Assembly: GCA_026770705.1 (NCBI GenBank)
Contig: JANJGN010000018.1
Coordinates: 26,970,001 to 27,034,000, forward strand
Direction: 5' to 3'
Length of the DNA: 64,000 nucleotides
Source of the DNA: Isurus oxyrinchus
Taxonomy: Eukaryota
Part shown: positions 1 through 64,000 of the stretch, piece by piece
Numbering within the stretch: position 1 is the first letter of the stretch
Layout: the number at the start of each line of letters is the position of its first letter
Notes under the pieces: generated by a model
The model's database searches: none
Told to the model about the DNA's origin: nothing
The model's input: the letters and a program-made list of their open reading frames with translations, nothing else
Made by a program: the position numbers and the translations under genes

Positions 1-524
1 GAGTGTGTGCGCGCGCCCGCTGGAGAGAGAGAGAGAGAGACAAGGAGGGAGTGTGTGCGCGCGCCCGCTGGAGAGAGAGAGAGACAAGGAGGGAGTGTGT
101 GCGCGCGCCCGCTGGAGAGAGAGAGAGAGAGACAAGGAGGGAGTGTGTGCGCGCGCCCGCTGGAGAGAGAGAGAGAGAGACAAGGAGGGAGTGTGTGCGC
201 GCGCCCGCTGGAGAGAGAGAGAGACAAGGAGGGAGTGTGTGCGCGCGCCCGCTGGAGAGAGAGAGAGACAAGGAGGGAGTGTGTGCGCGCGCCCGCTGGA
301 GAGAGAGAGAGAGAGACAAGGAGGGAGTGTGTGCGCGCGCCCGCTGGAGAGAGAGAGAGACAAGGAGGGAGTGTGTGCGCGCGCCCGCTGGAGAGAGAGA
401 CAAGGAGGGAGTGTGTGCGCGCGCCCGCTGGAGAGAGAGAGAGAGAGAGAGACAAGGAGGGAGTGTGTGCGCACGCCTGCTGGAGAGAGAGAGAGACAAG
501 GAGGGAGTGTGTGCGCGCGCCCGC

Positions 525-555
<31 letters not shown>

Positions 556-840
556 AAGGAGGGAGTGTGTGCGCGCGCCCGCTGGAGAGAGAGAGAGACA
601 AGGAGGGAGTGTGTGCGCGCGCCCGCTGGAGGGAGAGAGAGAGAGAGAGACAAGGAGGGAGTGTGTGCGCGCGCCCGCTGGAGGGAGAGAGAGGAGAGAC
701 AAGGAGGGAGTGTGTGCGCGCGCCCGCTGGAGAGAGAGAGAGACAAGGAGGGAGTGTGTGCGCGCGCCCGCTGGAGGGAGAGAGAGACAAGGAGGGAGTG
801 TGTGCGCGCGCCCGCTGGAGAGAGAGACAAGGAGGGAGTG
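1..840. repeat. Minisatellite of about 18 units (~40-58 bp): GAGTGTGTGCGCGCGCCCGCTG(GA)nCAAGGAGG, truncated by the window start
   Basis: Directly visible tandem units with variable (GA)n length; the three overlapping ORFs are translations of the repeat. Confidence 0.97.
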
Positions 841-3371
841 ATGTTGAGCGAGAGAGAGAAAGTCAGGATTAGTGAGAGGTCTTTCCAGATCCCCACCACC
901 CTCCAGTTGAAAATATTTCCCCTCGAATTCTCTGAAACTTCCCACCTCTTACACTGCAATCCTTGACCCCTGGTTATGGACCCCTCAAATAAATGCTAAT
1001 CACACTTTTACATACTTCCTTCTGGTCTCCCCTGAGCCTCCTGTGTACCATTAACTTTTGCCCCTCCCATTCTTCATTCTTGACAACATGCTCATAAATC
1101 TCCTCTGTACCCCCTCTCCTGTATTCATGGCAGGAAGATGGGGTGGCTGTTCGGTGCGATAGGGCGTAATTGGGTTGGCAGGTCCTCAGGTTGAGGTGTT
1201 GTAGGAGATGTTGGTCAAGGTATCAGTGTGGGTGACTGGGGTTTGTCAGTTCTGTGGTTAACCAGGTGTTAGACTAGGTTTTAATCTATCTAACATTTCC
1301 TGGCTAGCTATTCAGCGAAATAAATTGCAACTGTCCAAAGTCTTTGACTCTAGCTCAGTGTCCGAATTATTTGCAGGAGGGTTCCCAGGGAATTACCCTT
1401 CAGAAGTTCAAATTTCCTTGGCAATTCCCATGCAAGACCACATGTCAGGACTTCCACAGGGTCCCGGATGTATGCCTCTGGTAGTATTTCCTGTCTTTGG
1501 CAATCAGGATATTGGAAGATCTGGGACCACACCTTTCCTATGGTGCAGTGCATGCAGTACTCCAGCTGTGGCTGAACCAGTGTTTTATACAGTTCCAGCA
1601 TAACTGTCACAGGTTACAGGAAAAGTTAGGGAAAATATACGAATTTCACCTAATATTTATATAATTAGGACACTTCCCTTTAGAATTGAATAAATGGTTA
1701 CAGGCTAACGGACAACCATTTTACCCAGAAGCCTTTTCACATACATGGGCAGCACTGAAATTAATTTTAAAAAAATCTCTGAATTTAACTGTAGACAGAC
1801 ATTATGTTGGTAGCACCCACTGGAATTCTAGTGCTCCTGCCTTTTGTTGGAAATCGGTATCAATGAGGACTACCTTCCACAATTTCAATGCTTTATTCAT
1901 TACCAAATAAAAGTGGTAACACGTTAATGGTAGTTCAGTGTGGGATTTGGCATCGTTACCTATTAAGGCATTCTTAAAATTTCACTCAGCAAATCATGAA
2001 ACACTCGTGGGCTTCCAAAAGTCAGTATTGAACAACATCAGACCCCTGATACAAAAGACATGCTATAAAAATGTAGCCTTTACTGAGCTTGAAATGAAAA
2101 ACTTTAAAAATTACTAATTCTGTTAAAATTTTAAAATCACTATGAAAATATAAAAAAAAGTGAAATTAATTAGGGTTGATGTTAGAACACATCACAAGCA
2201 TTTATTGATCAGATACATGCTCACAGTGTTCATATAATAAGGCCATCCTCAACAATTAAACAATAGTGAATTATACAAGATAGTCAAAAGGGAGGAGTTT
2301 AAACGAGACAACACCCATAACTGCTAGAAAGAATGGAATTTAGTTCAGTGGGATATAAAAGATATAGGCTTTTCTTCAGAAAAGCAGTCGTATTAAAGGA
2401 GGATTTAAAAGGGAAACCTCAGGCAGTCGAAGAATTGGAAACTTTAACAGATTTTTCATATTCTGTTGTTCAGACAGCAGAGACAACTCAGCGATTTAAG
2501 GCAATACTTTCCTTTAACTATTTGAAGGATGTCCTAAGATTTTTTTTTAGTCTGTAGCATTATTTTAAAGTCTCTTACTGGATTCTATTTTAGAACTAAG
2601 ACTATGTTTTCCCTCTTTCTGTACTTATCCATTTATGAGTGTATTGCATGTTAAATAGTTCTTTAACAAACTTGTAAATAAGTTTGTAAAATATCTCTCA
2701 TGTAGTCTTCTATATGCAGCGTAGGAACCTCCTCTCTCTACTTCTTAAAGTGGGGAGATACAATTTTTTGAAAAGATGCCCCTCCCTGGACCCTTTTAAT
2801 ATCCAGGTAATTATAATCTAGCTGATAACTATTTAAAAAACTATCTGGAAGAAGGTAATATCTCTTGATAGTTATCTTCCTTGGGGGGGAAAAGTGGTTC
2901 ACTTGCTCAGACTCAGACCAAGTGTCTGTGGTAAGTGGCTATTTTGAACTCGAGAGAGTGATTATTAAGGGCTTAGGTTTATAATTCACTTCATAACCTC
3001 CCAGTTATAAAGGCAAGTACCCCCTTTGTCATCTTAACCATCTCAACTGCCTGTCCTCCTACCTTGGATCTATGGACATGCACTCCAAAGTCCCTCTTCT
3101 CTCTCTCGGTCTCTCCCCATATTCCACAAATGTCTTTAAAAAAGGAAGTCATAATGCAGGAAGGTGGAGTTGAGGTACAAGATCAGCCACAGAGCAGCTT
3201 CAAAGGATCCTCCCCTTCTCAGCATCCTTCCCTTTATTTGCTTGCCCTCCCCAAATGCATTACCCCACATTTCTTTGGATTGAACTCCATTTGTCCACCC
3301 ACCTGACCAGTTCATTGATATCTTCTTGCAGTTGACAGCTTTCTTCCTCGTTATCAACCACACAGCCAAGA

Positions 3372-4300
3372 ACAAAGAAAAGTACAGCACAGGAACAGGC
3401 CCTTCGGCCCTCCAAGCCTGCGCCGATCATATTGCCTGTCAAACTAAAATATTTTGCACCTCCGGGGTCCGTATCCCTCTATTCCCATCCTGTTCATATA
3501 TTTGTCAAGCTGCCTCTTAAACACCACTATCGTACCTGCTTCCACCACCACCTCTGGCAGTGAATTCCAGACACTCACTACCCTCTGCGTAAAAAAAACT
3601 TGCCCCGGACATCTCTATAGTTTTCTCCTCTCACCTTAAATCTATGTCCCCTAGTAACTGACTCTGTATCGTCTGAAAATTTCTTAGTCATATGCCCTAC
3701 ATTCGTCTAAATGATTGACAAACACCACAAAAAGAAAGGGAGCCAGTCCTGAGACCTGTGGAAGCCCACTTCCTGTCATAAAACATTCACTTTGCTTCCT
3801 GCCTCTGAGCCAATTTTGGATCCAACTCATTAATTTGCCTTGGCTTCTCTTTCATGAGCAGTCTGCCATGTGGGACCTTATCAAAAGCTTTGCTAAAATC
3901 CATATAGACTACAACAAATTGACCACCCTCATCGACCCTTCTTGTTAACTCCCCAAAACAATCAATCACCTTAATCAGACATAATCTTAACAAATTATGC
4001 TGACTGTCCTTCTTTAATCCATGTCTTTCTGACTGAAGATTTATTCCTGTCCTCCAGAATATTTTCCAGTAATCTTCCCACCAGCGAGGTTAGACTGATT
4101 GGTCTATAATTACTCAGTCTATCCATTTCTCCCTTTTTAAACAACGATATAATGTTAACTGTCCTCCAGTCGTTCAGCACCACATGCGTGGCCAGAGTGT
4201 ATGGAGAGAGAAAGCATTGGAGAAAGGAGCTGGAGTAGGCCATTTGGCCCTTTGAAGCTGCTCTGTGGCTGATCTTGTACCTCAACTCCATTTTCCTGGA
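3372..4300 (-). mobile_element. CR1-type LINE fragments (3' tail plus RT pieces)
   Basis: Minus-strand peptides VVYMDFSKAFDKVPHGRL and NYRPISLTSLVGRLLE; CR1-type tail ...GGCCGAAGGGCCTGTTCCTGTGCTGTAC. Confidence 0.85.
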
Positions 4301-4661
4301 TTACGACTTCCTTTTTTAAAGACATTTGTGGAATATGGGAAGAGACAGAGAGACCCTTTGGTTATTTGGTGAAGACACAGGGACTCAGCCTAGAACCCCG
4401 TGTTCATGGTTTGTTAATTATTTTGTTAGGGTACGCAAGTAAAGGGCAATAATTAAGAACTTTGAGCACATATGAAGAGGGGACTTCCACAGCCAGTGGG
4501 CACTGCGCCTACATCCCATGAATGAATAGAAAAAGCATTAGGAAGTGGGATACTAGACAGTGACAATTGAAGAGCTGGCATGATAAGCTGAATGGCCTCC
4601 TGTGTAGTTCTATGTGCAATCAACAAAAACAAATTGAAACATTCGGTGAAATTGTTTGCTT

Positions 4662-4667
4662 TTTATT
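4662..4667 (-). promoter_or_regulatory. Putative polyadenylation signal AATAAA of the APOO-like gene
   Basis: TTTATT on + strand about 185 nt downstream of the predicted stop, in unique sequence. Confidence 0.6.
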
Positions 4668-4849
4668 GGATCACATTCAATATACACATATTTCTCGTCT
4701 GTGAGAGTGTTTTGAAACTATCTCCACAAACAACAATAATCACATCTCTGATAAATTGTCATAAATATGATCTGATTCACAAAGCCATAATGATTCAAAC
4801 TCATTTTCAAGGGAAATACTGCTTCAGTTGCTGGTTCTATTTCTCGAGA

Positions 4850-4870
4850 TCAATCATTCCGTTTGACAAC
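4850..4870 (-). CDS. APOO: APOO/MIC26-like, putative terminal coding exon 8 (VVKRND*)
   Basis: Acceptor ttgttttctggcag|GTT, phase 0 compatible with exon 7, stop TGA then 3'UTR with AATAAA; no homology support, inferred from signals. Confidence 0.55.
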   Translation of the reverse strand, partial: VVKRND

Positions 4871-5047
4871 CTGCCAGAAAACAATCGCTTCAGTGAATCT
4901 ACTGCGTGAAGAGAAGCATGAAGTTATTCTCTCTGTGAGATGCCTGGGTGAGAACAACTGGGTGGATTTTCCCAACTTTCATCTCCTTTGGTGCTGGCCA
5001 GGCACAGTGCACTCAGTGTCAACTGGCTGAACCATTAACATGGATCC

Positions 5048-5200
5048 AAAACAAAAACTGAAATACCTGGAAAAACTCAGCAGGTCTGGCAGCATCGGCA
5101 GAGAAGAACAAAGTTGACTTTTCAAGTCCTCATGACCCTTCAACAGAACTAAGTAAAAATAGGAGAGGGGTGAAATATAAGCTGGTTTAAGGTGGGGGGG
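5048..5200 (-). mobile_element. Penelope-like element 3'-end fragment with degenerate hammerhead motif (5112-5150)
   Basis: Matches the terminal sequence of the PLE at 41797-41950. Confidence 0.8.
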
Positions 5201-5387
5201 ATGGGGGATCTATGCCAGCCCAATTTACTTGTGGGTGTGTCCAGAACAAGAGGCCATCAATATAAGATAGTCACTAATAAATCCAGTAAAGAATTCAGGA
5301 GAAACTTCTTTACCCACAGAGTCAGAATGTGGGTAATGTACCACATTGAGTCCTTGAGGTGACTAGCATAGATGCATTTAAGAGGAA

Positions 5388-6066
5388 CAAAAACAAAAAA
5401 TGCTGGAAAAACTTAGGTCTGACAGCATCTGTGGAGAGAGAAACAGAGTTAATGTTTCGAGTCCGTATGTCTCTTCAGAACTAAAGAGAAGTAGAAATGT
5501 GGTGAAATATATACTGTTTAAGGGGGGGTGGGACAGGTGAAGCTGGATAGAGGGCCAGTGATAGGTGGAGGCAAAGGAGAGATTGCAGAAGATGTCATAA
5601 ACAAAAGGTGGAAGGGGTGTTGATGGTGGTGATACTGGCTAAAGAATGCACTAATGGCAACATTAAAAACAGAAAGCCGGATGAGCAAGTGACCGATGGC
5701 CCTGGGGGGGGGGGGGGGGGGGTGGGGTGGGAGAAAATATCAAAATAGGCTAAAAGGTGGGGATGAAGCAATTTTTAAAAATAATAATAGAAATAGATGG
5801 GAAAAAGTATATATGTATAAAAATTAAAAAAATAAATAATTGAAAATGGGGAATCAAAAAGGGGTGAGGATGGAGGACAGAGCTCATGATCTGAAATTGT
5901 TGATCTCAATGTTAAGTCCGGAAGGCTATAAAGTGTCTAATCGGAAGGTGAGGTGCTGTTCCTCCAGTTTGCGTTCAGCTTCACTGGAACATTGTAGCAG
6001 GCCAAGTACGGACATGTGGGCATGAGAGCAGGGTGGTGTGTTGAAATGGCAAGAGACAGGGAGGTC
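5388..6066 (-). mobile_element. 5'-truncated Penelope-like element (end of GIY-YIG region plus 3'UTR) inserted into a CR1 fragment
   Basis: Minus-strand EQHLTFRL...PSGLNIEINNFRS matches the C-terminus of ORF 42291-43472; flanked by TGCATTTAAGA(G/A)GAA at 5373-5387 and 6067-6081. Confidence 0.85.
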
Positions 6067-8763
6067 TGCATTTAAGAAGAAACTAGGTAATGCATGAGGG
6101 GAGAAAGTAATAGAAGGCTATCTTGATGGGGTTAGAAGAAGGAGGCACATGGGAAGCATATACACCAGCATAGTCCTGTTAGGCTGAATGTTCAGTTGCT
6201 GCACTGTAAGATCGATGTACTATGTGAGATTTGTTTGCAATTCTCCCAGAAGGCTGAAACCACACATTGTCGTTGGTCTATGTGGGGGAGGCTGGAGAAC
6301 CACATTTGGGGTCATAGAAAATGGGTAGCCATTTACCCTGAAACTATTTTGTCACAGGAATTCAGAGTTGCTAAAAGCACAGTCCATCTTCGGCACTGAA
6401 CCAAACTGACCAGAAAATCCTAGGACTCTACCCCTGATCGGTGTGCCATTAACTGAGCTCAGCTAGAGTGGTAAGAGGAGCACAGTGTGGTTGGGAGTAG
6501 GGTGGAAATCAGCCCATGGTTCCTGCTCCCGAGTAGTGCAAAGTGTGTACATGTGTGTTCATCTGCATGGACTTAAACAATCTTAGAATTTGATCCTTGC
6601 TGGCAAGTACTACATTTATTGTGTATTCCCATTTATTCTCTGAAGGTGCTGCTGGGCCACTTTTTTGAAGTACTGTGGATGGTTTTGATTCAACTGAATG
6701 GCTTCTGAGCACAGTTAAAAGTCAACCATGTTGATTTGGGATTGGAGTCACACATACGGTATGATCTAGGTAAGTAGGGCAGGTTTCCTTCCCCAAAGGA
6801 CATTCATGAACCAGCTAGCTACTTTCCACAATCTCTCAGCTTTGTGGTCACTCCTACTGATAGCAGCTTTTAATTTACTGATTTCTTTAAAAACTGAATT
6901 CACATTCACAAACCACCACAGTATGATTTAAACACAAATTGTCAGGATTGTTGGCCCAGGCCTCTGGAGAACTAATTCAGTTAAAAAACACCCATTACAC
7001 TATTGCAATGTTTAGGATAGGGCTGGGCTCAGCTGGGATACCCCAAACACTCACTGACACATGAATCATCCTGGTTGACTGATGCCCACCAATAAGTCTG
7101 CATAAACAGCTGTGGTATTTTCATGTCCACTGATGCCTAGCCTGTCTCCAAAATAAACCTTGTGATTTTTTTTCTTCAATATGAAACATGATGGGGTCAT
7201 TACAAGAGTGAGGGAAATGAAAACAACTAATACAGAGAAATGAAAACACTTTCTCCCCCACCTCACCTCTCATTAAGGTTCCCAGAATCAATAATTATAC
7301 CATCAGTTTGCAAATACACTTCTGTCTGAACCTAATGAGATTAATGCAACTGTACAAGTATAAAAGGAGATCTGCAAGTCAACTAATACATACCAATTAC
7401 TGATAGAGTTTAAGAGGAAGTGTTCGGACCTGATTGTTGAACATCTTCAGCCTTTAAAATGCATGAGAGTTCAGGTTACTTTTCCAACAAAAAATATTCA
7501 GCAAAAAATGTTAGGATGTTCAACAGCAGCAAATGCGACTTTATAAGTGTTATTATCTTCTTGCATACAGGTTCTTGAACCAGGCTGTCAGAGTTACAGA
7601 GCTCACACTCCCATCCGCAAATGTTGTGTGCAGGGGTAGAGTGCACAAATCTTTTATAACGGGGCAATCTATCTGTGCAGGGGTACATGCTACATAAACC
7701 CTTTAGAAGGTGACAATTTATTTGTACAGGAGCACAATGCCATGCGAACCTTTTATATTTGAGATCTATCTACACAGAGATACAGTGCCAAAACAAGAGT
7801 GTGAACAGTGTTTCTTCTGACATGGTTTTCTTTGGCTATCAGTCGAGTGGAGGCAGAGACAGGACTAATGGAGTGTTGCAAAAAGGTCAAAGAAAGGAGG
7901 GAGCGCCCTGAGGTCAAGTGACATACTCTGAACCGGTGGCCAACTCTGGGAGCTGGGGGGTGGGCAGCAGGCCTGGAGATGGGGAAATGAAGTGTGGTAC
8001 AGTGAGAGGAGCAGACTGAGTAGTGCCAGGGATTGGCTCCATTTTGGGATAGTATACAGAGTAATTTCAAACGGACATGTGGTAAGTATATCAGGCTTAG
8101 GATGAAGGGGTGACATGGGACCTCTCTATCCCGAGGCTCTCCACTGCTGAGATTTCTCTCAGCTTGCCTGGCTCTGTTGTGCATTAATTGAGAGCTATGA
8201 TTACTCCCCTATTGATATATCATTGTCCTAGGAGGACAACAAGGGCAGCAGATACATGGGAACACCACCACCTGGAAGTTCCCTTCCACCGTTCCTTCAC
8301 TGTCGCTGGGTCAAAATCCTGGAACTCCATCCCTAACAGCACGAGGGGTGTACCTACACCACATGGATTGCAGATGTTCAAGAAGACAGCTCACCACCCC
8401 TTCTCAAGGGCAATTAGGGATGGGCAATAAACGCTGGCCCAGCTGGCGATGCCCACATCCCATGAATGAATAAAAAAAGGCAACTATCAGGATGGTAAAA
8501 GGTAAAGTAAATGGACCTTGGTCTTCTTACATCTCACAATTCTTATGTCCTATTGGCACAGAGGAAGAGATATATAGGGAGAGAGCCAGAAAAATGCTTC
8601 AGCCATTAGATGACTCAGATGATGGCTCTGCCCAGGGTTAGGCTTGCCCAGGGTCACCTGTGTGCAGACCAGCTCCACCCAGACCCAAGGTCTGTTTTGG
8701 CCAGCCTTAACAATTCTGACTTTTTTAAGACTAGCACAGTTATAAAGCAGACAGCTAGAATAC

Positions 8764-8880
8764 CTGATTGTCACTGAGTGTGGGTGTAGGTTGTTGTTCC
8801 CTGTTTGTGTTTTTTCTCCAAAAGGATTCAACAGTTAAATACCCTTGCATAGATATTTCATAAAGTGTCGTGCTGGCCAC
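8764..8880 (-). CDS. APOO: APOO/MIC26-like exon 7 (VASTTLYEISMQGYLTVESFWRKNTNREQQPTPTLSDNQ)
   Basis: ttatttttctcag|GTG...CAG|gtattc, 117 nt, phase 0/0; resembles APOO [24 protein letters not shown]. Confidence 0.88.
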
Positions 8881-9522
8881 CTGAGAAAAATAACAAATAA
8901 TCACAGACATTTTCTACATGTATAAAGGATTGCAAATCATCACTATAATATTTATTACCTGTGCACCTCATCATTCAGGCAATCCTTTGCTGAAACCTCC
9001 CTGTCCCTCTGAGTACTAACCAGGCTGGATAACATTGGTATTTTCTGCTCCCAGACGAACTAGCTGTGAAAAGACAGTGACTACCAGCAGCTCTCTGAAA
9101 GGGCCGAGCAGGAATCAGACCCTGTTATAGAAGAGGCAGGCCAATCAGCTCAATGTGCACAAGTACAGGGCTTCCCAAGCTGTGGGCTGGCAGCTGCAAG
9201 CTCTGAAACAGCAATGTCTGCTGTGCAGCTCCAGTACAGCGTTAGCAGCTTTGAGGCCCCCTTTAAATCCTCCTGTTTTTTTTAATAGTAGGCCTGGCCT
9301 AACTGACCAATCTTCGAAACCTGATTCCAATTCCAAAAAAGCCAGTGAAAAATAGGAGTATTTATTTAAAAACCCTGAGTTTAAACAGCCCGCTCCTACT
9401 TTCACAGCTCTCCACCCTACCCCCTCGCTCTCAGCTCTATCCCCTCACCTGGATTATGCTGTGATCATGGTCACTGAAGGAAAAAGTTTGGCAAGTACTG
9501 CAGTGGTGTCTTTCTGCATGTT

Positions 9523-10560
9523 TAATCCTCTCTCCCTGTCACTCCCCACACCCTTTAATACACCACCGAGTCTGATCCTCTCTCCCCGTCACTCCCCACA
9601 CGCCTTAATACTCCACCGAGTCTAATCCTCTCTCCCTGTCACTCCCCACACCTTTAATACTCCACCGAGTCTAATCCTCTCTCCCTGTCACTCCCCACAC
9701 CTTTAATACTCCACCGAGTCTAATCCTCTCTCCCCGTCACTCCCCACACCCTGTAATACTCCACCGAGTCTAATCCTCTCTCCCTGTCACTCCCCACACC
9801 CTGTAATACTCCACCGAGTCTAATCCTCTCCCTGTCACTCCCCACACCCTTTAATACTCCACCGAGTCTAACCCACTCTCCCCGTCACTCCCCACACCCT
9901 TTAATACTCCACCGAGTCTAATCCTCTCTCCCCGTCACTCCCCACACCCTTTAATACTCCACCGAGTCTAATCTCTCTCCCCGTCACTCCCCACACCCTT
10001 TAATACTCCACCGAGTCTAATCCTCTCTCCCCGTCACTCCCAACACCCTTTAATACTCAACCGAGTCTAATCCTCTCTCCCAACACCCTTTAATACTCCA
10101 CCGAGTCTAATCCTCTCTCCCTGTCACTCCCAACACCCTTTAATACTCCACCGAGTCTAATCCTCTCTCCCCATCAGCCTCACACCCTTTAATACTCCAC
10201 CAAGTCTAATCCTCTCTCCCCATCATTTCCCACACCCTTTAGACCATAAGACGTGGGAGCAGAAATCAGGCCATTCGGCCCATCGAGTCTGCTCCACCAT
10301 TCAATCATGGCTGATAAGTTTCTCAACCCCATTCTTCCGCCTTCTCCCCGTAACCTTTGATCCCCTTACCAATCAAGAACCTACCTTTAATACTCCACCG
10401 AGTCTAATCCTCTCTCCCCTTCACTCCCCACAGCCTTTAATACCCCGCTAAATTTAATCCCACTCTTCTCTTCACTCCCCACACCCTTTAATTTCCCACC
10501 CAGTCTAATACCACCCTCCAGTTTACTCCCCACAACCTTTAATATCCCACCCAGCCTAAT
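9523..10560. repeat. ~50-bp minisatellite (CTCTCTCCCCGTCACTCCCCACACCCTTTAATACTCCACCGAGTCTAATC), interrupted by a CR1 3'-end insertion at about 10241-10384
   Basis: About 14 conserved units, then degenerate units; the insertion is flanked by CCTTTA on both sides. Confidence 0.93.
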
Positions 10561-10639
10561 GCCACTCTAAGGGTGTTCTGGCTAATATTTATTTCTCAAC
10601 AAAGATAACGAAAACAGATTATCTGGTAGTACGTTATCA

Positions 10640-11060
10640 GCCATGGTTCAGTGTGCAGCACTCTCACCTCTGAGCCAGAAAGTTGCCAGTTCAAGTCCTA
10701 ATTCAGGGACTTGAGTGCAAAATCGAAGATGTCATTTAAATGTAGTATACAAGTTGCACTGTCAGAGTTGCTGATTTTCAGCTGAGACATTAAACCGAGG
10801 ACCTGTCTGCCCTCGCAGGTGAAAGATTCCACTGCAATGAGGAATAGCAGGGGAGTCTACCCAGTGTTCTGACCAATACTTATTGCTCAATCAATACCTA
10901 AAAACATAATTCAGTCAATAAACATTGCTGTCCATGGGAGCTTGCTGTGCACAAAGTGGCATTAAACAGTGAGTGCACTGGAGAAGTACATAATTGGCTG
11001 TAAAATGCTTTTGAATGTCCTGAGATTGTGGAAGGGGTGATATAAATTCAAGTCTTCAGC
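10640..11060 (+). mobile_element. Old tRNA-derived SINE with L2-like tail
   Basis: A-box/B-box-like head (TGGTTCAGTG...GTTCAAGTCC) and tail (...AAATGCTTTTGAATGTCCTGAG...ATAAATTCAAGTC). Confidence 0.65.
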
Positions 11061-11262
11061 ACATTCTTTAGACAACAACAATCTTTCAGAAACACTCCAG
11101 AAGACCTGAAGCAGATATAAAACCCATTTTGGTAATTCCAATATTTGCTCAGAACCCTAACACTAATAATATGAAGAAATTATAACATTTCCTATATATT
11201 ACTGAACTGATCTGTGTGTCACTAGTTGAAGCAACTGGGATTAAGATAATACCAATAATTAC

Positions 11263-11354
11263 CTTTGCTGCTTCAATCGTTTCTTCAGGATAATATAAAG
11301 AGGCACAAGCTGCGACAAACCCACACGAATAAATCACTTTCCTTATACGGGACC
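11263..11354 (-). CDS. APOO: APOO/MIC26-like exon 6 (GSRIRKVIYSCGFVAACASLYYPEETIEAAK)
   Basis: tag|GG...AAG|gtaatt, 92 nt; ASLYYP motif as in APOO [23 protein letters not shown]. Confidence 0.95.
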
Positions 11355-11899
11355 CTATAAAATGCAACAAAATGAGATTAAAAGAATTGAAAGTACAGAC
11401 AGAAAAATCCCAGGGACCAAGCTTAGGAAATGGCTGCCTCATCCAGAGAGGCTCATAATCAACAAGCTGTCAATTCAACTTACAAACTGAATCTGGTATT
11501 GGTGGGTGGGCAGGAAGGTGAGCAGTTGGTGGAAAACAGTCACAGCAACAGGGGGAAAGAGTCATTGGCTGAAAGTGGTCAGTGTTTGGGCCCAATCTCA
11601 CCCCAGTGCCATTATATTGAGGAGCAGTTTGGCTAAATGTCACATTGCATAGTGGTAAGATCAAGCCCCACTTTTGATTGGAGAGTAACAATGTAGGCTG
11701 ACGCACTCAGTGCAGCACTGTTGGAGGTGCCATTCTTTCAGATGAGAGGGTAAACTGAGATCCCATTGGGACTGAGGAAAACTTGGCCTATGTATGCCCT
11801 TGACAGGAGACAATGAAAGAGGATCTTATACGGATTAAAGGACTTTGATAAAGTAAAGGTTCCTGCCCTTGCTACAGTACCAAAAGACTCTTGTCAAAG

Positions 11900-13710
11900 T
11901 CATAAATAATATCCTATGTGACTTTCCTTGTCCTTCTCGACCTGTCTGCAGCCTTTGACAAAGTTGACCACACCATCCTCCTCCAACCCCACTCCACTGT
12001 CGCCCAGTTAGATGGACTGCTCTCATCTGGTTCCATTCTTTTCTTCTAATCACAGCCAGAGAATCACTCCACAGAATCACAGTGCAAAAGAGGCCCTTCG
12101 ACCCATCGAGTCTGCACTGACACGTGAGAAACACCTGACCTACCTACCTAATCCCATTTACCAGCACTTGGCCCATAGCCTTGAATGTTATGACGTGCCA
12201 AGGGCTCATCCAGGTACTTTTTAAAGGATGTGAGGCAACCCGCCTCCACTACCCTCCCAGGCAGCGCATTCCAGACCATCACCATCCTCTAGGTAAAAGA
12301 GATTTTCCTCACATCCCCCCTAAACCTCCTGCCTCTCACCTTGAACTTATGTCCCCTTGTGACTGACCCTTCAACTAAGGAGAACAGCTGCTCCTTATCC
12401 ACCCTGTCCATGCCCCTCATAATCTTGTACACCTCGATCAGGTTACCCCTCAGTCTTCTCTGCTCCAATGAAAACAACCTAAGTCTACCCAACCTCTCTT
12501 CATAACTTAAATGTTTCATCCCAGGCAACATCCTGGTGAATCTCCTATGCACCCCCTCCAGTGCAACTACATCCTTCCTATAATGTGGCGGCCAAAACTG
12601 CACACACTACTCCAGCTGTGGCCTCACCAAGGTTCTATACAACTCCAACATGACCTCCCTACTTCTGTAATGCCCTCTCTTCCTGCTCCTGCACCGTTAG
12701 CTCTGGTGTCCCCCAGTGATTATCCTTGATGCCCTCCTATTTCTCACCTACATGTTGCCCCTCGGCAACATCATCCGAAGGCACAGTGTTAGTTTTTTCA
12801 CATGTACACTGGCGACACCCAGCCCCACCTCACCACCACCTCTCTCGACTCCTCCTCTGTCTAAATTCGGACTGCTTCTCCGACATCCAGTACTGGATGA
12901 GCAGAAATTTCTCCAATTAAATATTGAGAAGACTGAAGCCATCGTTTTCACTCCAAACTTCATTCTCCAGCTAAGGACTCCATCCCTGTCCCTGGCAACA
13001 TTCTGAGATTAAGCCAATCTGTCTGTAACCTTGGTGTGATGTTTGACCCCAAGTTGAGCTTTTGACCTCATCAGTAAGACTGCCCATTTCCACCTCTATA
13101 ATATTGATGGACTTCACCCTTCTCTCAGTTCATCTGCTGCTGAAACTCCCATTCATGCCTTGGTTACCTTGGCGAGTCCAACACGCACCCACATGCTACC
13201 CTCCATAAATTTGAGGTCATCTAAAAGTCTGCTGCCCAGGTCTGAACTCACACCAAGTCCCATTCTCTATCACCCTTGTGCTCTCTGACCTACATTGACA
13301 CCCCGTCAAGCAAAGTCTTGATCTTAAAATTTTCATCCTTGTTTTCAAATCCCTCCTTGGCCTCGCCCCTCCCTATCTCTGTAATCGCCTCCTGCTCCAA
13401 ATCCCTCAGATATCTGTACTCCTCTAATTCTGGCCTCTTGCGCATCCCCAGTTGTAATCACTCCACCATTGGTGGCCATGGCTTCAGCTGCCTGGGCCCC
13501 AAGCTCTGGAATTCCCTCCCTAAACCTCTCAACCTTGCTTCCCTCCTTTAAGAAACTCCTTACAACCTACTTTTGAACATGGTTGGTCAGCTGACCTAAT
13601 GTCTCCTGTGTGGCTCGGTGTCACATTTTGTTTTATAATACACCTGTGAAGCGCCTTGGGACAGTTAATTACATTAAAGGAGCTATATGAACATAAGTTG
13701 TTGTTATACA
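11900..13710 (+). mobile_element. Decayed L2-type LINE 3' portion, split by a younger CR1 insertion
   Basis: LVLLDLSAAFDKVDH, LQLNIEKTEAIVF, FSCLGPKLWNSLP peptides; L2-type tail TGTGAAGCGCCTTGGGAC. Confidence 0.8.
12072..12670 (-). mobile_element. Young 5'-truncated CR1 LINE
   Basis: QFWPPHYRKDVVALEGVHRRFTRMLPG...; near-identical to 39495-40220. Confidence 0.92.
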
Positions 13711-14759
13711 TCCAGAGCAATACTTCCAAGGTTTGTCAGGCTACTAGGCTGTACTATAGTATTTCTGACTGGCCCCAGGCAAGGCTACAGTGACTCTGTT
13801 TCACCACGACTCTGGCCGAGACTTTCTGGTCCCAGCCGCCAGCGGGATCTTCTAGTAGGGCAGAGCTGGAAAATCCCGACCACTGTCTTACTGTGACTCT
13901 GTTGTAGCCCCATGCAGGAATTTTAGTAAAAAGCACCTCACACACAAGACCGATAAACCCACTTTGCCGATGTGTTTCCTGAATGTCAGCTACCATTTAG
14001 TAACCAAGGAAGTGAAGCAGCCACAATGATCACTTGCACAAAATAACACTCGCACACTCTACTCTTCCTCTTTCCATTTTATCAACAGGCGCACAGAAAG
14101 ATTAAAGTTCACCTTGATTGAATGTTGAAATCACAGGCCTGATGAGGGTATCTATTATTCAGTGTTAATTTACTTATGAGAAATGTAATTAGCCACATCT
14201 GGATTTCTAATTGTCCAGACGTTGCTGGCGGCTAAGGAATTAGACAGCACAGCAGCAGAAATCTCCGAGGAAATCCACCCCTTTGCAATAAGCCCTGGGC
14301 TGGACTAGAATGGGTTTCTGGACTAGTTTTGATTGCCTAAGAGGGTTGAAGAGTTTTCCAGTTCTGCCCACTAACTGTCTTGGGTTTTTTTAAGCTGTTT
14401 TGTTCACCTCTCCAGTTATATGACTTCTGATGGGGTGGACAGAGCAGCTGATGTGTAAGGAGTGGCAGTTGTGTCAAACAGATTGGATGGACCATAGGAT
14501 CATTTCCTCTCCATCATTGCTCATATGTTCATATTGTAACTTCGGACTCATTCAAGAGACAGTGAGCTGGGATAATGTTGTTGTTTAATGCTTTGGATGA
14601 ATCAGCCAGGATGGGCTGAAGGGCCTCTCTTGCCTTCTTTGATCCTCAAGCTCCTCTGTGGTAATGTCACGACTGTGATTAAAAACTGTGGTTTCCCCAT
14701 GGACTACACAATGTAAAACACCAGATTGCATCTGAACTAAATGTTTCTTCAGCTCCTAC

Positions 14760-14858
14760 CCCTTCCAGCGAGAAAAAGGCCTGTCACTCCAGCCAGTGCA
14801 ATGACTCCAGCACGTGGGTAGAATCCAGTTGGTGGGTTCTTCAGAAAGGTATATCCAT
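14760..14858 (-). CDS. APOO: APOO/MIC26-like exon 5 (DGYTFLKNPPTGFYPRAGVIALAGVTGLFLAGR, transmembrane hairpin start)
   Basis: tttggtag|AT...AGGG|gtagga, 99 nt, phase 1/1; not in ORF track; matches the APOO/APOOL YLxNxPxxFxPxxGVI motif. Confidence 0.95.
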
Positions 14859-16025
14859 CTACCAAAGGCAAATCAAAACATCAACAAATCAGAGTCCATC
14901 AGCCCCGCAATGTTCTCAGTTACCCAACTATTTACTGTATAAAGAATACAGTATGGTGCATTCATTACTCAGCACTCCCAAATTCTCAGTGGTGAGTTCA
15001 GTCTGACTAGATATGGAGTACATAAATGTGAGCCAGATAACTGAAAGCTTGGTAACCTTACACTGATACAGGCCCAAAACTGAGCCTCAGACTGAGGGGT
15101 AAACTGAAGACCAGAGGAATATGATTTGTGATTGGATTTCAGCATGTGCGGGGATACATCTTGAGATTGTGTTAAGAGCGGGCATGGAGAGCCTCTATGA
15201 TTGGATTCACAGTGCACAAGGAGAGCCCATGTGATGTCCTGTTGAGATACTTTACAACAGACACTTCCTCAGCTTGAGGACTGTGTCTCAGTGCAGATCC
15301 CTGGTTCTATCAAGAACTTAGACCTCTCCCACGCCTAGTGACACATGAGGCAGACAAAACACATGCTTACATCTGTTTCCATAGCTAGCTTTTCCTGGAA
15401 CAGGTCACTAGCCCGTTGCCAGATGCAATAGCTTGAGGGACGCCACTGAACATCAAGCATGGCTGACCTGGAGACTCTCTCGCTTGCACTGCCTGCTATA
15501 GGTGTGTTGGATGGATTTAGAGGTTGAAACTCAACACGTTTGGCCATAACGTCCTGGAGTGGGACTTTGAAGCAAGAGCTTCTGGCTCAGAGGCAGGAAC
15601 CACAAGACCTCCTCTACAAATAAGAGCGCCACCAAAATTGGAAGTTCAGAGAGGAGCTAGCGAGAAGGGAAAATTCTTAACTGCACAGAATTATTTTAAA
15701 AGAAAAGGTTACGTATGGGGGACACAATCCCAGCAAGGCTTGTCATCAACAAAAAGAACATGCCCACTATACACATGAGAATTGGAGTAAGGTTGGTTGT
15801 GATCTGTGATCCACTGTCAAAGAGTCCAGCGATACAAAGACATGAAGAAAAGCCCACTAGTCAGGTAGTTGTATCTGTAACCCACACTGCACTGACCTCC
15901 AGCACCAATCGGCAGGTTCAGAGGAGGAGTCTTCCACTGGAAACTCAGCTGTGGCGTGGTCAGTGGTATGAAAGTAAACTGTACAAAGCGTGGAGGAGAA
16001 GCACAGAACTCTGAGCGATTCTTAC

Positions 16026-16080
16026 CTTTACCGATCTGAACCATCTTTTCTACTTTAGGCTTCACAGTTGTATAAGCAGC
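16026..16080 (-). CDS. APOO: APOO/MIC26-like exon 4 (AAYTTVKPKVEKMVQIGK)
   Basis: tttctcctag|GCT...AAAG|gtaag, 55 nt, phase 0/1; resembles APOO ETYSQTKPKMQSLVQWG. Confidence 0.93.
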
Positions 16081-16549
16081 CTAGGAGAAAACAATCATAA
16101 ATAAGGAAAGAAAAATCTGACAAAGGGGAATTCAAAATCTTCAATTATGTCCTTCAACCTCGTCCTCACTCTACACGTAAAAATGAAAGTCACACTGCAA
16201 GAATTGTTCTCCGTTATGTTTTCTTGTCAAAGCACTCTGGCTAGTGTCCCTGTTACAAATTTAGATCTGCTACACATATCTTCTCAGATTCAGTGGCATG
16301 AGTTGCAGCTATAAGTGGACCCAGGTCCCTTATGTTCTGGAACTGATCCAAGCTGCCCAATACGTATCTGTATGCTGTGTAACTCAGGGGATGTAACAAT
16401 TCACCCATACCTTGATCCACAGAGACAATTTTGTAAACTCAAAAGAGACCTTAACATGTTTTCTTTTAATCTTTATGTGGACTGAGCGGACACTTGGTAA
16501 GAGAAGATCAGATCTAACTTGTTATTTAATTTCATAGGGATTGAACACT

Positions 16550-16855
16550 TTTTTATTCATTTTTGGGCAAGGCCATTATTTATTGCCCACCCCTAATTAC
16601 CCTTGAGAAGGTGGTGGTGAGCTGCCTTCTTCAGCGCCTGCAGTCCATGTGGTTTGGTACACCCACAGTGCTGTTAGGGAGGGAGTTCCAGGATTTTGAC
16701 TCAGGAACAGTGAAGGAACGGCGATATATTTCCAGGTCAGAATGGTGAGAGGCTTGGAGGGGAACTTGCAAATGGTGGTGTTCCAATGTGCCAGCTGCCT
16801 TGTCCTTCTATTGGTAGATGTCACAGGTTTGGAAGGTACTGCCTAAGGAGCCTTA
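16550..16855 (-). mobile_element. LINE 3' tail (same family as 56640-58545)
   Basis: Tail ...CTCAAGGGTAATTAGGGTGGGCAATAAATAATGGCC, seen many times in the window. Confidence 0.75.
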
Positions 16856-16873
16856 CAACAACAACATTCATTC

Positions 16874-16912
16874 AGTTCTGTTGAAGGGTCATGAGGACTC
16901 GAAACGTCAACT
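16874..16912 (+). ncRNA. Minimal type I hammerhead-ribozyme-like motif in a PLE 3' end (16870-17007)
   Basis: AGTT-CTGTTGA-A-GGGTC-ATGAG-GACTC-GAAAC-GTC^AACT: stem I AGTT/AACT, stem II GGGTC/GACTC, GAAA, palindromic ACGT stem III; A6 position is U. Confidence 0.7.
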
Positions 16913-17444
16913 CTTTTCTTCTCCGCCGATGCTGCCAGACCTGCTGAGTTTCTCCAGGTAATTCTGTTTTTGTTTTGGATTTCCAGCATCCGCAGTTTTT
17001 TGTTTTTATAACAATTATAGTTGACTCACTTAATTTAATCAGCACAATTTGCACATGTAAAGAAGATTATGCTGATGGAGCTAAATGAAGAAGGTTAAGG
17101 AGCAGAAACACCAGAATGGACCAGTTTTACTAAATGGTCTGTGTTCGTGCTGAAAAGCCAATGTAATACAATAAAATCCCACTGTTCACAGGGGTTACAT
17201 TCGCAAAACCTTCCAAGCAGCAAAATCATGAACAACAAACATACTTTACAATGGAAGTCAATTAAATAGATTCCAGCCGTCCTAAAATTTGACATATACA
17301 AAGGATCGAGGGCAATAAAAACTATGTTTTTAATAAATTTAAAGAGAAATTTATTGCAGAAACTTTTAATAAAACAGGAAAAATGTAAAACTTGTCACAC
17401 TTACAGTGCTTTACTTGAGAGTAGATGCTATGGTACAGCCGTTG

Positions 17445-18215
17445 GTAAATGCTGAATTGTTCAAATCCCAAAGAGAAACTTGAAACAACTGCCACAATTT
17501 GTTTTGCAGTTTGTATATATTTCAAGATGCATGCCTTGAATTCAATAGTAATAAGACCACCAAGTCTTATAGGTTTTTACAATACTAGATTAAACATTTA
17601 TTAATAGGAGAAATGATTTTAAATACATACATAGATCTACAAATTACTACTGTGATAACTTCTAAATCCCTTAATCAATCTAACTCCCAGTTACACTTTC
17701 GTTAAGGCAACAGTAAGATACACAGATTTTAAAAGACCCAGGCAAAGAAACATGCTACCCTGAACAAGTCGAATTCAAAGTGAGTTTTCTTAACTTCAGT
17801 CCTTGGAAGATAACAGCTTCAGGGATAGATGCTGAAGGCTTTCACCCTTACTAGATCTCAAAATGCCTCTCCTTACACACAGCTTTATACATATTTTCCC
17901 CTTTGAATGCAAATTCCCATCATTTCACTATGTCTTTGGACTTTATCTTTCTGATAATAAAAATCTCTCATAGCACTAAGTTTTACCAGTAATCTTTGGG
18001 AAAAATAAACACACTCTTTCTAAACTTCACCTGGCTAAGGTGACACATTTCACTCCCTCTTTTGAAAACAATTTAGCCTAGTTTATTTAAAAATGCAAAT
18101 ATTCCCTTGATACCCATGTTTCTAAACTTCTCCATGTTTACCTAATTAAACTTCAAACCTCACTTCTCATCTTACATCAGAGCACCCCGACTAGCTGCCT
18201 CTAATTCAATTAAGT

Positions 18216-18247
<32 letters not shown>

Positions 18248-18325
18248 TATAGACACATCCCACTATTACTCTATTTTACAATAAATTCCAATAACATTTA
18301 TGAGAATTATTACATCTTCCTGACA
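17445..18325. mobile_element. Dispersed ~0.9 kb solo-LTR-like repeat with internal (CA)n
   Basis: Collinear similarity to 62590-63558; both end in TGACA; left boundary approximate. Confidence 0.55.
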
Positions 18326-19131
18326 ATGGAGGTGGACTGTGATCAGGAATTAAACTGCAGCAACAAGGAACATCCATGTGCAAACAATGGCAGGTGATGC
18401 ACACGCAAGAAATACGTCATAGACACCTTATTTTTTACTTCATTTAGGTGGTTTTTCTTTCAGCATTATTTAAAATTGGTTTCTATTTTCTCTTTATAAA
18501 ACTGCAAGCATTTGGGCCCACGATGGGTGACTTGGTGTGCAAAGACTTGCACAGATAAGGGAATTCATGATAAAGGAAGTTGCATTACTATAACACAAAG
18601 AAAGTGAACACATTACATCTCCCCACATCAGTGGATCACCTTGCTTAAGCTCGGCAAAAAAAATCTTCTTTGTCTTTGTTGGGACTGACTGACCAAAGCA
18701 AAACCGAGGAGCTTCTGTTTTCAAAAGCATGACTGTGAGCATGTGGGATTTTTCTTTCTCTCACCTTTTTGTTAACTCTGACTGCAAGAAGCAGATCTCA
18801 GTAGATCTCAGATCTCAGTAGATTCCCCTGGCAGCCAACCCTGCCGAGCTCAAATGAACTGAGCCACATCAATCAGATTAGGAGTAGACAATCACTGAAA
18901 CATCCAAACTAACTTTAATTTCTCTCAAGCATGCAAATTCAGTCTTGTCTCCTAGAAGCAAAATACTGTAAATCTGAAATAAATATAGAAAATGCTGGAA
19001 ATACCCAACCAATACCTTGAAGAAATTCTGCTCTTCTCTCCAACTGAATTTCAATTCCTTCTTCACCTTTATTGCTTTCTATTTCCCTTTTTCTATTTGA
19101 TCAGGCATCCACCAAAACCAATTTTCACATC

Positions 19132-19356
19132 AAAATAAAAGCAAAATACTGTTAATGCTGGAAATCTGAAATAAAGACAGAGAATGCTGAAAAAACTCAG
19201 CAGATCTGATAGCATCGATGGAGAGTGAAACACAGTTAACGTCTTGAGCTCTGAAGAAGAGTCACGTGGACTGGAAATGTTAACTCTGTCTCTCTCTCTC
19301 TCTCCACAGATGCTGCCAGACCTGCTGAGTTTCTCCAGCACTTTCTGTTTTTATTT
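19132..19356. mobile_element. Older PLE-family termini in inverted arrangement with a central hammerhead motif (19247-19285, +)
   Basis: GCTGAAAAAACTCAGCAGATCTG...CAGACCTGCTGAGTTTCTCCAGC inverted pair; AGCT-CTGAAGA-AGAGTC-ACGTG-GACTG-GAAATGTTAACT. Confidence 0.7.
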
Positions 19357-19629
19357 CCCATTTTCACATCTTTTTTCTCAGTAACCGTCTCCGGCTCTGA
19401 CTTATTCCACATGGATTGCACTGAGACTCACCCTTCATCTTTCAGATCCACCCATGATTACATGTATCTCCTGGACATTCAACACTCTTCAGTTCTCACC
19501 ATACCCTGCAATCCATACCCAGTGCCATGCGCTGCTACATGAACACACTCGACCTCTAACTTCAACAGCACCGACTCACTCTATCTCAAACCTGTCCTGC
19601 TCTGCAGTTTCACTTCAAACATTGTCTTC

Positions 19630-20530
19630 TCTGATGCTTTAGCAAAAAATTTTTTCTCTTCCTTACAGGTGTTAAAGGTTGCAAACTTCAACAACTCGTG
19701 GGTACCAACACCCCTCCAGATCTTTCTTCCTGTTCACTTCCCTCTGACCCCATCCCTTCATTTAATCTCACCTCTTGTCATATTCACGATACCCTCTAAC
19801 CTTCCCCTTTCTGACTCTGAATGATCTGTCCTCAGCAAAACACTCAGCTTTACCCCCTTACTCCCCCATCTCAATGAATTTCGTACTCAGCATGATGATG
19901 AACTCTTCTTCCATTGCCTTCACCTCCACTTCTTTAGCCAGGAGTCTTCCCCCGGTCAGCAGACGCTTCCACCCAACTCCAATATTCTCCTTCCACCTGG
20001 ACTCCTCCCTCTAATCTATTACCCTCTCTTGACCTTTTTATTTAGTACTGCTATTGTGATATTGGCTCTTTCCATTCCCCTGCTCCCCTCACTCACTCTA
20101 ATCTGTCTCTATCCGAACTTGCTGCACTCCATTCTCTCAGGTATAACCCTGAAATTATAAAACCCACTGACAAGGGGGGTCTGATGTAGCAACCTCCACC
20201 TTTCAGAGGCTGAATGCCAATTCTCAGTCATTTCCTCCTTCACATCCCTGAACTGTGACCCCACAATCAAACATCAAGCCATTGTTTCCAGGACTGTCAC
20301 TGACCTAATCTCCTCTGGAGATCTTCCTTCCGCAGTCTCCAACCTCATAGTCCCTCAACCCTGAACAGCCCGCTTCTACCTCCTTCCCAAAACCCACAAA
20401 CAGGCCTGTCCTGGTAGACCCATCATTTCAGCCTGTTCCTGCCCCACTGAACTGATTACTTCTTATCCCTTTATTTTACTCCCCTTATCCAGTCTCTCCC
20501 CAACTACATCCATGACTCATCTGATGCTTT
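19630..20530 (+). mobile_element. Degenerate Penelope-like RT N-terminal fragment
   Basis: Translates to [30 protein letters not shown], a PLE RT motif, among stops and frameshifts. Confidence 0.75.
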
Positions 20531-20714
20531 TATAAGAGCTTCTGTAAGTATACAAAAAGGAAGAGAGAAACTAAAGTAAATGTTGGTCCCTTACAATCAG
20601 AGACAGGAGAAATTATCATGGGGAACAAGGAAATGACAGACAGTGAACAAATATTTTGTGTCTGTCTCCATTGTAGAAGGCCCAAATTACACACCAGAGA
20701 TCAAGGGTAACCAA

Positions 20715-21845
20715 CATTTGACCAAGTGTGGCATCAAAGAACCCTAGCAAAACTGGAGTCAATGGGAATCAGGGGAAAACTCTCCACTGGTTGGAGTCAT
20801 ACCTAACACAATGAAGATAGTTGTGATTGTTGGAGGTCAATCATCTCAGTTCCAGGACATTACTGCAGGACAACCTCAGGGTAGTGTCTTAGACCCAATC
20901 ATCTTCAGCTGCTATGTCAATGACTTTCCTTCCATCATAACATCAGAAGTGGGGATGTTCGCTGCTGATTGCACAATGTTCAGCACCATTTGCGACTCCT
21001 CAGATACTGAAGCAGTCCATGTCCGAATGCAGCAAAATATTCAGGTTTGGGCTGACAAGTGGCAAGTAACATTCACGCTACACAAGTGCCAGGCAATGAC
21101 CACTCCAACAAGAGGGAATCTAACCATCTCTCCTTGACATTCAATGGCATTATCATCACTGAATCCCCCACTATCAACATCCTGGGGGTTTCCATTGACC
21201 AGAAACTGAACTGGACTAGAGATATAAATACTTTGGCTACAAGAGCAGGTCAGAGGCTAGGAATCCTATGGCAAGTAACTCACCTCCTGACTCCCCAAAG
21301 CCTGTCCACCATCTACAAAGCACAAGTCAGGAATGTGATTGAATAATCTCCACTTGCCTGGATGAGTGCAGCTCCAACAGCACTCAAGAAGCTTGACACC
21401 ATCCAGGATAAAGCAACCTGCTCGATTGGCACCCCATCCACAAGCATTCACTCCCTCCAACATCGCCACACAGTAGCAGCAGTGTGTACCATCTACGAGA
21501 TACACTGCAGGAACTCACTGAGGCACCTTAGACAGCACCTTCCAAACCCATGACCACTACCATCTGGAAGGACAAAGGCAGCTGGTACATGGGAACACCA
21601 CCATTTGGAAGTTCCCTTCTGAGCCACTCACCATCCTGACTTGGAAATATGTCTCTGTTCCTTCACTGTTGCTGGGTCAAAATCCTGGAGCTCCCTCCCT
21701 AATAGCACTGTGGGTATTCCTATACCACATGGCTGCAGAAGTTCAAGAAGGCAGCTCACCACCACTTTCTCAAGGGCAACTAGGGATGGGCAATAAATGC
21801 TGGCCTAGCCAGCAACACCCACATCCTGTGGGTGAATTAAAAAAG
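20715..21845 (+). mobile_element. Decayed non-LTR retrotransposon RT/3' end (CR1/L2/Jockey-group)
   Basis: QGSVLDPIIF, FAADC (FADD-like), KLNWTRDINTLATRAGQRLGIL, plus the family tail. Confidence 0.85.
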
Positions 21846-21869
21846 GGCTAAAAATAGTGAGGAAATTAA

Positions 21870-24800
21870 GGTAATGAAGGGACTGAATGAGGGTTTCAGC
21901 AGCTGGTGAACTGGACATGGGTGGAGTCGAGTGATGTTAAGGAGATGGAAACAGGTGGTCTTTGTGATGGCTCGAAAAGGTGATCAAATATGACAACCAA
22001 TGTTGTAAGCTATCTGGTTTGGTCTCATGCAGAGAGAGGGATGAAGTCGGTAGTTAGGGAATGGGGTTTGGAGCAAGAATCAAAAACAATGGCTTCAGTC
22101 TTTCCAATATTTAATCAGAGGAAATCTCTGCTGATCCAGTACTGGATATTGGAGAAGCAGTCAGAATTTAGACAGAGGAGGAGTCGAGAGAGGTGGTGGT
22201 GAGGTAGAGCTGGGAGTCATCAGTGTACATGTGAAAACTAATGCTGTGTTGTCGATTTATGTCACTAAATGGGAGTATTTATTTGAAAAATAGGAGGGGG
22301 GCCAAGGATAGAGGCCTGCGGAACACAAGAGGTAATGGTGCAGGAGCAGGAAGAGAAGCCATTGCAAGTGATTCTCTGGCCACGATTAGACAGATAAGAA
22401 TGGAACCAGGTGAGAGCAGTCCCACCCAGCTGGGTGACAGAGGAAAGGGGTTGGGGGAGGATGGTGTGGTCAAAGGCTGCAGACAGATCAAGAAAAAGGA
22501 AGAGGAAAAGTTTATCCTGTCTCAGTCACAGAGGATGTCACTTCTGACTCAGATAAGAGCTGTTTCTGTACTGTGACAGGGGTGGGAACCTGACTGGAGG
22601 GATTCAAGCTTGGAGTTCTGGCAAGGATGGGCATGGATTTGGAAGGTGATAACATGATCAAGCACTTTGGAGAGCAAGAGGAGGTTGGAGATAGGACGAT
22701 AGTTTGAGGAGCAATGACAACACAACTTATACTTATAAACTACTTTTAATGTAAAAAAAGTCCCAAGATGCTTCACAGTGTTACAAATTAAGAAATGGCA
22801 CCGAGCCACGCCAGGAGCTATCAGGCCAGGTTTTCAAAAGCCTGGTCAAAGAGGTAAATTTTAATGAGTGTCTTAGGAAAGTGAGGTAGAGAGGCTGAGA
22901 GAGTTAGGAGGGAATTCTGGACCTTGGGACCCAGGCAGCTGTAGGCACGGCCACCAATGGAGGTGCAATTAAAATTGGGGATGCACAAGAGGCCAGAATT
23001 AGATGAGTGCAGAGGGTTGTGAAGCTGGAGGAGATTACAGAGATAAAGTAGGACGAGGCCATGGAGGGAGTGGAAAAAAAGAATGAGACTTTTAAAATCA
23101 GGACATTGCTTGACCAGGAGCCAGTGTAGATTAGAGAGCACAGGGGTGTTTGGGGAATGGGATTTGGTGAGAGTTAGGCCACAGACAGCAGAGTTTTGGA
23201 TGACCTCAAGTTTTTACAGAGTGTACAAAGCGGGAGAACAGCCAGGAGTGTGTTGGAACGGTCAAGTCTATGAGATTTTCAGCAGCAGATGATCCCGACA
23301 GATTTGAAGGAAAAAGAGACAGTACCTGAAGAGAGAATCATTAATATTGGCTCAGATGGAAAGCAGCAAGGGAAAATGGGTGGTCAGCAGTTTAATGGGA
23401 ATAGGGTTGATGAAGCAGGAGAGTAGTACATGTGGAAGCTGACCCTTTGTCTGAAGCTAATGTCTCCAAAGGGCTAGCATGTTGATAAGGAAGAGCAGGG
23501 GCCATTATGGGGGGGCGGGGTATGCGGGAAGGAAGAGAAGCCATTGCTGGAGATGTTCTGGCTCTGGTTGGATAAGTAAGAGTGGAGCCAAATGAGGAAC
23601 CTACCACTGAGCTGGCCAATGAAAGGAGGCTTTGGAAAGAGATGGTGTGATTGACAATGTCGAAGGCTGCAGCAAGGGCCAGGAGGATGAGGAAGGGGCA
23701 TGCACCATGATCCCATTCTCACAGGATATCATTCCTGGCTTCAGTTAGGACTGTTTCAGAGCTGCAGCAGAAGTGGATACCTGACTGCAGAGCTCAAATG
23801 TAGAACTCTATAGAGATGCAAGCACAAATCAAAAACACATTCAAGGATCTTGGAGAGGGAAGGAAGGTTGGAAATGGGGGTGGAATTTAATCAGTCCAAT
23901 GGGGGATTCACCTACCAGTCGGAGAACTGCCAGGAAACACCTGTCAGTTCTGTAGGGAATGTCCGACCTTCAGGCACTTAAGCGGCCACTATCGGGCCTT
24001 CCCTGGAAGTTAGGACCCTAGCAGTGTAAATCATGCCCGCTGAGAGTTGCTGACCAATCAGAGACCGGCAGATCCTCCTAGACGTGAGCGCCCCCAGGAG
24101 CAATGGCAGCTGCTGGCAATACATCCACCAGAGGCCCAGGATAACCAAGGGGCCCCAGGCCAAAGGTATGTGAGATTGGGATGGAGATCGTGGGGTGGGG
24201 GTTGCGGACAAGGGAGTGGGCCGGGAGCAAGGGGGAGGCTTTGAGTGCCCCCGGCCCTCCTGATGCATGGCTCCTGACCGGGCACAAGAATGCCTGATGA
24301 TGAGGGAGCTCCCCTCGGAGGCCACTGGCAAACCTGATAGGGTTTGCAGGCCGCAGCCTTCAGGAGTCGTGGGAAAGCTGTGCAGCCTCCATTCAATCCC
24401 TGGGCCACTACTGAATTGCAGTGGGCTCAGGGAAACTGGGTGTCAAATGGCTCATTAATGAGCCTATCTGACATCTCCCCGATGGCAGCCAGGAATCCCA
24501 CTCCAGCCCCTTCCGCCCTCCCAGCAATCGGGGACAGTTATGTTGCTGCTGGGAGACTGACATGGGGTCTCGCCCACAATTAGGTGGGCTCAGCCACCAT
24601 TGCTCCCACTGCTACTGGCTGGATTAAATTCCATCCAGGGTGACACATACTTGAGGAGGTGGGGGGGTGAGGGAGGTGGTGACGACACTGGTTTTGAAAG
24701 GGTGGGGGCAGTGCTTGAGAAGAGAGAACCATTTCAGCTGGCATGGACAGTGGTGGGGAGGTTCACAGAGGGAAGCTGAGTGATCAATGGGAGTGGAACT

Positions 24801-25030
24801 GAGGGAGTGGCATGAGAGTCTCACGGGTGAGTTGAGTTGAGAAGGGACTGGAAGGAACTGGCGTAGATACTTCACAGGTTCAGATTCAGGGCGACGGAGG
24901 AGATGGAATGGGGATGGCGGGAGGAAGGGGGTCAAACAGCAGAGGCAGCTAAATGTTGGTCTCAATCTTAGTGAGAAAGAACTCACCAGCTCTTCACAAC
25001 CTGCTCTCGAATTATCAGCTGCAATATCTT
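21870..25030 (-). mobile_element. Cluster of decayed L2-type LINE fragments
   Basis: NYRPISNLLLLSKVLDHV..LQSG..HSTETALI, LHWLLVKQ..FKSLIL; boundaries approximate. Confidence 0.7.
23878..24636. mobile_element. Non-autonomous DNA transposon (MITE, probably Harbinger-related)
   Basis: 15-bp TIRs GGGTGGAATTTAATC (23878-23892) and GATTAAATTCCATCC (24622-24636), GC-rich interior, interrupts an L2 fragment. Confidence 0.75.
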
Positions 25031-25234
25031 TTCCTTCCGTCCACTGACATTGATCATGAAGTTAAGGAAGGGATTAGTGTTACAATATTTGACAGTGAGC
25101 GTATTCATTAGAATGTCAAAGGAGAAAGGCCATTTTATCAAACAGCGAGTTAGTTATGAGGATGTCTATTTTATGTGTTTGGCCATTGTCAAACCAAAGA
25201 AAAGCAAAACAAGAGTTCTCAAAAGTTTTTCTAA

Positions 25235-25595
25235 AATTTATTCTTCCAGGGGATGTGGGTGTCACTGACAAGACCAGCATCTGTTGCCCATCCTGAAATG
25301 CTCTTAAACTGAGAGGCTTGCTAGGCCATTTCAGAAGATGTGAGTCACATGTAGGCCAGACAGGGTAAAGATGGCAGATTTCCTTCCCTAAATGGCATTA
25401 GTGAACCAGATGGGTTTTTACAACAATTAGTGATAGTTGTCATGCTCACCATTACTGAGTCTAGCTCTTAGCTCTAAATTTATTAATTAAATTTAAACTT
25501 TACCGGCTGCCTTCATGGGATTTGAACCCATATACCCAGATTGTTAGCCTCTGGATTACTAGTCCAGTGACATTACCACTATGCCACCATCTCCT
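25235..25595 (-). mobile_element. tRNA-derived SINE
   Basis: Minus-strand head GGTGGCATAGTGGTAATGTCACTGGACTAGTAATCCAG...GGGTTCAAATCCC and LINE-type tail; related copies at about 6600-7005(-), 44890-45225(+), 49440-49690(-). Confidence 0.8.
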
Positions 25596-25937
25596 CAGTT
25601 AAAGTTATAATGCTTGGATTCAGGAACTCCTTAGCGAAACCACCATGGGATCTGGATCCATGAATAACATTACCTCTGAGTCCAAGGAATAATGGTAGCA
25701 GCCCATATTAAAACAAATTCTTGACTATCCCAAAAAATTATCAAACAAGAAACATCCAATGTCCCCAAATGATCTCGAGACGAGTGTTTTTTTTTCAGAA
25801 TAAAACCGCAATTGTCATTCCCATCCCTGGAAGAACCAACCAGGGCAGAAAATGTGAGCTGAGCACAGAAATAGGCAGTGGCTTCATAGAATTTCATGCT
25901 CGCTCGCAGAAAATAGATTGTGAGAAATCTGCAATAC

Positions 25938-26057
25938 CTGGAGCCCAGTGGTATATGGTCCAGCTAATTTTCGGAGCTCAGAGATCCTCTCTTCCAGCAG
26001 GCTTGGCTTTGCCTCCACAAATCGATAATTTTCAGCCGGGGTCGTATAAAGTGACAG
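25938..26057 (-). CDS. APOO: APOO/MIC26-like exon 3 (LSLYTTPAENYRFVEAKPSLLEERISELRKLAGPYTTGLQ)
   Basis: ttgcag|CTG...CAG|gtattg, 120 nt, phase 0/0; resembles APOO [40 protein letters not shown]. Confidence 0.95.
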
Positions 26058-26569
26058 CTGCAAACCAAGGATAGAGAGATTTTTTTTTCCGAACTTAATT
26101 TTTTCACTGACAAATGCACAAAATACGCAATGAATTTTACTCAAACAGCACTGGTTTATTCAAAGTCATTACTATGCTCCAACACCTATGAAAACACTGG
26201 AGCATTTTAACTACAGAAGAGAACATTCATTAGAACTAATACACAAGTTGGATCTGATTTTGTCAGACACAGGGTAAACTTTGCAAGACTTTGCTCCTGG
26301 ACTTTGCTTCAGTCCACAAGGCCAACAATTGGAAAATCAGACACAGTGATAAGCACACCCAATCCACGGCCTCTTGATTTTCCAGTGATTGAAATTAATC
26401 ACTGGAAAACCAGGAGCACACAAATTGGGCAGATTCATCGCCATGCCAAATCTCCGATCCATGTCTCATCAAGCAAGGCTCTTTGCAGAGAGCTTCAATG
26501 TATAAAACGTACCCTCACACCTATCAGTTTTGGTGTCAGCAAACAGCAGCAAAATACCTGCTCACTAAA

Positions 26570-27160
26570 AACAACTCTTTATTTCAGCCACACAATTAAC
26601 AGATTAATATCCCATATAGATTACAATGAACCATACATGAACTGGAAGCTATTTCTGTTTCGCAAAGTAATTATTGCTCTTTTCTACATCATGATGGTGT
26701 CAGCACCAGGTTTCCAATTAGCAGGGCAAACTTCACCATGCTCATCTGTAAATTGGAATGCTTAAACCAGCCTCATGACCTCATCCACTGAATGGGATCG
26801 CTGATCACGATCTGACATAGGACACCAGTGTTATCAATGATGCACAAACCTCAGAAAGCAACACCTTCATCATCTTTTAAGATACCATAACCTACACAGA
26901 TCGTACAACGGAGGTCTGACACTAAAGGCACTTTTGTTAGGCCAAGTCCTCCTTGCTTCCTTGGCGTGTTGATCCAAGCCAAATAAGCAAAATGGGAGTC
27001 TGTAGAAGCAGCAATTATTTCACAATTAATTTTGTTGAACTCTTCTATACGATCACTAAAAGCGAAAATCTCATTTGGAGACACATAGGAAAAATCAAGT
27101 GGGTAGAAAAAGACTGCATATTTTCCTCTCTATTTAGACAGTTTGAGTTGCTCAAACTGT
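26570..27160 (-). pseudogene. Processed (intronless, 5'-truncated) typical 2-Cys peroxiredoxin pseudogene, PRDX1/2-like
   Basis: [30 protein letters not shown]...[22 protein letters not shown]...AF*GLCIID...AFQFTDEHGEVCPANWKPG; stops and frameshifts, no introns, 3'UTR with AATAAA at 26578-26583. Confidence 0.92.
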
Positions 27161-27680
27161 ATCAGTTGAGATTAAGTATATACAGGTGGAGGGCATTCAC
27201 TGGATGGTTATTTGAGCACATGTAAAGAGACATTTAGTGACACAGGGTGTGAGTCAAGTTAGGATGTATATATCTGTAATGTTTTATTCTATGAGTATCA
27301 ACTGAGGATGGGTGTGACCAGCAGCTGCGATGCTGTGAGAGGGAGAAAGAAAGGTCAAGGAGTGAGAAGGCATGTGTACTCGGTATAGGACATGACAGGG
27401 GAGAAGGGCAAGCATTCAGAGCAACATGAAGGCATCAGGCCAGCTCAAATAGGGAATTGGAATCAGAGGAGGGTCTGGGACTAGTTTATCTCCTAGCCTC
27501 CGATTTGGGAAAAAACTGACTCATGGCTTCCCTAATATGGTCTTCCTGAGGATTCCCTCCCTATACTCTGGCTGTTGGCAGAATAATTTCTGAATGGATA
27601 TTATTCAAATTGATTTAATATGGATTAACAGCAACAACTTGCAATTATATAGCACTGTTAATGCAGTAAAGCATCCCAAA

Positions 27681-27919
27681 TGTTAATAGGATCCAAGCGG
27701 TCGGAGAAGCTGAAACCAAAACATAAGAGTTTTTCTTTATTGATAGAATTTATTGACTTGTTCAGCCTCACAGCACTCTTGCTGCTCAACTCAGTGTCCC
27801 AGCCATCCCCTATTTATATGTCCACAAATACAATTAATACCCATCACCTGTTTCTCTTAACCATAACAATATAATTGACATTAACAAACCTTAACAACGT
27901 AATTGTCACAACATTAACA
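27681..27919 (-). mobile_element. ~240-bp solo LTR
   Basis: TGTTAAT...ATTAACA termini, 5-bp TSD CCAAA/CCAAG, minus-strand TATAAATA and AATAAA; second copy at 46716-46955. Confidence 0.8.
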
Positions 27920-28393
27920 CCAAGGAGTTTTGTGGGAGCATTACCATATAAAACCTGATACTGAGCCATACATAGTGATATACGGTCAAATGATCAAAAG
28001 CTTAATCAATCAGGTATGTTTAATGGGGCATTTTAAAGGAGAGAGAGAGGTGGCAAAGTGGAGAGTTCGAGTGAGTTTAGGGTCTAAGCAGGTGAAAGCA
28101 TAGCTTAGCTATCAATTGTGGAGCCTGGAAAATTAGGGAAATTGAACTTAAAGGAAGATAAATGAAGAATCAGATACCAATGAGAACTTTGGTCTTACTT
28201 TACAGGGGTGACATTCTGATGATTAACATTAATGATCCTTGTGATACAAAGTGCTATGGGATGTTCCTGAGGGAGATGTTGAGGTGATATTCAAATTCCT
28301 GTGATGCTCTCACCGACAAAAGTTAAATATCCAGTTTCCTAACTAAGTTGGATAAGGAACGAATGCATTTAATAACAACACAAGCACATTTAC

Positions 28394-28495
28394 TTGGTCA
28401 ATCTTGAGAAGTGCTTTCTCTTGTTTGTCACTCTGTGCAAAGACTGGCACTGAAAGCAGAGCCAGGCTTCCGCGGGATGCCACCAGTCCAACAAC
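28394..28495 (-). CDS. APOO: APOO/MIC26-like exon 2 (VVGLVASRGSLALLSVPVFAQSDKQEKALLKIDQ, targeting-peptide-like)
   Basis: ttttcccttgcag|GTT...CAA|gtaaat, 102 nt, phase 0/0; resembles APOO ..ASLSLLTFKVYA..VKVDE. Confidence 0.88.
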
Positions 28496-29094
28496 CTGCA
28501 AGGGAAAACACGGGGTTAATGCACTGATTGGCCTGAACATTGTGCAATCACTCCTTAAATCATCAATAAGCACTCGTGGAGGTGACCTCCTGTCGCACCT
28601 GTCCTTTAAATGATCACCCTGCTCTTTATCAAAACAGTAGTTGTAATAAAGTAACATGTAGATGGTCCCAGCCACCAATAAGAAACACCCCACTCCCTCC
28701 CACAATATTTTCTTTGTCTAGCCTTTTTCTCACAGATTCCCAGTCTCCTCTCACATGCTATTGAAGATCTGCTGGGTTAGGAACCTGGATATTAAGTCAA
28801 AATATTCTCAAATGCAAGTCTTACACAGAAGGCCACGGAATCATTGAGAAGGGATGAGATTATGGTACCGCCTCAACTAATGTGCTCTTGGTTATCCTTC
28901 AAAATCCAGACTGACTAAGGTCAGGGATCGAAACCACAACTACCTAATCTGTACGGCAGCCGCTACACCATGCATGCCACTAATGAATTCTTTCCCACTG
29001 AATAATATAGACAGACTGTACGTGCATGAGAATTATATTGATCATTCTCAGTGTCACTATGAATTAACCTGTGAGGCTGTTGTACATGTTGTGT

Positions 29095-32000
29095 CATATC
29101 ACCATACTGTAACTATATATTGGTGCATCACTCTCTCACCATACTGTATCTATATATTGACGTATCACTCTCTCACCACACTGTAATTATATATTGACGT
29201 ATCACTCTCTCACCTTACTGTATCTGTATATTGATGTATCACTCTCTCACCACACTGTATCTGTATATTGACGTATCACTCTCTCACCATACTGTATCTA
29301 TATATTGACGGATCACTCTCTCACCACACTGTATTTGTATATTGATGTATCACTCTCTCACCACACTGTATCTATATATTGATGTATCACTCTCTCACCA
29401 CACTGTATATATTGATGTATTACTCTCTCACCATACTGTATCTGTATATTGATGTATCACTCTCTCACCACACTGTATCTATATATTGATGTATCACTCT
29501 CTTACCATACTGTATCTATATATTGATGTATCACTCTCTCACCATACTGTACCTCTATATTGATGTAACAATCTCTCACCACACTGTATCTGTATATTGA
29601 TGTATCACTCTCTCACCACACTGTATCTGAATATTGATGTATCACTCTCTCACCATACTGTATCTATATATTGATGTATCACTCTCTCACCACGCTGTAT
29701 CTCTATATTGATGTATCACTCTCTCACCATACTGTATGTCTATATTGATGTATCACTCTCTCACCACACTGTATCTATATATTGATGTATCACTCTCTCA
29801 CCATACTGTATCTGTACATTGATGTATCATTCTCTCACCACACTGTATATATTCATGTATCACTCTCTCACCACACTGTATCTGTACATTGATGTATCAC
29901 TCTCTCACCTTACTGTATGTATATATTGATGTATCACTCTCTCACCACACTGTATCTGTATATTGATGTATCACTCTCTCACCACACTGTATCTGTACAT
30001 TGATGTATCACTCTCTCACCATACTGTATCTGTATATTGATGTATCACTCTCTCACCTTACTGTATGTATATATTCATGTATCACTCTCTCACCACACTG
30101 TATCTGTACATTGATGTATCACTCTCTCACCTTACTGTATTTATATATTGATGTATCACTCTCTCACCACACCGAATCTGTATACTGATGTATCACTCGC
30201 TCACCACACTGTATCTGTATATTAATGTATCACTCTCTCACCATATTGTATCTGTACATTGATGTATCACTCTCTCACCATACTGTATCCGTACATTGAT
30301 GTATCACTCTCACCACACTGTATCTATATATTGATGTATCACTCTCTCACCATACTGTATCTATATATTGATGTATCACTCTCTCACCATACTGTATCTG
30401 TATATTGATGTATCACTCTCTCACCACACTGTATCTATATATTGATGTATCACTCTCTTACCACACTGTATCTGTACATTGATGTATCACTCTCTCACCT
30501 TACTGTATGTATATATTGATGTATCACTCTCTCACCACACTGTATCTGTACATTGATGTATCACTCTCTCACCTTACTGTATGTATATATTGATGTATCA
30601 CTCTCTCACCACACTGTATCTGTATATTGATGTATCACTCTCTCACCACACTGTATCTGTACATTGATGTATCACTCTCTCACCATACTGTATCTGTATA
30701 TTGATGTATCACTCTCTCACCACACCGAATCTGTATGCTGATGTATCACTCGCTCACCACACTGTATCTGTATATTAATGTATCACTCTCTCACCACATT
30801 GTATCTGTACATTGATGTATCACTGTCTCACCATACTGTATCCGTACATTGATGTATCACTCTCACTACACTGTATCTATATATTGATGTATCACTCTCT
30901 CACCATACTGTATCTATATATTGATGTATCACTCTCTCACCATACTGTAACTCTATATTGATGTATCACTCTCTCACCACACTGTATCTGTACATTGATG
31001 TATCACTCTCTCACCACACTGTATGTATATATTGATGTATCACTCTCTTACCATACTGTATCTATATATTGATGTATCACTCTCTCACCATACTGTATCT
31101 CTATATTGCTGTATCAATCTCTCACCACACTATCTGTATATTGATGTATCACTCTCTCACCACACTGTATCTGTACATTGACGTATCACTCTCTCACCAT
31201 ACTGTATCTATATATTGATGTATCACTCTCTCACCACACTATCTGTATATTGACGTATCACTCTCTCACCATACTGTATCTCTACATTGACGTATCACTC
31301 TCTCACCATACAGTATCTGTACATTGATGTATCACTCTCTCACCACACTGTATCAGTATATTGATGTATCACTCTCTCACCAAAATATATCTGTATATTG
31401 ACGTATCACTCTCTCACCACACTGTATCTGTACATTGACGTATCACTCTCTCACCACACTGTATCTGTATATTGATGTATCACTCTCTCACCACACTGTA
31501 TCTATATATTGATGTATCACTCTCTCACCATACTGTATCTCTATATTGATGTATCACTCTCTCACCATACTGTATCTCTATATTGATGTATCACTCTCTC
31601 AACACACTGTATCTGTACATTGATGTATCACTCTCTCACCATACTGTATCTATATATTGATGTATCACTCTCTCACCATAGTGTATCTGTATATTGATGT
31701 ATCACTCACCACACTGTATGTGTACAATGACGTATCACTCTCTCACCACACTGTATCTGTATATTGATGTATCACTCTCTCACCACACTGTATCTATATA
31801 TTGATGTATCACTCTCTCACCATACTGTATCTCTATATTGATGTATCACTCTCTCACCATACTGTATCTCTATATTGATGTATCACTCTCTCACCACACT
31901 ATCTGTATATTGACGTATCACTCTCTCACCATACTGTATCTCTACATTGACGTATCACTCTCTCACCATACAGTATCTGTACATTGACGTATCACTCTCT

Positions 32001-34245
32001 CACCACACTGTATCAGTATATTGATGTATCACTCTCTCACCAAAATATATCTGTATATTGACGTATCACTCTCTCACCACACTGTATCTGTACATTGACG
32101 TATCACTCCCTCACCATACTGTATCTCTATATTGATGTATCACTCTCTCACCACACTGTATTTATATATTGATGTATCACTCTCTCACCACACTGTATAT
32201 ATTGATGTATCACTCTTTCACCATACTGTATCTGTACATTGATGTATCACCCTCTCACCACACTGTATCTGTACATTGATGTATCACTCTCTCACCACAC
32301 TGTATACATTGATGTATCACTCTCTCACCACATTGTATCTGTACATTGATGTATCACTCACAACACTGTATCTGTACATTGATGTATCACTCTCTCACCA
32401 TACTGTATCTATATATTGATGAATCACTCTGTCACCACACTGTATCTGTACATTGATGTATCACTCTCTCACCATACTGTATCTATATATTGATGTATCA
32501 CTCTCTCACCACACTGTATCTGGATATTGATGTACCACTCGCTCACCACACTGTATCTGTATATTAATGTATCACTCTCTGACCACATTGTATCCGTACA
32601 TTGATGTATCACTCTCTCACCACACTGTATCTATATATTGATGCATCACTCTCTCACCACACTGTATCTGTATATTGATGTATCACTCTCTCACCATACT
32701 GTATCTCTATATTGATGTATCACTCTCTCACCACACTGTATCTATATATTGATGTATCACTCTCTTACCACACTGTATCTGTACATTGATGTATCACTCT
32801 CTCACCAGACTGTATCTCTATATTGATGTATCACTCTCTTACCATACTGTATCTATATATTGATGTATCACTCTCTCACCATACTGTATCTCTATATTGA
32901 TGTATCACTCTCTCACCACACTGTATCTATATATTGATGTATCACTCTCTTATCATACTGTATCTGTACATTGATGTATCACTCTCTCACCACACTGTAT
33001 CTGTATATTGATGTATCACTCTCTCACCACACTGTATCTGTATATTGATGTATCACTCTTTTACCACACTGTATCTGTACATTGATGTATCACTCTCTCA
33101 CCACACTGTATCTATATATTGATGTATCACTCTCTCATCATACTATATCTATATATTGATGTATCACTCTCTCACCATACTGTTTCTCTATATTGATGTA
33201 TCACTCTCTCACCATAGTGTATCTCTATATTGATGTATCACTCTCTCACCATACTGCATCTCTATATTGATGTATCACTCTCTCATCATACTATATCTAT
33301 ATATTGATGTATCACTCTCTCACCATACTGTTTCTCTATATTGATGTATCACTCTCTCACCATAGTGTATCTCTATATTGATGTATCACTCTCTCACCAT
33401 ACTGCATCTCTATATTGATGTATCACTCTCTCACCATACTGTATCTCTATATTGATGTATCACTCTCTCACCATACTGTATCAGTATATTGATGTATCAC
33501 TCTCTCACCATACTGTATCTCTATATTGATGTATCACTCTCTCACCATACTGTATCTATATATTGATGTATCACTCTCTCACCATACTGTGTCTCTATAT
33601 TGATGTATCACTCTCTCACCATACTGTATCTATATATTGAGGTATCACTCTCTCACCATACTGTATCTATATATTGATGTATCACTCTCTCACCACACTG
33701 TATCTGAATATTGATGTATCACTCTCTCACCATACTGTATCTATATATTGATGTATCACTCTCTCACCACACTGTATCTCTATATTGATGTATCACTCTC
33801 TCACCATACTGTATCTATATATTGATGTATCACTCTCTCACCACACTGTATCTCTATATTGATGTATCACTCTCTCACCATACTGTATCTCTATATTGAT
33901 GTATCACTCTCACCACACTGTATCTGTACATTGATGTATCACTTTCTCACCATACTGTATCTATATATTGATGTATCACTCTCTCACCACACTGTATATA
34001 TTGATGTATCACTCACCACACTGTATCTCTATATTGATGTATCACTCACCACACTGTATCTGTATATTGATGTATCACTCTCTCACCACACTGTATCTAT
34101 ATATTGATGTATCACTCTCTCACCATACTGTATCTCTATATTGATGTATCACTCTCTCACCACACTGTATCTGTACATTGATGTATCACACTCTTACAAC
34201 ACTGTATCTATATATTGATGTATAACTCTCTCACCATAATGTATC
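29095..34245. repeat. 37-bp minisatellite, roughly 135-140 units (TGATGTATCACTCTCTCACCA(T/C)ACTGTATCTATATAT)
   Basis: Directly visible; fills most of APOO intron 1. Confidence 0.98.
34235..34237 (-). CDS. APOO: APOO/MIC26-like exon 1 coding part: initiator ATG only, followed by donor GTGAGA
   Basis: First ATG downstream of the promoter-like segment; cattATG|G gives A at -3 and G at +4 after splicing; phase 0 matches exon 2; inferred. Confidence 0.7.
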
Positions 34246-34254
34246 TTCTCTCTG

Positions 34255-34372
34255 TCCTCTGGCGATACGTTCTAAGCAGCAGTGAACTCTGGGATCTAAT
34301 CGACAGTGGCTGCCACGGGACCAATGACGAGAAAAAAAAGTCAAAATATCGGAAGTACTGACGGGAAGAGGC
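34255..34372 (-). promoter_or_regulatory. Putative APOO promoter/5'UTR island
   Basis: Short CpG-retaining unique segment with ETS/GABP core CGGAAGT (34350-34356), CCAAT (34321) and two TGACG half-sites. Confidence 0.6.
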
Positions 34373-34930
34373 TGAGAGAGAGAGAGAGAGAGTGTGTGAG
34401 ATTGAGAGTGTGATAGCAAGAGAGTCTGAGATTGAGAGAAAGTGTGGGATAGTGAGAGAGAGAGAGAGTGTGTTTGGGATAGAGTCTGTGGGATAGAGAG
34501 TGTGTGGGATAGAGAGTGTGTGTGATAGAGAGAGTGAGTGAAAGAAAAAGTGCAAAAGAAAGAGTGTGGGATACTGAGAGTGTAGGATAGAGAGAGTGTG
34601 AGTCAGAGAGCGAGTGGGGGAGTACGACAAGGAGAGAGGGGAGAGGGAAAGTGGAGGAACGGCTGAGAGTTGGTGAGAGAGGAGAGGGAAAGTGAGGAGA
34701 CAGGTTGAAAGGATGGCCAGTGGAGCAGACATGGAGAGAGAATGAGGGAGAGTGGAAAGGATGGATGAGAAAATGGTGTTAAAAGGCAGGGAGTGAGTCT
34801 GGAGCGGAGGGGTCGGGAGATGGGGAGGGGAGTGAGTGGGAGGGGTGGGGAGGGAAGGGAGAGAAGGGGAACGGAGAGAGGGAGGTGTTAGAGGGGAGGG
34901 GGCAGTGTGTGGAGGGGAGAGAGGGAGCAG
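34373..34930. repeat. Purine-rich (GA/GT) low-complexity tract
   Basis: Visible composition. Confidence 0.85.
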
Positions 34931-36199
34931 TTAACCATATAAGTCCACAGGTTGCTGTCAGTGATTCTATGCTTCTCCAGCAGGTGCCCTGTTGAAGTCG
35001 CCATAGATTAAAATCAATTAGAAATTACTGAGCTGACAAAAAGTATTTTACACCCTAATATCGATGGTTAAAACTACAGAAAAATCCCTATCTTGTTAAT
35101 GAGCTTAACTGGGTTTTTAATGTGTACTGAGACATATTTCCTGCTGAATAACCTCACTGTAAAACTAATTTTACATTTTAACAGATTGATAAAAATTCCC
35201 AGGCTAATTCCATCCAGGTGAGTATTCAGTCATACTCCTGACTTGACCCTTGTAGATGGTGCGCTAATAGCTACACTAACAAATTGTTGTGATCATTTGA
35301 AATTTGGCATTCTTGCATTTTTCCTGATGAGTCTGAGACAAAAAGCTTTGGCAGTATGTCTCTCTTTTCAGCAAGATTCAAGTTCTGTACTTCTAAGCAT
35401 TTGTTTTTAAATACAATTAAAATGAATTTGTTTATAACATTTCAATTTCTAACAAACATGTCCCAATCTTTCCTTCTGTAAAATCTATAAAAGTAAATGA
35501 TAATTAGCATATTTTACTTCCAGGTTTGCTGTCTGTGAGCATTCTTCAATGCGATTGGCTCCTTACCCTGCTTGATGATGTTACTGCTACCAGACACCTG
35601 GAGATCTTGGCGTGTTGCCAGATTCAAATTAATGTTGGGGAAGGTGAAATCCATAGACATCACTAGATCTTTGCTGACAAGATCAGCAGCAAGTGTCATA
35701 GTTTCACCATGAATTAGTCTGGGATGGCTAAATTCCTCACAATGGCTACAGCTGTCTACCCCTCCATTTCTTTCCTGTTCATCTGTCTCCCTTTGTCTGC
35801 TCCACAACAAAGCACATGTCTGTCCCAGCCATTTATTTCTCATATTTAGCTTCTTTCCTTCATCTCCCCCATTCTCTTTCTGAATTTCCTGCAAGCCTTG
35901 TCTTCACAAAAAACATTATAAATTTGCTAGTAAATCGCTGAAAGCCATGTTGCAACTGGTCCTGTCAGTTTACAGCAGGAACTGAATGACAAAACCAAGG
36001 TCTGACATGTGACAGGTAGCGTTTGTGCCAATTAAGTGCCAAGTAATGGCCACCTCTCCCTGACCTTCAACAGTAACACCATTTCTGACTACCTAACCAT
36101 CACTATCTTGGTTTCTCCCACGTAACTGAGCCAGCCACGTGGCTGCAACAGCAGGGAAGCTTGGGTACTCTGATGAGTAGCTCACTTCCTGACCGCTCA

Positions 36200-37330
36200 A
36201 AGTCATATAAGTCATAAAAGGACAGATAGAAGCCTATCAGCCCAACAAGTCCAAGCTGGCTCCCTAGGGCAATCCTCTCAGTCCCATTGCCCTGCACTAT
36301 ACCCGTAGCCCTGGAAGTTTATTTCCCTCAAGTGCCCATCCAATTTTCTTTTGAAATCGTTCACCACTTCCGCTTCCTTCTCCCTTACAGGCAGCAAGTT
36401 CCAGGTCATTGTCACTTGCTGCGTTAAAAAGTTTTTCCTCATGGCTCCCCCCGGCCTGGTCTCAGGCATCTCTCGACCAAATTCTTAACTCTATGTCCTC
36501 AGTCCTTGTACTATCAGCCAATAGGAACAGCTTTTCTTTGTCGATCTTGCCTACACCTGTCATCACCTATATCAAATCTCCCCTCAATCCTCTTAGTTCC
36601 AAGGAGAACAAACCCAGCTTCTCCAACCTAACTTTGTAGTGAAAATCACCTCATTCTACTGTGAAGACAGATACAAAATACTTGTTTAAAGTCTCTGTCA
36701 TTTCTGTGTTTTTCAGTATTAATTTCCCGGTCTCTAAGGGGTGGAAGCTCTTACAGCCTGTTTTTATTCTCATAATCTAATTTCTCCCTCTTTATTACTT
36801 TCCAGTCATCCTGTGTTGATTTCTAAAATGTTCCCAATCTTCTGGCTGACCATAAATCTTGGCAGCATTGCACATATTTTATTTCAATTTAAACCCATCC
36901 CTTCACTTCCTTAGTTAAGCATAGATGATGCATCCTCCACGTGGAGTCTTTCTTTTTCAATGGAATATATTTTTGTTGAGAGTTGTGAAATATCTCCTTA
37001 AGTGTCTGCCACTGCTTCCCTACTGTCTTATCTTTTAACCTATTTCCCCAGTCCACTTTAGCCAACTCTGTCTTCACACCCTTGTAATTGCCTTTATTCA
37101 AGTTGAAGACACTAGTTTCAGACCCAAAACCTCTCACCCTGAAACTGAATATGAAATGCTACTGTGCTAATGATCATTCTTGCCAATGGAATCCTTTTCT
37201 CTGAGGTAATTAATTAATTCTATCTCATTACACATTATGAGGTGTAAAATAGCCTGTTCCCTGGTTGGTCCAAGAATGTATTTATTCTAAGAAACTGTCC
37301 CAAATACACTCAATTAACTCATCCTCAAGG
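36200..37330 (-). mobile_element. Decayed CR1 LINE fragments
   Basis: RKNFLTQQVTMTWNLLP and NLNKGNYKGVKTELAKVDW peptides. Confidence 0.75.
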
Positions 37331-37739
37331 TGACATTTGGCAACTATCACCTTCTCAGGGGCAATTAGGAACGGGCAATAAATGTTGGCTTTAACTAATC
37401 AGTCACTTCCAAAGACCAATTGAAAAAACAAAAGTGGGGGGGGGGGTTAAAAAAAAGCTACAAACAGCAGCAAGAGAAAAGGAGGCCAGGATGAAGGACA
37501 GTGAAACCAAGACAGGAGGGAGACAAAATGAAGGGCAGGAGCAGAAAGACAATAGAGCCCCTTTGTACTGGGCAGACCGGGGAGCTGATCTCCCTGGGTA
37601 AGAAATGCCCAGAGAGTATAGGAGTTGGGGATCGGAAGTATTTGTGCAGTTTATTCGAGTAGAGAGTAGGAAATGAGATGTAATCCTTTGGAACAGAGAG
37701 GATTAGAGGATTAGACACTGGATCAGAGGGTGGCTCCTG

Positions 37740-38220
37740 TTCCAGGTGTTTCAAGGTGTTTTCGTTCAGCTCCGGCTCCACTTCCCGTTTCGCTTTCTCG
37801 CCGCCTCTGGGCTCCGGGTTTCGGCTGAGCCGATGGTCGGGGTTGGTTGGTCTTGGCTTGTCCGGGCAATGCTGCAGCTCCGGGGCTCTCAGTCTCCGCA
37901 GGAGCAGGAGCAGGAGCAGGAGCCGGCGCGGGCTCCGGGCTCGGGTTCGGGTTCGGGCACGGGCTCTCCCCATGCAGACTGGATGGGGAACCTGCCGCAT
38001 TCGCTCAGCGCCCTGCCCCTGGCCAATCTGGCCGTACCAGGTAAGACGGGAACCAGGCCCGGCGGGTGGGTGGGGGTGGGTTAGAGTTCGCCGCTGGACG
38101 CACTGGGCACTGGGATCTGGGGTCTGGTCTCCATTGCCGCCTGGCCTGGGGACCTGCCCGGAAATTGGGAGGTGTCCGGAATTTGGGATGGGGGCTCAGG
38201 TTTGGGTCTGGGATCGCCAA
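37740..38220 (+). promoter_or_regulatory. CpG island over PLCXD2-like exon 1
   Basis: High GC and CpG density relative to flanks; CACTTCCCG ETS-like motif near 37780. Confidence 0.75.
37869..38040 (+). CDS. PLCXD2: PI-PLC X domain-containing protein 2-like, exon 1
   Basis: MLQLRG...HADWMGNLPHSLSALPLANLAVPG matches the PLCXD ADWMxxLP..LxNLAIPG motif; donor CAG|gtaaga, phase 1; alternative in-frame ATG at 37833. Confidence 0.9.
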
Positions 38221-38531
38221 GGGCATGATGAGGAAATTTCTTTTATATCTCAGAGGGTGGTGACTGTTTGAAATTCTCTTCCCCAGAGAGCAGGGTCATT
38301 GAATACATTCAAGGCCGAGTTAGACAGATTCTGGACTAACAAGAAAGTCCATGCTTTGTGGGGAGGGGGGGGGGGGGGGGGGGGTAGGTGGGAATGTGGA
38401 GTTGAGGCCACAATCAGATCAGCCATGACCTTATGGAATGGGGGGAACAGGCTCGAGGGGCCGAATGGCCCACTTCTGCTGCTAAATAATATTTTCTCAG
38501 GCAAGCAGAGAGTATTCCATCACACTTCTGA

Positions 38532-38659
38532 TAAAAACAAAAAAACTGCGGATGCTGGAAATCCAAAACAAAAACAGAATTACCTGGAAAAACTCAGCAG
38601 GTCTGGCAGCATCGGCGGAGAAGAAAAGAGTTGACGTTTCGAGTCCTCATGACCCTTCG
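38532..38659 (-). mobile_element. PLE 3'-end fragment truncated within the hammerhead motif
   Basis: Near-identical to 41797-41892; flanked by TCTGA on both sides within a LINE fragment. Confidence 0.85.
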
Positions 38660-38822
38660 TCTGACCTGTGCCCTGTAGATGGTGGACAGACTTTGGGGAG
38701 TCAGGTGGTGAGTTACTCGCTGCAGGATTCCCAGCCTCTGACCTGAAAGCCACAGTATTTATGTGGCTAGTCCAGTTCAGTTTCTGGTCAATGGTATTAT
38801 AATGTAGGAAACATTATGTACA

Positions 38823-39036
38823 TAAACATATAAAAACAAAAAACTGTGGATGCTGGAAATCCAAAACAGAATTACCTGGAAAAACTCAGCAGGTCCGGCA
38901 GCATCGGCGGAGAAGAAAAGAGTTGACGTTTCGAGTCCTCATGACCCGGTCATGAGGACTCGAAACGTCAACTCTTTTCTTCTCCGCCGATGCTGCTGGA
39001 CCTGCTGAGTTTTTCCAGGTAATTCTGTTTTTGTTT
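38823..39036. mobile_element. Palindromic insertion made of two inverted PLE 3' ends
   Basis: ~85-bp near-perfect arms centred on 38947 (ATGACC-C-GGTCAT); direct repeat AACATTATGTACA at 38810-38822 and 39037-39049. Confidence 0.9.
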
Positions 39037-39407
39037 AACATTATGTACAGTAAGGTCCTGTGAAAACAGTGAGATAAATAACCAGATAATTGTTTTTGTT
39101 ATGCCCATGCAGCCTCTCTGTATTCCTTTCTACTGTTTGTACATTAAGTGCTGAATTTAAGCCTTAAAGCCTGACAGATCTCAGGCTTCTCGTAATGATT
39201 AATTGCAAAGTGTGCCAACCATTATTCAGCACAGGCACAATGGTGGCAGGGACAAACCAGAGAACCATTCCACGCCCCCAACGCAGCGCCATCTCTAGGC
39301 ATTGTCCAAAACGAATTTCTGAGCATCTGATTTAAGCATGGAGAAGATCAGGAAGTGAGAGTGGAAAGGTCAGGAACTCAGAGGCTAAAGGTCACAAACT
39401 TGGGAGA

Positions 39408-40390
39408 GTCAGCGCGGCGTGTTCACTGAACTCGGGGGGTGTGAGTGCCGCGTGTTCACTGAACTCGGGGGGTGTGAGCGCTGCGTGTTCGCTGAATCAC
39501 AGTGCAGAAGAGGCCCTTCAGCCCATCGAGACTGCACCAACACATGAGAAACACCTGACCTACCTACCTAATCCCATTTACCAGCACTTGGCCCATAGCC
39601 TTGAATGTTATGACGTGCCAAGTGCTCATCCAGGTACTTTTTAAAGGATGTGAGGCAACTCGCCTCCACCACCCTCCCAGGCAGCGCATTCCAGACCATC
39701 ACCACTCTCCGGGTAAAAAAGTTTTTCCTCACATCCCCCCCTAAACCTCCTGCCCCTCACCTTGAACTTATGTCTCCTTGTGACTGACCCTTCAACTAAA
39801 TGGAACAGCTGCTCCCTATCCACCCTGTGCATGCCCCTCATAATCTTGTACACCTCGATCAGGTCACTCCTCAGTCTTCTCTGCTCCAATGAAAACAACC
39901 CAAGTCTATCCAACCTCTCTTCATAACTTAAATGTTTCATCCCAGGCAACATCCTGGTGAATCTCCTCTGCACCCCCTCCAGTGCAATCACATCCTTCCT
40001 ATAATCTGGCGACCAGAACTGCACACAGTACTCCAGCTGTGGCCTCACCAAGGTTCTATACAATTCCAACATAACCTCCCTACTTTTGTAATCTATGCCT
40101 TGATTGATAAAGGCAAGTGTCCCATATGCCTTTTTCACCACCCCATTAACATGCCCCTCCACCTTCAGAGACCTATGGACACACACGCCAAGGTCCCTGT
40201 GTTCCTCAGAACTCCCTAGTGCACACTCAGGAGTGTGAGCGCTGTGCGTTCACTGAACTCGGGAGAGTGAGCCCCGCGTGTTTACTGAATTCGGGAGCAT
40301 AGGCACCGCGTGTTCACTGAACCTGGGAGTGTGAGCACTGCCTGTTCGCGGAAGCCATGAGTGTGAGCGCCATATCTTTGCTGAAAGCAG
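39408..40390. repeat. Degenerate ~33-bp tandem repeat (GTGTGAGCGCCGCGTGTTCACTGAACTCGGG) split by a CR1 insertion
   Basis: Units at 39408-39495 and 40222-40390. Confidence 0.75.
39495..40220 (-). mobile_element. Young 5'-truncated CR1 LINE
   Basis: ORF 39641-40186 LYRTLVRPQLEYCVQFWSP...; near-identical to 12072-12670. Confidence 0.93.
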
Positions 40391-41861
40391 TCGTTTCACA
40401 CCGTGTGCCACCGTGACTGTAAGTAATAAGAAACTGCGCATTGCAGGGCCCTTGATTCAGTTGAATACCAACCTGTTTAAATTATACTTATATATTATAT
40501 TCCGACCCATTGCTGGCTGGCTCTTGTTCTTCATGGGGAGCAACAGATGTCCTGTCCAACAAACCTGTGGTGCAAATGAATCGTGCTGAGTGTGTTTAAA
40601 TTTTAGTGTACTGATCCATAGTTGTCTTCTGCTGAGGGAAACCAGGCATGCTTTTTACAGGTGGGACTCTTAAGATGCATTGGGAAAGAAAGGAAGAACC
40701 TAAGGGAAATATCCGTGGCTAACTTAGGAAGTTAAAAACAATATCAAATAGAAAAAAGTAACTTATGTTTCCGTAGAGTTGAGTGGTAGATCAGAAGATT
40801 GGACAGATTATAAAGAACAGCAAAGAATGAATGAAAGATTAATAAGGCAAGTGAAATTAAGAGTACAAGAGAAAGCTAGCTGGACATATAAAAACAGATA
40901 GTAAGAGATTCTACAGGTATTTAGAAAGGAAAAGAGTAAGAAAAGTGAATGTTGGTCCACTGGACAGTGAGAATTAAAGCAAAATAAAGACATGGTGGAT
41001 TAATTGAACAGATATTTTGTGTTTGTCTTCACTGTAGAGGATATAAATAACATCCCACAAATAATCATAAGTCAGGAGGTTATAATCACCAGGGAAAGGG
41101 TACTGAACCTGTTTTTTTTTACCGAGCTTTTGGTCATCAGCCCTAATAACATGTTATATAGTAACGTGTTATATAGTTCGGCTTCATATTTTGTTTCATA
41201 ATGCTCCTGTGAAGCCCCTCGGGATGTTTCATTATGTTAAAGGTGCTAAATAAATGTAAGTTGTTGCAATCAAAAGCCTATTACCTGAAGTTAATGTTAC
41301 AGCTGTTAATTTTTTGTGTACTGTGTGGTTTGAAACGCTCAGCCAAAAAGAAATTCTACAACCTCGCTCGAATGTACTTCTGGTTCTCAGTGATTGGCAA
41401 TATTGAAACTGTTTTTGCAGATGACACATTTGATGTTGTCAGAATGGATTAGAAATGAGATTAGCTAAATCCCACATTGAGTGGCTTCATTAAGGCAGGA
41501 GCCATCTGCTCTGGAATACCGTGCATGATGAGTGGGAACAGCGGGTGGCATGGTGTGGACTGAAATGTGCTTTAGTGTTTTAAAGGAATATCAGAGAGCC
41601 AGGTTTTCAAATTTATATTGGCCAGGAGGTGAGGGGAATTGATTACAAAAGTAGGGAGGTTAAGCTTCAGTTATACAGGGCATTGATGAGACCTAATCTG
41701 GAGTATTGTGTACAGTATTGGTCACCTTATTTAAAGAAGGAGATAAATGCATTGGAAGCAGTTCAGAGAAGGTTTACCAGACTAATACCAGGAATGCAAA
41801 ACAAAAACAGAATTACCTGGAAAAACTCAGCAGGTCTGGCAGCATCGGCGGAGAAGAAAAG

Positions 41862-41900
41862 AGTTGACGTTTCGAGTCCTCATGACCCTTCGACAGAACT
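41862..41900 (-). ncRNA. Minimal hammerhead-ribozyme-like motif in the PLE 3' terminus
   Basis: Reverse complement AGTT-CTGTCGA-A-GGGTC-ATGAG-GACTC-GAAAC-GTC^AACT. Confidence 0.7.
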
Positions 41901-42290
41901 TGATTTCGAGTCCAAGAAAGAGTTGAAATATAAGCTGGTTTAAGGTGTGTGTGTGGGGGGGCGGAGAGATAGAGAGAGAGAGAGGTGGTTGTGTAGACAA
42001 ACAAGCAGTGATAGAAGCAGATCATCAAAAGATGTCAGTGACAATGGTACAAAAGAACACATAGGTGTTAAAGTTAAAGTTGGTGATATTATCTAAACAA
42101 ATGTGCTAATTAAGAATGGATGGTAGGGCACTCAAGGTACAGCTCTAGTGGGGGTGGGGGGAGCATAAAAGATTTTAAAATATTTAAAAATAATGGAAAT
42201 AGGTGGGAAAAGAAAAATCTATATAATTTATAGGGGAAAAAAAAGGGAAAAAGGGGGAAACAGAAAGGGGGTGGGGATGGGGGAGGGAGC

Positions 42291-43472
42291 TCACGACCTA
42301 AAGTTGTTGAATTCAATATTCAGACCGGAAGGCTGTAAGGTGCCTAGTCGGAAGATGAGGTGTTGTTCCTCCAGTTTGCGTTGGGCTTCACTGGAACAAT
42401 GCAGCAAGCCAAGGACAGACATGTGGGCAAGAGAGCAGGGTGGAGTGTTAAAATGGCAAGCGACAGGGAGGTTTGGGTCATTCTTGCGGACAGACCGCAG
42501 GTGTTCTGCAAAGCGGTCGCCCAGTTTACGTTTGGTCTCTCCAATGTAGAGGAGACCACATTGGGAGCAACGAATGCAGTAGACTAAGTTGGGGGAAATG
42601 CAAGTGAAATGCTGCTTCACTTGAAAGGAATGTTTGGGCCCTTGGACGGTGAGGAGAGAGGAAGTGAAGGGGCAGGTGTTGCATCTTTTGCGTGGGCATG
42701 GGGTGGTGCCATAGGAGGGGGTTGAGGAGTAGGGGGTGATGGAGGAGTGGACCAGGGTGTCCCGGAGGGAGCGATCCCTACGGAATGCCGATAAGGGGGG
42801 TGAAGGGAAGATGTGTTTGGTGGTGGCATCATGCTGGAGTTGGCGGAAATGGCGGAGGATGATCCTTTGAATGCGGAGGCTGGTGGGGTGATAAGTGAGG
42901 ACAAGGGGGACCCTATCATGTTTCTGGGAGGGAGGAGAAGGCGTGAGGGCGGATGCGCGGGAGATGGGCCGGACACGGTTGAGGGCCCTGTCAACGACCG
43001 TGGGTGGAAAACCTCGGTTAAGGAAGAAGGAGGACATGTCAGAGGAACCGTTTTTGAAGGTAGCATCATCGGAACAGATGCGACGAAGGCGAAGGAACTG
43101 GGAGAATGGGATGGAGTCCTTACAGGAAGCGGGGTGTGAGGAGCTGTAGTCGAGGTAGCTGTGGGAGTCGGTGGGTTTGTAATGGATATCGGTGGACAGT
43201 CTATCACCAGAGATTGAGACAGAGAGGTCAAGGAAGGGAAGGGAAGTGTCAGAGATGGACCACGTGAAAATGATGGAGGGGTGGAGATTGGAAGCAAAAT
43301 TAATAAATTTTTCCAAGTCCCGACGAGAGCATGAAGCGGCACCGAAGTAATCATCGATGTACCGGAGAAAAAGTTGTGGAAGGGGGCCGGAGTAGGACTG
43401 CAACAAGGAATGTTCCACATACCCCATAAAGAGACAGGCATAGCTGGGGCCCATGCGGGTACCCATAGCCAC
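42291..43472 (-). CDS. PLE ORF remnant: RT motifs B-E, thumb and GIY-YIG endonuclease (393 aa, no stops)
   Basis: AMGTRMGPSYA, RYIDD, LPFLD, NLVYCIRCSQCGLLYIGETKRKLGDRFAEH. Confidence 0.92.
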   Translation of the reverse strand: MAMGTRMGPSYACLFMGYVEHSLLQSYSGPLPQLFLRYIDDYFGAASCSRRDLEKFINFASNLHPSIIFTWSISDTSLPFLDLSVSISGDRLSTDIHYKPTDSHSYLDYSSSHPASCKDSIPFSQFLRLRRICSDDATFKNGSSDMSSFFLNRGFPPTVVDRALNRVRPISRASALTPSPPSQKHDRVPLVLTYHPTSLRIQRIILRHFRQLQHDATTKHIFPSPPLSAFRRDRSLRDTLVHSSITPYSSTPSYGTTPCPRKRCNTCPFTSSLLTVQGPKHSFQVKQHFTCISPNLVYCIRCSQCGLLYIGETKRKLGDRFAEHLRSVRKNDPNLPVACHFNTPPCSLAHMSVLGLLHCSSEAQRKLEEQHLIFRLGTLQPSGLNIEFNNFRS

Positions 43473-44319
43473 ACCTTTTATTTGGAGAAAGTGAGAGGAG
43501 TTGAAGGAGAAATTGTTTTTCTTTGTTTTTTTGTTTTTTTTTGTTTTAATACCAGGAATGGGTGGGTTGCCTTATGAGGAAAGGTTGGACAGACTAGGCT
43601 TATATCTGCTGGAGTTTAGAAGAGTAAGAGGTGACATGATTGAAACCTTTAAGATCCTGACAGGGTGAATGTGGAGAGGATGTTTCCTCTTGTGGAAGAA
43701 TCTAGAACTAGGGGTCACTGTTTAAAAATAAGGGGTCATTCATTTAAGACAGAGATGAGGAGAATTTTTTTCTCCAAGGGTTGTGAGTCTTTGGAACTCT
43801 GTTCCTGAAAAGGCGGTGGAAGCAGAAGCTTTAAATATTTTAAAGGCAGAGCTGGATAGATTCTTGATTAACAAGTGGGTGAAAGGTTATCGGGGGTAAG
43901 CAGGAATGTGGAGTTGAGGTTACGTTCAGATCAGCCATGATCTTATTAAATGGTGCAGCAGGCTCGAGGGGCAGAGTGGCCTACTCCTGCTCCTAGTTTG
44001 TATTTCTGTATGTGGCAAGCCAGACAGCCAATCAGAGGCGCCGAGCCCCTCTAGGTGGCTGGTGCCAGTGGCCATGTTGGGGGCTGCTGTTGACTTGCTG
44101 AGGGAAGCAGGCAGCTCCCCACAAGGACAGGAGGTGAAAGATGGTATAAAGTAGCTGTGGAAGCCAAGCCGAGGTACTGCTCAAGTCCTGGAGCTAGATG
44201 ACCCATCAAATTTCACAAAAAACACAGGTGGAGATTAAAAAATGTTTTTTAACCACTAACACACACCAGACTGGCTTCATCTCAAAAAAAGATTGAAAAT
44301 CCCATTCTGTCCCATGACA

Positions 44320-44640
44320 GGCCCTTTCCTGTCCTTACACAGCCCCTCGGGATTGTGGATGACTTGCGTCCAGTCCAGTTCAATGGGTTTTGAAATGGCT
44401 GATGAGTCCAATGTGTGATTTGCACACGCTGCTACAGTTGGGGCAGGTGGTGTTTGAAGGTTTGGGTAGGTGGTTATGCGCTCCCTCAGATCCCTTGACT
44501 TCACCTCTGCGTGCCCCTGACGATATGTTCAGTGCCGTCCTGAATGAGCGATCTCCATTTTGGTCAGTCACGACCTAGGGTCTCCTGTGAGTCAGCAGGG
44601 ATGTTTGACCTCTTCAGGGATGCTTTGAGGCCGTCCCTCA
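44320..44640 (-). mobile_element. RTE-clade-like LINE 3' fragment
   Basis: C-terminal TCPNCSSVCKSHIGLISHFKTH, a C2H2-like motif typical of RTE ORF ends. Confidence 0.65.
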
Positions 44641-44889
44641 AGATCTTTAAGGAGCTTAGGGAGTTATTAATTGGCAATGAGCCCTCATTCCACCGCCCCC
44701 GCCCCACTGCTGCCCGCAGGCCCTTTGAAAATTGCAAACTGCCTCATAGGGAGCAGGATCAACAGTCGTCCTCTAGGAAGACCATTTTCAGATCCGGCCC
44801 ACATCCCTTCCCGCACCCCCTCCCTAAACTGGGAATTGAAAATCCAGCTCCATGTGTTGTTGTATTCTGGTGTTGTATTCTTGGAGAGC

Positions 44890-45225
44890 CAGTGGCACAG
44901 TGATATTGTCACTGGGCTGGTATTCGAGAGACCCAGGGTAATGCTCTGGGGACCTGGGTTCAAATCCCACCACAGTGAATTCAATAAAAATAAAAAGTCA
45001 GATGATGACCATGAAACCATTGTTGATTATTGTAGTGAACCCATCTGGTTCACTAATGCCCTTCAGGGAGGAAAATCTGCTGTCCTTACCTGGTCTGGCC
45101 TACATGTGACTCTAGACCCACAGCAATGTGGTTGACTCTTAAATGCTCTCTGAACAAGGTCAATTAGGGATGGACAATAAATGCTGGCCCAGCCAGCAAT
45201 GCCCACATTCCATAACAAATAAATT
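44890..45225 (+). mobile_element. tRNA-derived SINE, full length
   Basis: GTGGCACAGTG A-box, GGGTTCAAATCCC B-box, body, LINE-shared tail AATTAGGGATGGACAATAAATGCTGGCC. Confidence 0.85.
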
Positions 45226-46084
45226 TTTAAAAATGGTTTGTTAAGGAAGAAGTTAATAGATCTGTTTTCTGCGTGATCTTTCATTGGCCTCAGTTTTACT
45301 TTGAAAATTAATGAGACTGCATTGATTCTTGTGCCTGGCTTCTTCTGCTTGCATCCCTTTCTTAAACCTGTTTGAAAACCATGCCATTTTGCATCACTTT
45401 GCTTTTTGGTATGTTCATGACACTCGGGTACTGCCTGATGACCTTATAGTTTTCTCAGCTGTGCTATGTATAATCTGAGCACTTTATTTATCACACATCT
45501 CCACCCTGTGTTATGCTGGTAAGATTCTCCATTAGTTCTCCATTCAGTTATATTTTTATTCGTCACTAAATCGGCATTTTTAACAACACCTTAATCAATT
45601 GTCTCAATGTTATAGAGTGAGATATAAAGTTTTTTGAATGAATTACTCTATATGCTGTCTTGATTACCACTAGAAGAACATGGCCAAAGGCTACTTCTGT
45701 GCGTTCCAGGCTGGTCTCTTTAACCATCTAAAACTCTGCTGTCCATGTCATAACCACACCAGGCTCAGTCCACTCATTACCCCTGTGCTTGCTGACCTAT
45801 ACTGGCTCCCAGTCCAGCCACACCTCACATTTAAAACACTCATCCTTGTGTTGAAATCTTTCCCCCACCCTATTCTCTGAGTCTGTAACCTCCTCCATCC
45901 CCAAAACCTTCTGAGAACTCCGCTTTCCTCTTGTGCATCTCCGACTTCCTTTGCCCCTTCATTGGCCTTCAGCTGTCAGGGGCCTAAGCTTGGAAAGTCC
46001 CTCTCTAAACCTCTCCACCTCCCATTGCTGCTTTGAGACCCTCCTTAAAACCTACCTCTCTGATTGAGTTTTTAGACACTTGTC

Positions 46085-46495
46085 ATTGAAAAGTATAAAA
46101 TTCTGACAGGGACAGATTGGATGCAGGGATGATGTTTCCTCTGGCTGGGGGGGGAGGGGGGGGGTGCGGGTGGGGGGGGACGGTTGGTGTCTAGAACAAG
46201 GGGTCACAGTTTCAGGATATGGGATAGGCCATTTCGGACTGAGATGAAGAGAAACTTCTTCACTCAGAGGGTGGTGAACCTGTGGAATTCTCGACCACAG
46301 GAGGCTGTGGAGGCCAAGTCACTGAATATGTTTAAGAAGGAAATAGATAGATTTCTGGACTCCAAAGTCATCAAGGGGTCTGGGGAGAGAGTGGGAATAT
46401 GGTGGAGAGATAGAGGATTGGCCTTGATCATATTGAATAGTGGAGCAGGTTTGAAGGGCCAAAATATCTACTCCTGCTCCGACTTTCTATGTTTG
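46085..46495 (+). mobile_element. CR1 3' fragment nested in an L2 3' fragment (45720-46590)
   Basis: RTRGHSFRI...FFTQRVVNLWNS. Confidence 0.8.
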
Positions 46496-46715
46496 TCCCA
46501 ATATATCCTTGTCTGATTATGTTCCTGTGAAGCATTTTGGGGACATTTTCCTACATGAAAGGTGCTATCTAAGTGCAAGGTTTGTTGTTGTTCTAGGCAA
46601 TAAAATTACCTGAATGATGTGAGCATTAGCTTGCATTTAGTACTGGGACTCAAGACCTATGGCAGCAGAGAGTTTTCTTATCAAAGACACAAAGGTTTGA
46701 TAATGAGACGGTGTC

Positions 46716-46955
46716 TGTAAATGGGATCCAAGCCAAATGGTGAAGTAGAAACCAAGGCAAAGAGATTTTCTTTGTTGAGAGAGCTTATTGACTTTTCAGT
46801 CTCACAGCTCTGCTCCCATTCAACTCAGTGTCCCAATTGTCCCCTATTTATATGTACTCAAAGACCATTAATACCAATCACCTATTTTTCTTAAACTTAA
46901 CAATGTAATTGACATTTAACAAACCTTAACAAAGTAATGTGACAAGTCATTAACA
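46716..46955 (-). mobile_element. ~240-bp solo LTR, second copy
   Basis: TGTAAAT...ATTAACA termini, TSD GTGTC/GTGAC, collinear with 27681-27919. Confidence 0.8.
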
Positions 46956-47637
46956 GTGACAACCTATAACTGGGATGTGCTCTTTGGTTAGTCTGTCTTG
47001 AAGCAAGCCCTTCCTTTATGTTGAAAGCAAAATATGCGGTTGCTGGAAATCTGAAATAAAAACAGAAAATGCTGGAAAAACTCAGCAGATCTACAATTCA
47101 AGTTACTGGACACAGTGCTTTAATTCAGAATAGAATTATTGGCCAGAACTTTACATTCGGGGGTCAGACGTGTACTCAGCCCGACTGAACGTAAAACATC
47201 ATCAAATGGCGTTGGGCATGCTTCCTGATGTCATCGCACAAGTGCTCAATTTTGTGGTTGGCGGGCACTTGTGCGAATTGGATCCATGCCCAATTGCCAA
47301 TTAAGGCCATTAAAAAGCCAACTGTCAGTGATTTTCTGCTGCCCGCGCAATTTTAAGCTCATCGCACGGGCAAAACCAGGTGGGCGGATTTCACGTTTTT
47401 ATCATTTCCTCAAACACGGGCAGGATAAAAGGCCCCCAGAGCAGCAGCACTTTCTCTGTCATTGCCAGTTCTTTGCTGTGTGAGTCGAGAGTTGTCCCAG
47501 AGTTTCTTGGCATCTCGTTTGATTGTCCAACCTGTCTTTCAGCATCTCATGTCCTCATCTTCCCTGGAAGCTTCCCCTGAGTATTGCAGCACAGTGTTCC
47601 TTCACTTACAAGGCACTGCTGCTCTGCACCCCGTTTA

Positions 47638-48851
47638 ATGGGGATAGTGTATTCCGCTGGTGGAACCTCCTCTGAAGAGGGAGAGAGGGGCAGGAGGGAG
47701 AGGAGACCAGGTGGGCATGGGACAGACCTTTAAGAGGAGAGGCACGGGCTCAGTTGGTGCAGGGCCAGCAGAGAGGCCAAAGCAGGAGGGCATGCCGAAG
47801 ATGCCACTACCCAATATCTACAGGCAGCGCTCCAATAACCTCCAGATGTCCGAGGCCCAGTGCTGCAGGAGGCTTCGCATCTCCAGGGACACAGTGACAG
47901 CAATTTATCACATGACATGTCCAGAAATCACCTCCAACTGCGTGGGCAGACACCCCTTGCTACTGGCTTTGAAGGTCATGGTGGCCCTCAACCTCTATGC
48001 CTCTGGTTCCTTTTAGGGCTCAGTGGGAGATCTGTGTGGCGTTTCTCAATCAGCTGCACACAGTTGTGTCAAGCTCATGACTAATGCTATCTTTAGACAC
48101 GACCGCATGTTCACCCACTTCTGGACAGATGAAGTGAGCCAGGCAGAGAGAGCACGAGGCTACACTGCGATGGCTGGGTTCCCCCACGTCCAGGGTGTAA
48201 TAGATGCACTCACGTGGCCATCAAGGCGTCAGCAGGTGAGCCGGGACCTTTCGTAAACAGAAAGGGCTTCCACTCAATGAATGTTCAAATTGTCTGTGAC
48301 CAAAGCACGTGGAGTCTCCAAGTTAGTGCCCGTTACCCTGAGATCTCACACGATGCTTACATCTTGTGGCAGTCACAGGTACCAAGGCTGTTCATGGCTC
48401 CTCCATGAGTGGATGGATGGCTCCTGGGTGACAAGGGCTATCCCTTGAAGAGGTGGCTGATGGCCCCACTCCATCACCCAAGAACTGAGGCCAAAGAGAG
48501 ATACAACAGGAGTCATGCCTCTACAAGGGCGGTGGTGGAGAGGACCATTGGACTGCTGAAGATGCGCTTCAGATGCCTGGAGCGGTCAGTGGGAGCTTTG
48601 CATTATCCTCCAGAGTGTTTCTCCCTCATAGTTATTGCATGCTGTGCCCAGAACAACCTGATTCTGGCAAGGGGGCCCCACTGGAGGCTGAGGAAAGCGA
48701 GGCAGCTCCACAGGCCATGGAGGATGACACAAGTGATGGCTCAGAGGAAGAGCCTGGGGAGGCGCAAGGTGAGGACCTCGAGGCAGAGGACAGGAACCTT
48801 CATGGAGGCAGGGACACCAGGGATGCTTTGATCCAGCAAACCTTCTGCTAG
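47638..48851 (+). pseudogene. Harbinger (HARBI1-like) DDE transposase, frameshifted
   Basis: [69 protein letters not shown] across several frames with stops. Confidence 0.92.
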
Positions 48852-49129
48852 GCATACAAAGCATTGATGCCTCATTAAGCCAATGGCTCTGTCTCTTTTG
48901 CTAACAAGCAATAAATGAGAACCCAACACAGAACGCCAGCACCACACAATGCCATACTTTAACAAGCCGGTGCTGTATCAGCACCTATTAAAACTATCCA
49001 GCCAACTCGGCCCATTTAAGTTAAAGAAATGTTTATGTTACTTCACATGAACAAACAAAGTGTCCACCTCCAACACAAGAGTCAAAACGAAAACGCAAAA
49101 ATCTCACCCATGACATACTCCTGCTGTGC

Positions 49130-52100
49130 TCAAGGTGCCTTCAACTTACTTCTGTGGGTGCTGTGTCTTGGTACCCCCTCCCAGCCCCTCGCTGACAGTG
49201 GTGTTGGAGGCTGATTCTGCTGTCCTGGTGGCCCTGATGACCTTGGTGGTCGTCCCCTAGCTGTCAGAGCCTGAGTAGGTTCTGTATTGGAGGGTGCATC
49301 CAGCCCCATAGCTGGACAGTCCTCAGTCGTTGCTGCATTGTCAGATGCAGTGGACACTGACAGAGGGGAAGAGGAGCTGGTGCCCTTATCCGGAGTACCC
49401 TGAGAGAAGCCCACAGAGAGCTACTTCAGAGAAAATGTAAGAGTCAACCACATTGCTGTGGGCCTGGGGTCACGTGTAGGCCAGGCCAGGACGACAGATT
49501 TCCTCTCCTAAAGGGTTTTTACAGCGATCAACAATGGTTCCATGGTCATCATTAGACTTTTACTTAGAGATTTTCTTTGAATTCAAATTCCACCATCCCC
49601 ATCTGGTGGGATTTGAACCCGGGTCCCCAGATCATTACCCTGGGTCTCTAGATTACTAGTCCAGCGACAATATCATGACGTTATCACGTCATGGGTTTGG
49701 AAGGTGCTTTTGAATAAATACTTGAGGAGCTTCAATGCAGGAATAGTAAACAGGCTATTTCACAGGGATGTAATTTTACCCATGGAGGGAGAAAGGCAGG
49801 GCGGGGGGTGGGGTGCACATGCGCAGTCCAGTGTTTGGAGTTCTTCACGCCGAGGACAAGTGTGCTCTGTACCCGCGTGAAGAAAGAAAAAAGAAAACGG
49901 CGCAAAAAAATCCCGTTGACAGGACCCAGGAGAGGGGCACCATAGCAGGAAGGCAGATTATTATCTGAATGGCTATAAATTGAGAGAGGGGAATGTGCAA
50001 CGAGACCTGGGTGTCCTTGTACACCAGTCGCTGAAGGTAAGCATGCAGGTGCAGCAGGAGGTAAAGAAGGCAAATGGTATGTTGGTCTTCATAGCCAGAG
50101 GATTCGAGTACAGGAACAGGAATGTCTTGCTGCAGTTATACAGGGCCTTGGTGAGACCACGCCTGGAATATTGTGTGCAGTTTTGGTCTTACCTGAGGAA
50201 GGATGTACTTGCTATAGAGGGAGTGCAGAGAAGGTTTACCAGACTGATTCCTGGGATGGTGGGACTGACGTATGAGGAGAGATTGAGTCGGTTAGGGTTA
50301 TATTCGCTGGAGTTCAGAAGAATGAGGGAGAATCTCATAGAAATCTATAAAATCTAACAGGACTAGACAGGGTAGATGCAGGAAGGATGTACCCAATGGT
50401 GGGGGAGTCCAGAACCAGAGGTCACAGTCTGAGGATATGGGGTAGACCATTTAGGACTGAGATGAGGAGAAAATTCTTCACCCAGAGAGTGGTGAGCCTG
50501 TGGAATTCGTTACCACAGAAAGTAGTTGAGGCCAAAACATTGCATGTTTTCAAGAAGGAGTTAGATATAGCTTTTGGGGTGAAAGGGATCAAAGGATATG
50601 GGGAGAAAGCGGGAGCAGGCTATTGAGTTGGATGATCAGCCATGATCATAATGAATGGCAGAGCAGGCTCGAAGGGCCGAATGGCCTACTCCTGCTCTTA
50701 GTTTCTATTTTTCTAAGCCAGGCAGCTCATCTGCCAGCTCATCTGCACCTCCCTGCTCGCCATTGATGGACAGGGACCTAGCAGGAAGACTAGGTGCCTC
50801 ATCCATCTCCCACACTGACACTGACCTCCTGAGGTCACTGCCTCTGTGAGGGCTTGCAGGCCCGAGTACAACCCAAGGAACCCCTGAGTCTGCTCCTGAA
50901 GCTGCCTCTCCATGAGAGTTGCCACTTTCTCAGTGGAGGAGGCTGTGAGCTTGGTGTTAAGGGGCAACGCAGAATTCATGCTGCAGATGGGCTCCTCATG
51001 ATGGAGACCATGACACACAGACCCTCATGGATCTCCGCCAGTTCTCCCTGTGCATCCCGCTGGACATCCAGCATCTGCCGCCTGATGGACGACTCCAGAG
51101 GCTCATCATCTTCCTCAGATGTAGCATGGTTCTGGTCTCCAGCTGTGCTCCCACTGTCGGCTCCCTGGGACCTCTCTGCCTCTCCCAACTCCTCAAGCGA
51201 GTGTGATGTGCCCTCACCGCTGTCCATTACCTGTAGAGCTGAAGACCTAATGCCCGCTGACGTGTGGTATCTACACTGGTGCCTGGTTCAGTGAGGAGGT
51301 GTGACGCTGGTACAGGTGTGCTGTTGTCCCTGGAGCACAATGGGGGGTGCTCAGAGTCGCTGGCATCTCCTGTGAATGGAACATCTGCGCGAGCAAGGCA
51401 AAAGATCTGTACATTCAATCACCAAAGTGACTGTGCACGCTAGGCATACTGAGGAGACAGTGGAGACCTGCTGCATGGTGCCATCTTATTAGAGCTTCAA
51501 CGGGCTCTCTGGCTACAACGGTTCAGTTTCTGATGAGAGGACCCTGTTCTGTTTCCAATACCCACAGGTCACACATCTGTCACCTGCATTCTTACCTTCA
51601 TCCGAGACTCCTGCCTCACCATGATTGGAGGAGCGAGCTGAACGGGGGCATTCCAGCTCAAGTGCATCACACTCATGTTTAGTGAGGAAGTACAGATTCG
51701 GTACTCCTCCATCTGTCCTGCAGGCGTGCTGACTGCTCTTCTCCTAACAGGGAAAAATAGCCTCATTATTGCTCCATCTCCCTTTTGTGGTGCCCACCGT
51801 GCCACCCCCACCTGGGCATTCGGTGGGCGGTGTCACTGTGACACATCTCACTCTGCAATGCACTGAAGCCGGTTGTTCTGGCATCCCAGCCTTGACAGGG
51901 CAGGTTTAAGTGCCAGTCGGCATACACACTCTTAGACCCCTGAACGTTCTGAGAAATGGGTACCCGACTAAAGTTCTCTGCACAGGTCCTTGCCATTTCT
52001 GCACTTACCCTTGCTGACTGCAGCAGATTATTGAACCATTGTGCCACTGAAGCCACGTGCGGCACACCATGTCATGCCTACTATCCTGGGCAGCGACCTT

Positions 52101-52190
52101 CTTGGTTAGGTGGGGTGGCCTTCTCTTGCTGTCCCTGGGCATCAAGCTATGCCGCCTGGCACTGACCACTTTGACCAGCACTCCCAGGCA
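49130..52190 (-). pseudogene. Harbinger second gene (Myb/SANT-like DNA-binding protein), spliced and decayed
   Basis: ..RRPPHLTKK..QWFNNLLQSAR|gtaag trihelix-like segment, later exon-like blocks with acidic and coiled-coil sequence; orientation convergent to the transposase as in Harbingers. Confidence 0.6.
49945..50712 (+). mobile_element. CR1 LINE 3' fragment nested in the Harbinger
   Basis: ORFs 49980-50357 and 50387-50626 plus CR1 tail. Confidence 0.92.
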
Positions 52191-52634
52191 CTCGTGAGAA
52201 ATTGGGGGTGGGGGGGGGGGTGCAGAATGTCCACCTAACTTGCACCCCTCCCCCTGCCCAACTTGCACCACCTCCCCCCTCCCCCCTGCCTTCCATGACC
52301 TCCAGGTGCTGAGGCCATGACTGCTCACCAGGACATTTGTTGGATTTCTTCCAGAGAGCTCCCTCAGGGTCCCCCACAACTCCTGGCAGCCATCAGGGAG
52401 CTGCCTCTTCCGTTTTTGAACATCCCGCTGGGTCCCCATTGGACCCGGCAACCGATGCTTCCCCATCCCCATACACAGAGGAACCAACTGGAGGTTGCGT
52501 TTCACACTGGATGGGCCTTAATTGGCCACCCAGAGTAATATCGCATTTGTAGCGCAAGCTCGGCTGGGAGTGGGTTTTATGTCCGCTTCTGGCCGCACCC
52601 ACTTCAGGTGCACCTGAGGGTAAAATTCAGGCCA

Positions 52635-53245
52635 TAGAATCATTACAGCACAGAAGTTGGCCATTTGGCCCATCATGATGCTGGCTCTCCTAAGGAACTG
52701 CCCGTCCCCTGGCCTCTCCCTCACATCTCTCTATGTTCCTCCTTTTCAGATATTTTGAAAATGTAGAAACACTTATGGCACGGAAGGAGGCCACTCTGCC
52801 CATCATTTCTGCACCGGCCGAGAAACCAGCCACCCAGCCTAATCCCACTTTCCAGCATTTGGTCTGTAGTCCTGCAGGTTACAGCACTTGAGGTGCAGAT
52901 CAGACACCTCTTAAATGAGTTGAGGGTTTCTACCTCCACTATCCTTCCGGGCAGTGAGTTCCAGACTCTGCAGACTCCCCACAACCCTCTTGGTGAAAAA
53001 ATCTTTCCTTATCTCTCCTCTACTGATCACTTCACCTCTATGCCCCCTGGTCATTGACCTCTCCCTGCTGTAGTAAATAGGCTCTTCCCATCCACTGTAT
53101 CCAGGCCCTTCACAATTTTATATATCTCAATCAAATATCCCCTCAGCCTCCTCTGTTCCAAGGAGAACAATCCCAGCCTATCCCATCTTTCCTCATAGCT
53201 GCAATTTTCCAGCCCTGGCAACGTCTTTGTAAATTTCCTCTGTAC
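52635..53245 (-). mobile_element. CR1 3' fragments
   Basis: VWNSLPGRIVEVETLNSFKR and tail motifs. Confidence 0.75.
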
Positions 53246-54209
53246 TGATCTATAATATTAAACAATGGAGTTTGAAGTACTGGAAGCCTATCTGATGATA
53301 TCTCCATTGCACTTCACTTTTATGACCATATTTTCATATTAACCCTGACTTTCTAACTGAAGGCATTATCTGAAAATTCCTTAAAGTTGATCTTGCAGCA
53401 GCTGGCAGTTATACTGCAGTACGTGTGAAGCCCAGGGGGCGTAGCAGATCTCCCTCCTTGGAATGATGGGGCACTTTTTCTTGTACCTGGGCCATTTACC
53501 TTGTGTGGTGAAACAGGCCTGAATCCCTTTTACCTCAAAGCCCCAAAAGGACAATCAGAGAGACTGCACTGGTGACCCCGAACCCCTGTAGGCAGGAGCA
53601 CAGCTCAGACAATCAGGGTAAAGATGCTACAGATCCATCTGTCACTCACGCTGCTACCTGTTGAGCTGGGTCTTAGGCACGGTCTCCATGGATGCGATGG
53701 TCATACTGGATATTTTCTGGAATGGGCTTGATGGGCCAAATGGCCGCCTTCTGTAACTGTTTAATGATATGGCAAGGCCAAGAGTGCGGTATCACTGAAC
53801 TGATACAGCAGAGGACAGAAATTGGCACGATCCTTCACTCCTGTGGACAATTCCTGGTCACACTTTTCTGTTTGCTATTGTAAATTGCTATGTCAACGTT
53901 TTCCATTCAGTTTTTCCATGTCAATGGTCACAATGCTCTGTCCACTGGGGGCACTGTGGAGCACGTTTCTGCCATGGCCCACCTGCGCCTCCACTTTGCG
54001 TTTCTCTGGGGCTGTTGTCAGCAGGTGGTGGTGGGGCCGGGGTGGGGGGTGGGGGTGGGGGGGGGGGGGGGGGTGGGGCGGGGGTTTCTCCTGCTTGTCA
54101 GCCATAAGAAGCTAACCAGAAGCAAGTACAAACGTTTAGGTCAAGGGTAAGTGAAGTGTTTTGAGAATAGTAACCAAACTTCTCCGGCTTTCCCATGTTT
54201 TCTTTCCAG

Positions 54210-54673
54210 GATCTCACGACTCCTTCAGCTTCTGGATGGACGAAAAATCTCCCGTTGGCCCAGACCAACCCGTTGTCGTAAGGCACCTGGCCGGAATTTT
54301 CCAATCTTTCTGGAAGAAGATGATGAAGAAATGGTCAGTGACACAAAGCTTGACTTTTCGGGAGCAGCTGGAGGCAGGCATTCGCTATTTTGATCTCCGA
54401 GTTTCCACCAAACCCGGAGAAGATGACGAGCTTTATTTCATCCATGGCTTGTTTGGCAGCAAAGTTTATGACGGTCTGATAGAAATTAACAATTTCTTGA
54501 AAGCTCATACCAAAGAGGTGATCTTTCTGGATTTCAATCATTACTATGAAATGCAAGACTCAAACCATGAATACCTTATCCAAATGCTTAAAAAGACCTT
54601 TGGATCAAAACTCTGCAGAGCCAATATAGTTGAGGAAATCACACTCCAGTATTTATGGGAACACAAATACCAG
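54210..54673 (+). CDS. PLCXD2: PI-PLC X domain-containing protein 2-like, exon 2
   Basis: tttccag|GA TCT CAC GAC...TAC CAG|gttagt, 464 nt; GSHDS, EQLEAGIRYFDLRVS, YFIHGLFG catalytic His motifs; DEKSPVGPDQ and KKWSVTQ favour PLCXD2 over PLCXD3. Confidence 0.96.
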
Positions 54674-56254
54674 GTTAGTGCCTCCAGGTTCCATTCCGAA
54701 CCAATATCATATCAAAGCTACAGAGATTGCTGTAGGTTATGTAGCAACATACCAGTGCAGCAAGGTAAAAACACACAGTAATGCAACATAGTGACAGGCT
54801 ACAGTCTAATGTCGTCTCATGGATGCTTTAGAAGGTGTTTCTCCAAAGTTGCCTGTGAACAATGTATTTGTGTGTGAGTGTATATTTTCTTACCCGTGGA
54901 GTGAGAAATTCGATTTAAAATAACCCGCCAGCAAAGGCTTTTCACCGAAAAGGGAAAGGTTAGTTTATTTCTACACCCTGACTTTGGAGGTTTTTTAATA
55001 TTCCTTCATGGGATGTGGGCATCACTGGCTGGGCCAGCATTTTCATTGCCCATCCCTAATTGCCCCCGAGAAGATCGGTGGTGAGCTGCCTTCTTGAACC
55101 GCTGCAGTCCATGTGGTGTAGATACACCCACAGTGCTGTTAGGGAGGGAGTTCCAGGATTTTGACCCAGTGACAGTGAAGGAACGGTGATATATTTCTGA
55201 GTCAGGGTTGTGAGTGACTTGGAGGGGAACTTCCAGGTGGTGGTGTTCTCATGTGTCTGCTGTCCTTATCCTTCTAGGGGGTAGTGGTCGCACATTTAGA
55301 ATGTGCTGTCGAAGGATCCTTGATGAGGTGTTTAAGGGAAAAAATGATACCACTCATACAACCCGCATGCACAAAGATGAATTGCAGAGGAAGATAAAAA
55401 CAATACTTATAAAAATGTAATCAATTCAGTCTGTTGAGTTCAGTGCAAGCCTGATATTTTTGAAGTCGAGATGTGAATCTCAGTCGATGGAATCAGGTTG
55501 AGAAGGAGGAGAGTTGGTTTCTTATTTCTGTTCTGCACATGTAGCATTTCAGCTGCCTAGTTACTTTACTTTACAGTAGACCAGTAGCTGTGTTTCTGGA
55601 TGTCCCCCTTTGTCTCTCCTTCTTGCAAGCAGTTTTCCTTTCTGCTGCACCTAGGCTATTTCAAGATGGTTCTAGATGGATCTGTCTTGCATCAGGCTTG
55701 CCCAGCCTTTTCTAGCCAAGCTGGTCGCTGCTTCAAAATGCTGAATCATGTTCCAAATACAGTAAGCGGTAATCCCGTTTTGCAAGCTGAAATCTCCTTA
55801 CCGCCTGCATTAATCAAAAGGACAAAGGTTTTCTCACACTTTAAAGTTCTTATTAGTTAATGCCTTTGAAGGAAAGCCATCAAGTTAACGAGTATCCATT
55901 TACTCGTTTGGAACACACACTGGATTTCAAATGTCCTTTATTTATAAATGCCTGAGGATGTCTCTTCCTTGTTTGGCTGAAGTGGTTCCAGCCCAAATCT
56001 ACAAGGAGAAAGTGACCTGTTAACGTAACCTCGGAGTCCATTTTGGAAGCAGTCTTTAAACTCAGTCCAAGTTTCAAAAATGCAACCTTTACCAATTTTT
56101 AGAAAACATTTGCATGACTGCACATCGTTACAGTAGAAGTGACAAATTAATATAATAATCCACCAACATCGTAACATGATAGTAATGTGATGTAGTGGTG
56201 ATCGTGTAAATCATGATGATCATCACAATAGTGTTGTAACACAATAGTGTAGGC

Positions 56255-58545
56255 GGGGGTACAGTAATGTGGTAACTGGACTAATAGTGCACAGGCCTAG
56301 AATAATGATTCAGAGACAGGGGTTCAAATCCCATTACAGCAGCTGGGGAATTTAAATTCAGTCAATAATAAGTCTGGAATTGAAAGCTTGTCTCAGTAAC
56401 AACTACCACTAAACTATCATCGATTGTTGTAAAAACCCACCTGGTTCACTAATGCCCTTTAGGGAAGGAAATCTGCTGTCCTTACCTGGTCTGGCCTACA
56501 TGTGACACCAGATCCACAGCAATGTGATTGATTTTTAACTGCCCTCTGAAAGGGTCTAGCAAGCCACTCAGTTTTACCAAACCGCGACAGAAAAATCAAT
56601 TAAGAATAATACCGGACTGACCACCCGGCATTGACCTAGGCACCTGAAATGGTAAAGGCAATCTCAGCGCTGTCAACCCTGCAAAGCCCTCCTTACTAAC
56701 ATCTAGGGCCTTGTGCCAAAATTGGGAGAGCTGTCTCACAGACTAGTCAAGCAATAGCCTGACATAGACATGCTTACTGAATCATACCTTACAGATAATG
56801 TCCTAGACTCCACCATCACCATCACTGGGTATATCCTGTCCCACTGGCAGGACAGGCCCAGCAAAGGTGGTGGCATAGTGGTATACAGTCGGGAGGGAGT
56901 TGCCCTGGGAGTCCTCAACATAGAGTCTAGGCCCCATGAAGTCTCATGGCATCAGGTCAAACATGGGCAAGGGAACCTCCTGCTCATTACCACGTACTGC
57001 CCGCCTTCAGCTGATGAATCAGTGCTCCCCCATGTTGAACACCACTTGGAGGAAGCACTGAGAGTGGCAAGGATGCAGATTGTACTCTGGGTGGGGTGAC
57101 TTCAGTGTCCATCATCAGGAGTGGCTGGCCGTGTCTTAAAGGACATAGCTGCTAGACTGGGTCTGTAGCAGGTGGTGAGGGAACCAACAAGAGGAAAAAA
57201 ACATATTTGACCTCATCCTCAACAACCTGCCTGTTGCAGATGCATCTGTCCACAACAGTATTGGTAGGAGTGACCACCACATAGTCCTTGCGGAGACAAA
57301 GTCCCGCCTTCACATTGAGGATACCCTCCATCATGTTGTGTGGCACTACCACTGTGCTAAGTCAGATAGATTTTGAACAGATCTAGCAACGCAAGACTGG
57401 GCATTCATGAGGCGCTGTGGGCCATCGGCAGCAGCAGAATTGTACCCAACCACAATCTGTAACCTCATGGCCCAGCATATCACCCACTCTACCATTACCA
57501 TCAAACCAGGGGATCAACCCTGGTTCAATGAAGAGTGCAGGGGGGCATGCCAGGAGCAGCACCAGTCATACCTGAAATGAGGTGTCAACCTGGTTTGGTA
57601 CAACACAGGACAAACAACAAGGGCAGCAAGCGATAGACAGAGCTAAGCGATCCCATCAGAAGTGGGGATGTTCATTGATGATTGCACAATGTTCAGCACC
57701 ATTCATGACTCCTCAGATACTGAAGCAGTCCATGTCCAAATGCAGCAGGTCTGGACAATATCCAGACTTGGGCTGACAAGTGGCAAGTAATATTCATGCC
57801 ACACAAGCACCAGGCAACGACCATCTCCTAAAAGGGAGAATCCAGTCATCTCCCCATGACATTCAATGGCAATGCCATCACTGAATGCCCCCACTATCAA
57901 CATCCCGGGGTTACCATTGATCAGAAACTGAACTGGACTAGCCATATAAATACTGTTGCTACAAGAGCAGGTCAGAGTTTGGGAATTCTGTGGAGAGTAA
58001 CTCACCTCCTGACTCCGCAGAGCCTGTCCACCATCTACAAGGCACAAGTTGGGAGTGTGATGGAATACTCTGTTTGCCTGGATGAGTCAGCTCCAACAAC
58101 ACTCAAGAAGCTCGACACCATCCAGGACAAAGCAGCCTGTTTGACTGGCACCACATCCACCACCTTTACCACCCACTCACTCTGTCACCGATGCACAGTG
58201 GCAGCAGTGTGTGCTATCTACAAGATACACTGCAGAAATTCACCAAGGTTCCTTAGGCAGTACCTTCCAAACCCATGACCCAACCATCTAGAATGACAAG
58301 GGCAACAGACACATGGGAACACCACCACTTGCAAGTTCCCCTCCAAGCTACTCACCATCCTGACTTGGAAATATATCACCATTCCTTCACTGTCGCTGGG
58401 TCAAAATCCTGGAACTCCCTATCTACACCACATGCACTGCAGCAGTTCAAGAAGGCAGCTCACCACCACCTTCTCAAGGGCAAATAGGGATGGGCAATAA
58501 ATGCTGGGCTAGCCACGGATGCCCACATCACATGAAAGAATAGAC
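56255..58545 (+). mobile_element. Non-LTR retrotransposon with tRNA-SINE-like head, AP-endonuclease region, internal RT deletion and 3' tail
   Basis: SINE head 56255-56570; QPDI..LTESYL, DRPSKGGGIVVY, LLITTYCPPS, GDF, SDH motifs; jump at about 57655 to FxDDC and the C-terminus. Confidence 0.82.
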
Positions 58546-58559
58546 AAAAGCTACTAAAC

Positions 58560-59620
58560 AAAATGGATGGAGGATTGGTTAGCAGAGAGTAGGGATAAAT
58601 GGGTCATTTTCTAGTTGGCAAAATGTAACTAGAGGAGTGTCACAGGGATCAGTGCTGGGGTCACAACTATTTACAATCTATATCAATGACTTGGATGAAG
58701 GGACTGAATGTAAGGTAGCTAAATTTGCTGATGACACCAAGATAGGTAGGAAAGTAAATTGTGAAGAGGAGGTAAAGAGTCTACAAAGAGATATAGACAG
58801 GTTAGGTGCGTGGACAAAAATTGGGCAGTGAAGTATCATGTGGGAAAGTGTGAACTCGGCCACTTTGGCAGGAAGATTAAAAAAGCAGCATGTTATTTTT
58901 ATTCTTTCATGGATGTGGGCGTTGCTGGCAAGGCCAGTATTTGTTGCCCATAGTTAGTGTGCAGGTACAGCTAGTGATTAGGAAGGCAAATGGAGATTGT
59001 CATTTATTGCAAGGAGAATGGAATATAAAAGTAGGAAAGTTTTACTGCAGCTGTACAGGGCCTTGATGAGACCACATCCGCAGTATTGTGTACAGTTCTG
59101 GTTTCCTTATTTGAAAAAGGTTATGTTAGAAGCAATTCAGAGAACATTCACTCAGTTCATTCCTGGGATGAGGTGCTTATCCTACGAAGAAAGGTTGAAC
59201 AGATTGGGCCTGAATGCATTGGAGTTTAGAAAAATGAGAGGTGATCTTATTGAAATATATAAGATCCTGAGGGGATTTGATAGGCTGGATACCCAGGGGA
59301 TATTTCCACTTGTGGGGGAGACTAGAACCAAGGGACACAGTTTAAAAATAAGAGGTCTCCCTTTTAAGATGGAGATGAGGAGAATTTTTTTCTCTGAGGG
59401 TCGTTACTCTGTGGAATTCTCTTCCCCAGAGAGCAGTGGAGGCTGGGTCATTGTACATATTCAAAGCTGTGTTAGATAGATTTTTCATTGACAAGGGAGT
59501 CAAGGGTTATGGGGGACAGACAGGAAAGTGGAGTTGATCAGCCATGATCTTATTGAATGGTGGAGCAGGCTTGAGGGGCCAAATGGCCTGCTCCTGCTTC
59601 TAAGTCCTATGTTCCTATGT
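58560..59620 (+). mobile_element. CR1 RT/3' fragments
   Basis: QGSVLGSQLFTIYINDLD..KFADDTK; LYRALMRPH..YCVQFW. Confidence 0.88.
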
Positions 59621-59771
59621 TAACCAGAGGGCACAGATTTAAGGTGATTGGCAAAAGAACCAGAGGTGATATGAGGAATTTTCTTTTTACACAAGTTGTT
59701 GTGATCTAGAATGTTCTAACAAATAGATACGTTGGGCTGAATGGTCTCCTTCAGTATTGCAAGTTTCTGTA

Positions 59772-60608
59772 AGGTCAGAAGTGGGGATGTTCACAGTTCA
59801 GCACCATTCACGCCTCCTCAGATACAGAAGCAGTCCATGCCCAAATGCAGCAAGACCTGGACGACATTCAGGCTTGGGCTAATAAGTAACATTAGCACCA
59901 CTCGCAAGTGCCAGGCAATGATCATCTCCAGCAAGAGAGAATCTAACCATCGCTCCTTGACATTCACCATCACTGAATCCCCCACTATCAATATCTTGGG
60001 GGTTACCATTGACCAGAAACTGAACTGGACCAACCATATAAATACTGTGGCCACAAGAGCAGGTAAGAGGCTGGGAATCCTGAAATCAGTAAATCACTTC
60101 CTGTCTGCCCAAAGCCTGCCCACCATCTACAAGCGCAAGTCAGGATTGTAGTAGAATACCCTCCACTTGTCTGGATGAGTGCAGCTCCCACAACACTCAA
60201 GAAGCTTGACCCCATCCAGGATAAAGCAGCCTGCTTGACTGACACCACATCCACCACATTAAACATTCACTCCCTCCACAGTGTCAGCATAGTGATGCAC
60301 AGTAGCAGCAGTGTGGACCATCTACAAGATGCACTGCAGGAACTCACCAAGGCTCCTTTGGCAGCACTGAAGTTCCCCTCCAAGTCATTCACCATCCTGA
60401 CTTGGAAACATATCACCGTCGTTCCTTCACTGTCTCTGGGTCGAAATCCTGGAACTCCCTCCCTAACAGCACTGTGGGTGTACCTACACCACAGGGACTG
60501 CAGCAGTTCAAGAAGGCAGCTCACCAGCACCTTCTCAAGGGCAATTAGGAATGGGCAATAAATGCTGGCCCAGCCAGTGACACCCACATCCCGTGAATGA
60601 ATAAAAAG
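59772..60608 (+). mobile_element. LINE 3' fragment (family of 20715-21845)
   Basis: KLNWTNHINTVATRAGKRLGIL and family tail. Confidence 0.85.
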
Positions 60609-62589
60609 AATGTTGAGTCTAGAGGTAACAAAGGCATAAATGAGGGTTTTGGCATCAGATGGGCTGAGGGAGCAGTGGAGATGGGCGATATTACAGAGGC
60701 GGTAGTCAGTCACCTTGGTGACAGTGTGGTGGATATGTGTTTGGATGCTCAGCTTAGGCTCAAAAATGACATGATTGTAAACCAGTGCAAATTTCCTGGC
60801 ACTGTGGAGTCGGGTTTGGAGGAGGTGGGGGGTTGCTGAGGCAGGACAATTGGGGGGATTCTCCGTTGGAATAGCACTCACTGACAAGTTTCCCCTTCTG
60901 GGTTTATTTCCCAGAGGTGGGAACAATATCCATTGCCCAGGCAGGCAGTCAATTAAGGCTCCACTTTGAGATAATTTTTTGAAGGCCTCGACTGTTTCCT
61001 GCCATTGGAGCAGTGTGCCCACCCAAACCCCCTGCCAGCTCCTTGAAGGTAGGATCTTACCAGGAGGCTAGTGGGCCACTGCAGGCTGCAGTAAGTGGCA
61101 GCATCAGGGCTCAGGGGCCTAGGCCTGGCTGCAAGCTCTCTTCCAGAGGGGTTATCCGTCCATTGTGTGTCTCCCCACGGTATTGAGCCTTCTTTGTTTC
61201 AGCTGAAGATGAGGCCCTCAAGAGCGCCTCTATTTTAGGGAGACCCCATAGGTCTCCCTCTTCTCCAGTAGTGCCCACCTCTCCTGGAGGGGCTGCCATT
61301 GAGACACTGCTAGGGGCGGGGTCCTCCTATTGGTCTTCCGGCTTCCCTGCTCAGTGCCATCGTTTCATCGCCTTTGGAAAGAGCTTGTGTTTATACATCG
61401 TGCTCTATGTTTGTTGGGCGCCCTTCTTGGCCACTCGCCACCCCCCACTCCATTATTTGATGTTGTTAACAGCTCTCTCTCCTCTCAGTGCCATTATCAC
61501 CCCCTCCTTGAAAAAACTCACCTTTGACTCCTCTGTCTTTGCAGCCAACTGCCCCATTCCCAACCTTCAGAGTCCTTCAGCACATTGTCTCAACCCAACC
61601 CTGCGGCCATGTATCTTGTGACTCTGTTTGAACCACTTTTCCAGTCAAGGCTTCTGCCCCCGCCATTGATTTTTGTTAGGCAAAGGTCTTGCGGGATATG
61701 GAGTAAAGGCAGGTTGATGGAGTTGAGAGGCAGATGATCTAATTGAAAGACAGAGTAGGTTTGATGGATATTTGGCCTCCTCCTGTTCCTAATGCGCCTG
61801 TGCCCTGCACACAAACAACATTCCAAATCTCAACTAACACCCCCCGCAAAACCGTTTAACTGGTTAAAAATTCATTCGGGTTTGTAGGAGCTGAGCTGCC
61901 ATTACTGTCTATGTAAAAACAGTGAACCAACTTCAAAAGCAAGCTACTGATTGGCTATGAAGTGTTTTAGGGTAACCTGCAAACATACAGCACCCTGTAT
62001 AAATGCCAGCTCTTTCCAATAGAAATGAAATAATGCAGTCCATGAAATCTCTCGCTCGCACGATATATACCTGTTTAAAATGGACATTAGCAAGAGGTCT
62101 CTTTTAAACACTGCTTTCATTGCTCTGACTGCTGTAGGACTACAGGCCGTTTGGTTTCCTAGATTAGAGAGTGACTGCCTTCAAAAATACTTCATTAGTT
62201 GTTATCGAGCCATTACAGCACGGATGGAGGTCATTCAGCCCATCAAGTCCCATGCTAGCTTTTCATAGAGCAGTCCAGTCAGTCTCAATCCCTCGGGTTG
62301 TAAGGCAGTTTGGGACATCCTGAAGTCATGAGAGGTGCTATGTAAATGCAAAGTCTTTCTTTTAGTGAATAACAACAAAAAACACTGCTATTACATAGCA
62401 CCTTAAATGTTGTAAAAACCACACACATTGCATAACAGTAACATTATTAAACAGAATTTGACACCACGCTACATAAAGAACCAATACAGGTAACCAAACT
62501 GAGGTAGGTTTTGAGGAGCATCTTCAAGGAGGAGAGAGGGGTGGAGAGGTTTGGGGAGGGAATTCCAGAGCTCACAATTGTTATTATGT

Positions 62590-63437
62590 GACAGGTGGTA
62601 TTTGTCAGGCTGACCAAATCTATAAGGGAAACTTGACCACTCTATCACAACGGTTTTGCAATTTGTATTTATTACAAGAAGACTTGTGCACTGAATTCAA
62701 AAGTACTGAGTCCACTAACACCTTTGGAGATTTTAAAAGCTAAATTAAAACATTTATTAACAAAAAAAAACAAGATTACAATTACACAGTTACTTAATAT
62801 TATAACAATTCCCAAAATTCCTAATTAACCAGACTCCCAACTACACATCCCCTTTAAGGCAACAGTCAAAAATAGAGTTTAAATTTATAGAGACAGTCCA
62901 GCAAGGTTACCACAAGCACCCAATCGACAGTGGAATTCCAAAGGCTTTTAACAAAAATTTGGTTACTGAAACAGCAGACTTCTGCAAAGTGGCTAGCGGC
63001 TTATCCCCAAGTCTGTTTCACACGGTGTACCTTTCAGATATTACATGGCCACCCACACACAGCCTTCCATCCTTCTTTAAATATATTTCTTCCTCTTTAA
63101 TCTGTAAACTCCATTATTCCCATATGTCTTTGGAATTTACTTTTCCCAAAATATAAAAATTGTTTATGTTGTCATTATGGCCAACAGTTTTGGGGAAAAA
63201 AATCAATGTAATAACCTGCCTAATTTATCATGTTAATCATAAACAACCTACCACGTCTCTTTGAAAATCAAACACCTCTCCATTTATCTTAAAATGCAAA
63301 TTTCATTCACACTCTAACTGCTGACTTTACCCTAGTTCACTCATCAGCATTTCACATGCTCTTTTACACCTAACTCTTTTGATAATTTCAACCTTGCAGT
63401 CTACCTGTCTCTAAATCAGCTACATAGACAGAACCAT

Positions 63438-63498
<61 letters not shown>

Positions 63499-63558
63499 AA
63501 GATAAGCCTACTTTGCAACACCCCACAATAATATGAAAAATATGGTAGTTTTGTGACA
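62590..63558. mobile_element. Solo-LTR-like dispersed repeat with (CA)n at about 63439-63492
   Basis: Similar to 17445-18325; TG...TGACA ends; no clear TSD. Confidence 0.55.
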
Positions 63559-63948
63559 CAGTAGACACAACTTGCATGGAATTTAGTAAAGGGAAGTATC
63601 TGAATGTTAATGGTATATCAATTGTGTGTAATTATATAGAGTTGGGAGGCATTAATTGGGGTTTCACTTGAGCACATATAAGCAGATGTTTACTGAAACT
63701 GGTGTGGTTGGGTTAGAAGGCATAATCTTGTAATGTTTCACTCTGTAAATAAATGTAAGAATGACTTAAGACTGGCTCCAGTATCATCCTTTACCAACTG
63801 GCTTTCCAGATTCAAACAGTAGATTGTGGTTCACTGTCCTGGTTTAGCTAGTTAAGGCTGAGTAATGCTCTAACTGGTCTAATTCTAGTGCTTCCCATTT
63901 AGCCTGTCTTGCTAACTCTCTTGTTCTCTTTTCTTGAAACAAAACCAG

Positions 63949-64000
63949 GTGCTCGTGTTTTACCACCACCCCTTGGCCCACGACTTTCCCTTCCTCTGGC
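63949..64000 (+). CDS. PLCXD2: PI-PLC X domain-containing protein 2-like, exon 3 (partial, VLVFYHHPLAHDFPFLW)
   Basis: Branch-like GCTAAC (63911), pyrimidine tract, ccag|GTG, phase 0; matches PLCXD VLxFYH.P....PFLWP. Confidence 0.92.
   Translation, partial: MLVFYHHPLAHDFPFLW

Follow-up and report, generated by a model that had tools for sequence, protein, structure and literature searches.

The first coding intron of a MIC26-like gene of Isurus oxyrinchus is filled to 89% (5,136 nt of the 5,739-nt intron, on the minus strand) by a minisatellite whose 37-bp unit is made of what is most probably the exon/intron junction of the gene itself. That is, many of its units repeat a start codon followed by a 5' splice site. 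Its translation was also matched by predicted proteins of two distantly related sharks. The explanation that we favour, with somewhat better than even confidence, is that the array is an old junction minisatellite which is still turning over and is spliced mainly at its first donor, with a minor leak to isoforms laden with uORFs. In what follows, the window means the whole 64-kb stretch of DNA that was analysed.

Identification of the gene containing the array

The start codon and seven further coding exons, which span 28495 to about 7410 (Table 1), matched the MIC26-like protein of Carcharodon carcharias (P0001) at 207 of 209 residues. The homologues carry PF09769 (Pfam ApoO), and the full-length homology to named MIC26-like proteins, together with the intact exons, places the gene in the ApoO/MIC26 family. 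Among the 206 homologues, the best 120 were proteins of cartilaginous and bony fish, many of them called 'apolipoprotein O, a', or were unnamed. The gene had been taken for APOO in the original prediction. The family was right, and the name is refined here, at the family level only, to the database names MIC26-like or 'apolipoprotein O, a' (apooa). Exon mapping against P0001 also showed that the acceptor of exon 2 had been placed correctly at 28495. Beyond the last coding exon, poly(A)-signal hexamers are found at 6874, 6637 and 6620. A gene encoding a PI-PLC-X domain lies on the plus strand, head to head with the MIC26-like gene.

Table 1. Features of the MIC26-like gene and its minisatellite (positions in the window)
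Feature	Position	Strand	Basis or remarks
Unique part of the exon that bears the ATG (5' UTR)	34235..34371	-	7 CpG; presumed ETS-like core 34350-34356; presumed CCAAT-like box at 34319
Putative start codon, the entire coding part of its exon	34235..34237	-	A at -3, G at +4; sequence and shark/ray homologues
Most upstream 5' splice site, GTGAGA, putative major donor	34229..34234	-	GTRAG uniqueness; major use by F7 precedent
37-bp minisatellite	29099..34246	-	TRF, unit parsing, block duplications
Coding exon 2, 102 nt, phase 0, common acceptor for all donors	28394..28495	-	Identical to residues 2-35 of P0001
Coding exon 3	25938..26057	-	P0001 match
Coding exon 4	16026..16080	-	P0001 match
Coding exon 5	14760..14858	-	P0001 match
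Coding exon 6	11263..11354	-	P0001 match; weak Pfam ApoO match, E 0.1
Coding exon 7	8764..8880	-	P0001 match
Last coding exon, up to the stop codon	7410..7451	-	P0001 match

Putative start codon and first splice donor

We listed the N-termini of 34 named and two unnamed shark and ray proteins. Met directly precedes the exon-2 residue in 20 of the 34 named proteins (13 begin with M followed by the exon-2 residue, and 7 have extensions that end in M there). The rest comprise four proteins with M plus K or Q, one extension not ending in M, and nine with an internal or other start. Because Met stands before the exon-2 residue in these 20 proteins, the view that the first coding exon of elasmobranchs contributes ATG alone is supported. 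The M plus K/Q termini would be the product of tandem acceptors. As for the bony-fish homologues, many begin with M-x-K-V: the strict pattern M[YFHC]K[VA] fits 45 of 119 rows, and many others begin with MLKV.

Four ATG/GT[AG] sites (the slash marks the junction) occur outside the array body between 28.5 and 38.1 kb, and only the one at 34237 has a GTRAG donor. Since the homologues need an ATG-only exon and 34237 is the sole ATG/GTRAG site at or outside the edge of the array, we infer with some force that the first unit of the array spans the real exon-intron boundary, ATG/GTGAGA at 34235, and that the intron begins at 34234. An exon 1 ending in ATG, as had been proposed from the DNA, is backed by the shark and ray proteins.

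The next ATG upstream of 34237 is at 34732, and about 490 nt of unique sequence between them are free of ATG. As many CpG as in the 137 nt of the ATG-bearing exon were found in 18 of 467 tiles; the ETS-like core and the CCAAT-like box upstream of the start codon are motifs whose identities we assume. A pyrimidine tract followed by AG, resembling an acceptor, ends at 34372. The ATG-bearing exon may therefore be the first exon or an internal exon of 137 nt.

Structure of the minisatellite

Tandem Repeats Finder (TRF) reported a tandem array at 29099-34246 with a period of 37, 140.4 copies, 89% matches and 1% indels, that is, minisatellite-size units arranged head to tail. The predicted amplification is therefore real, and its size is about 140-fold rather than about 135-fold. 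On the minus strand the array sets in with the sequence just 5' of the ATG at 34237-34235. Each unit has two parts: about 12 nt from the end of the exon, closing with ATG, GTG or AAG, and about 25 nt from the start of the intron, opening with a GT donor. TRF, the parsing of units from the ATG/GTGAGA junction, and the adjoining positions of the ATG and the intron start agree with the original prediction that the exon/intron junction itself is the repeat unit.

After the first junction 140 units were parsed, of which 125 were 37 nt, nine 33 nt and six 35 nt long. GT was present at +1/+2 in 136 of them, GTRAG in 131 and GTGAGA in 117, in line with the claim that nearly every unit carries a GTGAGA donor. 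The triplet at -3 to -1 was GTG in 69 units, ATG in 59, AAG in six and another triplet in six. In 50 units the nine nucleotides from -3 to +6 were the same as at the first junction. These values mean that the donor is reiterated in the units that follow the first one. The site G/GTRAG occurred in 128 units (54 of these have the ATG at the junction itself, 17 have one only further upstream and in frame, and 57 have neither), and its density was 25.1 per kb in the array versus 0.92 per kb across the remainder of the gene. Units of the GTG type had been expected to give a weak start or none. This does not hold throughout: of the 74 G/GTRAG units without a junction ATG, 17 carry an in-frame ATG shortly upstream, in most cases by five codons.

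Between 34237 and 29099 there are 104 ATGs. Half of them (52) are translated as MVRE-stop, as had been foreseen for unspliced ATG units, and the first is translated as MVRELYINI-stop. All 104 meet a stop within 39 codons, which rules out a protein-coding array. A structured non-coding RNA was also rejected, since an Rfam search of the array gave no match and all 100 shuffles folded more stably than its 5' region. Elsewhere in the window the only trace of the unit was one 16-mer with two mismatches. The window also holds at least three further minisatellites.

Matches to the repeat unit in other sharks

We compared the array with N-terminal extensions of named proteins, seven different ones in all (P0022 was omitted, its extension being that of P0137), using a score that sums over codons and tolerates frameshifts. 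Isoform X3 of Pristiophorus japonicus (P0138) begins with MSIYRYSM. Its last seven residues are the in-frame translation up to the donor in 24 of the 140 units, and the first junction of the window shares only M with it. Its score of 22.7 bits was reached by none of 500 shuffles, 393 hits elsewhere in the window and 1419 control peptides of the same length from 32 named homologues. Under a cruder best-codon score, two of 1000 shuffles reached the level of P0138. Isoform X1 of Heptranchias perlo (P0131) scored 29.6 bits (reached by 0/500 shuffles, 0/407 hits elsewhere in the window and 0/382 control peptides), and the match covers about two diverged units.

The stricter score gave no match to the array for the other five extensions, namely Heptranchias X2 and X3, Pristiophorus X1 and X2, and Narcine, whose scores were reached by 83, 213, 393, 194 and 297 of 500 shuffles, respectively. 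Two unnamed proteins did not match the array either, and a search of short N-terminal fragments from lamniform transcripts yielded no candidate. When the 93-aa stop-free frame of the opposite strand of the array was searched against a 50%-cluster library, nothing was found at 1e-10, and six weak unnamed matches appeared (E 7e-6 to 7e-4, 32-50% identity).

The P0138 match crosses the seam from the intron-derived half into the exon-derived half of the unit. Such a seam exists only after tandem duplication, and Pristiophorus should therefore have at least two tandem units with the same period. Pristiophorus and Heptranchias belong to Squalomorphii, and Carcharodon to Galeomorphii (NCBI taxonomy). 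Because the extensions of P0138 and P0131 match the unit in register with the junction, the array is probably older than a split among sharks more than 200 million years ago. In the portion of the dating preprint that bears on this point (10.64898/2026.02.13.705779), the hexanchiform split is put at about 278-288 Ma (HPD 233-344; Triassic in earlier studies), and 256 Ma is given for the ancestor of the other sharks and rays.

Coincidence was weighed as an alternative. By this account the unit is a member of a satellite family that is widespread in sharks, or it expanded recently in lamniforms while independent insertions or gene-model artefacts produced the matches elsewhere, and the true ATG exon lies at another place. 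We judge this to be improbable. Such arrays are common here, as the other minisatellites in the window attest. Moreover, the unique exon sequence (34420-34235) gave an unstable result against the Narcine extension: 0/100 shuffles reached the score at first, and later scores were reached by 13/500 shuffles and 57/628 background segments, and by 14/500 shuffles and 31/408 background hits. Nevertheless, the match in the other sharks agrees in gene, strand and register to the junction, and coincidence leaves this register unexplained. The unit is otherwise nearly absent from the 64 kb, and none of the other three ATG/GT[AG] sites is a good donor. A gene model, even if misplaced, presupposes that the repeat is present upstream of exon 2 in that genome.

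N-terminal forms number at least four in Heptranchias and three in Pristiophorus. In the predicted isoforms of both species, internal donors are used as far as the gene models go. These isoforms are computed gene models, for which short reads may be assigned to the wrong one of several nearly identical donors; this caveat weakens the use of internal donors more than the presence of the repeat.

Turnover and constraint

The 140 units fall into 77 types, and their mean identity to the consensus is 94%. Four duplicated runs of three to five identical units were found, compared with a mean of 0.10 in 300 shuffles of the unit order, and no shuffle reached a run of five. Block duplication in the array is therefore ongoing. 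The possibility of a neutral slippage product had been left open at the outset. Current turnover agrees with it, but a purely recent origin is weakened by the cross-species match.

If the array were instead a selected device, its copy number and its mix of ATG, GTG and AAG units would set the share of productive mRNA through donor competition, uORF repression and decay, giving a heritable or tissue-tunable rheostat on the dosage of the MIC26-like protein. We consider this unlikely on present evidence. The persistence of the unit in lineages more than 200 million years apart is in its favour, as are the several upstream contexts of predicted isoforms that end in M at the exon-2 junction (three in Heptranchias and two in Pristiophorus), and the two to four accessions for one protein in several sharks are compatible with varied UTRs. 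In humans, tandem-repeat length is often associated with splicing, according to the part of PMC10078293 consulted. On the other hand, donor positions (-1, +1, +2, +4 and +5) showed no extra conservation within the array relative to other positions: derived alleles per position averaged 1.2 and 1.6, respectively (p=0.25), a comparison that has little power under homogenisation. The two kinds of ATG tended to exclude each other in the 140 units (8 with both, 51 with the junction ATG only, 22 with the upstream one only, 59 with neither), but the tendency was non-significant (Fisher p=0.06), and compensation was not accepted. The predicted isoforms may also stem from the misplaced reads mentioned above, and human F7, described below, uses only its first site.

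Donor strength and consequences of downstream donors

In order to express donor strength, we simply counted matches to the donor consensus over 11 positions. The first donor has 5 of 11, which is at the bottom of the range of donors in the gene (5-9). Compared with it, 114 of the 136 GT sites of the array are equal, 19 exceed it by one (6 versus 5 of 11) and three are below. Among the better-matching donors are the second junction and a further two that lie within 220 nt. RNA structure that would hide the donors was ruled out, as the fold of the 5' region was the least stable when set against the 100 shuffles (z=+4.6). The donors are probably exposed in the RNA, as judged from the predicted folding.

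We then read the sequence of transcripts that would use donors 2-7. Use of any of them would turn the first ATG into a uORF of nine codons, and each of the six would be preceded by one to three short uORFs. An in-frame ATG is available to donors 3 and 4 alone: with donor 3 the N-terminus would be five residues longer, and with donor 4 the in-frame ATG would lie behind two uORFs. Donors 2, 5, 6 and 7 have none. This reading accords with the proposal that donors of ATG-type units would join exon 2 in frame while uORFs pile up upstream. Transcripts laden with uORFs in this way would be expected to undergo lower translation and nonsense-mediated decay.

The density of exposed donors also recalls a landing array for U1 snRNP, which was part of the original prediction. 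In that case the donor-like sites would act on transcription instead of splicing and shield the first intron, which is AT-rich, against premature termination or cleavage. The relevant part of PMC12211998 reports that a 5' splice site shields transcripts against Restrictor-mediated attenuation. The 25 G/GTRAG sites per kb of unstructured RNA would suit such a role, and the array contains 102 AATATA hexamers, which we take to be a weak variant of the poly(A) signal, and 37 TGTA. However, AATAAA and ATTAAA are both absent from the array, which leaves little to shield beyond what the array itself adds, a single promoter-proximal donor is the normal arrangement, and the donor bases are free of detectable constraint. 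We therefore regard this role as very improbable.

Comparison with known junction minisatellites

The closest known system is the 37-bp VNTR in intron 7 of human F7. As described in the portion of PMC1557585 used here, its first copy spans the exon-intron boundary, the donor is reiterated in 5-9 copies, and only the most upstream donor is used. The downstream sites are functional pseudo-donors, and stronger ones compete only if they have a perfect consensus. The shark array resembles it in the length of the unit and in the position of the first copy, a likeness that does not imply sequence homology. It differs in that the F7 repeat follows an internal exon, with no start codon in the unit, whereas the shark array has about 140 copies at an ATG exon, 59 of them with ATG, and is apparently conserved across shark orders. 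By analogy with F7, the first donor of the shark gene should dominate.

The same portion of PMC1557585 lists 25 pseudo-sites in intron 2 of IFI6 (6-16) and 15-20 repeats in intron 13 of CBS, with two pseudo-sites used besides the authentic donor. Reiterated donors are common to these and the shark gene, but the shark array has far more copies, the human ones are not described there with a start codon, and use of a downstream donor in the shark gene would alter the uORF content and the N-terminus. The junction minisatellites of LMNB2 (100-bp) and PDGF (81-bp), of which the authentic donor alone is reported there to be used, are likewise tandem repeats spanning a junction, with longer units and fewer copies than the shark array. 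In spl-TRs, as PMC10078293 defines them, tandem repeats lie near splice sites and their length tracks splicing. They share this location with the shark array, but their motifs are up to 20 bp instead of 37 bp and the evidence is a population association, whereas the shark array is known from one haplotype.

Proposed history of the array and its significance

We propose the following course of events. In an early shark, the last 12 nt or so of the ATG-only exon and the first 25 nt or so of the intron were probably duplicated in tandem, and the array would since have been retained and homogenised by unequal exchange or slippage. Splicing of the pre-mRNA would mostly take the first donor, the earliest to be encountered and one that matches the consensus as well as most others do, and the normal 209-aa protein would result. 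A minority of transcripts would use downstream donors and carry short uORFs in strong context. These transcripts would be poorly translated or degraded, or would yield proteins longer by a few residues at the N-terminus. On this view the array would for the most part be tolerated and would lower the MIC26-like output modestly at most.

Several points stand against this history. That the first donor dominates is an extrapolation from human minigenes, which have 5-9 units compared with 140 here. The 19 GT units that beat the first donor on consensus, together with the probable exposure of the donors, count against it, and the multiple N-terminal forms modelled in Heptranchias and Pristiophorus could reflect substantial downstream use. 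Persistence over 200 million years fits function better than tolerance, and such persistence is long for a minisatellite. In addition, five of the seven extensions lack a match to the array. A bolder reading, to which we give limited credence, is that 'start codon plus splice donor' cassettes have been kept for more than 200 million years, with many donors used in vivo and with unit number and type balancing productive mRNA, uORF-repressed mRNA and N-terminally extended isoforms.

In the open-access literature searched for an account of the shark array or of a donor repeat containing a start codon, only the F7 paper was directly relevant. This class of junction minisatellite is already known; what is new is the scale, the included start codon and the apparent age. 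The few human genes with such minisatellites have 5-25 copies, and the shark array is about sixfold the size of the largest one listed in the part of PMC1557585 used here.

With 136 near-equivalent donors spread over 5 kb, the array lends itself, as a natural experiment, to testing whether a 5' splice site is chosen by the first-come scanning rule. Of these donors 19 fit the consensus better than the first one does, and many can be told apart by unit variants in long reads. In practical terms, the array accounts for the numerous odd N-termini in shark gene models of the MIC26-like gene. If downstream donors are used, it would test whether repeat length tunes protein output through uORFs. If the cassette reading is true, sharks would possess an evolvable, repeat-encoded dial on a protein of the mitochondrial cristae.

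Features of the window around the MIC26-like gene

The features that surround or interrupt the MIC26-like gene are listed in the table below.

Positions of repeats, coding segments and mobile elements in the window
Feature	Position	Strand	Details
CpG-rich minisatellite	1-827		44-46-bp unit, at least 17.7 copies; extends past the window edge
Minisatellites	9523-10241 and 10383-10568		50-51-bp unit; MIC26-like intron between exons 6 and 7
tRNA match (Rfam)	25515-25586	-	weak, 31.2 bits; intron 3
PI-PLC-X-domain gene	37707-38084 and 54155-54781	+	Pfam PF00388
Two short arrays, related to each other	39411-39496 and 40225-40368		32-33-bp unit; first intron of the PI-PLC-X gene
Stop-free frame	42291-43571	-	426 aa; RT and GIY-YIG matches
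Transposase fragment	48409-48831	+	DDE_Tnp_4

The CpG-rich minisatellite has a CpG observed/expected ratio of about 1, and a GA microsatellite is embedded within it. The 50-51-bp minisatellites are located away from any exon-intron junction, and the two 32-33-bp arrays flank a LINE-like fragment. We take the stop-free frame to be a Penelope-like retroelement, the end of which recurs as several shorter copies elsewhere in the window; the transposase fragment is presumably Harbinger-like. The tRNA match is probably the head of a tRNA-derived SINE.

The PI-PLC-X-domain gene, which we assume to be PLCXD2-like, and the MIC26-like gene form a head-to-head pair. The first exon of the PI-PLC-X-domain gene (donor at ~38040) is contained in a CpG island at ~37.6-38.2 kb. 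It is therefore possible that the two genes have a common promoter and that the MIC26-like gene possesses a non-coding exon further upstream.

Variation in the MIC26-like gene and its homologues

In six units of the 37-bp array, ATG before the donor is replaced by AAG (intron starts 30572, 30498, 30130, 30056, 29908 and 29213, minus strand). These units carry a better donor than the ATG-type units, and their AAG would encode Lys. The first exon of the bony-fish homologues also ends in Lys (M-x-K), and this match may be a coincidence.

At residue 88 (exon 4, 16026-16080, minus strand) the gene in the window has Met, versus Thr in Carcharodon and Cetorhinus; this Met codon is its first internal in-frame ATG.

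The models of the homologous proteins from the stingray group and Heterodontus (P0021, P0139-P0144 and P0002) have as their first residue an internal Met, encoded by exon 2 or a later exon. Thus, the exon that contributes Met alone may have been lost or bypassed in these lineages.
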